Shown: piece after piece, positions 1 to 64,000 of the stretch
Layout: every line of letters begins with the position of its first letter
How positions within the stretch are numbered: position 1 is the stretch's first letter
Origin: Cirrosporium novae-zelandiae
Lineage: Eukaryota
Direction: 5' to 3'
DNA: 64,000 nt
NCBI GenBank assembly: GCA_026023565.1
Contig: JAPETS010000006.1
Coordinates: 434,001-498,000 of the forward strand
Translations under genes and position numbers: made by a program
Notes under the pieces: generated by a model
The model's database searches: none
What the model was told of the DNA's origin: nothing
What the model saw: the letters and a program-made list of their open reading frames with translations, nothing else

Positions 1-1210
1 CTTGATTTGCGGTGAAGAAGAGCATGCGATTCGAAAGGGTTCTCTCCTGGTAAGTCCAAGCCCGTGAATTCCATTTCGATGACTCAATTACCTCCTTCCT
101 TGGTAGGACACTAGCGAGCTTCAAACCATTGATCTCTTCGATATATTGGCCAGTCTCTCTGGACTTAGGGCGAACACCCGGCATTCCAGCTTCAGTATTC
201 TCGCCCCATGCAGCCGCGATTGTCAAGATAGCTGAAGTATATATACGATCCATCATTCCTATCTGTATAGCTTTATCAGTATCGTCGTCCTGTATTATAC
301 ACAGAGCGTCAACCCAAAGGTACTGTTCTCCAAGCATGTGGGTAAGAATTATTGCATCCTTGATAGTCTGCGAAGGGCCCTTGTCATCGTTTGAAAGGCT
401 TCCATCAGTTTGCATACTGTTGATAGTGTTCTTTTTCAAAATTATGGGCTGTGCTTTTCCCCAAACGTAGCTTAGGGCCACATATCTAGTATTTAATCTA
501 ATCCTCACGATACATCGACGTACCACATCAATAACCCTTATCTCAGGAACATCAGTAGATAATGCTTCGGCTACTTTTACCGAAACATTGGGGTGGTATT
601 TCTCGCACATGTGTACCCATCTCTTAAGCAGAGTTGGATCTACTTGGCTAGAGATGGTGCGACCCCAATGGTAGTCAACAGCTCGAGATTCCGGACTCGA
701 AGAAGTCGGAATAAGTAGTTGTATCCTGGGAGGAATATCTTCAGCGCTAGACACGTCAAACCCGGTGGCAAGATCTGGGCGCCTAAACCTTGTTTGAACC
801 TCGAGAATATAAGTGGGAGGTCCATTTCTCGGCCCTCCTTCAGTTGACAATTCTTTTTTATCATTCGAAAGTATGCACTCAATCCTTTCACCATTAATTG
901 TACCTTCCTGCCAGATCGAGGGGGGCAGATGGGTGTTCTTGTAATGCAGAATAAAAGCCTGCTTCACAAGCCGACAGAATGCACATCCAACCTCTCCGTT
1001 TCGCCAGATTTGGTCCAAGTACCCAAGGAAAATATGGGCAAACCAGTCCCCATCTCGTTTACCCTTCTGATGTTCAGAAAAACTGATTTTTTGGGGCCAG
1101 TTTTGTTGAACCAATATCAATGTCCGAAATATAAGTTGAAAATCAATTTGTCGACATAAGCGACACAGTTGATAACTTTTGACTCCGTCTACCAGCTTGA
1201 ACTCGGACAT
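1..1210 (-). CDS. HET (heterokaryon incompatibility) domain protein, 3' end beyond the window
   Basis: Not in the ORF track because the frame runs off the edge without a stop. ATG at 1210 reads MSEFKLVDGVKSYQLCRLCRQIDF...GCAFCRLV. The same frame gives the HET motifs RYVALSYVWG (about 487-458), QTIKDAIILT, YLWVDALCIIQDD and MDRIYTSAILTIAAA. Confidence 0.9.
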   Translation of the reverse strand, partial: MSEFKLVDGVKSYQLCRLCRQIDFQLIFRTLILVQQNWPQKISFSEHQKGKRDGDWFAHIFLGYLDQIWRNGEVGCAFCRLVKQAFILHYKNTHLPPSIWQEGTINGERIECILSNDKKELSTEGGPRNGPPTYILEVQTRFRRPDLATGFDVSSAEDIPPRIQLLIPTSSSPESRAVDYHWGRTISSQVDPTLLKRWVHMCEKYHPNVSVKVAEALSTDVPEIRVIDVVRRCIVRIRLNTRYVALSYVWGKAQPIILKKNTINSMQTDGSLSNDDKGPSQTIKDAIILTHMLGEQYLWVDALCIIQDDDTDKAIQIGMMDRIYTSAILTIAAAWGENTEAGMPGVRPKSRETGQYIEEINGLKLASVLPRKEVIESSKWNSRAWTYQERTLSNRMLFFTANQ

Positions 1211-1820
1211 GGTTTAGCCTCCTATGCACTCTTAATATCATTAGAACAATCTGAGTGACATAAAAAAAAGCAAGGCCGAAAGTGATCTTGTTGTCTAGTG
1301 GAACCAAGGTGCACATTCACGCCCTATTGATCGAATTATCGTCTCTGATCGGGTATAGACACACCCACCACACCCACGCACCACATCACAACGCCTAATC
1401 ATCCCTGGGTGTATCTTGGCCATCCATCAATTTTCCTGACCAACCAATAATTACAAAGATCGAACTGTTGAAGGAAGCCACTTTGAAAGAACGATTAAGA
1501 CTAGCTGATCGGGATTCCATGTAGCTTCTTACTGGCGCTAGCCTACACCTGAATCCGACACAACTCGCCTTGCTGAATTGGAAGTAAAAGTCTAAACGTA
1601 TTAAAGAGGCGAATTGGCGCATTCGGAAACCTCATATGCTAATATTATACTGAAAACTAAATATTATTCGACTCTTATAATGGCTGTTCTGTGTTTCATA
1701 TCATGTACCGGACGTTGGTCCCTTTCACCAAATGTCGGCGGCTACTTCCAGCCCCGACCTCTCTTTTGCCAAGGACGACCAAATTTTGGTGAAATGACCA
1801 AACTCCCGGTCGTTGTCCAA

Positions 1821-1885
1821 CTCTAGGTCTCTAGATCTCTAGGTCTCTAGGTCTCTAGGTATCTAGGTATCTAGGTCTCTAGGTC
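1821..1885. repeat. 8-bp tandem repeat (TCTCTAGG/TATCTAGG), about 8 copies
   Basis: Read directly: ctctaggtctctagatctctaggtctctaggtctctaggtatctaggtatctaggtctctaggtc. Confidence 0.9.
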
Positions 1886-3031
1886 AGCCAGTTATGTTCA
1901 TCAAATTTCCAGACGCCCCTTCCGCAATACATTATGCATTGATTTCATGCTTCGGTGTGGAAATCCTTTTACTAACCCTTTTCAAGTCGGCCCTCGGGAA
2001 GCTGTTGCTTGAGAATTGTCAGTCGAAAAATTCTAGACAAGGATAGATTACTTTATTGTACTGTCCTGTGCATTCTGATGTCATACCACATAATGAGAAA
2101 CGCACCGAGGTTCCGTTTGAAATCATCCGTCCCACGATCCACGCAAAAGCAATATTCCCGTTATGCGCTATTAAGTCTTACTGGACATTTACATCGAAGC
2201 TGTTTGATACGCTATCATAGTTTTGCTTCTGTGCTTCGACGATTATTTTGGATGAATGGATTTCTATTTGGTATTGCAACTAAATAGATATTTACCCCCT
2301 GTAGATGGATCAAGGATGCTAATAGATTTTCATGACCAGATAACCGTTACATGGAGTCAATGGCATATTTCATGGTGATTTCACTCACAAGCTTCTAGAG
2401 TAGTTCCCGCAGACAACGGTTGCTATCCGTTGTTGCAGTAAGCAGTAATGCCAGTTACAGCCAATAGTTGCATCTTGCACTGATAAGAATGTTGATGTGG
2501 ATCTGCGCTGGGAAAGCACTAATCAGTACCTACCTCAATACAACCAATGGTGTGCCAGTATGTTAAGACCATGATGAACTTCCCATGTTAAAAACCTTGA
2601 GTGCATGGGGGCATGCTAATAATTAATCCTCATCTTCGCTGCCCGTTCTTCCTGTTGTCATCTGGCCAACAGAAATTCCACTGTTTATCTTTAAACAGTT
2701 TCTTCATCCGTGGGCCAGCCAACCGTAACCTTACGTTTAAGCACCCTTGGCACAGAAACTACTGCATACAAAATGCAGCGACCTCTTGGCTTTACGGAAG
2801 AGTCAATTTATTAAGCCAAATCATCTTACTGCTCGGTCTCTTGGGCTGGTGGATGGACTTTAGAGATGGAACCATCCCGGTGCGAGATTGAGTTGCATCA
2901 TTTCAAGCGTTGGAGCTAAAAGTACTAATATACGCGGCATTGCCTCTCCAAGACCCTGTAAGCCTTTCCAAACCTTTCTGCCTGATTGTAGAATGCCGAG
3001 CTGGATAGATCTTCGGATGCGATAGAGCTTC

Positions 3032-5020
3032 ATGGTTGGGGTTTCGAGGAGCAACGGCTGCAAAGCTTGTGTTCAACGCCGTATAAAGGTTATAATATCC
3101 TTTTCCTAACATTTTTTGCTCCTATAATTTCTCTCTCTTCATAAGATGAGCTAAGATGCTAAGCTCCACCAGTGTGACCGAACCCAGCCCACATGTAAAC
3201 GGTGCAAAAAACGAGGACTACAATGCCCAGGCTATGGGTTTGGTCTCAGGTTCCAAGATGAAGGCCCAAAACTGCGGTTACAATACGAAAAGCGTGCGGC
3301 TTCGCAGAGCGAAACCCGTATGGAAGCCAGTTCATTTTGGTTGCCTGGAAATGATACTGCTCAATTGAACAATCCGCCAGCCTTGTTGAGCCCAGCGTCA
3401 GAAAACGACCCACCTAACAACATCTCAGATAATACTGGTACTCAGGACGCGACTATAGATGAGACAGTACATCTCTTCGACGGAAAAGGCAATTTACCTC
3501 AAGTAAATGAGCTCTCTCAGCCTCGAGGCAATTTTCTTCCGCTACTACAATTTGTATTATCTCCATCGGCAGCCCAGAGTCAATTCTTGTCGCTATTTAT
3601 CTCAGCCATATCACCAGCTTCTTCTAACCCTACGGATTCATTACCTCACTACTCTTCGTGGTTAAAACAAATCACTGCTCTCCCTCCAAGTTCTACACCT
3701 CCATCTCTTAACTATGCTATCCGTGCAATGACTCTCTCCCACTTTGGCCGTGTTCACCAACTTCCTTTTTTCATTGACTGTTCTCGTCAACAATATGGCC
3801 TTGCGTTATCACATCTTGGTCGCACGATCTCTTCTGATCCTAATGGTGAGGGTCTCGCTGCTACAACAGTCTCGGCAACCATGCTCTTGTCATTCTACGA
3901 GGCATTCCACCCCATTGTTACCTCTTCATGGGTCCGTCATGCGACAGGAGTTGCTGCTCTTTTGCGGGCTCGCGGCCCTACTCGGACTCTACAATCGTCC
4001 TTTGATCGCACCATGTTCCTAGCGTATCGCATGGTTTTGATAATCGAGGCCTTTCATACTCAAACTCCGTGTTTCCTTGATCAGCCTGCTTGGCGTGCTG
4101 TCTCAAAAACGATCCACGCCGAGAGTGAACCTAACGACGCAATATCGAACATCTCCGAAGAATTTATCATGGCCATAGCAAAGCTCCCTTCATTGGCCCA
4201 TGATGCTCAAAATGTTGCCAATATAATATCTGAAACGGGCCAGAACTGTCTCGCTTTCATACACAGTATCTCATCTCGTGCTTCAGCTCAGCGACTGGAG
4301 CTGAAATCCCTTTTCGCGGACTTGATAGGGACACTGCGCGACAAGGGTGAGGAGCCGACAATGTATAGTACCACCGACAACTTGAATAGCATATTTCCGT
4401 ACCAGTTCCATTACGGGAATATCCTCGTAGCAAGTATTTATTGCGGCTACTGGACTTGTTTAACGCTTATTAATCTAGTCTGCCTTGAGATGGAAAACAA
4501 GTTAGCTGCAACATCCTATTCCTCCTCTTCTGTTAGCTCAAGACGAACAACCATGAAAGAAAATCCCATGGGAAGTTGCAGTAATACGCCCCCTACCTTC
4601 CAGCTATCTCCGAGTGTTGCGCTGGCCCTTCAATTCGAAAACATTGGCGCGGTTCACTCATGTTGCCAATCTTTTGATTACATGTCGGGTTCTGTCTTTA
4701 CGGGACCTTTTCTCATCACGTTTGCCCTTCGTGTCGGACTTATTGTAATCACTGAGGAAAGTGAAAGATTCTGGATCAAAGGAAAGTTGAAGGAGCTTGG
4801 GAAAAATTTAGGCATGGCAGGAGTGATTGAGGAGGAAGTTGAAAGAGGTGAAGGCCTAAACTTTAGCCCGAATCACGGGGTAGGCGTTCATAGATCGTCG
4901 TTGACTACGCGAGAGGAATTGGCTCAGGCAGACATGACAGAAGCTGCCATTGCGCTGGGGAATAATACAGAGACAAAAGTCGACAATGATCGAGATCTTT
5001 TGATGGAAGCATTGTCGTGA
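3032..5020 (+). CDS. Zn(II)2Cys6 transcription factor with fungal-specific C-terminal domain (Fungal_trans_2-like)
   Basis: Exon 1 3032-3088 encodes MVGVSRSNGCKACVQRRIK. Intron 3089-3172 (GT...CTAAG...CAG). Exon 2 starts CDRTQPTCKRCKKRGLQCPGY and is in frame with ORF 3320..5020, which has YGLAL, LLSFYE and WVRHATG...LLRARGP. Confidence 0.9.
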
Positions 5021-5653
5021 ATTAGACTATATACCATGTATCGTGTAGAAGCTTTTAGAAACATATTGAGCTGGAAAGGTGGACGGGGGTATGGGAAGGC
5101 GTTAATAGAAACCTGGCTCAAACAATATATGTAGGCGATCAAGGGCTAGTGGACAAGCTGTCAAATCCGAAATCCCAAAGAAGGTAAGCTGGAAGATTAA
5201 GAAGAAACGTGCAATGGTATTGTTAACCGGTTATATAGCCATTTGTGGAGGAAAGCAAGTGAGAATCAAGGAAAATTACTGTAGTAATACCACGCAGTAC
5301 AGTCATAATTACCCTTAGCGTACTGTGCTGTGGCGCAGCTCGGAGTAACCAATCGCCGCAGAAAGACTAACCCCTGGTCTAGGACGAACCTGCATAAGCG
5401 TGGTAGGGTATAGACCCTAAGGGACCCGTGTGCAATCCCCCCCACTTAGATAGCAGCCCTACTAAGCTAAAGAGCTCAGCCACAGTCATCACTCTAACCT
5501 TACCATACACCCGAGGTTATAATGGTTACTTGTCATGGCATTCGTCTTCTACTCGTGCCCCTGATTTCACCGACTTATAACTTATAACTATCAACTAGTA
5601 CGCTCCTTGTTCTGAAACCAAGCTACAATGACTTATTCTCATTACATACAGTA

Positions 5654-7065
5654 ATGTCGTTCGAGCACCGGGTGATGCAGAAGGATAATAATGGGAGTAA
5701 ACAGGTCTCACGAAGATCGCATCGCAAGTCACGGTTGGGCTGCGACAACTGCAAAAGTCGCAGAATAAAGGTTAGCCATTATGTGCATTGTGTTTTCAAT
5801 TCCAACCCTGGAATATCGACGGTCCTCTTGATGTTGTATGGTACCACGCTAACTTTTTGCAGTGCGATGAATCAAGGCCTGCATGCGGTAACTGCATCAA
5901 ACACTCGATCCACTGCGACTTCACCTCAGCCCTTCAAGCAACCGGCTCGGCCAGTTTGACCTCATTCAGGCCCAGCGTCCGCTTCATCCCATCAGTATAC
6001 CAAACGCGCTATGCATCTGCTGTAAGCTCCACAGGCGGTAGAACGAGCTCGTCCAAAGACTTTCCCATTGGTACCTCATTGGGCGATCAGAGCTCCTTTG
6101 GATTACCAGTCGCAGATCTTAAGCTTCTGCATCATTATTCGACATCGACAAGTCATACGTTCGGGAACAACCCGAGCACCTTAGCTTTCTGGCAAATCAC
6201 CCTCCCGCAGATTGGATTTTCTCATCATGTTGTTCTGGATCTGGTTCTTGCCTTTTCCGCCCTACACCTGGGACACTTTTGCCCAGAGCAGCGAGCATTC
6301 TATATAACACAAGCCGAACACCATTATATGATTGCGCTTCGCGTAATGACTGCTCTATTACCCCGTCTTAACGCCAAGAACTTCCATGTCCTGTACTTCT
6401 CCGCTGTTCTTATCTGCTTCTGTAGTTTCGGCAGAGGTCCACGTCCCGGCGAGTTTATAGCCTTCAGCGATCAGGGAGAGCCAGAGTGGCTAATTCTTCT
6501 TCGAGGAGTTCGGGCGATTATTGAGTCGGGGGGCAATTCTCTTCTTGCGGCGTGTGCTCCCCCAATTGATGACCACAAAACACGCCTAGCGGTTAACCGC
6601 AAACTTCGGCCGGAGTATAACGTGCCTATTCAGAAACTCCGCCAATTCATCACTGAAGAAATGGCAGCCGAGGACCCCAATACACAGATTTACCTTCATG
6701 CCCTCGATAATCTATTGCAATCTTTTATGGCAGTGTACGAGAACATGAATGAAATTATAGACGATGGTAAACTTTATCCTCACGTCTTCAGGTGGCTATA
6801 CCGTGCGTCAGATAACTTCATTCTCTGCTTGAAGCAAAAACAACCCCTTGCCCTCGTCATTCTTGCTTATTTTGCCGTCTTGCTAAATGAGCTCAAGTCG
6901 CAATGGTTCATAAATTATTGGGCTGAGCACGTGATGAGTGGTATTTACAATTTTCTCCCCGAGAAGTACCGGGCCTGGATACAATGGCCAATGGAACAGG
7001 TCAAGTGGGCTCCATGCTGTAAGGATGATAAGGACAGCAGCAGCAGCAGCAGTGGTAGCATGTAA
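5654..7065 (+). CDS. Zn(II)2Cys6 transcription factor, Upc2-like group
   Basis: Exon 1 5654-5770 encodes RRSHRKSRLGCDNCKSRRIK. Intron 5771-5862 (GTTAGC...GCTAAC...CAG). Exon 2 has CDESRPACGNCIKHSIHCDF, DLKLLHHYSTST, LAFSALHL, PLALVILAYFAVLL and WIQWP. Confidence 0.9.
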
Positions 7066-7635
7066 TTCCCTAGACATAGAGCCAGTCCCATCCAGATGCA
7101 TAGATAACGCATACCAGTCCTGGCTCGATTTGGACGAGCAGTAGGTTGCTGCGTCTGTGCGGGTGTACTAACACTAAGGGAAAAAATGGCCCAACTCTCC
7201 ATAGCAATCTGTGCACAAGCTTAAGAACTTAATTTGTCTAGTCTATCCTTACACCAATCAAAAATCCCCCCTCGAATACCGAAAATCACATTGACGCCTA
7301 TACACTGAAACAAAATCTGCCTGCTCCTACTCCAGGTCCAGCCTTCTCAGCTCAGCCCCATCAAGCTACCACGTCTCAGCGTCTATATATATATGTTTTA
7401 TAAAGTCCATAAGATGCTTTAGCAACCTCGGTTATGCCCTCTCCGAAGCGTGGCCAGCTCTTGTCGAAGTCTCTGGGTCCTTTTAGCTGGACTGAAGGTG
7501 AATTCATATTCTATATCTATCAACGTTGGCCATGCCGAGGAGGGTTCCATATTTACCTAACTTCTAATACCGCTGGTAACAGTATAATCGGTTCCCAGAA
7601 GCCCCACCGTGGGTTGGGTACTCTCGATTCTCTCT

Positions 7636-8625
7636 CTAGTGTTCAGAATTGTTTCTATATCCTGTCAGAGGGACTGTGCCCGTATCGCTATCAATCAGGG
7701 CCATGGATCCACGTGGAAGTTCTTCAACAAAGCGATTTGCAGCTCTAACAAGCCTACCCGGATGCACAGCAGCGAATGTGAGAATGACGAAGAACATCAA
7801 GAATGCATCGAAGATGTACACCATCGCTTCATGAGTAGCGACAAAGCCGTCGGAGCCTTGGGCGTATTCGAAAATCCGCACGATGTTTCGAACAAGGACC
7901 GCGACGCTTGCAGCGTAGATAGCGTACATGTATTTTTCCCACGGAGGACCCGGATATCTCGAGACTGTCGTGGGACCCTGTCTGAGTCGAACATGGAATT
8001 TCCAGGCAATGAAGACAAAAAAGCCAAAAACAACGACCTGGAAGACCAGGCCCCCCAACACTACATCCATGCCTATCTGCATAAGCTTCGCGTCACCGGT
8101 GATCTATATACCCGCACCGCCCATTTGGGTGATAAAACATATCACGTCGGAGAGAACGAAGATCTTAGTTAGCCATCGCGGTCGGATGATGGCGTACTTC
8201 TCGCCGTCGAGAGACCGGATAATACGACCTAGGCTCATGTATATCGTAGCAGCCAAAAAGGGCGGAGCTACAAGAATGAGTAGGTTTTGCAGGACATATG
8301 CCTTGAAATTATGGGGACTTTCGTGGGACCAGGCCCTCCCATAGTAGCCGAATGTTTCGCCTGCGGAACATGGCCCAATTTTATTAGTTCTAGGTGGCTA
8401 TTAAGATGAGATTTACATGTACGATGTATTTTCAACACACTTACAGATACCGCCAACGATGAGCGGGATAAAGTAGGCCGCGCGCAATGGGAACATGTAA
8501 ACGAAATGTACCACTGTGCCCAAACCGAAGAGGGTGACGAAGGCCCACGCCGCCTGACCTGATGGGACGTAGTGATAGAGAGTCACATGGAGATTGCCGC
8601 CGGTAGTAGAAACTTCAACGTCCAT
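7636..8625 (-). pseudogene. RTA1-like (lipid-translocating exporter family) 7-TM protein with an in-frame TAG; probable pseudogene or null allele
   Basis: Exon 1 8625-8445 has LYHYVPS and YFIPLIVGGI. Intron 8444-8361 (GTAAGT...CAG). Exon 2 reads ETFGYYGR...LILVAPPFLAATIYMSLGRII...LTKIFVLSDVICFITQMGGAGI*ITGD...VRNIVRIFEYAQG...HEAMVYIFDA...HPG. The TAG is at 8106-8104, in frame with ORF 7636..8082. Confidence 0.8.
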
Positions 8626-10577
8626 GACGGACTAGACTGGTTTTTATATATAGGGTGTAATGGAGAGAAATGGATTTTGATGAAATGTCTCAAAAGACAT
8701 CGGGACTTGATTTTTGTGCACATGTCCCCATAAATATATATATACATATATGAGTATGTGAAAAACAGATTACTCTAGTCATGACATGGTCGATATCATC
8801 CACCCGAAGGGGTGGAAGAGTGGAAGAGAGTTTCAGGGCACACACGAATACGACTAGACAACCCAAGAAGGGTTAGATGGTACCAAGTACAGTTAGCGAA
8901 GTGGGCCGTCCCGCAACCTAATATTTATAGCACATCTCCATCTCCTCCACCATCTTGTCTCCAATCATCCAAACCAATCTAATCCATCCGCACTATACCC
9001 GACCCGGAAATATTTATCGTGTTCGTCTTCTAAACATGACGCCGATCTACAAAATATTAAAATAAAAAAAAGTTGGGAAAGTACAGGGCGCTCATGTTGG
9101 GATAGGTATGCACAAGCATATCTTCAAGCTAGTCAATGGATGGACGGATGGATATACCATCGTTCGTTCGTTCGTCACCCCTCAACCCCAGTTAATTGGA
9201 TTTTCTTGTCTCAGGGGAGAGTGAGTGAGTGAGTGTGATGGCACTTCAATGATGTTTCATTTGTTATGGCCCAGGAGGAAACCTCCCCGACACACATTAG
9301 AAGCATATGGCAATGATGATGACACTGCCGTTCGTTGCAGCAACAGCTACTTTCCAAGTTACTGAAACATGAGTAGTACCAATATGTACGATCATACTCT
9401 TGTACGAACCTGGACTGGCCTAGTGATGACGAATAGATTTTCCCTGGGCAAATCAATTGCCAACGTGCTTGTTAAGACTGATTTATGCTGTTTCTTCCTG
9501 TTACCCCGTCAAGGTCTTTCAACTCGGCACATTTTTGTGCGGACGTCAAGCAGAACTAGAATGATGTTGTCTCACCTACTATATGGTGCGTCCACAGAAG
9601 CCATCCATTATCCATCCCATCTATGTAAATGACTCCTGTCTGCCTGCCGCCTGGAGCAATGGGGATACACTAAGTAGAAGGGCTGCAATGTCTGTCGATT
9701 GCCGCAGTGTGTAATTAATGCGAAGATTTTGGTAGCAGACCAGGAGGCAGTGTTCGGGTTATGGCGAATGGAACAAGCCATGATATGAATGACGAGTAAG
9801 TACGAAAAAACTGCTGGATTGAGAGCGAGGATGGTTAAGCTTATGAGGGAGTGGCTTAAGCCCGGGTGTATTCGATGTCTACCTAGGCGCACGACTATAA
9901 TAAAGATCGAATTCAACTTCTAGTGAGTGACCACTACCCCCGTTTTATTCAACCTAACTATTGCCCTGCATGTAGTCTTAGGCGGGCGGGCGGTCTGCAG
10001 CTATCTACCACTAGCGAGGACAACTCTAGTATCAACGTTATGTGAGACTTCTTTACTGTCCTTCACCTTTAGAACAAAAGAGAGAAGAAGGCTATAAAAT
10101 GCACTACTCCTTAGCGAGTCGGAGCTTAATCTCTATACAATAAGTTTATACCAACCTGACACGGACGAATACCGATTACCTCTAGTGGTGGTCCGTGATG
10201 GATCTAAAAAATTTTAGTATTTCGTCCGACTTTAAAGGTATATCATTGAATAATTAGATTAACAACTAATGTCTTCAAAGAGAGGAAAAGAGAGTTATAT
10301 ACATTTTCTATAGGCACCAGAGCTGCGAAGTTCTTCATTTTAATTTGCTTTCGGTTGCAAAGTCCCGGCAGAAAAGTCGAAACTTGTATAGCTACCAGGC
10401 GAAGCTAGTCTGACTGCCTATCTAGGTAGCTGAGCCACGGTGACAATTTGGCTTACCACCTTTCCAACAAAGTTATCGCTCAGTGTCTGTTTAGAAGGTG
10501 ATCTACGTTTCCACTCCAGGTCAAGATGGATATACATTCTTGCAACTAGCTACTTATAATGACCGTAATATGGTAGC

Positions 10578-11537
10578 TCAGCTCTCTGACCAGCCCTGCT
10601 GGAACATTACCCAGATTCCTGTGATTAAAATGAGGGTGCGAAGATTATCGTCGACGCGGACCACGCTCCGCTCCGATGAGTCCACCGGTCCAACGTCTGA
10701 GCTGTGTTTGGAGCTATCTGGAGCGGCTGATAAAGGAAGTGATGAAACGCAGCTGTCGGTTGTCGTTGGAACGGAATAGTGATCGATCACGTTGATACCC
10801 ATTCGAGTCACCGAAGCAGTTACGGGATGACGACGAGTGCCCGGGTTGATCGCACTGAAGGTAAATTTTTTGTTCTCATCCATTGAAGATCCCAGGAGCG
10901 GTAATCCTTCTGAGCCACTGCGGCCGCTACCCTTTCTACGCAGAGCCCATCGAACCGTCCTGCGCTGGCCATTCTCATCCGTTACAACGAAGTCATAACT
11001 GCCATTAGGGAGGGGTGTTGCTTCCCAGGAGGGTCCGTGTTTAAAACGTATTTCTGCCTTTCCTTCCCCCCTAGCCTTTTCCTCCTGAGTCTGAGAAATA
11101 GTCGCGACCACTTCTCGATGTTCACTAAAGTCATCCTCCGACGAAGTACTTCCTCTATGGCCTGCTGAACCCAATTTCGCGTATAAGCCGCTTGTGAGTA
11201 CAATGAGATCACTCAAGCCAAGCTCACCCTTGCTTCTAAACGTGCCAGGAAGTATTCGAGCCAATTTACGGGCGAAGGAAGTCGACTGCAGTACATCAAG
11301 CACAGGCGTAGGGCGACCGGTATAGGATATTTGCTGGAGTTGGAGAAGTAATTTGGGCCGGATTCTTAATCCTTTGGAAAGGGAATTGGGGGGGGGATGT
11401 GCCAACTGGAAAGATGTTCTAAGTCGTGACTGCTCTTTTGGCCGACTAGGAGCGTTATGGGATTTATCAGACCTTGGATAAGAAGGCGTGCAGTCCTCAT
11501 CACTGGATGTACTTGCGCTCTCCACACACGATGACAT
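10578..11537 (-). CDS. Conserved fungal hypothetical protein
   Basis: 319-aa ORF with motifs I recognise from uncharacterised Pezizomycotina proteins: TSFQLAHPPP, LRIRPKLLLQLQQ, WEATPLPNGSY, FTFSAINPGTRRHP and LILITGIWV..QGW. Confidence 0.75.
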   Translation of the reverse strand: MSSCVESASTSSDEDCTPSYPRSDKSHNAPSRPKEQSRLRTSFQLAHPPPNSLSKGLRIRPKLLLQLQQISYTGRPTPVLDVLQSTSFARKLARILPGTFRSKGELGLSDLIVLTSGLYAKLGSAGHRGSTSSEDDFSEHREVVATISQTQEEKARGEGKAEIRFKHGPSWEATPLPNGSYDFVVTDENGQRRTVRWALRRKGSGRSGSEGLPLLGSSMDENKKFTFSAINPGTRRHPVTASVTRMGINVIDHYSVPTTTDSCVSSLPLSAAPDSSKHSSDVGPVDSSERSVVRVDDNLRTLILITGIWVMFQQGWSES

Positions 11538-12042
11538 TGAAGATAGACTAGCTTTCTTCTACTTCTAAGATATTAGAAGCAGAGTTGTTGAGATTTTTTT
11601 TAAATGGAAAAAATAAGTCAAAGGCTGAAAATGAAGGACACAGATACAGAGTATTGATATTTAATAGCTGAGATCCATGAAGAAGAGCACGGGAAGCCAT
11701 GTGAAATTTTACATGGCACGTCTTGGTTGTGCTGTGGTTCAGCGAACGAATACACAAAAGATACTAGGTTAGCTGCAGTTCAGTCGAATCTATGTTGCAT
11801 ACTCCATCACAGTGGTCCTATGATTTATAAGTGTCAGCCTACTTTGTGCTCAGCCCGTATTCGTATATATCTCTGTTTTGGGTAAATTTGTCGAATTTGC
11901 ACGTCTGGAGTACTCGAGTAGACGAAGAAATGTGGCAAAGCAAAGGGCGGACTACAAGGGTACTGGGGCGCATGTGGCTGGTTTCAGGAATGTCTCGTGC
12001 ATAAGTTGAACAAAGGCCCATGTTAATTATGACTAGCCCTCG

Positions 12043-12771
12043 TCAAGCAATCGACCCTACAAAGCGAAATGTACAGCCTTGAACCCCTCTGCCATGCATA
12101 AAGATTGTACATCGGACCACTTCATAATGATCCGTTTCATAAATTCGCAAGTAGTCCTCTTGCTCCTTCGACGTGACCTTGTATGCATACCCATGCACTA
12201 AGGCATTGGATGGTGCGTCGACAAGTCCTTTGTATCTCCCGTTCCAGATCCCAAGCTTTCCCCCACTGACAAAAGCGCGAACCAAAACCAGAGCTTCATC
12301 CTTGGGGAGCTGAATTATTCGAGAAAGAAACACGTCGTTGGTTAGTGTGCCGTAGAAAAAGTACCAGACTGGATACTGTTCTTGTGCTGGTTCGAAAATT
12401 GTGCCTTCATCGGCCGCGCGATGTTGCGGGAGAGTGCTGTCCACCCCTAAAGTTGGAAACATGGAGATGGCAGAGAGATTTTTCTCTGCCTTCTGGGGAA
12501 GACGGATGAATTTTGGAGTGAAAAAGCTTCCTTGCAATGCCAGCCACTTTGAAATGGCCTGTTTTTCCAACCCATTGACGTAACAATATCTTGACTCTCC
12601 AATTCTTCCTGATATCCGCTTAGGTGACTCGTGCAAACCGGCAGCCACTCTGACATTTTCGGGTGTTCTCAAGGGCCCTGAAAGATGGACGATGTAGGCT
12701 CCATGTATCACCGAGGGGGAGAGCTTGAGGCAATCATCTACTACAATATCGTGTTCCGAAGTGTAACCCAT
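12043..12771 (-). CDS. Gamma-glutamylcyclotransferase / AIG2-like protein (true start may lie upstream)
   Basis: C-terminal GGCT motifs YPVWYFFYGTL, WNGRYKGLVD, VHGYAYKV and LRIYETDHYEVVRC. Confidence 0.8.
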   Translation of the reverse strand: MGYTSEHDIVVDDCLKLSPSVIHGAYIVHLSGPLRTPENVRVAAGLHESPKRISGRIGESRYCYVNGLEKQAISKWLALQGSFFTPKFIRLPQKAEKNLSAISMFPTLGVDSTLPQHRAADEGTIFEPAQEQYPVWYFFYGTLTNDVFLSRIIQLPKDEALVLVRAFVSGGKLGIWNGRYKGLVDAPSNALVHGYAYKVTSKEQEDYLRIYETDHYEVVRCTIFMHGRGVQGCTFRFVGSIA

Positions 12772-13460
12772 TCTTTCAAGTTCTCTTAATGGATCTAGGA
12801 CTTTTTGTGATGGAGAGCGTGATGACTTGAGGGCCTCATTGAAAAAGCATAAAAGGTGGGAAGCAATTGACTCTTATACATACTTCATGAGTCATTATTA
12901 CTATCTTCTTCTTTCAATTATGACGTCTCAAGGCCTAATCCACCAATGTCTCGGGAAATGACCTCCTCAATACCTTCTGGACATCACTAACGCACTTTCC
13001 CCTCTAGAAACTTCCTATTCAATACTCTAGATGTATCGGCATCAAACTTTACAGATACTATGGCTCTAATAGCCACCGACTACCTCGTTATTTTCGGTGG
13101 CCGAAAACTCCCTTTTGTGATATGGAATCGTGGGATTATTCCTAGCATTTGCGAAACTGATGGTGAACAAGGTCGCTAGAAGTGCTATCCTATATAAACC
13201 ATCATCCCAAATTCCCTCGGCACGATCAATTGTCTAAGATGCCAACTAAGATACTCCTTTGCCTATATAAACCACTCAAAAAATATTTCGAATTCATCAA
13301 CACCGTTTTTCTGGTCCTTCGAAAGGAGCCCCTAAGTAAATACGTCTATTCGCTACTCTCCACATGATAGGACTACAACCCACACTCACACACCTCCACA
13401 TCCCCTAATAACCCCAATATTACACACCCAGCCTTCCTCCATACCTCCCATCACAGCGCA

Positions 13461-13798
13461 ATGGTCTTCACCCACTTCACACAGCTTTTCAGCCGCATTC
13501 CCGTCTTGGTACCCTTAACCCTGAAGCTAGCCATGAACATCATCGTGGCCTGGCACTACTTCCAAGCACTGCGGGGCATAAGAGTCTGGCAGAAGAAAAC
13601 CATCGTCATGATACAAACCGTGGTGCTTATAATTGACCTCAGTATGTCCCAAGGTACACTCCTCCACCCTCACCCCCCCCCAAAAATACCTAGAAACTAA
13701 TCCTTTATACAGGTACAGGTACAAAGCCTTCATTTTCTTTTAAAGCTATGGTTTCTTTGCTAGGGTTATGGCTAGTGTTAGCCATATACGGTATCTAG
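13461..13798 (+). CDS. Candidate small (92 aa) membrane protein or decayed gene
   Basis: Exon 1 13461-13653, putative intron 13654-13712 (GTACAC...ACTAAT...CAG), exon 2 13713-13798. The spliced product has three hydrophobic stretches. No family recognised. Confidence 0.35.
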
Positions 13799-16700
13799 GA
13801 TAATACATAATTACCGTATTCACGTGAATACGTCGAAATAATGCATACAATGGTACTTAGTACGTATACGACAATAATGTATACACAATATACGGTATTT
13901 CGTGCTATAACTTATAGCACGAAGTAGCAAACTAGATGTTTACCACTAGGCTAAATGGGCATGGTTACCCGCTTGTTATAAGCGAGTATCGTATCTAGTT
14001 ATATAAACCGACTACTCTAAAATCGAAATCGTAGCCCTAGTGGGAGTGCTGACGCTTTCGAGCTATTTGTTTCTGTTTGTTGTGTTTTATGTGGTAATAT
14101 ATGGAAAGATTAAGGGAAATAGGGATGGCGAAAGGGGGGAGGGAGAAGGCGAAAATACTAGAAACAGAAGTAGGAAATAACAAGCCTGTGATGGCGAATT
14201 GAAGAAAGGTTGAAAATAGGGGTCTTTGGGGGGGGGGGGGGAAGAGGGACAAAAAAGTATAGGAAAGAATCTACACTACATAACTACAGAACTATCCATC
14301 CCCCCCCAAAAAGGTATATAAATCATATAATAGCCAAGTCAAGTTAATATAACCCTTTCTTTCTATCGGAAACCGAACTTCCTAATTTCTAAGTTTTTTA
14401 TTTCTAAGAAATATATATAGTAATTACAGTAACACTAAAAGCACAGTACAAGCATAAGTACAATACAAAGCACTTTCTGGTTTAACTTAACGTAAACTGT
14501 TGACCTAGATAGAGTAGAGTAGAGTTGAATGTTGGATAATCGTGACGACAACTGGGATATATTCTATGTTTGATCCCTGCGTAATTACCTAGGTAATTAT
14601 GTAAGACAGGGTCAGACTAGAAGCCTGTAAGTTATGCATGATATAGTATGGTATTGAAACGGAAGCTATGGTAAGTAAGACTGGAGGCTGGAGGTTGGTT
14701 GATTTGGTTGATTTGGTGAGGCGGGTCGGGACGAGACGGGGAGCGGGACGGCCCGAGGTACTGGAGGACTAGTGCTGTATTGTTCTAATTAGTTAGTTGC
14801 CTGAGGCTCTAATTTCGGTTCTGGGCAGGTATGGGTTAGTTAGTCAAATAATAGGAGTCTTTCTCCTTTTCTATTCTATTCCATTCTATGTAATTACTGT
14901 AATTACTCTCACTCCTTCCTCCTTGGTCCTTGGATCTTTATACCTCTCTATATATTCCATATTCCATCCACAACTAACAGACCCCCCTTTCTCTCTCTTT
15001 ATCATTTCTAATCTAATCTAATCCAATCCACATATGGCACACTTCTTCATTCTTAGATCCATAATTCTTATTTCTTTTCGTGTATTTGAAAAAAAAGTGT
15101 ATATATATAAAAGTAATTTTTGCTGCTGAGAATTATTGATAATGATAGTCAGTGGGATTCTGGTATTAGAAGGGGGTTGATTACTAGACTAATAACACGT
15201 TACAGCTATTCGGGTACCCATCTTTGAAGTTTTCACCTCCCCCCTCGCTTGAGGTTTTGTTCTTAATTTCTCCCTCTCTCTGTATCTTGTACTTTTCCTG
15301 TTCCTTGCCGGTATGTATGTATTTGTTTCTCTCTTTGTCTGTCTATCTATTTACTTTCCTTCTAGCTAGGAAATCCATCTCCGACCGTCGTTGTTGGAGG
15401 ACAAGGTAATTAAGCCTAATCGAATAGGAGGTAACTAGAGGTAACTAGAGGTAACAACTGCTTTCCTCCCCCCCCTCCTCCTCTCAACAAGTGTAGGAAG
15501 CCTATAGCTAGCTAGCTACTCCTCTGAGTGGATGGATAATGATTCCTATGATTCTTCCCTTGTGCAGTACAGTATACGTACTCCCAGTTTCACTTTTTGA
15601 ACTATCGGCTCATCTAATGTATTGTCGATATACTTAATTTATTTCACTTCTTCCTATAGTGGAGAATAGATAGGAACACCGGTCCCCCAGCGTTCTGCTC
15701 GCCACAATTGTCACGATAAGGGGTGGAAGAGGGTGACTTTTAAGCAGAATAGGACCTTAAGCAAGGTAGCTCCTAATTACCCCTTAGGGTCGACCACCTA
15801 TAATTACTTGCTATCTGATCTAGCTAAACCAACTCAGCTAATAGGGCGGTTATTAATTAATTGTGCTTCGTTTTTGGACTCTTGGTGCTGGCACTCGTAT
15901 ATTGAGCATAGCTCTTTATAGCAAGCCTTACATTCGGTTACGCATCTTGAGACTAGTATTAAATAGTGATAGCCATGATGAATGTGTCAAAACTTTGTTC
16001 ATTGGCCCAGTGGTAGAGGACAAATCTACCGATCTCGTCCAGATTTGTAGATCGTGGCACATATTCAGTTGTGTCTACAAGTAATTAGCATTTTCGGATT
16101 GTCCAGTCATGTTTCATTTTTTGTTAGTACGCAAGTTGGAGATCTTTGCCAGTCAGAACCAGCAGCTCTTTCTGTCTCTGACCTTTTATCTAGATCTACT
16201 AGTGAGAGATATATCTAATAAACCCGGCTGGTTAGCAGAATGGCTGTAACGGGGAACTTTTATTCGGTTATCTAGGAGATATCCAATGGAGCTTTTAGAA
16301 CTAAACGGAGAACATTGGCTTTGTGTTTCTTGCTGGAGGATAGAATTTGTCACTGCCCCGTGCATCGAATATGGAATGGACAGTATTTATTTAAATCTTG
16401 GGATAGTAGGCATCTCGCTATTCTAGCTTCTCGTCAATAAACTTAGACCCACAACTGTTCTTTGTCGGTGATTAATAACGATGGTCATCATACCCAACTC
16501 TCATAAAATAATATCTAGCAAAAATTAAGATTAAATGAAATCACAATGATCAAAAACATTATGTTAACCTGAAATAGAGCCCACTCGAGACAAAATAGAT
16601 AGGAGCCTTTGGTCATTCCCATCCACGAAAACTAACTTTTGCTTCTCACCGAGGGAAGTCAGTAGTAGAATGATTCAACCGTGAGCCTATCAGTCATATA

Positions 16701-17256
16701 ATTAACTTCTTGCAATAGCCATACAAACTAAAACTTGCATATTATGATGGCTGCCTATCTGGAAAACTGAACTGAATAGTTAAAGCCTAGCAGAGACGGG
16801 CGACAGCAAATGGGTCTCATGGTAACAAGAAAGTAAACTGAAAAAGGTCCTGTATAGTAGTGTGAAAGACTTGTGGGTTTGAGAATTCAGATAGGGTTGT
16901 GGGTGTAGGATAAAAGGGACTGAGGCAACGAAAAGATCTTTATCCTATACATGTACAAGGCCAGGAGGAATGTATAAACACACAACTCTGGGAACAAACA
17001 AATAAACAAACAGATACTATTAGAATCGTAGGAAAAATATTATCACTCTCCAAATCCAATACGGTCCAAACTATCTATCTATATAAAAAAGTTAGGCAGT
17101 CAACAAAAACTAGACTTAATTGGGGGAAATAGCTTGGCTAGGACTCCGGAATTTTGTCCTTCCGATCTCCCTACCTAAATACCTGCCTAAAAGAGGCTAA
17201 TACCTCTTTTGGGTACATCAGGCAGTCAAAAATCAGTAACTCTTTTACAGTAGGAA

Positions 17257-17898
17257 TTAATGATACCCATTAGATTGTGAATTGACACTAGGATTCTTCG
17301 TGCCTCGTATCGCTATCTTTTTCGTCTTCGGATCATCTTCGCTCTCCTCACTAAAAGCACTGGAGCCATCATCTGAAGCGACCTCGATTGGCTTCCGTCT
17401 CTTGGTTTCTGCGTCCCCAATATGGAGGCCATTTTGACATGCTAGACTAATACCAAGTTGATTGCAACAGGTGTATCTAAATCCTTCGGGGAATTCGTCT
17501 GCCAAGTCAGAGATGTTTCCGTGACATTCCTCGTCGTGATCGGCCCAGAAATCGCCACTGAAGTCTGGCTCTTTCTTACCTAAATCAACAGTCAGCTTAG
17601 CTCACGCTCAACCAGAGTCCTAGGTACGCCAACTAAATCAAGCAAACATACCAGGATGCCAAAGGCAAGCGCCATCAAAGTTCTTCTCGGCACTGAATTC
17701 TCGGTTGCAATTCTTGCAGACCTCATAACGTGATTGTTTCCGCTTCACTCTACCACCATTGCCTTCGTTGATAAGAAGTTTGTCCGAAACAAGCGCCGCT
17801 GTTGCTGGAGACTGATTACATATTTGAAGAAGGGTACTGCGTAGTCGGTCGGGCGTTGCAGAGAAGATGGCAGCATGGAGGGATTCGTTGAGGGGCAT
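17257..17898 (-). CDS. Conserved fungal Cys/His-rich hypothetical protein (putative zinc-binding)
   Basis: Exon 1 17898-17652 ends CKNCNREF...CLWHPG. Intron 17651-17580 (GTATGT...CTGAC...TAG). Exon 2 reads DFWADHDEECHG...EFPEGFRYTCC...C...H and joins ORF 17257..17505. Confidence 0.8.
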
Positions 17899-18300
17899 GT
17901 TTATAACTCAGCAAGGGTTAAGGGCCGTATATTTGACTGCGATACTTGGGTGAGATATCCTCAAGCTTCAGATAGTTCATTCCATCTTTGTAAGGAAAGG
18001 AACGCTTGACGTGTTTCGTTTGAACCATGATAAAAATTAACTGTTTGCTGCTTTGAAATAAATACGCCAAGAGAGATGTTTCCGGGGGTAGTGACCTCCC
18101 ATGGAAGTTAGCTGTATTTTATATCGGCCCACTAATTAATACTAGTTAATACTAATGACTGTGTATGTAAATATTTCCATTTAATTAATTTTCTTGTCAT
18201 GTACCGTTTCTCTTGTTTAATTACATGGCTAATAATAGTTTGGAAATATAACCATGACTGTGTCCCTAGAGCATTTTCTCGCACAATAAATTCCATGGAA

Positions 18301-20832
18301 TCATTCATAGATATTTTCATGCCGAGCCTGCATATGGTTGTATACCAGCCCACCCTCCGAGAATGTTTCCATGCAGAACCAACAAATATGTGTCTTGCAG
18401 TAGAGACAGGTCATGTGGTTACATCCATGGGATTTTATGATTGGAATATGACATTTCGGACAGTCTTTGGCATTATTCTCCTTCCTCCATTTTTTGAAAG
18501 CAACACTCTCCTCGGATGAGGCAGTTTTATACTCTGCACAGCTCATCCCATCATGACTACTCAGATGACAACATGCGCAGATGCTCGAAAAGCAAGAGGG
18601 ACAATCAAATGTTAACGGATCAGTGGTTTTTCTATAGACTTGTTCACAGTCTGGTGTGGAGCAGTACTGAAATTCTTGTAGCCGGGTCTGAATGTACGTC
18701 TTGCACGAAGCTTGCAGTAGCTCTTCAAATTCTTGGAAGATGTTTCTGAGATCTTTCAAGGTGAACTTCTGCTGACATTTATTGTTAGAGCCAACGCAAC
18801 ACAATGGAAACTTGCCACTGTTTGTATAAGACTCTATTTGGTTCCTGAAACACTCTCTGCAATATATGTGCCCACACTCTACCTCAAAAGGCTCTTCAAC
18901 TTCACAGAAGCATACTGGGCATAAGTCACTGTTGTTGGAGATGTTTTTGTCGGTGGCAGGATTCTTCTCAAAGTCCAGCAAAGTCTGTTCAGCAAATATA
19001 CGATCTGCAGAGGTTCCACGTATTGTGATGGCCCTGCGAGCAACGTCGATGTTTGCGGCATCTTGCCCGAGACGAGATATTATTTCACGCATGCCACCCC
19101 GAATTGCTGAGGCTAGGGTTCGACCTTCCAGTGAGATAATATGAGTTTGCTGCGAAAGAGCTAATATTTTGCCATGTATTTCGGTCTCAACTTTGGCCTT
19201 ATTACTTTCAGGTCCAAAGAGTGAGACCCTGCGTTTTTTAACGTCAGCGCGAGCAACTATTTCATGACTCTTCCAAAACCCTTCCAAGTAGTGCCTTCCG
19301 CTAGGACTTAAAAGAAAATCGTCCCAAAGTACTCTATCGTCGAAAATAGCCAAAGATCCATTTACGATATTCTCCACAAGGCTTTTTGCTCGTGCCACAG
19401 CCTTGGTCTCTTCTCCTACAAGTCGAATCGTGGTGTATCTCTGATCCGGGGTAGTAGGTTGGTGGTATATTATTAGGTTGACCCGACCTTCTTGAAATAT
19501 TCGTGGCTTAATGTCCTCGAGTTCCTTTTCAACAGCAGAGTAGATATCCATGAACACATTGAACTTGGCTGACACAACTAGTCCAAGATAAAGTGGAGAA
19601 TTTGCCATGGGTGCAAGTTTATGGTTCTTCAAATCTCTCAAAACTTTACGAGCCTCGTTAGAGCTTCCAAAGCTTGCAAAGGCTTTAACACGTGCCCCGG
19701 GTATGCTCGTATTATCTTCAAAGGACTGGATTAGGCCTGCTTTGGAAAGCAAGCTCTTCACATGCTCTGCTGCCTTTGTCTCAGACAAGTTCCAGGATAC
19801 ATCTCCTAAGATAACCTTAGAAGCAGACGTGAATAATGACCTTTTCAACTCAGATCCAGTGACTGTAACCGGCAGGCCCCTCACAGTCACCGAATATATC
19901 TTGTTTGGTCTTCTTGGAGTGAAAACTGTGTCAGATCCAGGTTGAAATTTACACTGGATCTTTCGATCATGGAATATCCTACCATTCAATCTCTTGGCGA
20001 CCCTTGTTGCAGCATATTCAGAATCATAATGTGCCCAAGCAATGCGTGAAGCTTTAAACCAGCTGCATCTGATGGTACTCGCCTGTAATCTGTTGATAGA
20101 CCCCTCTCCGGAAATACTCGTCTGAATGCTGTGGACTTTGATGGGCTTTCCAAGAAAGGGCACATTGTGTAGTTCTCGAACAGCATTTTCACCAAAAAAG
20201 GGATCACTGACCCTGATATCTGCTGTCTTTGATGAACCAACAATCTTCATTTGAATCCCTGACAGAGGTATTATATATCCCAAGGGGCTGAGGAATTGAC
20301 GGATTTGCTCTTGGGTGGAGCCCACGGGAAGATCCAATATTTGGATTTCGGAGTAATCAGAGAGTAGAGTGAAGGAACAGACTTCAGCCCCTGGGCCAAA
20401 TTCAACGTTAGCCCCACTGAACTTCCGAAGGCAAGATGTCTCAAGAGTACACCGAACGAGGTCGGATGTTAGCTTTGGCTGTTAGCCTAAATTATGCCTA
20501 TGATCGGCTAGCATCACCTTGACAGTGCCATTTGAATCGTTTCTGACAGGAGCCGGCTCTGTGGCCATTGGGGGGCCGTGAGCGAAGGGGCATGCATTGC
20601 CATTCCGGCAACTGCCTCTAGCAAAGAATCGACATGGAATTGCAATCCGACTGTCAATCTGGACTTGAGCGGGAGCACTGTTGGTTACTGTCGACGGTTT
20701 AAACTCCTTGGCAACCCCTCGAAGAGTTGTGTTGCCAGTAGTATAAAGAGTCGAGTGAGGCTCGACATGATCGAAGTGGCATGACGGTCCTCGAGTACAA
20801 TGACCATGAGCAAAGAATTTGCAGGGTGGCAT
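18301..20832 (-). CDS. RBR (RING-IBR-RING) E3 ubiquitin ligase with two N-terminal CCCH zinc fingers and RRM/KH-like RNA-binding repeats
   Basis: Exon 1 has the CCCH fingers CKFFAHGHCTRGPSCHFDH and CRFFARGSCRNGNACPFAH. A short intron lies at about 20518-20474 (acceptor uncertain). The long exon has RRM-like segments, RING1 CPVC...CGHIYCREC, IBR CSTPDC...CPSC...CACC...H...C, and RING2 CPKC...GCNHMTC..C..HICWFC with the catalytic Cys. Confidence 0.88.
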
Positions 20833-21223
20833 CGTAGGAAAGATAGAGTTAAACTTCTTTAAGTTTGTATTAACTTATTGTGGGTTTGGTAAATAATCCA
20901 CTCTTGAAGTGAGTTGTGGCTAGTTGTGGCATAATTTTGTACTGTACTAAGCCTAAAGTGAATGTTATCACGTGCAACCATGGAACAAGCCGTCAAGGGT
21001 TGAATGCCTCAAACCCCAGGCCCCGAATATTACTGTATTGCCAACTTTTGTCCTTGTAATACTTTCTAACAAATAATACCCCTCTTCCATGGTTCCTTCA
21101 GAATTCAGATGACCAAACCCCACATATCGTCCAGATGGAATTCGAAATCCATCATGCCTTGGATCATAACTAAATATTTCCTTTTGTTTACTCCACCTTT
21201 TGTTTTGTATTTCCTTGCCCATC

Positions 21224-23072
21224 ATGATTATTATTGTTCTAATGTGGACCTTTCTTTGGAACGTAATCTTTGGAACATCCACTATAGTTCTGGCTCAATC
21301 ATGTCCGGACTATACTACTTACTCCCAACAGTATCATCCACCCTATTCTTCTGGCCGATACAACCTATCCTACCAGCGGCCTTCAGTGGATTGCAGAACC
21401 TTTAAATCTCAGGCCGTCGAGAATACCATCACAAGATTCCAGAATGTTATAAAGGACCCTGACCTATATAGGTTGTTTGAGAATAGCTATCCAAACACGC
21501 TAGATACGGCAATAAAGTGGAAGGGGTATGCCAGTAACTCGACAAACGAGGACTTGGCGTTTCTGATTACTGGGGATATGTTTGTGTTTCCCGTGACGAC
21601 ATTCACATAATTTGGGCTGACAATAATAGCAATGCCATGTGGCTACGAGACTCGGTAGGTTGAGTCAAATCAAGAAGCCCTTATATCCTAAAGATAGGTT
21701 GATCTTAATGACAATCTCCGAGTCTATCCCAGGCAAATCAAATGCAATCCTATCTACCTTTGCTGAATGCTTCTTCGTCCAATAATTCAATTGCTTCTCT
21801 TTATCGGGGAGTTATCAACCTACAATCTCGATATATCAATACCTCTCCTTTCTGCAACGCTTTCCAACCTCCTCCAGAATCTGGAATTGCTGCCCAGTCA
21901 GGTAATTCCGATACAGTAAGCCCACCGTATGACAGCCAGATCGTGTTTGAATGTAAATACGAGCTCGATTCATTGGCAGCGTTTCTTGAAATTGCGGCGC
22001 ATTATTACAATGCTACCCAGGATACGCTATTCTTTAAACAGTACCAATGGGCAGATGCCGTGCAAACCATTCTTAATGTGTTTAATGCTATGATGATTGG
22101 AACATATGCAGAAAATGGCACTGTAAACATCAGTCCATACAAATTTCTCCGCCAAACTACTAGCGGCACCGAAACATTATCAAATTCGGGCAATGGAAAT
22201 CCAGTTCAAGCAGATACTGGTCTCAGCCGTTCTACGTTCCGGCCTTCTGACGATACGACTATATTCCAACTCTTTATTCCGGCAAATATGATGTTTACAA
22301 GGTACCTTGAATCGACTTCAACCATCATGCAAAAAATTGGTAAAGGGAACCTTGCTAGCCAAATGTTAAAACTTGCTTCTAATGTTAGAGCTGCTATATC
22401 AGCCCATGGGATAGTGAAAGATCCCAACTACGGCAGTATCTATGCTTATGAAGTTGATGGGTTCGGTTCGAGCAATACTATGGATGATGCTAACATTCCA
22501 AGTTTACTAAGCATCCCATTTTTTGGGTATTTGGATATAAATAACACTGTGTACCAGAATACAAGGAAGGTGCTTTTGAGCAAGAACAACCCATACTTTA
22601 TGAGAGGCCCGGTGATCAATGCGTTTGTATCCTCTAACTCTTATCAAGTTTATCGCTGTATTTCTCATATAACCCTAGTGTCGGTGGGCCTCATCATGGC
22701 CCAGGCTACGCATGGCCTATGGCCAGTATCGTCCGTATCCTAACCAGTAATAATGATACCGAAATTACCAGCTCATTAGAGGAGATATTAAGCAGCACTA
22801 ATGGACTAGGTACGTCAACTAGGTTGACATGGACCAACAATTTCCTTCCTATGGAAAGACTAAATATAGACAATAGGTCTGATCCATGAAAGCATCAATA
22901 CTTTCAATCAGTCAGATTACACACGACAGTGGTATGGCATCTGTAATTCCCATACCTTATAGCAGCAATAGTTAATATCCTTAGGTTCTCGTGGGCTAAC
23001 GGTTTGTTTGGGCAAATGATCCTGGACCTAGAGTCTAGGAAGCCACATCTACTCCAGCAGAGTTTTCAATAG
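21224..23072 (+). CDS. Secreted GH125 exo-alpha-1,6-mannosidase-like protein (DUF1237/Mug157 family), 6 exons
   Basis: Signal-like N-terminus and motifs [78 protein letters not shown] and TRQWFSWAN. Introns 21580-21629, 21655-21732, 22623-22678, 22810-22876 and 22932-22984. Stop TAG at 23070-23072. Confidence 0.92.
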
Positions 23073-23501
23073 GCTCTGCCACATCTTCGACAATACGTCC
23101 CTTAGTATTATCTGCCTTATGAAAAACTAGGAAATTTGATTAATTTGACTAAAAATTTCTTTCTCATGCTCATAACAAGTCTTAGACTTTAACGGATCTT
23201 GCTAGGGAGCCGGTTTACTCTACTAAATAAAAGCCTATCCCTTCATCTGAGTCGAGCTCACTTCCGCCTTTATCAACACGGACATTTTTCATCCTCTATA
23301 CAAAAAGTTCCAAACCTAAGCTCAACCCCAAGTTCCTACATTCCTACCCCCCAACATAACGATCTCATACACTTATCTCACCACTTCCAACTCCATCATT
23401 CGTGTCTACTATAATATAAGCGTAACTCACCGACACCACCATCCACTCCACCCAATTCCTCCTCTCCAAAATTATCCCATATTTTTTTCCCTCCATCTCC
23501 T

Positions 23502-23800
23502 CAGCGAAGCGAATGAACCAGACCAAATAGACGGTCTGACCCCGACCGACCAGACCTTAATTGCCCAAGGCCTATTTTGGTCTATCACGTGTATATATAT
23601 TTAGAATACCTGGGATATTACTTATAGATTTATTTGGTATTGTTGGTATTATATTATTATACTCTTGAATCTAAAGCTTTGGGTCATTTAGAGCCTGCTT
23701 AAGGAAAGTTTTCATTATAGAATATAAGTTTTGATTCTTAGTTTTCCGTGCTCGACAATTGGGGAAAATAGCATAATGTAATTTCATAAGACATAGAATA
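23502..23800 (+). mobile_element. Partial copy of hAT-like non-autonomous element (one end only)
   Basis: Begins CAGCGAAGCGAATGAACCAGACCAAATAGACGGTCTGAC. Shares collinear blocks with 61249-61610: ATTGCCCAA..., TATATTTAGAATAC...GGATATT, and TTCCGTGC...AAATAG.ATAA...TTTCATA. No matching right TIR found, so the end coordinate is approximate. Confidence 0.65.
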
Positions 23801-24680
23801 AGAGGTTTGCAGGAATCCGTAATTGCGTTTATAGCAATACCAAATTCCACTACAAAGCCCGTTTTTACTATCCCGGGGTCGTCAATCAGTATGTAATTCC
23901 AGTTTTCGAATGACGACTTCCTACATTCCCCCTAGGCTATGTGAAAGCAACGTTCTCCTACATAAAGAATGTCGCCTGCGCGTATAGGAAGCGCACTGGC
24001 TTGGCATGCCTTCGCAGGCTCATCTTTAATAGGGTGGGTTTCAAATCACTTTAATTTAGGTATTACATTACTCGAGTAGTAGAGAGCTCAGCCATAATCG
24101 AGAAATTGTGGGGAAAATCGCGCGTTATCTACACAATAAGGGGTGGATGGTGGGGTGAAAATTGGGGGATATGAAATTATTGAATTATCTAATAGACTAA
24201 TTAGTGTGGTCACATGACCACCAAATAGAGTGCTAACCACAGTAGTGCTAATTAACTCTTTTTCGCGAGCGCACCCCCGCCTGGCAAGTTAGGGCATCAA
24301 TATCACGTGCGTTCGTGAGTCCGTCGCGTAGTTAGTTTATCAGAATAACACGAACCTGAAATACTTCCCATGACTTTTCATTTACGAAAACCAAGTATTT
24401 TGAGTAGACCAAGTTAATCTGTATACAATCTCAATTTTTAAGTTTTAGAATCTCGACCTTTCTTTTATTGGTATCAATCGTCCTAATCAGATTTCAATCT
24501 CGTCTCCCGGTTCAAGTCCCTTCCGTCTCCAAATGCTGAGGGAAATAAAAAAAAGTAACAAATCTGCCTACCCCTAACTAATTTAGTAATCTATACACAA
24601 TTAAGCCACTGGTTTTTCAAGGAGAATAGCACCTCTGTACCAGTCTCCCTGAATCTCTTCAGGCTCTAATCCACATCTAC

Positions 24681-26849
24681 TCAGCTCTGCTTCCGCGTCA
24701 AAATTTTCGTCTTGTTATCAAACTGGGTAACACTTTTAATAAGGAACACAAACGCTTTCTGATCACCTCCTTCAAGCCGGGGCTTAAATTTTGCCACCAT
24801 TTCTTGAATCGTGCATCCAGTATCTGGTGGAATCGATGCAATGACTTCATCAATGGTTGGAAAGTTATCTTTCTGGCTTTGTCCATGCACACCAAATACC
24901 GCTGGACTCCCAGCTCGGCTTCCGCGAGGAGTGTTTCCATTGCTTGGGCTATGACTATCGACGCGGAGTTTTATACGTTTCTTGGAACCGCCATCAGTTC
25001 CGCTGCCAAAATCGCCTTCGGAGTTAGATCCGGCGCCACGAATGCGCTTGTTATCGGGACGGGGAGCTATAGAGGAAATTTCGTTGAGTTTGTTGCCGTT
25101 GATGGGAAGTTTGTCAATTGAGGACTTACGTTGGGAAACTCCTGACCTGTCTGGGTCGGAGACATGTGGGGAACCAGGACGTTTAAGCGTCTTAGCCGGC
25201 TTTGGTTTTTTGAGGGCGTCTTTATATTTATTACGACCAGAGGGGGTGTTGTTACCTTTAGTGGAAGAACCAGAGGAGGCCTTATCACTATCTTTGCCTT
25301 TCGAATTTAACTTCTTCTCGGCTTCCTTTTTGCGTTCTTCTTCCTTGAGGCGTTCGGTTTCTGTATCATCCGAATCTTCACTCTGTGTTGAAAATCACCT
25401 AGTTAGCATCTGACGAAATGGATTTCTAATGTAACGCACCTCTTCAGAGTAGGGATTGCCATCAGAGTCATGCTCATAGTTGAAGTTCTTCTCCCGCTTC
25501 ATCAGAGCCTTTCTCACTTTCTTTCCCACCAGCTTGCTGAGAGCGTCATCCTTCTCCCGGCGTTTCTCATCTTTTTCAATGTCTTTTTCTTCCTTAAGGT
25601 CAAACACATTGGCCTGCAATCGATCACGCCTGATGCGATCCTCTGCTTGTTTCCCTTCTTCCTCGTCTCCTTCAAAGATGGGATTCTCCTCGTCGTCTGC
25701 AAACCGGTCTTCCTCGAAATCAAGATCATCAGCATCCATCTCCTCTCTTTTAACTTCGCTCGCCGCAGTCATTCCACTTGATCCTCTCTCCCATTTCCCA
25801 ATAAATAGTCCGCTCATAGCTTTTCGGTCCGCTTGCTGTTGCTTTTTAGCTTCATCTTTTTCCTTTTGATCTTTATACCATCGTGGTAACGCGGATTTTT
25901 TCTTCAACTCAGCTTCAGCTTCTTCGATGGTCATAGCCCTGAACTGGCTTTTTTGAGTGAATTTGTACCATTTCTCAGCTGGAACCAATTTGAAGGTACT
26001 CCCCTCCCGGACAAGGATGGCATAGTTTTCCGAGAGGGCTGCCTCATAGTTCCCGACCCAGATGTTCTTGTTGTCAAAGTCTTCTATGTGCCATGGAAGA
26101 GCCTCCTCGTACCGTAATTTAGATTGGGCTTTCTGGGCGTCAGTCAGGTCATTTCGATAGACTTGTTGTGTTTTCTTTTTGAATGCGTTGGGCTTCTTTT
26201 GGGTTGTGGTGGTCGCTGATGGAGCAATCTTTGCCAGGTTTGCTTGACGCTCAGCTTGCCGTGTCTCCTTGGCCGCAGCCATCATCTCCCTCTCCTTTTC
26301 GTCAAGTCCGTTCATTTCAGATTCGTCCTTGATATCTTCAGTTTTTGCTGCGCCTGGGCGCGGTGCTCGAGGGTCACGTCGATGTAATCGCACAGGCCGT
26401 GTGAACTCGGATTCGTTTCTCAGATCAACATCATGGTTTTTAGAATATAATTTGGCGACGTGGTAACGATATCCTTCAAGGAGAGAGCGCTTTGTCGTTA
26501 TGAGAGGAATGTCTTCATACGGCTCGACGGGGTTTCTGCTGAAACTACTGGAGCTGGTACTAGAGCTAGGAGCAATAGGTCCTTGTGTTGGGAGGGGGCG
26601 AGTCAGTCGGGGAGCAGGAAGACCTTGTGGTTGACTGTTCGACGATTTTAAAATGGTGTTACCAACAGGTCTTGCATTTCCGAGCGCAAGTGATGATGCT
26701 TGGGGAGGTGGTAGAGGAACTCTTGGCTTTGGTTTCTGGCGACGTAGGGGATCCGCATTTCTGGTCCGGCGAATGATTACTGGACCACCATTTGGTGTCC
26801 GTCCAGGAGGGGTCCTACCAGGAGGAGTACCAACTGGTGAGGCGCTCAT
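24681..26849 (-). CDS. TFG1: Transcription initiation factor TFIIF large subunit (RAP74/Tfg1)
   Basis: Motifs FTRPVRLHRRDPR, LRYEEALPWHIEDFDNKNIWVGNYEAALS, WYKFT..FRAMTIEEAE and FADDEE. Intron 25439-25383 (GTGCGT...GCTAAC...CAG). Exon 2 is stop-free down to the C-terminal winged-helix-like segment PTIDEVIASIP. Confidence 0.93.
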
Positions 26850-27630
26850 GATTGAAGGGTTGATAATGTCACTGGTATTGGTTGAGTCTGAGCGAAGAGT
26901 GGTAAAGATAAAAGGACAGCCTTGGGGGTCTCGGCCGTGTTCACGAACGAAAGAGATTAGAATTTCAGATGGTTCATTGCCAACACCGGATAGAGAATAG
27001 AGATATATGAAGGAGAGAAATGGTAGATGACAGTTTAAGATGGATGGTTGTTGAAGATTACTTTGTGTTTTGGGGGGGGGGGGGGTAGAAGTGAAGTGAC
27101 AAAGAAAGACAGGCTACTTGAGAATTCACTCATACTCAGTACAGCGACTGTTCTCTTGGGAATGACGCCAGAACGCGGCTAATTGGGTTTAACGAGCCAC
27201 CTATTGTATAAATAGGCGCTAAACGCGGAATGATGCACCGATGTAGGTCTTAGCCAATGAGACTCAACGACAAGTCCTTCAAGCTTTGGAGCTTGGACCG
27301 AGGACACACTTTACGATTAGACACCTAGTCGAGATAGAAATGAAAATAAAACTCGGGAAACTAGAAAATGAGCTGCATTCAAAGGTTAAGGACGACATGA
27401 TGTGAACTCATTATTAGTGAATTGAATGTAATTATACAGTCATCTAATAGAACCTTTTTGAACAACCGAAGATTTAATTATCAATCCCCCTCAATTTCCA
27501 TTCCTTCTCTATTCTTTTATAATTCAACTCTTCTCATTACTTATTCTTTCCTCGAATTTCTTGAATTGTTTTTACACCACACATTCTATTTGATCCACTT
27601 TCTCATAGATTCAACCAACCTGATGCAAAC

Positions 27631-30629
27631 ATGAACAACTCAAGAAGCACCAGACGAGAACGTCGACAACAACTCTCAACTCACCTTGTCACTTGGCCTC
27701 CCCAACCCCCCCCTAATATGGAAAGCGACGAATTCCCCTCCCTAGTAGGTACTACAAATAAGCCAACCAATACATCCAAGGTGGCCATTTCTAAACTCCT
27801 GGACAATAAACCTCAACCTGAAGGTATCGGGGCTGCCATCACAGCTCCAAACGTCTCAGACTCAAAATCAAGTCAAATTATCATTCAAGTTCCAGCTCAT
27901 CATCCAATAGATAGCCACAGTTCTAAGAAAACACCAAACGCCAGAGGAAGCACAAAGCCTCCAGGGACTAAACTTGCTGATACAACAATTGTCGTTCCTA
28001 AATTAACAGACAATAAGATTGCTGACGTTGCTGATACAAGCAATACTAAAACTCCTACATCTTGGAAGAAGAAAAATAAGAAACGAAGAGGTAATCAAGC
28101 TGAGCGGAAGAAAATGAACGCAGAATTGCAACAAGCACTTCTGAACCCGCCATCGACCCAAAAGCTACCTGTTTTGCAACCACATCTACCTACTGAACTC
28201 AATACCAGTGGTAATTCGAAGCCCGCCCCATCACCTACTGTTCCTGATAGCTCTAGGAAAGCGCTGCTGTCACCATTTACTGAGGTTACGGCTGATAACA
28301 GAATGAAGTTCTCCAATCACGGTGACTTAAATAAGCACAAGCAGCCCGCTGTTGATTCGCTTGCGTTGACGACACTGGGACGACCTAACCTAACTCCCGC
28401 TGAGAATCATGGCCCAGGTCTTTTTGCCTACCCTTTTATGAACGGCGAGCTATCAGGAACACCTCCAACCGGCCCTCACCAGCCTTCATTCAATCCGAAC
28501 ACACATTCAGCCACTAATAACCCATCTTCCAGATATCTAGCTTATCGTGAACAATCAAGACCTAGATATATCGACCGTAGCGTTGACAGGCCAGCTCAAG
28601 TACAATATCTTCGTCATGAGATAAGTAAGTGAAGAATGTTAGATTTACTTGAGGTTTTATCCTAACTTATCTAGAAACTGTTCTCAGTATGGCTCAGGCG
28701 CCTGAAAGAGAACTGGAAATGAAGGAGCGCCTCCGACAGAGGCTGGAAAGGATTATTCTTGGAGCATTGGACAAGGCTGTTCGAGAACTGCAATCCCCGG
28801 ATGACTTTGATGTTAACGACTATTCATTAGCTTGTTATGGTAGCCTAGCTAATGGCTTTGCGAATAAAGGTGCTGATATGGACCTTGCATTGAGTGGGCC
28901 GAAACTACCGCTCCGCAAAGCCAACGGGGGGTTGTTTTCTATTATCAACGATGCTCCCAGTATCATTGAAAAACGGCTTTTGGATTTAGGCTATGGCGCT
29001 CGATTACTTGTCAAAACCAAATGCCCGATTATCCGGTTTTGCGAGAAGCCGGGGGAGGAACTGCTTGAAGCCCTTCAAAATAACCGATTTCACCGAGAAC
29101 GGCGGGATAAATCAACATCTGATCAATACACGGATAGCAAACAAAGCCCCGCCAACTATGGGGCTAAACCCCTGCTTAAAATGACTCCGAGTGCCTGGAA
29201 GGAGCTGAATTCCAAAAAGCTGGTTGAATCGATCTGCGCTGTCCAAGGCCTGGCTGTAGATTCACCTCCGAGAACACCAGTCCGATCTCCTGGGACGATT
29301 GTGAAAGGGGGGTCGCCTCTGGACATTGATTCGCCGGAAAATATCCAGAACTTCCTAGAGGCTGTCAAGGCGAGGTCCAATCGGAATCCACAGCAGCATC
29401 TACAGCATACACCACCAACAGAATCCACCAAACCTGATCCCGGGAACCAGGTTCAGCCTTCCTTGAACGACACAACATACCGACCCGAACCTTCAAAGGC
29501 TGAGCTTGAATATCCTAAGCTTGGGGTAGGAATTCAATGTGATATCAATGTGGACAATGACTTGGGCATTTATAATAGTAAATTACTTGCATGCTATTGC
29601 GAATGCGATTGTCGTGTTGGACAGCTAGGCCGTTTTATCAAAGTATGGGTTAAACAGAGAAAAATCAATTCCGCCTACGATGGGTCTCTATGCAGCTACG
29701 GATACACATTGATGGTTATTCATTTCCTGATGAATGTTGCAGACCCTCCCGTCATCCCAAATCTACAGAATATAGACCCAACTCCTCTTGGTTCCAGTTT
29801 CAGTCATTTCCAGGCTGGGGATATTCACATGCAGTTCTGGGCAGATAGACACAAGATTCGAAAGGCAGCGAGGAGAGGAACAATCACACCAAATACACAG
29901 TCTGTCGCCGATCTTCTGTGTGATTTCTTCGAGTATTACGCTCAGTTGAGTTACCGCACAATTGGTGGAGGCTTCCGTTGGACACAAGATGTCATTTCTT
30001 TGAGAACACCGGGGGGACTTTTATCAAAGCAGATGAAAGGCTGGACAGGAGCAAGAAATGACGATAAGGGCAACAGACTCCGTTATTTGTTGGCAATTGA
30101 GGATCCTTTCGAAACCTCGCATAATGTTGCCAGAACAGTTTGTCATCGAGGCATCGTCGCAATCAGGGAAGAGTTCAGGCGCGCACGGGGATTGGTCATG
30201 TTTGTGGGGAATAATCCCAAAGCTATTGGGATTTCTGGGCTATGCGTCGAGTATACGGGGGATAGAACTAACCTGCAGAGGCCAATACCAATACGGCCTT
30301 TTGTTTCCGAAGAAATTCTTCCAGCAAGAAGTAATGATGAGGCGCCGATGGCCTCTGAGCCAGCGAACCAAGCCCATATAGCTAATCAAGGAGATAACAA
30401 CCATGGATCACCGGTACTGCAGGGTGGGAGTGATATCGCTGTCGATGGGGACGATGCGGATATAGATGAAGGTGATGAGGACTGCGATGCTTGTAGCGTT
30501 TCGAGCATGGATGTTCAAACGGAGGGCGGATATCAGGACACTCCTGGGACGAGCACAGCGCCAGATGAGGGACTAAAAGGCTGGATGGAGGAACTGCCAG
30601 GCCTTGCAGATGAGAGTGCAATAGCATGA
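27631..30629 (+). CDS. Non-canonical poly(A)/poly(U) polymerase, Cid1/Cid13 (CutA-like) terminal nucleotidyltransferase
   Basis: Pol-beta NTase motif YGSLANGFANKGADMDL, third Asp in GIQCDIN, KVWVKQRKINSAYDGSLCSYGY, and PAP-associated LAIEDPFETSHNVARTV. Intron 28625-28674 (GTAAGT...CTAAC...TAG) joins the low-complexity exon 1 in frame. Confidence 0.88.
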
Positions 30630-32143
30630 GCATAAGCATGAATAAAGGCGGTTGAAGTTACTTGGTCCATAGAGGATATAGACGATGAGACCGACTGCAT
30701 TGGTTAGCTAGCATACTGGACTTGGACCTTAGAGGCATAAGATAAGAGCATAAGAGCATAACAAGAAGCATAAAATTGTAAGATATGTTCCATTCACATG
30801 TCTTGTTTTTTACGAGGGAGAAAGGATAACGAAAGATGTTTCGGATAGTTTATCTATTTTTGGTTGAGCTGCTCCTGTGATGTTGGACTCAAGGGCAAGG
30901 TAGTAAATAAGTGTGAATCTAGGTTTACATAAGATGATGCAGGGAGATTTGGGGTGACTGGGTGGGATGTGGAGTGGAGATGGGGATAGAGATGGAGCTT
31001 CTCCCAAAGAATCAAAAAAAGACACTAGATATCCAGTTTGATTCTTTTCGGGAGACGGCGACGAACCAAGGGACAGGTAGCAGGTGGGCGTGTAATTCGT
31101 GTAATTAATTAGGATATTAAGGTTTCGGTTAAAATAGTCGAGTGTGGAAGTATAGGGTTGCCTTTTCGGGAAGAGATGATATATTACATAAGACGAGGGA
31201 CAGGGAATCTGGTTGTTGATCCCCAGACTATTCCCCAAAACCCCCAATATCCCCGCTCTCTCCGACACTTGGCCCCCCGATGCCCCGGTAGCCCCGGTAT
31301 AACTTCGGTTCAGCCAAAGACTCCAACAACCAACCTCACCCCTTCCCTTTTCCAGTCATTTTTCAATTGTCATGTAACCTCTATATCTTTTCGTCCGGAT
31401 TATTCGTGAAAAAGGGTTCTTTCTCCATTTCTAAATAGCAAATCTCTTTTCTACTTTGACAAATATTTTGGACAACTGGGAAATCAAAGGACCATTGGTC
31501 CATGGCACATGAAGGAAAAGATCAGGTCAACTGTTCACAATAATCCCACAACAACTAAACTTCTAAAGGGCTATCATGGCTAATTAAAGAGTTTTTCCAG
31601 AAAGTATACGTATTCTCCCTGCACAGACCTCACGAACTCTTTCGAGATTTGGCAGCTTCCAACGATGAGGAACCATAGAGAACAGCAGGGAAAATAATCC
31701 GGAGAACCTTGAATCGCCTATGAATTCTAATTGATCCTTGGCCTATCCTTGTTAAGGTACCTAGGTACTAAAGGACTTTGGCAGAGCATATTAGCCTGGG
31801 GCTCTGAGGGGCACATCTCCTCACTCTCCCCATCTCCTGACCATACTAGACAGGGGGAGAAAGTGGAGCAGATGGGGTTCCGATGTAGAGAGGTTACCAG
31901 CGAAGAAATCTCTGATGCTCACACGTCTTTCATGGGACCAGAGCAGCATCCAGTATTGTCGGACACGGAACCGGAGAGCTCCAAGTCCTTCCGCCTTTGT
32001 GGATCATACCAATTTCTTACTGTCTACACACTACAATTCTTAAGTCCTTGTTGATTGCAATCACCAGATATACTATTATGTACTGAAGTATTGTTTGTTT
32101 TCTATCTAATCATTCAGTATTCTATAGATTTCTAATCAACAGT

Positions 32144-32185
32144 ATACGGCATATGATATACGGCATTGGATAAACGGCATTTGAT
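32144..32185. repeat. Three imperfect 14-bp direct repeats (AWACGGCATWKGAT) upstream of the GH3 gene
   Basis: atacggcatatgat atacggcattggat aaacggcatttgat, with CGG triplets at 32147, 32161 and 32175. Confidence 0.75.
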
Positions 32186-33196
32186 CCAGAGTACCGGCTC
32201 TTTAGCCCTTAGCTTGGTTATACTATGTATGAAAACGAAGATGAAATTAATCTGCTAGCTCAATTGAACCAAAATCGCTTGACAGTGACGAATGACAATT
32301 AATCCATCTCCAACTTCTGCGGATACCCCAGATCTCCCCCAACCATATACAATACAAGCCACATGCGGCAGCTTAACCGACATGTCTACCTCTCCTCACG
32401 ACAAGTCCAATATCATCCTACGAAGGTCAAAGCATTCGTCGTTCACCGGCCCCTTCAGAGTCGGGATGCTCGACAGTAGAATTCAACTACCTTGATAATT
32501 TCTTTGCAGGGGGTGATATAGAATCCACGAACTTGTAAGTTATTGTTAATCATGATCAATTGGATAACCTTCTAGTTCAACATAATGAATATTTTGGGTG
32601 CTAATGAAAGTTCCTAGTAGAGCCACACATCTCCGCAATCCTCATGACACATTCCCGCGCAATGACCATGCGGTAACCTGCGATCCTTGGTATCCTCTAG
32701 AAAGCGGACTTGATGCCGCATGCAGTGCTCTGTAGCTTCATGAGGCCTGCTATGCCCGACCTTGCTTTCCACGTTCCAAGTTTACTAACGTCATTACATT
32801 CTACAATGCCAGCTCCCTTCCGGAGGTTTAGCCGTCTTGCCGAAAGATTCTTCCACTATGGGACATGTTCTTGGGAAGTTCGCCAATATCAAAGGTAACA
32901 TGGCATTGGCCAAGGCAATCGGGAGCGACATTATGCAGTTAATGCCCACTTGAATGTCGACGGTGCAGCCACCATTCAGCTACACCTTCAAGATACGGTC
33001 TGTAAATCACACGTTATACTCATAGATCTCCAGATTACATACTTTCTTCGGCGAATGTTCGGTAATATGGGAGACACAATGGGAGATCCTGGTATAGCGG
33101 TAACAAGTATATATACCAGGCGCTGGGAGTACCTTCTTGCTTCTTCAGCCGACAGCGACAACCTCAAGGTGATCAACTAGGTCAAGCTCACTCATA

Positions 33197-35663
33197 ATGC
33201 CTTCGACAATCAAATCGGGTCTTTTGACCCTCCTCTCCGCCGGCGCCTTAACTGGCGCCGCCCCTGTCTCCAACTACTCTGCCTCCGTGATGGATGAGTG
33301 GACAACCATCCCGACCTATCCTTCCCGTGAGTCCCCTCCCTACTCCCCATTCACTTCCTGTATTCTAACATTTTTTGTGTATAGCGGAAACGGAAGGTCT
33401 TGGCGGCTGGGAGACAGCTTTGGTTCAAGCAAAGAATTTCACATCTGAACTAACTCTCCAGGAGAAGATTTTTATGGTGACCGGTGTTGATGGCCCTTGT
33501 GCCGGAAACATTCCGCCTATTTGGAGACTTGGGTTTTCTGGCCTTTGTCTTCAAGATGGCCCTCTTGCTATCCGCCAAGCGGATTATGCAAGCGCCTTTC
33601 CCGCTGGACTTTCCGCTGCGGCTTCCTGGGATCTCGACCTAATTAAGAAGCGTGGTGTCCTTATGGCTGATGAATTTAAGGGCAAAGGATCTCAAGTTGC
33701 GTTGGGCCCGGTTGCCGGTCCGCTAGGAAGAAAGCCTCTCAGTGGTCGTAACTGGGAGGGTTTCTCTCCAGACGAATACCTCACTGGAAAGGCATTTGCG
33801 GAAACAATTGTCGGGATGCAGAGCTCTGGCGTGCAAGCTTGTGGCAAGCACTTTATCGGAAATGAGCAAGAAACACAGCGAAATCCAAGCACCATTGACA
33901 ACATCACGATCGACTCTGTCTCAGCAAACATCGACGACAGAACTATGCATGAGTTATACCTCTGGCCCTTCGCCGATGGCGTCAAGGCTGGCTTGTCTTC
34001 GGTCATGTGCAGTTACAACAGAGTGAACAACACACATTCTTGCCAGAACTCCAAAATGTTGAATGGTCTACTAAAGGAGGAGCTTGGATTCCAAGGTTAT
34101 GTCATGTCCGATTGGGACGGCACCCATGCTGGTGTTGATTCTATCAACGCTGGTCTTGACATGGACCAACCCGGATTTGATGACGAGTTCTTTGGTGAAT
34201 CCATCAAGGTAGCTGTCAACAACGGCAGCATTGACGTGTCCCGTTTGAATGATATGATCAACAGAATCATGACCCCTTACTTCCTTCTCGGCCAAGATGT
34301 GGATTTCCCCAGCGTTGATCCCTCCAGCGTCCCTATGAACGGTATGTTGTCCTACAGCGGCTATGAAGAATATGCCGACACGATGATGGAATGGGGTTGG
34401 GACTTGAATGGTACCTCCAACCGCGACGTGCGCGACGACCATGCCACATTTATCCGAAAGCTCGGTGCGGAATCCGCTGTCCTCCTAAAGAACGTTGATG
34501 GAGCTCTGCCCCTTGCTAAGCCCAAGACAATTGGCGTCTTCGGAAATGGCGCCCCTGACGCGACCTGGGGGCTGTATCCTGCGAACATCATGAACAGCTA
34601 CGGGACTGTTATTGGAGCCCAAGCAATTGGTGGTGGATCTGGATCTGCCCGTCTGACCAATCTCGTCTCCCCTCTGGAAGCTATCAAGGCCAAAGGCAAG
34701 GAAGATGGTGCTTTTGTTCAATATGTCACCAACAACTCGGTCATTGAGGAGACGATGTCTTCTCTCTATCCGGTTCCCGAGGTTTGCCTGGTATTCATCA
34801 AAGCATGGGCCACTGAGGGATACGATCGTTACTCTTACGCTTTTGACAACGAGGGTGCTGAGGCTGTCACTGCTGTTGCAGGAACCTGCAATAACACCAT
34901 TGTGGTCACAACAACACCAGGACAAGTTGATATGCCTTTTGTTGACAACGAGAACGTCACTGCTATCATCGCATTCCACATGCCAGGAGAGGAAATGGGC
35001 AACAGCATGGTTGACGTTCTCTATGGTGATGTGAACCCCAGTGGACATCTTCCATACACTATTGCGAAAGATACATCCGACTATGCCAGCTCTGTTGCTA
35101 TTGTCAACCTCACCGAAAGCGAGCAGTTGGCCGGTGGCGCAGGTGTATGGGAAGATCCATTCACTGAAGCTCTATTCATTGACTACAAATACTTTGATGC
35201 GAAGAACATTACACCACAATACGCATTCGGCTACGGTCTCAGCTACACCACCTTTGAGCTCTCCGACATTGTTATTGAAGAAGAAGTCGACTCCGTATCA
35301 GCATTCCCTGATAATGCCACCGTTGTACCCGGAGGCAACCCGAACCTGTACACAACCCTCGTCCACGTCAACGCTACCCTCTCCAACACCGGTAGCGTCG
35401 CTGGTGCAACTGTCCCCCAGCTGTACCTCTACTATCCCGACTCCGCCCCCTCGGGCACTCCCGTCAAGGTTCTCCGTGGCTTTGCCAAGGCTTCCCTCGA
35501 GGCCGGAGCCAGCACCAGCGTCGAATTTGATTTGACTCGTAAGGACTTTAGTAACTGGAACGTGGCCGCTCAGGACTGGGAGATTGCCAGCGGTGAATTC
35601 ACCCTTGGTGTCGGTCTGAGCAGTGATAACATTGAAATCACCGGAACTGTTACCCTGCTTTAA
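33197..35663 (+). CDS. Secreted GH3 beta-glucosidase
   Basis: Signal peptide in exon 1 and intron 33327-33384. Motifs CLQDGPLAIR, GRNWEGFSPD, KHFIGNEQE, ELYLWPF, MCSYN, GYVMSDW (catalytic nucleophile), NPSGHLPYT and FGYGLSYT, plus a C-terminal Fn3-like domain. Confidence 0.96.
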
Positions 35664-36740
35664 ATGGTTGGTGCAGGAGTTATCTCAGTTAATTGGTTGA
35701 ACTGTGAGGGGGAGCAATGATTGTATATAAGGATTACTGTAAATATGCATGCACAAAGATAAATCTCTTGAACTGATGTTTATGAGGGTTCAAGTTCAAT
35801 AATAAAAACCTCTCCAATAATAACTACCTTTCCAAAAAATATCGTTTCGTGTTTCCTTGATCCCGTCTCTTTAATTCTCTTTGGACTCTTTGTAGCGTAT
35901 GCGAATGGAGCCTGACAATCAAGGCCGCCTGGATCTTCATTATTCCGACTTTGATGGCTTGCTGCCTTAGGCCTTCGACGAGGCAGTAGTCTAGTCTTCG
36001 GTGGCGATTAAACTTATACCGACTGTGATCCTCGCAATGCCATTCACGATGAAGGCATGGACTAGGATCGTTCAATCATTTGTACTTGGAAAAGCTGCAC
36101 TGTGGAAGGAATGGACAGAAGGATCACGACGCTACCCTATCCACACATATACATTACGTCAATCCTCAGCAGGCAGAGGGACTGGCCCACAGTCAGCACC
36201 ACTGACTACTCGAGGTGGTAGTCTTCAACCAATATTTTCTTCCTTGGTTATTCAACATAGAGTATCCTAGTTAAAAGGTTGAAAAAGGAAAGTGAGAAGA
36301 ATCAAGCAATGGAAGAAAAATGATTATCTCATTATTTTGTGGGGGTTGTAAAGGGATTTAATAAAGTAACAGAGGGACTACTTGGAGTAGAGATGCCCAA
36401 GGCAGATGCCCCGTGATCAGCAAGTGACTCAATTCGACTCAGCATCATCCCGTGGGCCCTTTTCTTCTTTTTTTTTTTTCCTTTTTTCCTTTTTTCCTTT
36501 TTTACCGCCTGTGGCCGCTCCCGCATTTGACTTATCTAAGCTAAGTATTCTATTTCCGATATCGCCCGCTCCACTTGGAACACTCAAGGCAGTTAGATGT
36601 AACTTGTAAATGTACCTAATGCAAGTCATGATCTGATAATCTGATAAAATATGATAAAAAAAAAAAGATAAAATAGATAAAGATTCAAATTCAAAAAATA
36701 AACAATCAATGACGATGATGGGTTCCAAGCCATGGAACGT

Positions 36741-36780
36741 GCATTCCTGCATTCCTGCCTTCCTGCATTCCTGCATTCCC
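36741..36780 (+). repeat. 8-bp tandem repeat (GCATTCCT)x5 containing CATTCC motifs
   Basis: gcattcctgcattcctgccttcctgcattcctgcattccc, about 290 bp upstream of the OPT ATG. Confidence 0.85.
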
Positions 36781-37069
36781 GTCCAACAATCTATGCTTGG
36801 CTTACATAGCAGCATGAAGGGCTTTATTGTTTCTTTTTCATCAATACATTCATTCCATCCTGCATACTTCTACCCCTTTACCATAGTATTCAAAAATAAT
36901 CAGCCCCGGGGCTTGGCAGGTCAACCAAGCGATCCAACAAGCGAGTCATCCATCCCTCCCATTCCCATTCAGTCACATCCAGTCCATTCGCTCCCTTCAG
37001 TGCCACCATAGCCTCGCTCCCTCCCCCCCACCTGGTTCTGATTGACTTGTGGACCTTGCCAACTCCCAC

Positions 37070-40000
37070 ATGTATCAGGTGCGGCCTAACAGAGCCAGCA
37101 ACAATGTGGGAGCCTTGCATCATCATAACAGTTGGTCAGCTTCCAGTGAAAACATACCCCTGGAACAAAGACCAACTGGTACTACCTATATTAATTCATC
37201 TCCCCACGCCTATCCCATCCCTTCCGACCCTGATACACAAGACGAGGATGATGATCCCGATCCAGACTCGGATGCTGCATTTCTGAAAAGACACTTTCGG
37301 CATGACCACCTTGATCATGATACATCATATACTTTACATTCACAATCTCCTGGCATATTAGCCAAGATTATAAACATCATGTCCAAAGTTCCCCTTATTG
37401 GGAAACCCATCCCTTCTCAACGATACGGTTCCGTCGCCGATGTTCCTCCATCCTCCCTACACAGCCTCTCTGAATTTGGACACGATGGTAGAGACCTCGC
37501 GCAAAGAGATGGAAACACAATTGAATCTAACCTGGCCGGACCGTCTACATCGAATACCTCGATCCCTACATATACCTCGGGTTCCCGGCCCAACATCACT
37601 GATCCTCTCAAACGAATGACTGCCGGCGTGTCCATGCCAGCGGGAGATGGAGCAACACTATTTGATGGTGCTACTGCTGCATCGGCCGCGGATTCAGAGA
37701 TTGGAGAGGAGATGGATGAGGAAGGCCAAGATGGAGCGAGCAACAATGCAGCATCAGATGATCCGTGGGATAACTCGCCCTATGCGCAGGTTCGCGCCTC
37801 TGTTTCTGCCAAGGATAATTACACTCTTTCCATTTCGACTCCTAGAATGTGGATCCTATCCATTTGTTTTGCCTTTCTTGGTTCAGCAACCAACCTCTTT
37901 TTCTCCTTGCGATATCCCAGTGTTACCATTACCCCTGTCATTGCCCTAGTCTTGGTACATCCATTTGGAAAGCTCTGGGACTTTTTCTTAAAACGAGACG
38001 ATGACCCAGTAGAGGTATTTACCGCAGGCGTGTTGGATCGCCGCGCCGCGCCTGTGACACTTCAAAAACATCAAGGCCGATGGAGTAGAATTAGATTATG
38101 GCTCGCGCAAGGAAAATGGAATGAAAAAGAGCATGCTTGCGTATACATCAGCAGCAATGTCTCGTTTGGATTCGCATTTGCAACAGATGTGAGGATCATA
38201 TTCCTCAAAATGATGCGATTGCTAATATAGTCCAGGTCATCGTAGAGCAACACAAGTTTTACAAGCAGGATGTCCCGATTCTATATCAGGTCCTGTTGAC
38301 CCTTTCCACCCAAATACTTGGATACGCATTCGCTGGGCTTACGCGACGTTATCTGGTCAGACCATCTGCAATGATCTGGCCTGGTAATTTGATGTCTACA
38401 GCTATGTTCAGCACAATGCATAAAAAAGACAATAAAATTGCCAATGGCTGGAAGATCTCGAGGTATTCTTTCTTTCTGGTAGTCTGGGCAGCTGCCTTTA
38501 TGTGGTATTTTGTGCCTGGCCTCCTCATGCCGGCGTTGAGTTATTTCAACGTAATCACGTGGTTTGCCCCGAAGAACGTGGTCGTCGCTAATTTGTTTGG
38601 CGTTGCCTCGGGTCTGGGTTTATTTCCGATGACTTTTGATTGGGCCCAAATAGCCTACATCGGGTCTCCTCTTCTTACCCCATGGTGGGCGGCGGCCAAT
38701 GTTGTTGGTGGCCTGGTCGTTATAATGTGGCTTGTTGCGCCCCTCCTGTACTACATGAATGTTTTCTACTCGTCCTTTATGCCAATCCTTTCATCCTCGG
38801 TCTTTGACGACACAGGGAAAGTCTACAATGTCAGCCGGATACTGACCAAAGACTTCTTGTTCGACCAGGATTCCTATAACAACTACAGTCGGGTATACCT
38901 TCCAATTACTTATGTGCTGTCATATGCCGTTCAGTTTGCTGGTCTCGCCGCACTGGTTAGCCATACCGCTTGTTGGAACGGCAAGGAACTCTGGCAGACG
39001 ACGAAAGAGACATTCAAAAAGGAGCCGGAAACTGTCAAGATAGAGTATAGTCGACTGGACGATCATGAACCTCTTAGCAGTGGTAACAACAAGAGCAACA
39101 GCCATAGACTCCAGGAACGGGGAATGGCGAATCTCATGAGCGGGGAAGACGTGCATAATCGTCTCATGAAAAGATATGAGGATGCTCCGATGACATGGTA
39201 TCTGATCACATTTGTTTCCATGCTGGCTGTCGGGTTGTTCGTCGTCGAATATTATCCCATCCACTTACCTTGGTATGGGCTACTTCTTGCTATTGGCATT
39301 ACCTGCGTGCTCTTCATCCCTGTTGGTATTGTCATGGCCATCACCAATCAGCATTGCAGCCTGTATCTTATGTGTCAAATTATCTGTGGCTTTGTCTTCC
39401 CTGGACGTCCGGTCGCAAACATGGTATTCGTCACATATTGCTACATCAGTTCGGCTCAAGGGGTTAAGTTTGCTTCTGACCTCAAACTTGGTCACTATAT
39501 GAAAATTCCACCTCGTCTTCTCTTTTATGTTCAACTGGTGGCAACGCTCGTCTCTAGTCTTACCCAGATTGGTGTTTTGAACTGGATGTTTCTGAATATT
39601 CCAGGTATCTGCACTTCCGAGGCCATCAACGGCTTCATCTGTCCTCTAGCGCGAGTTCATTTCAATGGGAGCATTCTTTGGGGAGTGATTGGTCCCCAGA
39701 AATTCTTTGGGAAGAATGCATTATATAGACATCTGATGTGGGCATTTCTTGTTGGTGCCGTTGCCCCTGTGGTTATATGGGTGATTGCAAAGCGAAGCAA
39801 GAGGCGTTTAGATTTGATTAATTTGCCAGTGGCCTTTGGAAGTCTATCTTGGATACCACCGGCCGTAAGTATACACGCCCAATCTCGAAGTGATGACACT
39901 AATAGGGACCTAGACTGGCCTCAACTTTTCGATTTGGGCCATCATTTGCTTTTTATTCAATTTTGTTCTCCGTCGACGTGCAGCCGGTTGGTGGAGTAAA

Positions 40001-40273
40001 TATACAATGACATTGTCTGCAGCATTAGATTCGGGGTTGGCATTTGGGGTGTTGGTGGTGTTTTTTGGTTTTCTATACCCGGGATGGATGAAAGGATTTT
40101 CATGGTGGGGAACGGAGGTTTACAAGCAGGTATGTGTTTTGGCAGCTTTCTTTGCCCTGTTGCTACTACCGATGAAGATGGTTGCTAACTGTGTGACGCA
40201 AAAGGGATGCGATTGGCAAGCATGTGCATATAAGGAACTTGCTCCTGGAGAGCATTTTGGACCCAGGCCATAA
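37070..40273 (+). CDS. OPT-family oligopeptide transporter (Isp4/Opt-like)
   Basis: Motifs DNSPYAQVRASV, STPRMW, WNEKEH, LVRPSAMIWP, FDWAQIAY, PGRPVANM, SDLKLGHYMKIPPR, WGVIGP, LSAALDSG and WWGT. Introns 38189-38235, 39865-39913 and 40130-40204. First ATG at 37070. Confidence 0.95.
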
Positions 40274-40944
40274 GGAGTTTTTTTTTTGTTTTTTTTTTTG
40301 GCGTTTTCAAATGGTTTTTATGATTCTGATGTGTTTTGGATTGATAAGATATTTTTCTCTTTTTGATAGAGATCGGTTGATTAGACGAGATAGATGATGA
40401 TTCCCACCAAATGCATGCCAGATGAGATGGCTTTTTATGTCTTCATCTTCTCTATCATATTAGTAGGTATTTGGTAGAGTTGGATGAGTGGGCCGGTAGG
40501 GAGGGTAGGGTGTGAGTAGTGTTGTGAGTTGTGCAGTTGTGAGCTAGACTGAGACCGACTGGATCGACCACACCAACCCCCTCTTAATGAATCTATTTTG
40601 TTTCCACATCCAGTCTAATCCTTTAATTAACTAATCCTTTAATATTTCATTTAGACTAAGCGATACCTACTGCGATTCGAAAATATATCTAATTATAGCA
40701 ACTCTTATTAATAGGCTAATGTTATAAAAAAATTCTTTTCCTTGTGATATAATTTCTATAATTGGTATACATATAGATTCTTGGATTCTGGGGGGTTTGG
40801 ATTAAATTAATATGTATGTCTACAGTATGTCTATGCCTGGCTTGGCATAGATATCTAGATGGCTGGAGTGATTGATGGTTAAAAAAGATTAATTGCTAGC
40901 TACAGTAGCGAGCAATTTTATTCAATATACAGAAATAAGAAAGG

Positions 40945-40945
<1 letters not shown>

Positions 40946-40973
<28 letters not shown>
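40946..40973. repeat. (AGCA)n microsatellite, about 7 units
   Basis: aagcaagcaagcaagcaagcaagcaagc read directly. Confidence 0.85.
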
Positions 40974-40975
<2 letters not shown>

Positions 40976-41579
40976 TTCCGGCTTCCAAACTTCTCCCTCC
41001 CTCTCTTTCCCTTCCCATTACCTCACCAATTAGCCCGTGACCTAACTCATAAACTCCAAACTCCAAGATCCCCTCATTCCCCATTCCCATCTCAAAAACA
41101 AACAAACGAAACAAAATCCATTTATTCATCAAAGCTACATCCAACCCAGAAATAAAAACCCCCTAAAAAATTATTTAATGGAATAAACGAAAAAATTAAA
41201 TTAAGGTAAAATTAAGGTAGAATGAAAGTCATAACTCATAACTCGTAAGGCATAAGGCATATCTGATGTCTGATATTAGTAGGGATTGGGGGGCATATCT
41301 TTGGAGCTTTTTTTGGAGAGAGGGAGGGGTTGGTTGGGGAGGAGGAGGGAGGTGTGATATGAAAGTTATGAAAGTTGGTGAAGTTATGTGGATGGGGGGT
41401 TTTTTTGATAATCGTAAGGGACATTTGAATTTTTTATCAGGCAAGTTCAGTTAAGAAGGAGCAATACGGATGCTTTGAATGTTGGAGGGGGGGATGTATG
41501 GGATAAAGGATAAAGCAATTATGCTCTCTTTTCTCCATTTCTCCGCCCTCTAGTTCTCAGGCCCCTTTTCTTATCCCAT

Positions 41580-43946
41580 CTAATATTCTACCACCTGCAT
41601 AAGATTCTTCTCCCCGGGAATAGTGAAACCGGGTTGCATATCCAGCGCGTCGAAGAATTCATCTTGATGGTGGACCGCCTTCATAGGGCAATAGTAGTGA
41701 GAAGAAGAGGAAGAAGAAGAAGAAGAAGGTGAAGAAGGTGGAGAAGGGTTCCGCTTGATGTCAAGGCACTTGTGTTTATTTGTTTCTTGTTGCTGGTGCT
41801 GGTATTGTTGTTTTATATTTTCCAGCATTTTTTGAAATAGGGATATTTCGTTTTCGTTACAGGGGTATTCTCGACTTTTGAGAATCGTGTCTGGTGTGAT
41901 GCCCTCCACATTCTTTGCATCAATGTCCAACTTCAGCCCTGCATTAGTTAGGATCTCGGAAGTTTTCGCACCCCCAAACTTTGCCGCGATATGCAAAATT
42001 GATTCGCCAGCTTTGTTTGTTGCGGTGGCATCAGCATTGAATTCGAACAGGATCCGTAGGGATTGATGGGAGTTGCTCTTGACGGCCTCCATTAAGGGCG
42101 TCGCTCCCGACTTGGTCCTGCTGTTGATGTCAGCACCCTTGTCTAAGAGATGTTGCACCACGGTGGCACGGTTGCGTTCCGCAGCGAAGTGCAGGGCCGT
42201 CCATCCCGTGCTTGATTGTGAGTTGAGGTCCGCGCTGGCATCGAGAAGGATGCTGATTAGTTTTGGTGTATCTTGTTTTTGCTTGGCGGCTTGCATGAGG
42301 GGCGTGCGGCCCAAATTGTCTTTGAAATTGATTTTAGAGGTTGATGTTGCAAGGGATTTTACTGTAGTAAGGAGGTTTGTGGGGTCTGCATCGCGGCCGC
42401 CGCAGGCATAGTGCAGAGGGGTACAGCCAGATGGGCCTGGGATGTCCGGGTTTGCTCCGAATTTCAGGAGCGTTTGGACGGCCGAGGCGTTGTGCTGGTG
42501 CGCGGCCCATGAGAGAGCAGTTCGGTGGTTCGAGTCGACGTCATCAATTTGCGATGTCGTTTCCTGGAGTTCGTCTGTCAGGGATTTGAGGGAGAGGCCG
42601 CAGACGATCTTGTGTAGGCGTGTGAAGTGTCTTTTCTCGAGGTGCTCGGGATCTGTTAGGGAGGCGAGAAGCCAGTTTGTGAATGAGGGTGTACGCCGTT
42701 TCCCGAGGACAATTCCCCAGGCTTTGTCAACAGCGGAATCTCCAAAATTGTTAACGGCGTAGGGATCTGTGCCACCGATGGCAAGGAGAAATTTGCAGAC
42801 GTCATTGGAGTCACGTCGGAGGGCATGTTGGAGGAGCGTGTAGCCTGTCATACTATCGGTATCCATGGGCGAAGCGAGACCTTGGTCGAAAAGGGCTTTG
42901 ATTCCTTCGATATTACCATTGAAGCAATACGTAAAGATTTTGGCGTCGCTGGGGACCATTCTTGGGACTTTCAGACTCATGGAATAATCACTCCCCATGG
43001 AAGAGCATTTGGCCAAAGCAACAGAGAGTCCACGTTGCACAACAAACCAGTATGGGAAGAAATATGATACCTGGAAGCCACTTGCCGAACGATGGCGACA
43101 GCGTTGCTCGTTGCACTTTTTGGAGGTGAACGGGTGTCCCGAATATCCAATGAATAGGGATCCTAGAAATCTATTGGCTGTTCTGAATTCTGTTCGCTGA
43201 TGACATATGCAGCTGCATATGCCGGGGCAGGCTTGTTTTGATTGTTTAAAAGCCCGAAGCATAATAGGGGTCTCAACTTGAGGTTGCTCTTCATAGCCAG
43301 GCCCAGACAGCGCCAGGCCTGAAACGGCGAGATTTTGAACAGCTGTCTTGGGTTCTTGGGAAAGAGAATTGAGAATTTTACGGGTAAAGATGTTAGTTTC
43401 GTTATAAAGGTGGCGAAACTCGGCGATATCAAGGCGAATCTGGGTGACCGTGGATCTGGAGAGTACAATCGAAGTTAATTGGCAGTACTAAGTCCCGAAT
43501 ATGCTGTCAATTGGAGAGAGTCCAAGAGGAGTCCAGACTTACAAGCTCCGTGCACTTAGCATACTAATAATGTCCAGTCTGATGTCTCTCAAATTACTCC
43601 GAAAGTCTTTAACCTTGGACTTCTCTTTTACCCATATCACTCGGTTGACAAATAATATTTCTTCACCATTTCCTCTAGTCAATTTTTTGATAAAGTAATT
43701 TAGCTTGTCCATGACCTCAAGGCCTCGATCGAAGACGTTCGGCCCGGAGGTGACTGACATGTACATTCCATCTTCATATGCAGACTTGGCATCTTGAATC
43801 ACCATGTTGATATCGGTAACCTCGTTTGAGAGAGCCATCAACTCGGCCGGTGCATCGCGAATGGTAATGACAACCTTGTGGATTGTATTGGTTACGGTTA
43901 TTGCGGCCCCAGCAAGGGCAAACAAGGTCGCAGCGCATTCTGCCAT
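41580..43946 (-). CDS. Ankyrin-repeat protein with N-terminal HeLo-like / fungal STAND N-terminal helical domain and a Cys-rich linker
   Basis: Exon 1 43946-43543 reads MAECAATLFALAGAAITVTNTIHKVVITIRDAPAELMALSNEV. Intron 43542-43456 (GTAAGT...TTAAC...CAG). Exon 2 runs in frame into ORF 41580..43262 with CSCICH...GSLFIGYSG..C..C and ankyrin repeats (GYTLLQHA, RTALSWAA, GCTPLHYA, GRTPLMQA, GWTALHFA, GATPLMEA, GESILHIA). Confidence 0.85.
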
Positions 43947-45508
43947 TGTGAAAACGAGCGACTGACCAGAAGACCACCAGGGAGAAAATGAGACGATGAG
44001 CCTTGGGGGGCGTGTTATAACTACATTGTAGGTAAGGCAGAATATAACGCCACTGTGAGTTGGCTCTTTGCATAAGCAAGCAGGGATAAGACAAGGCTGA
44101 AGGGAGTTGAAATTAAGTGCATAAGGCTATGCAATTACTAATTACCTACCCAGGTAGGTATTCAATTATAAAATAAAATACCTGTACTCGATACAGTATA
44201 ATTACCAGCATTTTCATTATTACCTGCATATTGTGCATACTAGTGGAAGGTTTATACAAAATATCCATTATGCTCTATCATCCTGCTCCCCAAGGCAGAT
44301 ACTATGTCTGTTGTTCCCCGAACGACCAGCATAGAATATATTGTTTGGTGATTATATAATTGTCATTTAGATTTTTAATCCTATAAATCCTAAGGTCCTT
44401 GACATGATGGAAAGAAGGTCAGTTGCTATCATTGCCAAACCATGTGCTTTTCAAAGAGTGCTTATAAAAGAGCGTCCTGTCTGCCACATCACTTGCATTC
44501 CTAATTACCAGAAGCATTTCAATTGCAGCTTTGTTTGCTACCTTATATTGTTTTAATATTAGCCTTCTACTGTCGCCGAATTGCCTCCACTACAACCGTT
44601 CAGCCCAACCAACTATTTCCACAATGTACATGTCCTGTCATAATCGTTACTTCTGGGAAAGACCAAGCTCCATCAACAGGAGAGCTGAGATAAATGATCC
44701 TAGGTGATCCAACAAAACTACCACCATGTTCGGAACGGATCCAGAAAATCTTTGGGGGACTATGTGCCATACATTTCGGCCAAGGTGCCGTGTTGATCGA
44801 CTTGAAGGGTACTGGTATCTTTATCTATGCCATACAGAGCGGCGGTACACCACAGGACAAAAAGATCCGAAGTCTGTTGAATAGAGGACGTTGTGGGAAG
44901 GAGCTAGCCAAAGCTCTACCCCGACCTGTCTTGTCAATCACCAACCACCTTAGTCATAATAAAACCAATCAAATATTTCGATTATGAACGAACTTTGAAA
45001 CAAGCACTTTCTATGTTAATCGTGAGAACTTTGCCAAGGTTCTCGTGGAAGAAGGTCTTGCCCAAAGTACACGAATATTCAGCGGAACAATCAGGGAACG
45101 CAACTGAGCCATTTGCAGCTGAGCAGAAAGCCAAAGATTCTAGGATGCAATCCTATTTCAAACCACACTCTTTTCAGCAATCCATCTATCTCCAAGTACA
45201 CTACACCTAGAGGTCCTCTCGATGTGAATCACGTTGATTTCTTCGTCCCAAACATGTGGCAGACAACAGACTACGATGCTCGAGGAGAGGGGTCTTTGGA
45301 AGTCTAGGATTCCGATACGCACGGCGGTACTGCAAAATCTGTTAGAACTTTAACAATTCCATTTCCTGTTATGGCATATCCATTCATCAACCTCCTTACT
45401 TCTTCCTCTATCTTATATATTTATTTAGGTAGCATAGCATAAAATAGCAAAACTACCTATATATCCACAACAAAGCTAAACAAAAAGCTCCAACACCCTA
45501 GAACATCC

Positions 45509-48500
45509 TTAAAACCCAGGCTTCTTCCTAATCTCTCCCCGCCTCAAAGCCTCACTCACCACCTCCCTCTCCACCATCCCAATCCACCTCCCAGCACTCC
45601 CAGAGTCCCTATCCCTCCTCCCCACCACCACGGTCGCATTCTCGTCCCCCTCCTTCCCAAGCAACCCCCACTCCGCAACCGTAGCCCCCTTCCCTTCCTC
45701 ATCCCCGCTCAAATTCCCCTCGATAACAAGCGTCGCCCACCTCCCACTCCAAACCTCAGCCCCATCTGCAGAAAATGTGATATTCGTGGTATTACTCTCG
45801 TAGGGTGCCACGACGGCAATGGTGAGCGCGTTGTAGGGGTTTGAGATGGTGACGTTTTGGGACGCTAGTAGTGTGGTTGAGGTTGTGGAGATGGATGAAG
45901 GAGGGGAAGAGGAATTGGAAACGTAAACGGAAAAGGAGGACGGGGGGGCTTGGGCCCAGTCGAAGTAGAGACCCGAAAGCGGCTGGAAGGGGATGCTGCG
46001 GGTATCGATTGTGAGAGATGAAGAGGTGTTTGCGAGGGTGGGCTGCCATTTTGTGGTTCCAGAGCCGTCGATGGCGGCCAGTGGGAATTGGCCGGGGATG
46101 TAGGTGTCGGCGGTGTTGGCGGTGGTGTCTGTGTTGGAGTCGAGCGGGGTCGAGGTGGAGGCGATGGGGAGGCATTGGAGGAGGTTGTTTGGGATTGTGA
46201 GGATTGTTGGGGCTGGGTTGTTGGGGAGTGTGAGGGTTGAATTTGGGTGGAGGAAGAGGTTTGCGGTTGTCGGGGCGAGGGAGAGTTGGATTTCGATGGG
46301 GGCTGTGACGAAGGTTTCGTTGGCGGTGGTGAGGGGTAGGGTGGAGGTCGATGGGGGCCGGGTGAGCGTGGTGTGGGTTTGGTTAGCATATGCTGAAATT
46401 GGCCAACCTTGCCAGTAGAAGGTGCGGTATTGGATTTGGGGGATCTGCGGTGGGAGGCTGGGGTCCACCACCATGGTGAAGGAGGGTTCGATTCGCAGGC
46501 CTAGGTAGCCGAACAGGGCCACCTGGAGGGAGCCGCCATGACCCGTGAGGAAGGGGTATGCCGGGTGTGTTCCGCCGTTTAGCTCGTAGTCGTCGATCAG
46601 TTGTTCCGAGAACTGGAACCACGGGCCGCGCGTGTAGGGCTGCGAGCTGTAGAGATCGTACGTGTATGCGGCGCAACCTGACGCGGCGATTTCGGATTCG
46701 GCAATCGAGAAGATTGCATATGTCATTGCTGGTCCGTCGGAGCTCTGCTTTCCGGCGTAGTATTCCAGATCGCTTCGCGCATCTGAGGTTGTGTAGTTTG
46801 CTGTATGAGCGAGGGGGTATATATCTAGGATCACATCTGCCTGTTTTACTGTAATCGAGTTGTTTGCTGAGGTGTATTCGTATATTATATTTGCGGCTTC
46901 GTTCTTCTCGATCAGCACATTGTTGGCTTGGGATTCCCAGGTCGTATTCGTTGGAAGCCCAAGGAACCCGGCGAAGGCGTTGGCGTCTTCCAAGGTATCT
47001 GCGATCAGGGGCATTGTATAGCCACCATTGTCTACATGATTTGCATATTCGTCTGGGTCTGTCATGTTAGTAAGAGACCATTTATCGACCGTCTCGTTGT
47101 ACTGCAACAACTCCGAGTAGAATGTTGCGATGGAACTGTGAATGGGGAAGAGCTTCTCTTCAAAGAAAGTTGTATCGCCGGTGATTGCCCAGTAATTTCC
47201 AAATTCCATGACTATGTCACCATTGATGTGATATTCATAGTCGAAGCAAGGGCCTGTGCCCGTGCAATTTCCAAAACGGCCACTGGTCCAAGGGAAGGCT
47301 GCTGCATCGCTTGAGAAAGTTGTCGTATTCTTTGAAGATTGATATGATGTTTGTGCATTCACCAGAGCTTGGCCATATCTTTCAACACGATAGTTTGAAA
47401 TCTGCTTTGCTGCAAAGGGGAACGCAGCTACCAATCCCGGCTGCATCCAGATCTCTGCGTCCCAGAATATGAGACCAGCGTAGGAATCCGACGTCAGTCC
47501 TCCCACAGAAATACTATTGACATTGATGGGAGCTTCGTCGTAATGAGAGAAAGCATTCTCAGATATAGTGTTTTGGAGTAGGTAGTAGGAGTTAGTTATA
47601 GACGTAATTTGCAATTCAATGATATCGGGATCTGACGGGAGAGTGCCATTAGGGTAAGCGTAGGAGTCCACAGAAGTTGCAGGGAAGACACTGGCCCATT
47701 CGGCTATGTGGGAACCCAAGGATTGGTTAAGACCACGTCCCAGAGCTGATAAAGAAGCATCCTTTGCAACAGCCTGTGGATCTGAGAAGGCATCACTGGA
47801 TGCAATGCCGACAAATTTCGTGATAGTGGAGGTAACACCTTGTTTGAGGGCTATCGGAGCAGACTGTGCTATGCTGGAGTCGTTGGTGCCGATATAGGGC
47901 TTTTCTGTTACTATAGTCGAGCTTGATACATCTAGTTCAGAGGTCCCAGACATTGTCGCATAAATAAAGCCTGTTACGTTGCTGATACCATTAGGCCTAA
48001 CAGAGCTATATATCGATTGCCCATCCGATCCTTTATCCGCAAATTGAGTCCGTACGGCGGATGTCCCGTCAATGACATTGACAATCGAACCATTGAAGTC
48101 TTTGGATGGAGTCACCTGGAGTTGAACCACGGCCTCGGTGACAAGTAACTTGTTGGCAAACATAGTGTACTCAATATCAAAGGAAGCCCCATTTGCGTCA
48201 GATGGGGTCCACGTATATTCCCAGTTCATAAGTCCTTTTTTCAGATCTAAAGTTGAGGAGAAGTTTGAAATCTCGCTAGCGTTCACCTCCGCGTCTAGGT
48301 ATATTCCGTTTCCTAAGTCCAAGATCAACGCACCCCAATGTGGCACTCCACTAATTACACTCTCTCCTCCATACTGGTTTAACCACTCAAAGTTTGTGCT
48401 ATTGGTTGTAGGCTGAGAGTCAAAGAATCCACTGATGGTTGCGAACGATATTCTTTCCTGGTATAACGGCCATCCATTGACATTATCCCCATTCACTGGG

Positions 48501-48814
48501 GTATCCGCTTCGAAGAAGGGTCCGACTGCCGCAACATTGATTCCGATGTAGCCATTTGCAATGGATATGCGAGATTGATAGTGACCTTGGTCAAGGGCAG
48601 TGGTGGAAAGGCGCCAATTTGTGTTGTCCCATGTAACATCAGAGAAACGAGTGGAATAAATATCGGCTAGAGAAGAGTCACGGCTGGTTAAGCTTCCCCG
48701 ACGTTGAAAGTCGAGGGAATCATGTTGTTCAGGGGTTGGATACGCAATGACATAAAGTGAAAAGTGAAGCAGCTCTATACAGGGAAGAAAAAACACGAAT
48801 GATTTCCTCAGCAT
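45509..48814 (-). CDS. ATH1: Acid trehalase, GH65 (Ath1/TreA-like), secreted or cell-wall
   Basis: Motifs YQSRISIANGYIG, SVGGLTSDSYAGLIFWDAE, CFDYEYHINGDI, NMTDPDEYANH, VKQADV, GPAMT, FQFSEQ and HPAYPFLTGHGG, plus a C-terminal F5/8C-like AAIDGSGTTKWQP. First ATG at 48814 followed by a hydrophobic leader. Confidence 0.94.
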   Translation of the reverse strand: MLRKSFVFFLPCIELLHFSLYVIAYPTPEQHDSLDFQRRGSLTSRDSSLADIYSTRFSDVTWDNTNWRLSTTALDQGHYQSRISIANGYIGINVAAVGPFFEADTPVNGDNVNGWPLYQERISFATISGFFDSQPTTNSTNFEWLNQYGGESVISGVPHWGALILDLGNGIYLDAEVNASEISNFSSTLDLKKGLMNWEYTWTPSDANGASFDIEYTMFANKLLVTEAVVQLQVTPSKDFNGSIVNVIDGTSAVRTQFADKGSDGQSIYSSVRPNGISNVTGFIYATMSGTSELDVSSSTIVTEKPYIGTNDSSIAQSAPIALKQGVTSTITKFVGIASSDAFSDPQAVAKDASLSALGRGLNQSLGSHIAEWASVFPATSVDSYAYPNGTLPSDPDIIELQITSITNSYYLLQNTISENAFSHYDEAPINVNSISVGGLTSDSYAGLIFWDAEIWMQPGLVAAFPFAAKQISNYRVERYGQALVNAQTSYQSSKNTTTFSSDAAAFPWTSGRFGNCTGTGPCFDYEYHINGDIVMEFGNYWAITGDTTFFEEKLFPIHSSIATFYSELLQYNETVDKWSLTNMTDPDEYANHVDNGGYTMPLIADTLEDANAFAGFLGLPTNTTWESQANNVLIEKNEAANIIYEYTSANNSITVKQADVILDIYPLAHTANYTTSDARSDLEYYAGKQSSDGPAMTYAIFSIAESEIAASGCAAYTYDLYSSQPYTRGPWFQFSEQLIDDYELNGGTHPAYPFLTGHGGSLQVALFGYLGLRIEPSFTMVVDPSLPPQIPQIQYRTFYWQGWPISAYANQTHTTLTRPPSTSTLPLTTANETFVTAPIEIQLSLAPTTANLFLHPNSTLTLPNNPAPTILTIPNNLLQCLPIASTSTPLDSNTDTTANTADTYIPGQFPLAAIDGSGTTKWQPTLANTSSSLTIDTRSIPFQPLSGLYFDWAQAPPSSFSVYVSNSSSPPSSISTTSTTLLASQNVTISNPYNALTIAVVAPYESNTTNITFSADGAEVWSGRWATLVIEGNLSGDEEGKGATVAEWGLLGKEGDENATVVVGRRDRDSGSAGRWIGMVEREVVSEALRRGEIRKKPGF

Positions 48815-49508
48815 AGCTACTACTACCTGGACTTGACTAACCTTAATCAAGATTGATTAAGTCCAATTGATTCGAAAAGCAGAAGCTAGTAGAAGCAAGA
48901 GAAAAAGACAGGGGAATAAGAAAGAGCATATTTTTTCCACAAGGCTGGAAGCCAAAGAGAACGGACTGAGATTATACTTAAATAGTTTTTGTACCATGGT
49001 ATGAATTATGGTATTGTAGTAGTAGGTATCATGTCATCCTGTGGTACCATGTAAAGGTCCGTTGGAGCGCTGGAGCTTTGGAGCTTTTTCGGCCGGGCCG
49101 TTGACGGGTACGGGATAAATAACCCCCAGACTTGGGGCTAAGAGGCTAAAAAGGAACGTGAAAGGATCAAAAGCGGGGAAGGTCTCTTGGTCCACCCATC
49201 GACACATCCTTGTTCTTTCAGCCACCGAACGAATTCCAAGTACTTGGTATCTCTGTTCCTGTCGATGCATCCCTAGGGACATGCCAACTAATTATCAAAT
49301 TAGATGGATAATTCTATCAAAGTGTCCCTTTTCCGCATCCGAATTCCGTATTTTCGTATTCGTAGTAATCATACGTTCGCGGGGTATCTCCAACCTATTT
49401 TATTCATAGCCACACACCGTGCTCCTGTTATACCATCCCACCCATTCCCTCTAAACGCCATTACCTCTGTTGGGTCGAGCACATGTTTCCCCCCAACAAG
49501 AATTATCT

Positions 49509-50589
49509 TTATTCATCATCTCCATCTCCATCATCGTCTACATCTTCATCATCTTGGTCCTCAGAGGCTTCCTCAATAATACTTTGGGTACTTTGTCGAC
49601 CATTTGTAGAGTGACCACTCCGTCGTTGCCCCTGCATGTATTTCTCCGACGTTGTCACCGCCTTTTCTCCCACGTAATTGCTTCCTGTCCATTCCACTTT
49701 GCATTTCGGACACTGTGTCGCTTTCTGGATCCGGAAAAAGTTCTGTATGCAGTTATTATGTAATCGGACGGGACAATCCCGTGTAGGGCATCGTTGACCC
49801 TGTAATCCTTGTCAGCTGACAGCTTGAACAAACAGAGGAGGACTTACCATAGTAATGATTTCCTTGCATGCCTCACATGTCTTGATCTTTACATGTCCGC
49901 CATCATCTTCATCTTCCTCGTCATTGTATGTATCAATAAGCCACCCCCGCAACTCCATTAACCCTCTAGCACTCAACGTCAAGAAACCCTTCCGGCTCTT
50001 CTCAAACCACCCTTCATCTACTAGATCATCGACCACAGCTTCTGCCTCAGATTGAGTAAGCCCTCTGGAAGATTGAGTAGCTTGGCTGTCGGGTCGATGT
50101 TCCTTGGCGAGATTGATAGCCTGCATAGTTGTAATAGCCATGATTTCATTTCGTAAAGTATTGTGGGTTTCGAACATAGCATCCAGCATCCTCTTCACAA
50201 AGGCAATCTCGTCTGGAGAGTGCGAGGTTGCCAGTTGAGTCAAATCATCGCTCGTTGTATTCACAAGGGCATAGATTCGTTGTCGAGTAGTTTGATGTTG
50301 TGTGAACCGAATCTCCATATCTAAAGGAGATATGGCTGTATTGGCAGCAGCAATATAGGATGTAAGATCCTCCTGGGTGACGTCCTGAGGATGACATTCT
50401 CGACCTTCTATCCCATAATTCATGAGCTCTGGATTATTTTCCGATGCCAAGAGACAACATACCATGAACTGAAAAGATAGCCGCGAGGATAGGTTGTGCC
50501 TCTTCGAAGGTCAGGGTTGAGCGACCAAGGAAAGCCTGAAGGAAAGCGCGATTGCTATCATTGTAAGGAGCGTTGGCTTCATGAGACAT
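49509..50589 (-). CDS. NSE1: Smc5/6 complex non-SMC subunit Nse1 (RING-like)
   Basis: Exon 1 50589-50463 (YNDSNRAFLQAFL), intron 50462-50408, exon 2 (YALVNTTSD, LVDEGW, RGLMEL, CEACKEIITM), intron 49847-49800, exon 3 (GQRC...C..RLH..C...CPKCKVEW). Confidence 0.92.
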
Positions 50590-50643
50590 TGTGCGGACTT
50601 TGATACAGGCCTACTCAAAGGTGGGGTAGAATAAGTTGGCGAG

Positions 50644-50659
50644 ACGCGTCGCTACGCGC
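50644..50659. promoter_or_regulatory. MCB (MluI cell-cycle box) ACGCGT plus a near-match ACGCGC upstream of NSE1
   Basis: gagACGCGTcgctACGCGCt about 55 bp upstream of the NSE1 ATG. MCB elements drive G1/S expression of replication and repair genes in ascomycetes. Confidence 0.55.
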
Positions 50660-51132
50660 TTTCAGTTTGACGCTAAAGACCTTTGACAGCAGCCGTGGCC
50701 CAAATTCAAGTCTTTACATATTCTACAGATGTGTTTTTCTCCTTAGAGTTCAATATATACACCTAGATAAATCCATAAGGTCCGTCAGCGCAAGAAGTTC
50801 AAGTTTTGGTTACTACTAGAAACATGATAAAAGTAGGATCGAAGAGACTTTCGAGTCTATTCCCCGTCAACTATCAATGAGCCTGTAGAGCTATCATTCC
50901 AGAAATCCCTATCATTTGATATTGATGCAACTCCCATATGCCATAACAACCAAATATTCCGTCAACTCGGTTGTAGGATATCAGGATTGGCCATACCATT
51001 GTAAGCTACAAATCGATTCACCGTATCTGAAGCACCGTTCTTTCTGGGATCCCAAACCAACGCCGTCGTGTGTAAGGCACAGTATCCTGCAAAGAACTCC
51101 AGGCAAGTAAACTTCCTCCTAGAAAAAATCGA

Positions 51133-51697
51133 CTACGAATTTTCCTGGATGTGTTGATTATATTTATCGTTCGCCGCCCCAAACAGTTCCATTTGCTGTC
51201 TTAGTAGTTCTTCTTCGCTCAGCCCACTCAAAGCGATCTTGTCAACCTTCTTCTCTCGGTTCTTTAATTGTTCCTTATGCTCATTTGCAACAGCTAGAAC
51301 ATCTGATACATATTCGCCAAAGCCAAGATCTGTGAGAGCGCGCTCAACATGTTCGCATGCAATAGTCTTCTTGGCTTCCTTTTCGGCAATATCGTTGGCT
51401 TCGGAAGAGATGAGGGTGATAAATTCAACACAACATTCGATCAATAAGTCTTTTGCGTCCTTGGAAAAGGAGACGCCTTCGGTTGGCGCAAGGATCTCGG
51501 CAATAATCTTTTGGACAGTCGCTACATACTCATTAGCAAGTGTTACGAACATCTTATAGAGCTAGAATAGATGACATACCTTTGGGTAGTGAGAGATCCT
51601 CATCTTTATATCGGCATCCAATAGGGTCAGCGAAACTCTCCATTCTGGAAAGTGCATAGTAGTTAGAGAACTTACCTTTGAACTCTCGGTCTGACAT
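51133..51697 (-). CDS. NCB2: Negative cofactor 2 beta subunit (Dr1/Ncb2), histone fold
   Basis: Micro-exons 51697-51676 (MSDREFK) and about 51603-51580 (DEDLSLPK). Exon 3 from 51521 reads ATVQKII...LLIECCVEFITLISSEANDIAEKEAKKTIACEHV...LSEEELLRQQMELF. Confidence 0.93.
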
Positions 51698-51974
51698 TTT
51701 ATAGACCTGAACGAACGATATGTAGGTTTAAGGAAAGGTGAAGGTATCGGGTTAATGCCCAATAAACTCCGAGCTCAAGCAGGACCCTCCGCCATTGGTG
51801 AAACTTTTATTCCGGCGGCAAAGCTTATTTTTGCGCCATATAAATTTTCTCGTAGTTCTTCTCACATTTTTTTCCACAAACATTGAACATTGCTTCAATA
51901 AAACTCTCAACGCTTGCAATCTTCGAAATGGTACGTTAATTCCTGCAAATGATTGCATCTTATTCCTAGACCTT

Positions 51975-52068
51975 CTATTATGATGAATATCGTGTCGCCC
52001 CTATCTTACCAAGAGCTATTGCTCATGTGGTGACTTACCTGTCCTAGCCAAACGGACGATCTGATCTA
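51975..52068 (+). ncRNA. Box C/D snoRNA, intronic; D' guide matches the LSU rRNA Gm908 region (snR60/U80-like)
   Basis: C box ATGATGA 51980-51986. Guide TCGCCCCTAT 51995-52004 is complementary to the conserved LSU AUAGGGGCGA. D' CTTA, hairpin GAGC-TATT-GCTC, C' TGGTGA, D box CTGA 52061-52064. Lies between a GTACGT donor (51931) and a GCTAAT branch with AG (about 52117-52138). The rRNA target is recalled, not aligned. Confidence 0.72.
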
Positions 52069-52462
52069 TTTCTCCTCCATTATTTCCATCCACCTTTCTC
52101 TAGCAATATACGATCCGCTAATTCCATGAAAGATTTAGGTCTTAGAATGCCAGCGTTATACCCGTAGGGATATGATGTGGACGCACTTCTACCTAGCCAA
52201 TCTCTTCATATGAGACGAGTTCCCACACGTCCAGTCGACCGTCTCCTTTACAATTCTATGATGTTCGAAAAAGAATGTATTATTAAATTTGGACGTCGAA
52301 AGGCGAATCCAACTAAAGACATGGCTGGTCATTGAGACTTCGTTGATTTCTGTTCCAATACAACGACTACACTATCTAGAGCCTGGTAAGCTCATGTGAC
52401 TCTCAAGTAAAGATCTCCAACGTGAGTATTCTATTCCATATTATTCTCAATACAAGACTCCC

Positions 52463-52563
52463 GGCTTATGATGTAAAAACACACTCCATGCTAATACCGG
52501 AGGCGTGAAAGCGCCGGATGTGGATGCCCATGTATTCAATCTTTTCATCTTTCGACTGAAGCC
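52463..52563 (+). ncRNA. Box C/D snoRNA, intronic, double guide: snR53-like (18S Am796 region) plus an LSU 5'-domain guide
   Basis: Terminal stem GGCT/AGCC and C box ATGATGT 52468-52474. TCCATGCTAAT (52485-52495) is complementary to 18S AUUAGCAUGGA. GNRA hairpin GGCGT-GAAA-GCGCC. The D guide CTTTTCATCTTTCGA (52541-52555) is complementary to LSU UCGAAAGAUGAAAAG. D box CTGA 52556-52559. Nested in intron GTGAGT (52422)...GCTAAC...TAG (52620). Confidence 0.82.
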
Positions 52564-53494
52564 TCTCAAGTCTTTTATCCTTTAAATGCTTCGGCGTGAC
52601 CATATGCTAACGGTCACTAGGATTTCGTAGTCGACATAGACCTTTAACCTCTCCCTTTGACATTATCCTATGTAGAACCACGTAGAGTATGAGCATACTT
52701 AGATTACAATTATAACTATTAATGAAAGTATTTTGACAATTTTCAGCTCGGTGTCAGTTGACCAAACTTGGTGATTAAATCAACCTGATGTAACCTTTTG
52801 CGGCTCTTAACTGAACTTAATATGCTCCGGCTGGCGTAATTTGTGCAGATATGCAGATATAGATAATCCTTCAAGGCTTCGATGCAGCAATCCTTCATTG
52901 ATGTCTTTCCAGCCTTACCTTGGCATAACTCCGCCCAGTTACTTCGCCATTCCCACATTCTTGCAAACGTTTGGCACCACTCATCCATAGTATATCGTAG
53001 CCTTCAATTACACTCCTACTCCTCGTCTATTGATAGACATGGCCATTTATCGCTTATCTATGGCCAGCTGATGTCTTTTCATTGCTAATGTCCAGAATCA
53101 GGGTTTCTGCATGCTGAGCTCTCCAGCCTGGTACTCTGTAGGCTAACTTCCAGGTCTTAATATACCAGACTTAAACACCACCCCTGGTACAAGATCATAT
53201 TGTTGTCTCTCTTAAGATTCTCTCTCCGGGTTACAGTTTATTATATATGCGATATTAATGTCTTCCCTCTTTCCTTGGCCATTCCTTCCCCCGTAACAAC
53301 ACCTGGCTTGAGTTGAGGGATATTTCTTGAAGTGAAGATTATATAGGAATATCGCATTCCTATATCCTAACAGCAAAAGAGCTATACAGTATTATCAACT
53401 CTTAAAATTTCCACCTTCACAATACTTTGCGATGCTTCGCACTTCCATTCCACATACATTATAATAAGAAGTGAAACCCACCTACCTATCTACA

Positions 53495-55264
53495 ATGCCG
53501 CAACGCCCTGAACATGATCATGCACATCCCAAAACGCCCGTCACCAACAAAAACTCATCATTTCTATCAAAATTTCGCAGAAGTGATCCCAATGACCAAG
53601 AGCAGCCCATGATCCAGGCGAAGAGTCTTAAACCGCCAAACAAACGCCGTTTTACAAACTGGTGGCTCTGGGAGCTTTTGAGCTGGGTCGTTGCAGCTTC
53701 GACTCTAATGGCAGCCATTGTCATTCTAGCAAACTATCACGGAAAATTATTGTCGGAGTGGCCCTTCAGTTTTACCCTAAACTCTCTGATATCCTTTTTT
53801 GGTACCATTTCAAAATCTGCAATGCTTGTATCGGTGACGGAAGCGTTAAGCCAACTGAAATGGAACAGATTTAGTCGCCGGCAACATGACCTCGTTGAGC
53901 TTCAAGAATATGACAATGCTTCCCGCGGTCCTTGGGGCTCCAGTTTACTTATTATAAGCCTCCGAGCTCGAACCCTAGCATCCGTAGGAGCAGGTATTAT
54001 CATACTTGGGCTTGCAGTTGACACATTTATGCAGGCAGTAGTCACGTATGTTGCAAGACCAACACAGATCCATGGACAAGGAATCCTTCCCCGAGCAAGT
54101 GGCTATTTCATGCACGACAATGACTCTATGGGGCTCCAGACCATCGATCTTACCATGAAGGCAGCAATATACAATGGGATATACAGTTCTGACATTTCAA
54201 GTATAGACTTCTCGCCGAGTTGCGACTCTGGGAACTGTACGTGGCCCAAGTATTCGACTTTGGCAATAAGTAGCCAGTGTGCAGACGTGACCAACCATAT
54301 CTCTCAAAACTGCAGCGATGTCACGAAATGTCCGGCCAGATTGCCAGATGGTCCTTTACTCCATGTTTTCTATTACTTGAATGTCACAACTTACGACATG
54401 TGGGGCAACCAGACGCTTGCATTTAAGAATATCCCGAACCGTTTGCTGGATTTTGTGACCATGTATTCCCCTAGCTCTTTTAATAACGCAAGTGATGTCA
54501 AGGCCTTTGAATGCATACTATATTTCACCGTCAACTCTTATTCGGGCACTACAATGACAAACGGAGTCTTGTCGGAGAACGGGACAACCTGGTATCCCAA
54601 AGAGGCATTTTTAGATGACGCATCAACCTGGGAATTCGACTCTCCAAGCGAATCGTCTGGTACTGGGGAGGATTCTCACTTTGAGATCGCCGCCAGCTCC
54701 CTCGTCGGCTTCTGGTCCATATTCCCTGACCTCTTCAATGGCACCGTCTATGGATCCCCTGCCTCGCCACCCTTTTATTCCTCGGATACAATGCAAGCCT
54801 TTCGGAGCAGCGCCGAGAGTCTCGGTCGCATGCAGAAACTGTTCACAAACCTCGCAACTTCTATGACAAACAATATTCGGGAGGAAGGAGGAGCTAATTC
54901 CACCGGGACTGCCTGGAAGACTGAAACCTATATTCATATTCGGTAAGCTCACAGCTATGAATTCTCTTCAGGATCGATAACTTGGCTGATTTCCTGTAGC
55001 TGGCAGTGGCTTATTCTCCCTGTTTCCTTACTTATGCTTTCCCTGGTCTTCCTCATCATAACAATGCTTGTAAGCAACAAGCAAAATATACCCGTGTGGA
55101 AGTCGTCGCAACTTGCATTGCTGTTCCATGGTCTGACCCCCGAGTACCGAGCTAAAACCGATCATGAAAATGCCAATCTAGATTTGATTACTGAGATGGA
55201 AGATTTTGCAAAGAAGATCCGGGTAAAGCTCATGCAAACAGAGGACGGTGTTCAATTTGTTTGA
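53495..55264 (+). CDS. Membrane protein of unknown function (DUF3176-like)
   Basis: Motifs WWLWELLS, TLNSLIS, VTEALSQLKW, YDNASRGPWGS, CDSGNCTW..YSTLAISSQC, NLATSMTNNIR, G.AW..ETYIHIR|WQWL.LP and PVWKSSQLALLFHGL. Intron 54943-54999. Confidence 0.85.
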
Positions 55265-55995
55265 CCAAATCGAAGCGAGTGGTCAATACTGAATACTTTT
55301 TATTTGGCTTTAAAATATTTATTCAAGATGGAGGAAAAGGGAAGGTGGTGGGTTAAGCTTTGCTCCTTTCTATATTACGCGACACATGACTATAACGGCT
55401 TCCTTTTTTTTTGCTGACTTTCCAAGTTGTCAGTATATTGTTACCAAACAAGTAGTGTATTTCTAACCAGAAGATTGAAATTGACCACGAGGGTTAATGT
55501 TACGGATAAGGATCTATTAAAGCTATCCTCTCCGGTTTTAAATATCCTCGCCGTCTATGGCCGTAGAGGAGCCAACTAAACTACCAGGCAAGGCCCTTGT
55601 CTGAAAATGTTCCCTCTTCCCTTCAAAACCTTAGTTAGGGTTAGCAGAACGTGCATTTTATATTCCAGTACTGGCCTCTGAAATTAGTAATAAATGTGGA
55701 TATTGTCTATGCCTAGCCAGTGGCTCACGCATTATCTGATGGCTACTTTTGTTGAATGTGCACTTGTGTTAGAGACCAACCCACACAGCGTTGTGAATAA
55801 CTAGATCAAATAAATAGCCTTATCCAAACCAGCTGTAGGCCGAGAATTTTGATAGATTGATTAAACCTAGATATCTCAAGGTTTATTCGGTTTAGATATA
55901 TATAGAGTTTCTTCGTTTTAGGTGTTTTAATCGGCTTACACTTTAAAGTAATAAACCGTTTGTTTAATTTATTCTTCTCTCTGCTCCCCATCATC

Positions 55996-56971
55996 TTAGT
56001 CCTGGTATGCCATTAATTCTTCGCTACTCCAGCTGCATTGATTATTAGCCATCGCTTCAATATCCAGACGACAGACTTACTTTAAGAACCTTCCACTCAA
56101 ATCCTTGGGTGGGTTGAGCACCAGCCTTGCCATTACATTGCCTGGCTGCTCTGGTCTCAACAACTTCTTGTCCTCAAATGCACTCCTAAATTTTGCAGCA
56201 TCTACAGCATCCATCTTATCGATATGATGGCTACGGAGATTCGCTTGCATGGCCGTATCTACCATCCCCGGACGAAGTGATATGGTTGTGACGTCGGGTT
56301 CCTCTACTTTCAAAGTCAGAGCCAAATGGTTCAGCACCGCCTTTGAAGCCCCATATGACCCCCAAGTACTATACGCATTAATGGAGGCGCCAGATGAGGT
56401 CAAAACAATACAACCTTTGGAGCTGCGCAGCGATGGTAACGCAGCTTGTACCTGAAATAGTTTTCCTGTCAACCCCAAAGCACAAACTTTTCTACTGAAG
56501 CAATATAAGAAATAAATAATATTTACCACTGTAATCGCACTGAAGACATTGATATTAAACGCATCCTGCCAGTCCTCTATTTTCGAATCCGATATCCTCG
56601 CCACGGGATCCAAAATCCCATGGTTGACGATTAGTCCATCCACGGCCCCAAAATTCGATATGGCTAGGTCAACAACCTGCTTTCCGAGGGTAAAATCGGT
56701 AGAGAGGTCGCCGCTTAAGACCTGCACCTGCTTTGGATACTGTTCCTTGAGCTTGTCCAAGGGTTCCTTGCTGCGAGCTAAAACAACGAGATTGCTCGAT
56801 TGGGGGGCGCGGAGTAGATAGTGAGCGACGGCGAGGCCAATGCCTAATTGAAAAAAAGTTGGAAGGAAATATTAGTTATTCGAAAGGTTTGTTGGCTTGG
56901 GGGGAGGGGGGAGGCAATTGGTAAGGTGTACCTCTGGAAGCTCCTGTAATGATTATTGTTTTTGGACTCAT
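55996..56971 (-). CDS. Short-chain dehydrogenase/reductase (YIR035C/benzil reductase-like)
   Basis: TGASR|GIG, LIVNHG, SSGA, YGASK and PGMVDT. Introns 56931-56844, 56526-56452 and 56080-56033. The last exon reads WSSEELMAYQD*. Confidence 0.92.
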
Positions 56972-57117
56972 GTTTGTTTTGAGATGATGGAAAAGTAAAA
57001 ATGTTAATTTTTGGGTATAGTCATGGGCGTTAATTAGTGGTGGGGGGGGGGGCGGGGGGCAGCAATGATGCCCCTCACCCCGATAAGAAAGATATTTTCT
57101 TATCAGTGCTTTTGATA

Positions 57118-57199
57118 GATACCTGTATGATACCTGTGTGATACCTGTGTGATACCTGTATGATACCTGTGTGATACCTGTGTGATACCATGATACCAG
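57118..57199. repeat. 11-bp minisatellite GATACCTGT(A/G)T x6 plus two truncated units, in a divergent promoter
   Basis: Unit variants run A,G,G,A,G,G (a 33-bp higher-order duplication), followed by GATACCAT and GATACCAG. Confidence 0.92.
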
Positions 57200-57364
57200 C
57201 ATAGAGTGCATATTGCGTAAAATAAACTGCATTGTCTTATCCTTCCTGGATTCTCTACCTACCTAGGTAGATATGAATGAATTAATTAACATCTCCTGCA
57301 GCGATAGCTGACCATCCATCGGCAAGTAAAATAAATCCCCCGCCTCTCCCGAACTACCGTTAAA

Positions 57365-58709
57365 ATGGCTACTGTCATCATCGGCGCTGGCATAATTGGA
57401 ACCTCCACAGCCTACTATCTCTCCCGATCCCCCACCACATCCGCCGACTCCATCCATCTCGTTGAATCCTCCCCTCGCCTTTTTGCTTCCGCATCCGGCT
57501 ACGCAGGAGGATTTCTTGCCAAAGATTGGTTTTCGTCTTCGGTGGTCTCCTTGGGGGTATTGTCGTTCGAGCTTCATGCACAGCTTGCGGATCAGTATGG
57601 AGGGAGGGAGAGATGGGGGTATGCTCGGAGTACCGGGTTAAGTCTGACGGATAGCGGGGATGGGCCTGAAATGGATGGTAAAAGGGGAGAGGATTGGTTG
57701 TTTGAAGGGACAAGCCGTGCTGGAGTAGCGGCTACACGTGAATCTGTTGGAGCGAAAGCGCCTTCGTGGTTAACGAGGCAGAAAGGAGGGAAGTTGGAGA
57801 CTCTCAGTAACGGGGACACCTCCGCTCAGATGTGTGTTTGAATCTCCACCCCCATCTCCAATTAGAACTAACCCGCATTGCCTACCCAGTGATCCCTTAC
57901 GGTTCTGTCAATTCCTCCTATCCTCATGCCAGAATCGTGGCGTCCACCTCCACCAGCCCGCCCGCGTTCTCTCCATCTCCACCAACCTCTCCTCCGAACT
58001 CTCTAGCATCCGGATTCTCGAAAACGACATAGAAACGGACATACCATGCTCACGGGTCGTCATCACCGCGGGAGCCTGGACCCCACAAGTATTTTCCTCC
58101 TTATTCCCCTCCTCGCAAACGAAAATCCCCATATCGAGCCTCGCCGGCTATTCTCTTCTCGTGAGGTCTCCTCGCTGGACTGCTGACACAAAAATGCCCA
58201 CCGAGGAGGAACGACCCAAAGAATGCCACTCCGTATTCACAACGACAACAGACAAACCCGGATTCTCTCCAGAAATAATATCCCGCCTTGGCGGGGAAAT
58301 CTGGGTCGGCGGTTTGAATAGCAGCACGCTACCCCTACCAGACGTGGTAGCTACAGACTCCTCCTCCTTCTCCAACCTAGACCTAGAATCCATCAACGCT
58401 CTAAAAACAGTTTCCACGCGCCTGCTTGGGCTTCCTAGGAAGCAAGAACAGGAAAACGATCTTGAGATTTTAAGGACGGGAGTTTGTTTCAGGCCCGTGA
58501 CGCCGAGGGGACAGGCGATAATAACGAGGTTGGGGGATGAGGTTCTGGGTGGTGGGGTGAGGACTAGGGAGGGGAAGGGGGGTGGTCTGTTTATAGCTGC
58601 AGGACATGGACCTTGGGGAATCAGTTTGGGGCCGGGAACGGGACGTGTGTTGGTGGAATTGATTGAGGGCAAGCCGACTAGTGCGGATGTGAGGGGGTTG
58701 GGGTTGTAG
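57365..58709 (+). CDS. FAD-dependent oxidoreductase, DAO family (Tda3-like)
   Basis: VIIGAGIIG..TAYYL, ASGYAGGFLAKDW, TAGAWT, CFRPVT and AAGHGPWGISLGPGTG. Intron 57832-57889. Confidence 0.92.
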
Positions 58710-58999
58710 AAGTGTTTTTTGGGGGGGGGACATTCTTTCTTCTTCTGGATCTGTTTGCCAGCTTCTCGTTTGTTATGTTATATATGTGCTGTATACAATA
58801 TCTAATACCTTTTCAATAACCAGCAAGCAGTCATCCATCCGTAAACCAAATTTACCTTGATTAATTAATTGATTGATTAACCTTCCACCTTCCACCTTCA
58901 TTCCAGCTCAAAAAGCCACAATCACTCACTCAAACTATTCACAAAACAAGGCTCAAGCTGGACTCGGACTCAGATTCCAAGTGTGTAGATACTTTCAAC

Positions 59000-59060
59000 C
59001 AGTGTTGTCAATAAACTAGACCGACCAGACCGAGGGGGTCGGTCTATAGACTTCGGTCAC
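59000..59060 (+). mobile_element. Isolated left end of a related hAT-like element
   Basis: CAGTGTTGTCAATAAACTAGACCGACCAGACCGAGGGGGTCGGTCTA resembles the TIR and AGACC subterminal motifs of the 59737 and 61249 elements. No partner end identified. Confidence 0.45.
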
Positions 59061-59736
59061 CTGATCATACAAGGGTTTATACAAGGGTCTGATTGGTCAA
59101 CAAATGAATATATATAAGTCAAGGAGCTTGGTGTTGAATTTTGTCAGATTTCTAAACTTTACCAAGCGCATTCTAGCTAGCTAGCTAGCTGAGCATGTAG
59201 CCTCCGACTACTTATTACCTCCAATTTCCAAGCTCTTCCTAGTTATAATATGAAATCGTATACGAAAAGAATTCGAGGCCAAATTTGGGCTTTTCGACAT
59301 TGAAGTTGCTTGAGAAGTCGAAGCAGATGATAAAATAAAATAAGATTCTGAGTGATAATCGACATGTCGAAATTTAAGATGGGGGTGGAGGTGGAAATAG
59401 GGGTGGCGATGAAGGTGGTGGAAGTAAGAATGGTAGAGGTGAAGGTAGTGGAAAAAAATAAATGTCACCAAATTAAAAAAGATGAGGGTAGGCTCTTAGG
59501 GTTAGGGCCTACTAGGCATTGTGGCAAGTTAGTTGAACCCCCTAGACTCGGTTTAGTTATTTATTTAGTCCATTTTGGTTATAATTGTTAGTAGATTAAT
59601 TTCTAGTTTCTTTCTTTCTTTCTTTTTTTCTGAAAAAAGAAAAAAAGTTCCATGTCTCGAACTTTTGAAACTCGAAAACTTGAAACTGGAGCTGGAGTTT
59701 GGGGCGCTCGTCCTAGACATGATGGGGGGTTTCAAA

Positions 59737-59889
59737 CAGGGAAGGGAATAGACCAGACCAGACCGGTTTAACATGGTCAAAATAATCTCATGTTAGGATG
59801 GCACGGATCAGCGGTAAGGACGTTCACGACTGTTACTGCCGTAATAATCACCTTCAGACCAGTCTGGTCTGGTCTATCCCCTTTCACTG
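59737..59889. mobile_element. hAT-type MITE, 153 bp
   Basis: Left end CAGGGAAGGGAATAGACCAGACCAGAC. Right end (reverse complement) CAGTGAAAGGGGATAGACCAGACCAGAC. Flanked by GTTTCAAA (59729-59736) and GATTCAAA (59890-59897), a 7/8 match consistent with an 8-bp TSD. Confidence 0.82.
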
Positions 59890-60321
59890 GATTCAAAAGA
59901 ACAAAGAACACAAAACAGAATCAAGAAAGAAATAAAGAAAGAAAAAGAAAAAAGGACAAAACTGGTTATTATATTTGTACAGTGTAAATGGGTGCATTTT
60001 GTTTTAGCCTTGCTTTCTGTGGGTGTGAAGTCAGCGTGGGCTCCGAGTTCTCGCTCAGGAGGGTTTATACGGTGATGGCGAGCTATCCTTGGAATTCCAA
60101 GTATAAATCCCAGGCACTGCGTGTGTGTTCACATGGAGGATGGTATATAAGTAGAAAGAGGAAAAAAATACAATCACTATTCTTTCAATCGTCAGTTAGT
60201 TATAAGGTACAAATTGAATATTCATAAATATTCATAAATTTTAACCGCTTTTGGTATATATATATATCTCTCTCTCAAATAGCCTCCTAAGCAACGCCGA
60301 ATTAGAAACTCATCATCGCAT

Positions 60322-60932
60322 ATGGCATCCAGACCCCATGGTCAAGAGTCCGAAGAAGGAACTGTATGTGAAGCTCCCCAAGGCATATATATATATATGG
60401 TCTATTTATTGCTGACAAGGCCATGCTATGTGGTTAGTATATGGAAATTCCCATGCTAAAGTGGTACATCTGCAACAGGCTCTGCTCCACGAATCCTGAA
60501 GGAGAAACCTCCAGAGTCTGGAACATCATTCTGAATAACTTCTACGCCGCCGAGGAGGCATACTCCACAGGCCCGGAAATGAAGTTTGGCAGAGGCCACG
60601 CCGATCTGTTCACCTCTCATTTGATCCAGGACCAAGAAATCAAGGAAATCAAATTTCTCGTTGTTGAATGCAAGGCGCCTGGGCTTGAAACACAGCCGAG
60701 GGTTTGGGCAAAGGCTGCTGACCAGTTGAATAGGTATCTTGCCCACGTTGCTGGGCGTAAGAGGAGGGTATTCGGGGCCGTGGCGATAGGAAGGCTTATA
60801 CGGTTCTATCAGTGGGATAGGAGAGAAGGGGGCATCAAAAATATTATTAAAAACGAGATAGAACTTTATATCGACCGTCAGTGCCAAAAGGTGACCAGCC
60901 GGTTGAAATATATTCGCGATTCTCACCTGTGA
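60322..60932 (+). CDS. Small PD-(D/E)xK restriction-endonuclease-fold-like protein
   Basis: Exon 1 60322-60363 (MASRPHGQESEEGT), intron 60364-60437 (GTATGT...GCTGAC...TAG), exon 2 in frame with ORF 60441..60932. Motif order: E...W..IL, PE, ADL, FLVVECK, A..QL.RYL, FGAVAIGR.IRFY.W. Confidence 0.72.
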
Positions 60933-61248
60933 AGCAAGGCGCTTGCGTGTAGCATGCTTGACGTGGCACAATCCTGGATAAGGAAGCATTGCTGTTTTCA
61001 CATAGACAGAATATACACAATATTTAAAAACCACCGCAAAGGAGTGAGAAAATGGCTTATCACCCAAGGAGGCGGCTTAAAATATAAATTGTACGGACAC
61101 TGAAGAGTCCAGAGACCCACAATTAATTTATGAACACGCCTCTTAGGAAAGCATACTGAAAAAATTAAATAAGTTATAATTCAATTGTTACATGGTTATA
61201 TAATATCAACTTACTATAGAAATATACAAGGACTCATTCCATTATATT

Positions 61249-61689
61249 CAGGGTTAGGAATAGCCTAGACCAAATAAACGGTCTGACGTAGATGGACCAG
61301 GCCGAGCTATTTCATAGACCAACTAGACCATGATTGCCCAAAGTCTACGTGGTCTAGCCACGGGTATATATATGTATATATATATTTAGAATACTTAGGA
61401 TATTGCTGATAGAATTATATATTTTTCATTTTGTTTAGATTGGACAAAAAATTAGATAAGGTCACGTGGAGATAAGACAAGGTGTTATGAACGGGACTTG
61501 AAATTTTTTTTCACGCGCCGCGCGGGGTTATGGTTTCTTGCAAGGCTTATCTTCATATTCCGGGTTATTCCGTGCCAAGCCTAGCTGTATAAATAGTATA
61601 ACTTTCATAGAATTAATTCTATATCCTTACACAAAATAACAGTTATGTAATAGTTGTATCATGTGACCAACGGTCTACTCCTAATCCTG
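61249..61689. mobile_element. hAT-type MITE, 441 bp
   Basis: Left end CAGGGTTAGGAATAGCC. Right end (reverse complement) CAGGATTAGGAGTAGACC. Flanks ATTATATT and ATTACATG match at 6/8. The interior is homologous to 23502-23800. Confidence 0.75.
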
Positions 61690-61718
61690 ATTACATGTAT
61701 TAACCGTGTGTATAGGTT

Positions 61719-64000
61719 TTAGATTCGTTCAGAAATGACGCCCAATTGCCGTATTATACCGTAAGCCCTCTATCTCACTAATCAGTTTTCACCAAATCAT
61801 GCAGTAGTCCTCGGGGGGCAATAACATACCAATGGAGCGTAGAATCCAGTTATAGTGGTTGATTCGGGCACCTGCACGAACAAAATTGGCAAATCTTTCT
61901 GGATTTCAGGATGACCTTCGAGGCCAGGAGGAAACGTGCCGATCCGGTCACGATTAGTATAGATCTAAGCTATTAGTTACGATGAGGCAAAATAATACCA
62001 AGCGATTATACTTGCTTGAAAACCCTGGACCTCTGAATAGTTTCTATATCGTCTTTGCAGAATATCAACCCCAGTTATGATTTCTCCATCTGGACCATCT
62101 ATTAGGAAATGGATTTCTTGACGAGCTGGACGACCACTAGATTCAGTCAATAAACCATCCATATCGGAAACTGGGGCGTGACAGCCCAATGTATGGATCT
62201 TTTGACCATCAACCTCAACATTGTATATGAAGTCTATACCATAGAGCTTGTGGGAGTCACGAATCGACACTGTGATCCCAATCAATTTTGAGAGATGTAT
62301 ACCTTGTGGGCCACCATATACCACCATGGTCAAGGGCTGGTACCTGAGAGGTGATCTTGGAGGCTCGGAAAAAAAGGTTTCATTCAGGCAGACATTTTTA
62401 TAGGGGATGTCCGGAAACCATTGGGCGGCATCCCGGAGGAATGGTTTGGCCTGAGCTTGCGCTCGCCTAGTCTTCAGCGCGCCCGCCATTATCATTTTAT
62501 TTTCATCCACCGAACGATTATTTGAGATACCTAGTGATACCATTTTTAAGGCCTGTTTCATTATTAGTATAATCATTCTATTTTGAAAATTATCAACTTA
62601 CATCAAACCCAGCTTTTAAAGCTTTGTCACTTGAATGCTTTGCAACTAGTCGCATTATGGGGACCCCCTTAGCATTGCCAATCCATTTCGACATTTCCCC
62701 CCTACTTGTTAATAGAGAAATTGCTTGGATTCCTCTTGGGCCGGTAGCTAGATGAAATCCAGAGATAGCACACCACTTTCGATGGTGAAATAGCCCGTCC
62801 ATGTCAACCGAGCACTCGTTCTTCGAAACTGTATAGCCAAGGCAAATATCAGGTCCATTATGTTGTTGAAACCGAAGGCCTGAGATATATTGTGCGCTAT
62901 TAAACTCAACAAAAGAAACTAATACACCAATAATTTTGTTAGGAATGGCAATAGTCCTTGTCCATAAGGCCCTACAACCTTTGTCCATCTCTTGTTTAAA
63001 GGTTTTGACATTACCATAAGCGAAGGTCCATGACATAGAATCCGCTGGCGCATCTGGTTCAAACGGTGAGTATGAAAAAGATCCATTAAGAGACATGGAT
63101 GATAATTTGAAGAGCAGCTCTTCCAGTTGAAGAAGAATGTCCCAGATCCGTGCTCTGTTTCTCAGGCCATTACTTTGGAGACTTTTAACTCCTAAGTATA
63201 AGGTTTTAAAGCAACATCTTTTGGCAAGGCACTTTCGAGCCTCGAGGATATAATGGAACTCAAACCCTCTTTGAAATCGAGAAGCCCAAAATATGTTGGT
63301 TAGTGGTTCTATGGCAAATATTTTTGATGCTAATTTAAGATTCAAAACATCTTTAGATGGTAGATGGAGCATGATTTCTTGACGGACCTCCATTGGCAGC
63401 ACAGCAAAGCAGTCTGGTGAGTGTGAGATTATGTTGATGTTTTGGGGCACTATTTGACTATCGGCAGGTTTTTTCGGATTCAAGCTCTTATGTATAACTC
63501 TTTGCAGTTCTTTCACATTTAAGGGATCCGCGCAATACATATCACCTTTCAGCTGGTCTTCAGGGGTGAGTTCGAATTCGAATTGTTCAATAAGCTGAGA
63601 GTCCTCTCCGGGAAGGAGATTTTTAAGTTTTGTCTTGTATGTCAGTAGTCCTTCATAGTCATGACCCCAGTTTAGTCGACCTTCCTGCACGGGGCACGAT
63701 CGACAAAAATCGTGAAGAAGTTGCAGATCAACCTCTCCAGGGTGATATAGGGCATGCAGTAAACCCCAACAAGAATCATGGAATGGGAAACCAAAACCAA
63801 ACGCTGGCTCGTCAGAATAAACAGAAGGTTCTGTACTGAGTATGAATGGGAAAAGTATAATACTTTTTAGAAACAGCTGGTCAATATCAGGATTATTGTA
63901 GCGTAAAGCTGGGTCGGTCGGTAATCGATCATCTTCATAACCTCGAACCCCAACTCCAGAAAGTTGGGGATGCACCCAGTCGAGGTCCTTCTGGTATTTT
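61719..64000 (-). CDS. Fungal F-box protein with repeated beta-rich C-terminal domains, 5' end beyond the window
   Basis: FPFHDSCW, F-box-like FAVLPMEVRQEIMLHLPSKDVLNLKLAS, FWASRF, LRNRARIW, YISGLRF and FLIDGPDGEIIT. Introns 62601-62553, 62015-61965 (GC-AG) and 61829-61770. The last exon reads RAYGIIRQLGVISERI*. Confidence 0.82.

Follow-up and report, generated by a model that had tools for sequence, protein, structure and literature searches.

A predicted non-coding host gene carrying two intronic box C/D snoRNAs, divergent from the NC2-beta gene of Cirrosporium novae-zelandiae

The DNA analysed here (the window) is a 64-kb stretch from Cirrosporium novae-zelandiae. On its minus strand is an NC2-beta (NCB2/Dr1-type) gene whose coding region, introns included, occupies 51133..51697 with the start codon at 51697. 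The large exon (51133-51552) matches Pfam CBFD_NFYB_HMF (E 7.9e-15) and its closest solved structure is 1jfi_B, the NC2 beta chain (E 2.1e-26; NF-YB chains, ~1e-10); by sequence reading the first exon has a GTAAGT donor. The neighbouring gene points in the opposite direction and is the putative snoRNA host described below. The two are separated by a divergent intergenic region (51698..51879) which, to judge from motif positions and sequence, would contain both presumed promoters. It includes a TATAAA (51839-51844) oriented toward the host gene, and gave no blastn or tblastx matches to relatives. The distance from the NCB2 start codon to the first host-gene donor is 234 nt, in agreement with an earlier note on this DNA which had placed a host gene divergent from NCB2 across a short gap.

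All host-gene features are on the plus strand. Putative exon 1 (51880..51930), the 5' end of which is guessed from the TATA position, has an ATG directly before the donor of intron 1 (51931..52138). The latter possesses a GTACGT donor, a GCTAAT branch site (52117-52122, branch A at 52121) and candidate acceptor AGs ending at 52132, 52138 and 52145, of which the second is used here. Putative exon 2 (52139..52421), which appears non-coding, contains an alternative GTAAGC donor at 52386. Intron 2 (52422..52620) has a GTGAGT donor, a GCTAAC branch site (52606-52611, branch A at 52610) and a TAG acceptor ending at 52620, and is followed by putative exon 3 (52621..52750), which is drawn from the sequence with a provisional 3' boundary. 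Each predicted intron combines canonical donor, branch point and acceptor with a single snoRNA, as befits a host gene; the donors sit 46-49 nt upstream, and the CTRAY branch points 51-57 nt downstream, of the snoRNAs. Downstream of the host gene the ORF list includes a DUF3176 gene (53495-54946, plus strand) which is syntenic in no relative.

The plus strand between 51900 and 52640 is devoid of ATG-initiated ORFs of 60 or more amino acids, which bears out the earlier statement that no credible ORF is present, and no ORF in the predicted spliced host RNA exceeds 41 amino acids. With the acceptor at 52138 the terminal ATG of exon 1 opens a 25-amino acid ORF. Comparison of the host exons and flanks with relatives by tblastx and blastn resulted in no matches; as expected of a host gene there is no conserved ORF, and the exons are less conserved than the introns. 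Exon 2 is not conserved and folds no better than shuffled sequences (z = 0.02). A third snoRNA in this middle exon was rejected, the only hint being a match to the H/ACA RNA ceN48 at E = 10.

SnoRNA 1 (51976..52068) is assigned to the snR67 / CD_26 family by model R1 (below), its boxes and its guide pairing. It contains a C box (AUGAUGA, 51980-51986), a D' guide (51992-52004) adjoining the D' box (CUUA, 52005-52008), an internal hairpin (52013-24), a C' box (GUGGUGA, 52027-52033), a second hairpin (52040-58) with the loop UAGCCAAAC at 52045-53, and a D box (CUGA, 52061-52064), and is without a terminal stem. In the family alignment the 7-8 nt adjoining the D box differ freely from one relative to the next; judged by its sequence, the element adjoining the D box is not a canonical D guide and consists of a small hairpin with a conserved loop. 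A covariance model built from 35 metagenome homologs with the window left out (R1) recognized snoRNA 1 with 63.8 bits (E 3.5e-19), its sole match in the 64 kb. In Rfam snoRNA 1 matched snR67, snoU31b and Me28S-Gm1083 weakly; its score of 17.9 bits against RF01177 (snR67) is below the gathering threshold of 55. Since the printed yeast-clade snR67 alignment (PMC3116282) is limited to Saccharomycotina and contains a D guide absent in the window's lineage, and since R1 gives 63.8 bits, we read this threshold as a limit of the Rfam model and not as a trait defining the family.

SnoRNA 2 (about 52462-52565), of the snR53 / CD_11 family according to model R2, its boxes and its guide pairing, is closed by a terminal stem (GGCU 52463-66 / AGCC 52560-63). 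Its C box is AUGAUGU (52468-74), and a D' guide (52485-95) is followed by a degenerate D' box, CCGG (52497-52500), two positions off CUGA. An internal hairpin (52502-15), a C' box (AUGUGGA, 52518-24), a D guide (52541-55) and a D box (CUGA, 52556-59) complete the molecule. No match to RF00338 (snR53) was found at E values up to 10; the top Rfam match was snoU6-53 (20.4 bits; threshold 36), by way of a common guide.

A scan with the 19 nt comprising the D guide and D box of snoRNA 2 resulted in 103 metagenome loci, in 71 of which the 19-mer is preceded by the CATGCTA guide, mostly together with a C box; CATGCTA is invariant in 56 snoRNA 2 homologs. Model R2, a covariance model from the metagenome homologs with the window again left out, matches the window once (67.8 bits, E 8.3e-14), a score which is inflated because the homolog loci were fetched with the window's own 19-mer, making that stretch invariant by construction. 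Of the Rfam and Infernal comparison suggested earlier, the search of the whole 64 kb at gathering thresholds produced no matches while the window-excluding models found one box C/D snoRNA in each intron, once each and at the exact positions proposed.

SnoRNA 1 played no part in fetching the loci and its conservation is therefore independent evidence. For 38 homolog loci the upstream sequence extends to 1000 nt or more, and GTCGCCCC occurs 250-1000 nt upstream on the same strand in all 38; its reverse complement, as a control, was found in one. The C and D boxes of both snoRNAs are invariant or almost so in the family alignments, and every invariant family position is intact in the window copies. 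The only regions of the window which align to relatives are the NCB2 coding sequence, snoRNA 1 and snoRNA 2. Conserved peptides in the exons combined with unconserved boxes would have spoken against the earlier reading; the exons gave no matches and the C and D boxes are near-invariant.

The splice signals were counted among 60 unique loci. A CTRAY sequence plus AG is present 48-80 nt past the D box in 39/39 loci for snoRNA 1 and 56/56 for snoRNA 2, the corresponding values being 8.7% at 23,600 random anchors and 6/90 on the antisense strand. On the 5' side, 33/38 (snoRNA 1) and 42/58 (snoRNA 2) relatives have a GTRNGY donor 28-72 nt ahead of the C box, with a random expectation of 13.4%; the strict pattern is absent in the remaining 5 and 16, respectively. 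The distance from D box to branch point is tightly held across these approximately 60 distinct fungal loci (range 50-78 nt), with a median of 57 nt for snoRNA 1 (window, 57) and 56 nt for snoRNA 2 (window, 51). The two introns predicted earlier from the donors at 51931 and 52422 are well formed, with branch sites and acceptors, and their geometry is kept in the relatives.

Potential targets were sought in fungal rDNA from contaminant contigs, which provided 12 long rDNA loci; 18S is included in three loci. The D guide of snoRNA 2 forms 15 Watson-Crick pairs with 25S TCGAAAGATGAAAAG in 7/12 loci and 13-14 in 5/12, and its D' guide 11 pairs with 18S ATTAGCATGGA in all three loci with 18S; the D' guide of snoRNA 1 forms 10 pairs with 25S AT(A/G)GGGGCGA in 8/12. 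A pattern combining the loop and guide of snoRNA 1 had one match in five genomes, the contiguous GTTTGGCTGGGGCGGCAC, at a locus identified as eukaryotic LSU rRNA (2133 bits) and at a site near model position 2620. An LSU primer site, for the 3' half of 25S, had no match in the viral contigs scanned. With G-U pairs allowed, the guides also match other places in the rDNA over 10-11 bp by chance, and the target assignments therefore rest on the register together with published sites. The register, worked by hand, indicates the second G of the P-loop GGGG and the G908-equivalent for snoRNA 1, and the 18S A796-equivalent and 25S A356 (Neurospora numbering) for snoRNA 2; all four nucleotides agree with printed methylation sites, and the yeast snR67 and snR53 targets match these assignments (PMC3511168 table; PMC3116282 supplement).

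In-register pairing with the P-loop amounts to 10 bp in the window and at least 9 bp in 36/36 snR67 / CD_26 members. The features which place snoRNA 1 in this family are a D' antisense, UGUCGCCCC, to the 25S P-loop and accessory pairing of (A)GCCAA to the adjoining rRNA; by its sequence, the conserved hairpin loop adds pairing beside the D' target. SnoRNA 2 has the snR53 / CD_11 D' antisense (U)CCAUGCUAAU to the 18S A796-equivalent, together with a D guide of the Pezizomycotina type directed at 25S A356 in N. crassa numbering. The rRNA-complementary guides claimed earlier are present as the D' guide of snoRNA 1 and both guides of snoRNA 2, but not as the D-adjacent element of snoRNA 1, which is a hairpin.

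The closest known counterparts are in Neurospora crassa. The sequences UCGUGUCGCCCCUAUC and AGCCAAACG are common to snoRNA 1 and N. crassa CD26; the D guide and D box of CD11, CUUUUCAUCUUUCGACUGA, are identical in snoRNA 2, and the CD11 D' guide UCCAUGCUA is shared (PMC2780460). The D' box is CCGG in the window versus CUGA in CD11. In the accessible part of Liu et al. 2009 (PMC2780460), CD26 and CD11 are both listed as intronic and on chromosome I, and the CD11 targets are given as 18S-Am793 and 26S-Am356, with primer extension described as verifying the modification which CD11 guides (text and Fig. 3 legend). The same part describes N. crassa C/D clusters in UHG-like non-coding hosts, a comparison with mammalian hosts drawn by these authors, with one snoRNA per intron, ORFs of just 159-267 bp and spliced RT-PCR products. 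CD26 and CD11 would presumably share one host gene in N. crassa. The target listed there for CD26 is U2-Gm183, whereas the guide in the window matches the 25S P-loop as well as the G908-equivalent; NCB2 linkage, seen in the window, finds no mention in that part of the paper. The two-snoRNA intronic layout is real and has already been described in other filamentous fungi, and for this reason the interest originally attached to it was overstated.

In the portion of Canzler et al. 2018 (PMC5824354) available to us, CD_11 is equated with snR53 (18S-796 at D' plus a U6 site) and CD_26 with snR67 (25S-2619 at D'), and the host genes for the pair are not discussed. A second snR67 D' target is reported there for Dothideo-, Eurotio- and Leotiomycetes, and fits the UAU extension of the snoRNA 1 guide. 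The same portion states that the 25S-2619 target is abolished in these three classes. Contrary to this, pairing of the invariant UGUCGCCCC with the P-loop (9 bp or more) persists in 36/36 members, and the accessory loop is conserved as well; at the sequence level this suggests that lineages for which that part of the survey reported loss of the P-loop methylation guide still have it.

Saccharomyces cerevisiae snR67 (RF01177) has the same UGUCGCCCC guide for L2619 as snoRNA 1, and yeast snR53 (RF00338) the same CUCCAUGCUAAU guide for S796 as snoRNA 2. An extra pairing of AGCCAA to L2612-6 is drawn for yeast snR67 (van Nues et al. 2011, figure S1, PMC3116282). Yeast snR67 possesses a genuine D guide, directed at U2724, with no counterpart in snoRNA 1; conversely, the snoRNA 2 D guide directed at 25S A356 is missing from the yeast snR53 alignment. 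The window has the same gene order as yeast, where snR67 and then snR53 form a dicistronic unit and are released from an unspliced precursor. Indirect support for the dicistronic arrangement comes from the Kuraishia paper, in which 'cluster 4' contains snR53.

Like the window gene, mammalian UHG/SNHG1 and GAS5 carry a single C/D snoRNA in each intron and have poorly conserved exons without a meaningful ORF; they likewise place the snoRNA a fixed distance, some 50 nt, ahead of the branch point, as Hirose and Steitz reportedly found in 2001. The window gene, at ~0.8 kb with two introns of ~200 nt, is far smaller than mammalian UHG/SNHG. In yeasts, intronic snoRNA clusters are said to have been described by Mitrovich et al. 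in 2010.

The identity of the snoRNAs, their targets and clustering, the splice signals and the lack of a conserved ORF follow from homology, complementarity and conservation. In our opinion the locus is, on its sequence, probably a non-coding Pol II gene divergent from NC2-beta with two introns and one C/D snoRNA in each. Transcription, splicing, snoRNP assembly and methylation would then take the following course. A short non-coding RNA would be transcribed by Pol II away from NC2-beta, and its two ~200 nt introns spliced out; each lariat would be debranched and trimmed to the snoRNP core, as in the established intronic-snoRNA pathway, with the joined exons probably a throw-away product. The D' guide of snoRNA 1 would direct methylation of the second G in the GGGG of the 25S P-loop, the yeast Gm2619 site, aided by its hairpin loop AGCCAAAC pairing with the eight rRNA bases directly 5' of the target, and might also reach the G908-equivalent site. 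SnoRNA 2 would use its D' guide for the 18S A796-equivalent and would target 25S A356 (N. crassa numbering) with its D guide.

Both snoRNAs might be genuine and yet be released without splicing, by RNase III and exonucleases acting on an unspliced dicistronic precursor or on the products of two promoters. Budding-yeast snoRNA clusters are expressed by this route, according to the background in the accessible part of PMC2780460, and the strict donor is missing upstream of snoRNA 2 in 16/58 relatives. An endonucleolytic pathway, however, has no reason to retain a branch point, and a branch point plus AG is found 50-78 nt past the D box in 95/95 cases (expected, 8.7%) and in a strand-specific manner, which counts against such release; in the window, donor, branch site and acceptor conform to consensus in both introns, and the N. 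crassa clusters of like type in that same part of PMC2780460 gave spliced products by RT-PCR. We consider non-intronic release very unlikely. If anything less probable is that the introns belong to a protein-coding gene, either as 5'-UTR introns of the DUF3176 gene or between exons which encode a functional micropeptide. Introns of protein genes are a common location for fungal C/D snoRNAs, again in the available part of PMC2780460, the DUF3176 ORF lies 875 nt further on in the same orientation, and the ATG ending exon 1 does open 25 codons with the acceptor at 52138. Against this, DUF3176 is absent from all related loci, a third exon of 875 nt would be unusual as a leader, the exons and flanks gave no tblastx or blastn match, and an ORF of 41 amino acids is the longest.

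That the boxes and guides match by chance, or that these are decayed pseudogenes, is scarcely credible. The failure of any Rfam family to reach its gathering score and the degenerate D' box of snoRNA 2 could be so construed, but models which excluded the window matched once each with E values of 3.5e-19 and 8.3e-14, the window copies keep every invariant family position, and no other copy of either snoRNA was found in the 64 kb searched.

With the predicted host gene, this genome gains a non-coding gene missing from its annotation and two guides for rRNA modification, which leaves the current understanding of snoRNA biology unaltered; a first-pass reading of the sequence has recovered snoRNAs missed at Rfam thresholds. 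The geometry of the locus had also raised the idea that both genes share one bidirectional promoter, by which the dosage of a subunit of a general Pol II repressor would be linked to how much rRNA-methylation guide is produced, in which case NC2 and the guides would respond together to growth signals; we regard this as improbable. A shared promoter motif was rejected: the top 7-mers, in 8/13 NCB2-linked intergenic regions, equal the shuffled-null maximum, and most of their occurrences fall in NCB2 exon 1 or the NCB2 donor. Nor is the coupling to NC2 general among relatives. The synteny anticipated with NCB2 holds in part: NC2-beta is divergently upstream of the snoRNA pair in 12/24 informative relatives, but other lineages have COX16 or an unknown protein in this divergent position. 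In the 12 linked loci NCB2 identity falls as low as 53-72%, and the gap between NCB2 and snoRNA 1 is 376-632 nt in 9/12. The head-to-head pairing of NC2-beta with the snR67-snR53 host has been kept across deeply diverged Pezizomycotina.

On the plus strand, two intron-like intervals can be read from the sequence within 51931-52620, each with one box C/D RNA inside. The first opens with a GTACGT donor at 51931 and contains a branch site GCTAAT (52117-52122) and AG dinucleotides ending at 52132, 52138 and 52145; the second has a GTGAGT donor at 52422, a branch site GCTAAC (52606-52611) and a TAG acceptor ending at 52620. snoRNA 1 (51976-52068) carries a C box AUGAUGA (51980-86), a D' box CUUA (52005-08), a C' box GUGGUGA (52027-33) and a D box CUGA (52061-64). 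snoRNA 2 (52463-52563) is closed by a 4 bp terminal stem, GGCU/AGCC (52463-66 and 52560-63), and has a C box AUGAUGU (52468-74), a degenerate D' box CCGG (52497-52500), a C' box AUGUGGA (52518-24) and a D box CUGA (52556-59). No ATG-initiated ORF of at least 60 aa occurs on the plus strand of this interval. The gene on the opposite strand is NCB2 (NC2-beta), with its ATG at 51697; its large exon matches Pfam CBFD_NFYB_HMF, and among solved structures its closest relative is the beta chain of NC2 in 1jfi (E 2.1e-26), far ahead of NF-YB chains at about 1e-10. The earlier note, which had described two introns with a box C/D RNA in each beside a divergent NC2-beta gene, was therefore correct in its coordinates and its description.

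The whole 64-kb window gave no matches to Rfam at gathering thresholds. At permissive thresholds snoRNA 1 matched snR67, plant U31b and fly Me28S-Gm1083 weakly through its guide sequences, and snoRNA 2 matched mammalian U6-53 weakly, again via the guide; weak as they are, these matches are informative. As judged by sequence, the identity of both RNAs is settled by entries of the N. crassa snoRNA catalogue (supplement 1 of Liu et al. 2009, PMC2780460): Nc CD26 and snoRNA 1 have UCGUGUCGCCCCUAUC and AGCCAAACG in common, and Nc CD11 and snoRNA 2 share the guide UCCAUGCUA and, in full, the D guide with its D box, CUUUUCAUCUUUCGACUGA. The corresponding family names in Canzler et al. 2018 (PMC5824354) are CD_26 (snR67) and CD_11 (snR53).

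Homologs were retrieved by scanning a metagenome collection with the 19-mer formed by the D guide and D box of snoRNA 2, which gave 103 loci. The CATGCTA guide is correctly placed upstream of the 19-mer in 71 of these, most of which also have the C box. Of the homolog loci that extend 1000 nt or more upstream, 38/38 have the snoRNA 1 core GTCGCCCC in the same orientation at 250-1000 nt upstream, while its reverse-complement word, the control, occurs in 1/38; the two-snoRNA cluster is therefore conserved. Because snoRNA 1 was not used in the retrieval, its conservation is independent evidence. When 35 and 56 distinct homologs were aligned, boxes and guide cores proved invariant. Covariance models built from the homolog alignments, leaving out the window sequence, each gave a single match in the 64 kb: R1 (snoRNA 1) at 51976-52068 (63.8 bits, E 3.5e-19) and R2 (snoRNA 2) at 52462-52565 (67.8 bits, E 8.3e-14), the R2 score being partly by construction since every row has the 19-mer in common. 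Only three islands of the window show DNA-level alignment with relatives, namely the NCB2 coding sequence, snoRNA 1 and snoRNA 2. The other 32 of the 103 loci were rejected as unrelated to snoRNA 2, many having a different, bacterial-looking context in common. In about twenty of them (including L004, L011, L026, L042, L043, L045, L049, L052, L063, L071, L079 and L080) the 19-mer stands in a shared conserved context starting TTGAGCTTATTGAG, which looks like conserved coding sequence, probably of bacterial origin.

Splice signals were surveyed in 60 unique homolog loci, with random anchors (n = 23,600) and the antisense strand as controls. A CTRAY branch consensus 48-80 nt past the D box, then an AG, was found for snoRNA 1 in 39/39 and for snoRNA 2 in 56/56 (random 8.7%, antisense 6/90), and a GTRNGY donor 28-72 nt ahead of the C box in 33/38 and 42/58, respectively (random 13.4%, antisense 9/90). 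This constitutes a strong comparative signal for the predicted intronic position. Distances from D box to branch A are narrow, with a median of 57 nt for snoRNA 1 (range 52-76; 57 in the window) and 56 nt for snoRNA 2 (range 50-78; 51 in the window); the median distances from donor to C box are 41 and 36 nt (49 and 46 in the window). A like style of spacing is found in N. crassa, where the clusters gave spliced RT-PCR products and the host ORFs are only 159-267 bp (Liu et al. 2009, PMC2780460). In the predicted spliced RNA of the present host no ORF exceeds 41 aa, and exon and flank sequences gave no match in any relative with blastn or tblastx, which upholds the proposal that the gene is non-coding. 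The locus is thus read, with good confidence, as a non-coding host gene with one snoRNA in each predicted intron, the remaining doubt attaching mostly to splicing.

As the window contains no rRNA, eukaryotic rDNA was taken from contaminated bacterial assemblies via a standard primer site, and pairing was examined in the 12 rDNA loci longer than 1900 nt. With 25S TCGAAAGATGAAAAG, the D guide of snoRNA 2 makes an unbroken run of 15 Watson-Crick pairs in 7/12 loci, and 13-14 pairs in the remaining five, where the site reads GGGAAAG or TGGAAAG; its D' guide pairs with 18S ATTAGCATGGA over 11 positions in all three loci containing 18S. The D' guide of snoRNA 1 makes 10 pairs with 25S AT(A/G)GGGGCGA in 8/12. 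Chance runs of 10-15 bp, G-U pairs included, also occur in this rDNA set, so weight was given to the register and to concordance with published sites. When five positions are counted from D or D', the nucleotides predicted for snoRNA 2 are those printed for CD11, 18S-Am793 and 26S-Am356, and that predicted for snoRNA 1 in the GGGG run of 25S around position 900 is the listed target of Nc CD48, the snR60 homolog (Liu et al. 2009). Contamination by small eukaryotic rDNA contigs (L104-L163) affects at least 60 assemblies of bacteria or archaea in the species-representative genome collection.

The earlier note had written of rRNA-complementary guides in each RNA. For snoRNA 1 that wording fails at the D box, where there is no canonical D guide, since the 7-8 nt between hairpin and D box vary freely across the family. 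The 3' part of the RNA (52040-52058) is instead a hairpin of 3-6 bp across the family alignment (A1) with the loop (A/U)GCCAAAC, whose core CCAAA is invariant in 36/36 members. The closing stem has at least 3 bp in all 36, with 17 different stem sequences, and averages 3.94 bp as against 3.22 ± 0.13 with permuted partners. A pattern made from the window (the loop's reverse complement, a gap of 0-3 nt, and that of the guide, G-U pairs permitted) had a single match in five genomes, a contiguous GTTTGGCTGGGGCGGCAC in a eukaryotic LSU rRNA (2133 bits), near model position 2620. Between them, loop and guide thus span 18 contiguous bases of the 25S P-loop region in two segments: the D' guide lies over GGGGCGGCAC, and the loop AGCCAAAC is predicted to pair with the adjoining GUUUGGCU. 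The second G of GGGGCGGCAC lies opposite position 5; it corresponds to Gm2619 of yeast, which PMC3511168 lists as snR67 Gm2616 / human U31 Gm4166. For yeast snR67, van Nues et al. 2011 (PMC3116282) had already drawn the extra pairing (L2612-6; supplementary figure S1), and they showed that pairing of this kind can stimulate methylation up to five-fold.

According to the account of this family in Canzler et al. (PMC5824354), Dothideo-, Eurotio- and Leotiomycetes have lost the 25S-2619 target and have another D' target in its place. One point of DISAGREEMENT with the printed account is this 25S-2619 target, which is paired in the present set. The accessory loop is retained, and an invariant UGUCGCCCC, completing the 18 bases with the loop, is in register with the P-loop, forming at least 9 bp in 36/36 members and at least 10 bp in 33/36; the alternative pairing at the G908 site reaches 9 bp in only 28/36. 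The U, G and U immediately 5' of CGCCCC are invariant and fit the P-loop (G-U, C-G, A-U), not the G908 site. The simplest reading would be a D' guide with dual targets.

Linkage to NCB2 was scored over 59 distinct snoRNA 2 loci, 35 of which were too short to tell. An NC2-beta match lies upstream in 12, on the opposite strand every time, and the distance from its end to the C box of snoRNA 1 is 376-1250 nt (9/12 fall within 376-632 nt; 428 nt in the window). A further 12, all extending 1900 nt or more upstream, lack such a match. From 11 of these unlinked loci, 12 of 130 ORFs of at least 110 aa were scanned. The divergent neighbour is COX16 in three loci (L030:4128-4499, L069:3710-4222, L073:1344-1895; Pfam E 4e-20 to 4e-22), which indicates that the cluster moved or was re-partnered at least once; two loci have a Na/Ca-exchanger fragment farther upstream, six ORFs were without family and one had a sub-threshold Btz match. 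Synteny with NCB2, suggested earlier as a check, thus holds in one group of relatives and fails in the other: the divergent arrangement is real and old in one large clade but is not inherent to the cluster. Co-regulation of NCB2 and the snoRNA host is a speculative idea; the 13 NCB2-linked intergenic regions contained no common word beyond the shuffled maximum. Head-to-head neighbours are common in compact fungal genomes. Downstream, an uninterrupted ORF of 483 aa (53495-54946, plus strand) matches Pfam DUF3176 (E 1.9e-33) and has ascomycete hypothetical proteins as atlas neighbours; this gene is absent from all related snoRNA-cluster loci.

This kind of locus is already known, and the present one adds another member. 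In yeast, SNR67 and SNR53 belong to one dicistronic unit, for which a 'cluster 4' containing snR53 in a paper on Kuraishia gives indirect support. A like organisation is said to have been described in Candida by Mitrovich et al. in 2010. Liu et al. 2009 (PMC2780460) reported C/D snoRNA clusters of the same families in introns of UHG-like non-coding host genes in filamentous fungi, Canzler et al. 2018 (PMC5824354) gave a survey of the families CD_26 and CD_11 with their targets, and the accessory pairing of snR67 is due to van Nues et al. 2011 (PMC3116282). From the 38/38 linkage in relatives we infer that CD26 and CD11 would share one host in N. crassa as well.

Two details of the host may be added. 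The last bases of its exon 1 are ATG (51928-51930), with the donor directly after, which would give a 25-aa ORF with use of the acceptor at 52138. Intron 2 has, 36 nt ahead of its GTGAGT donor, a second donor-like sequence, GTAAGC (52386-52391); the host gene may therefore be alternatively spliced, as reported for N. crassa snoRNA hosts.
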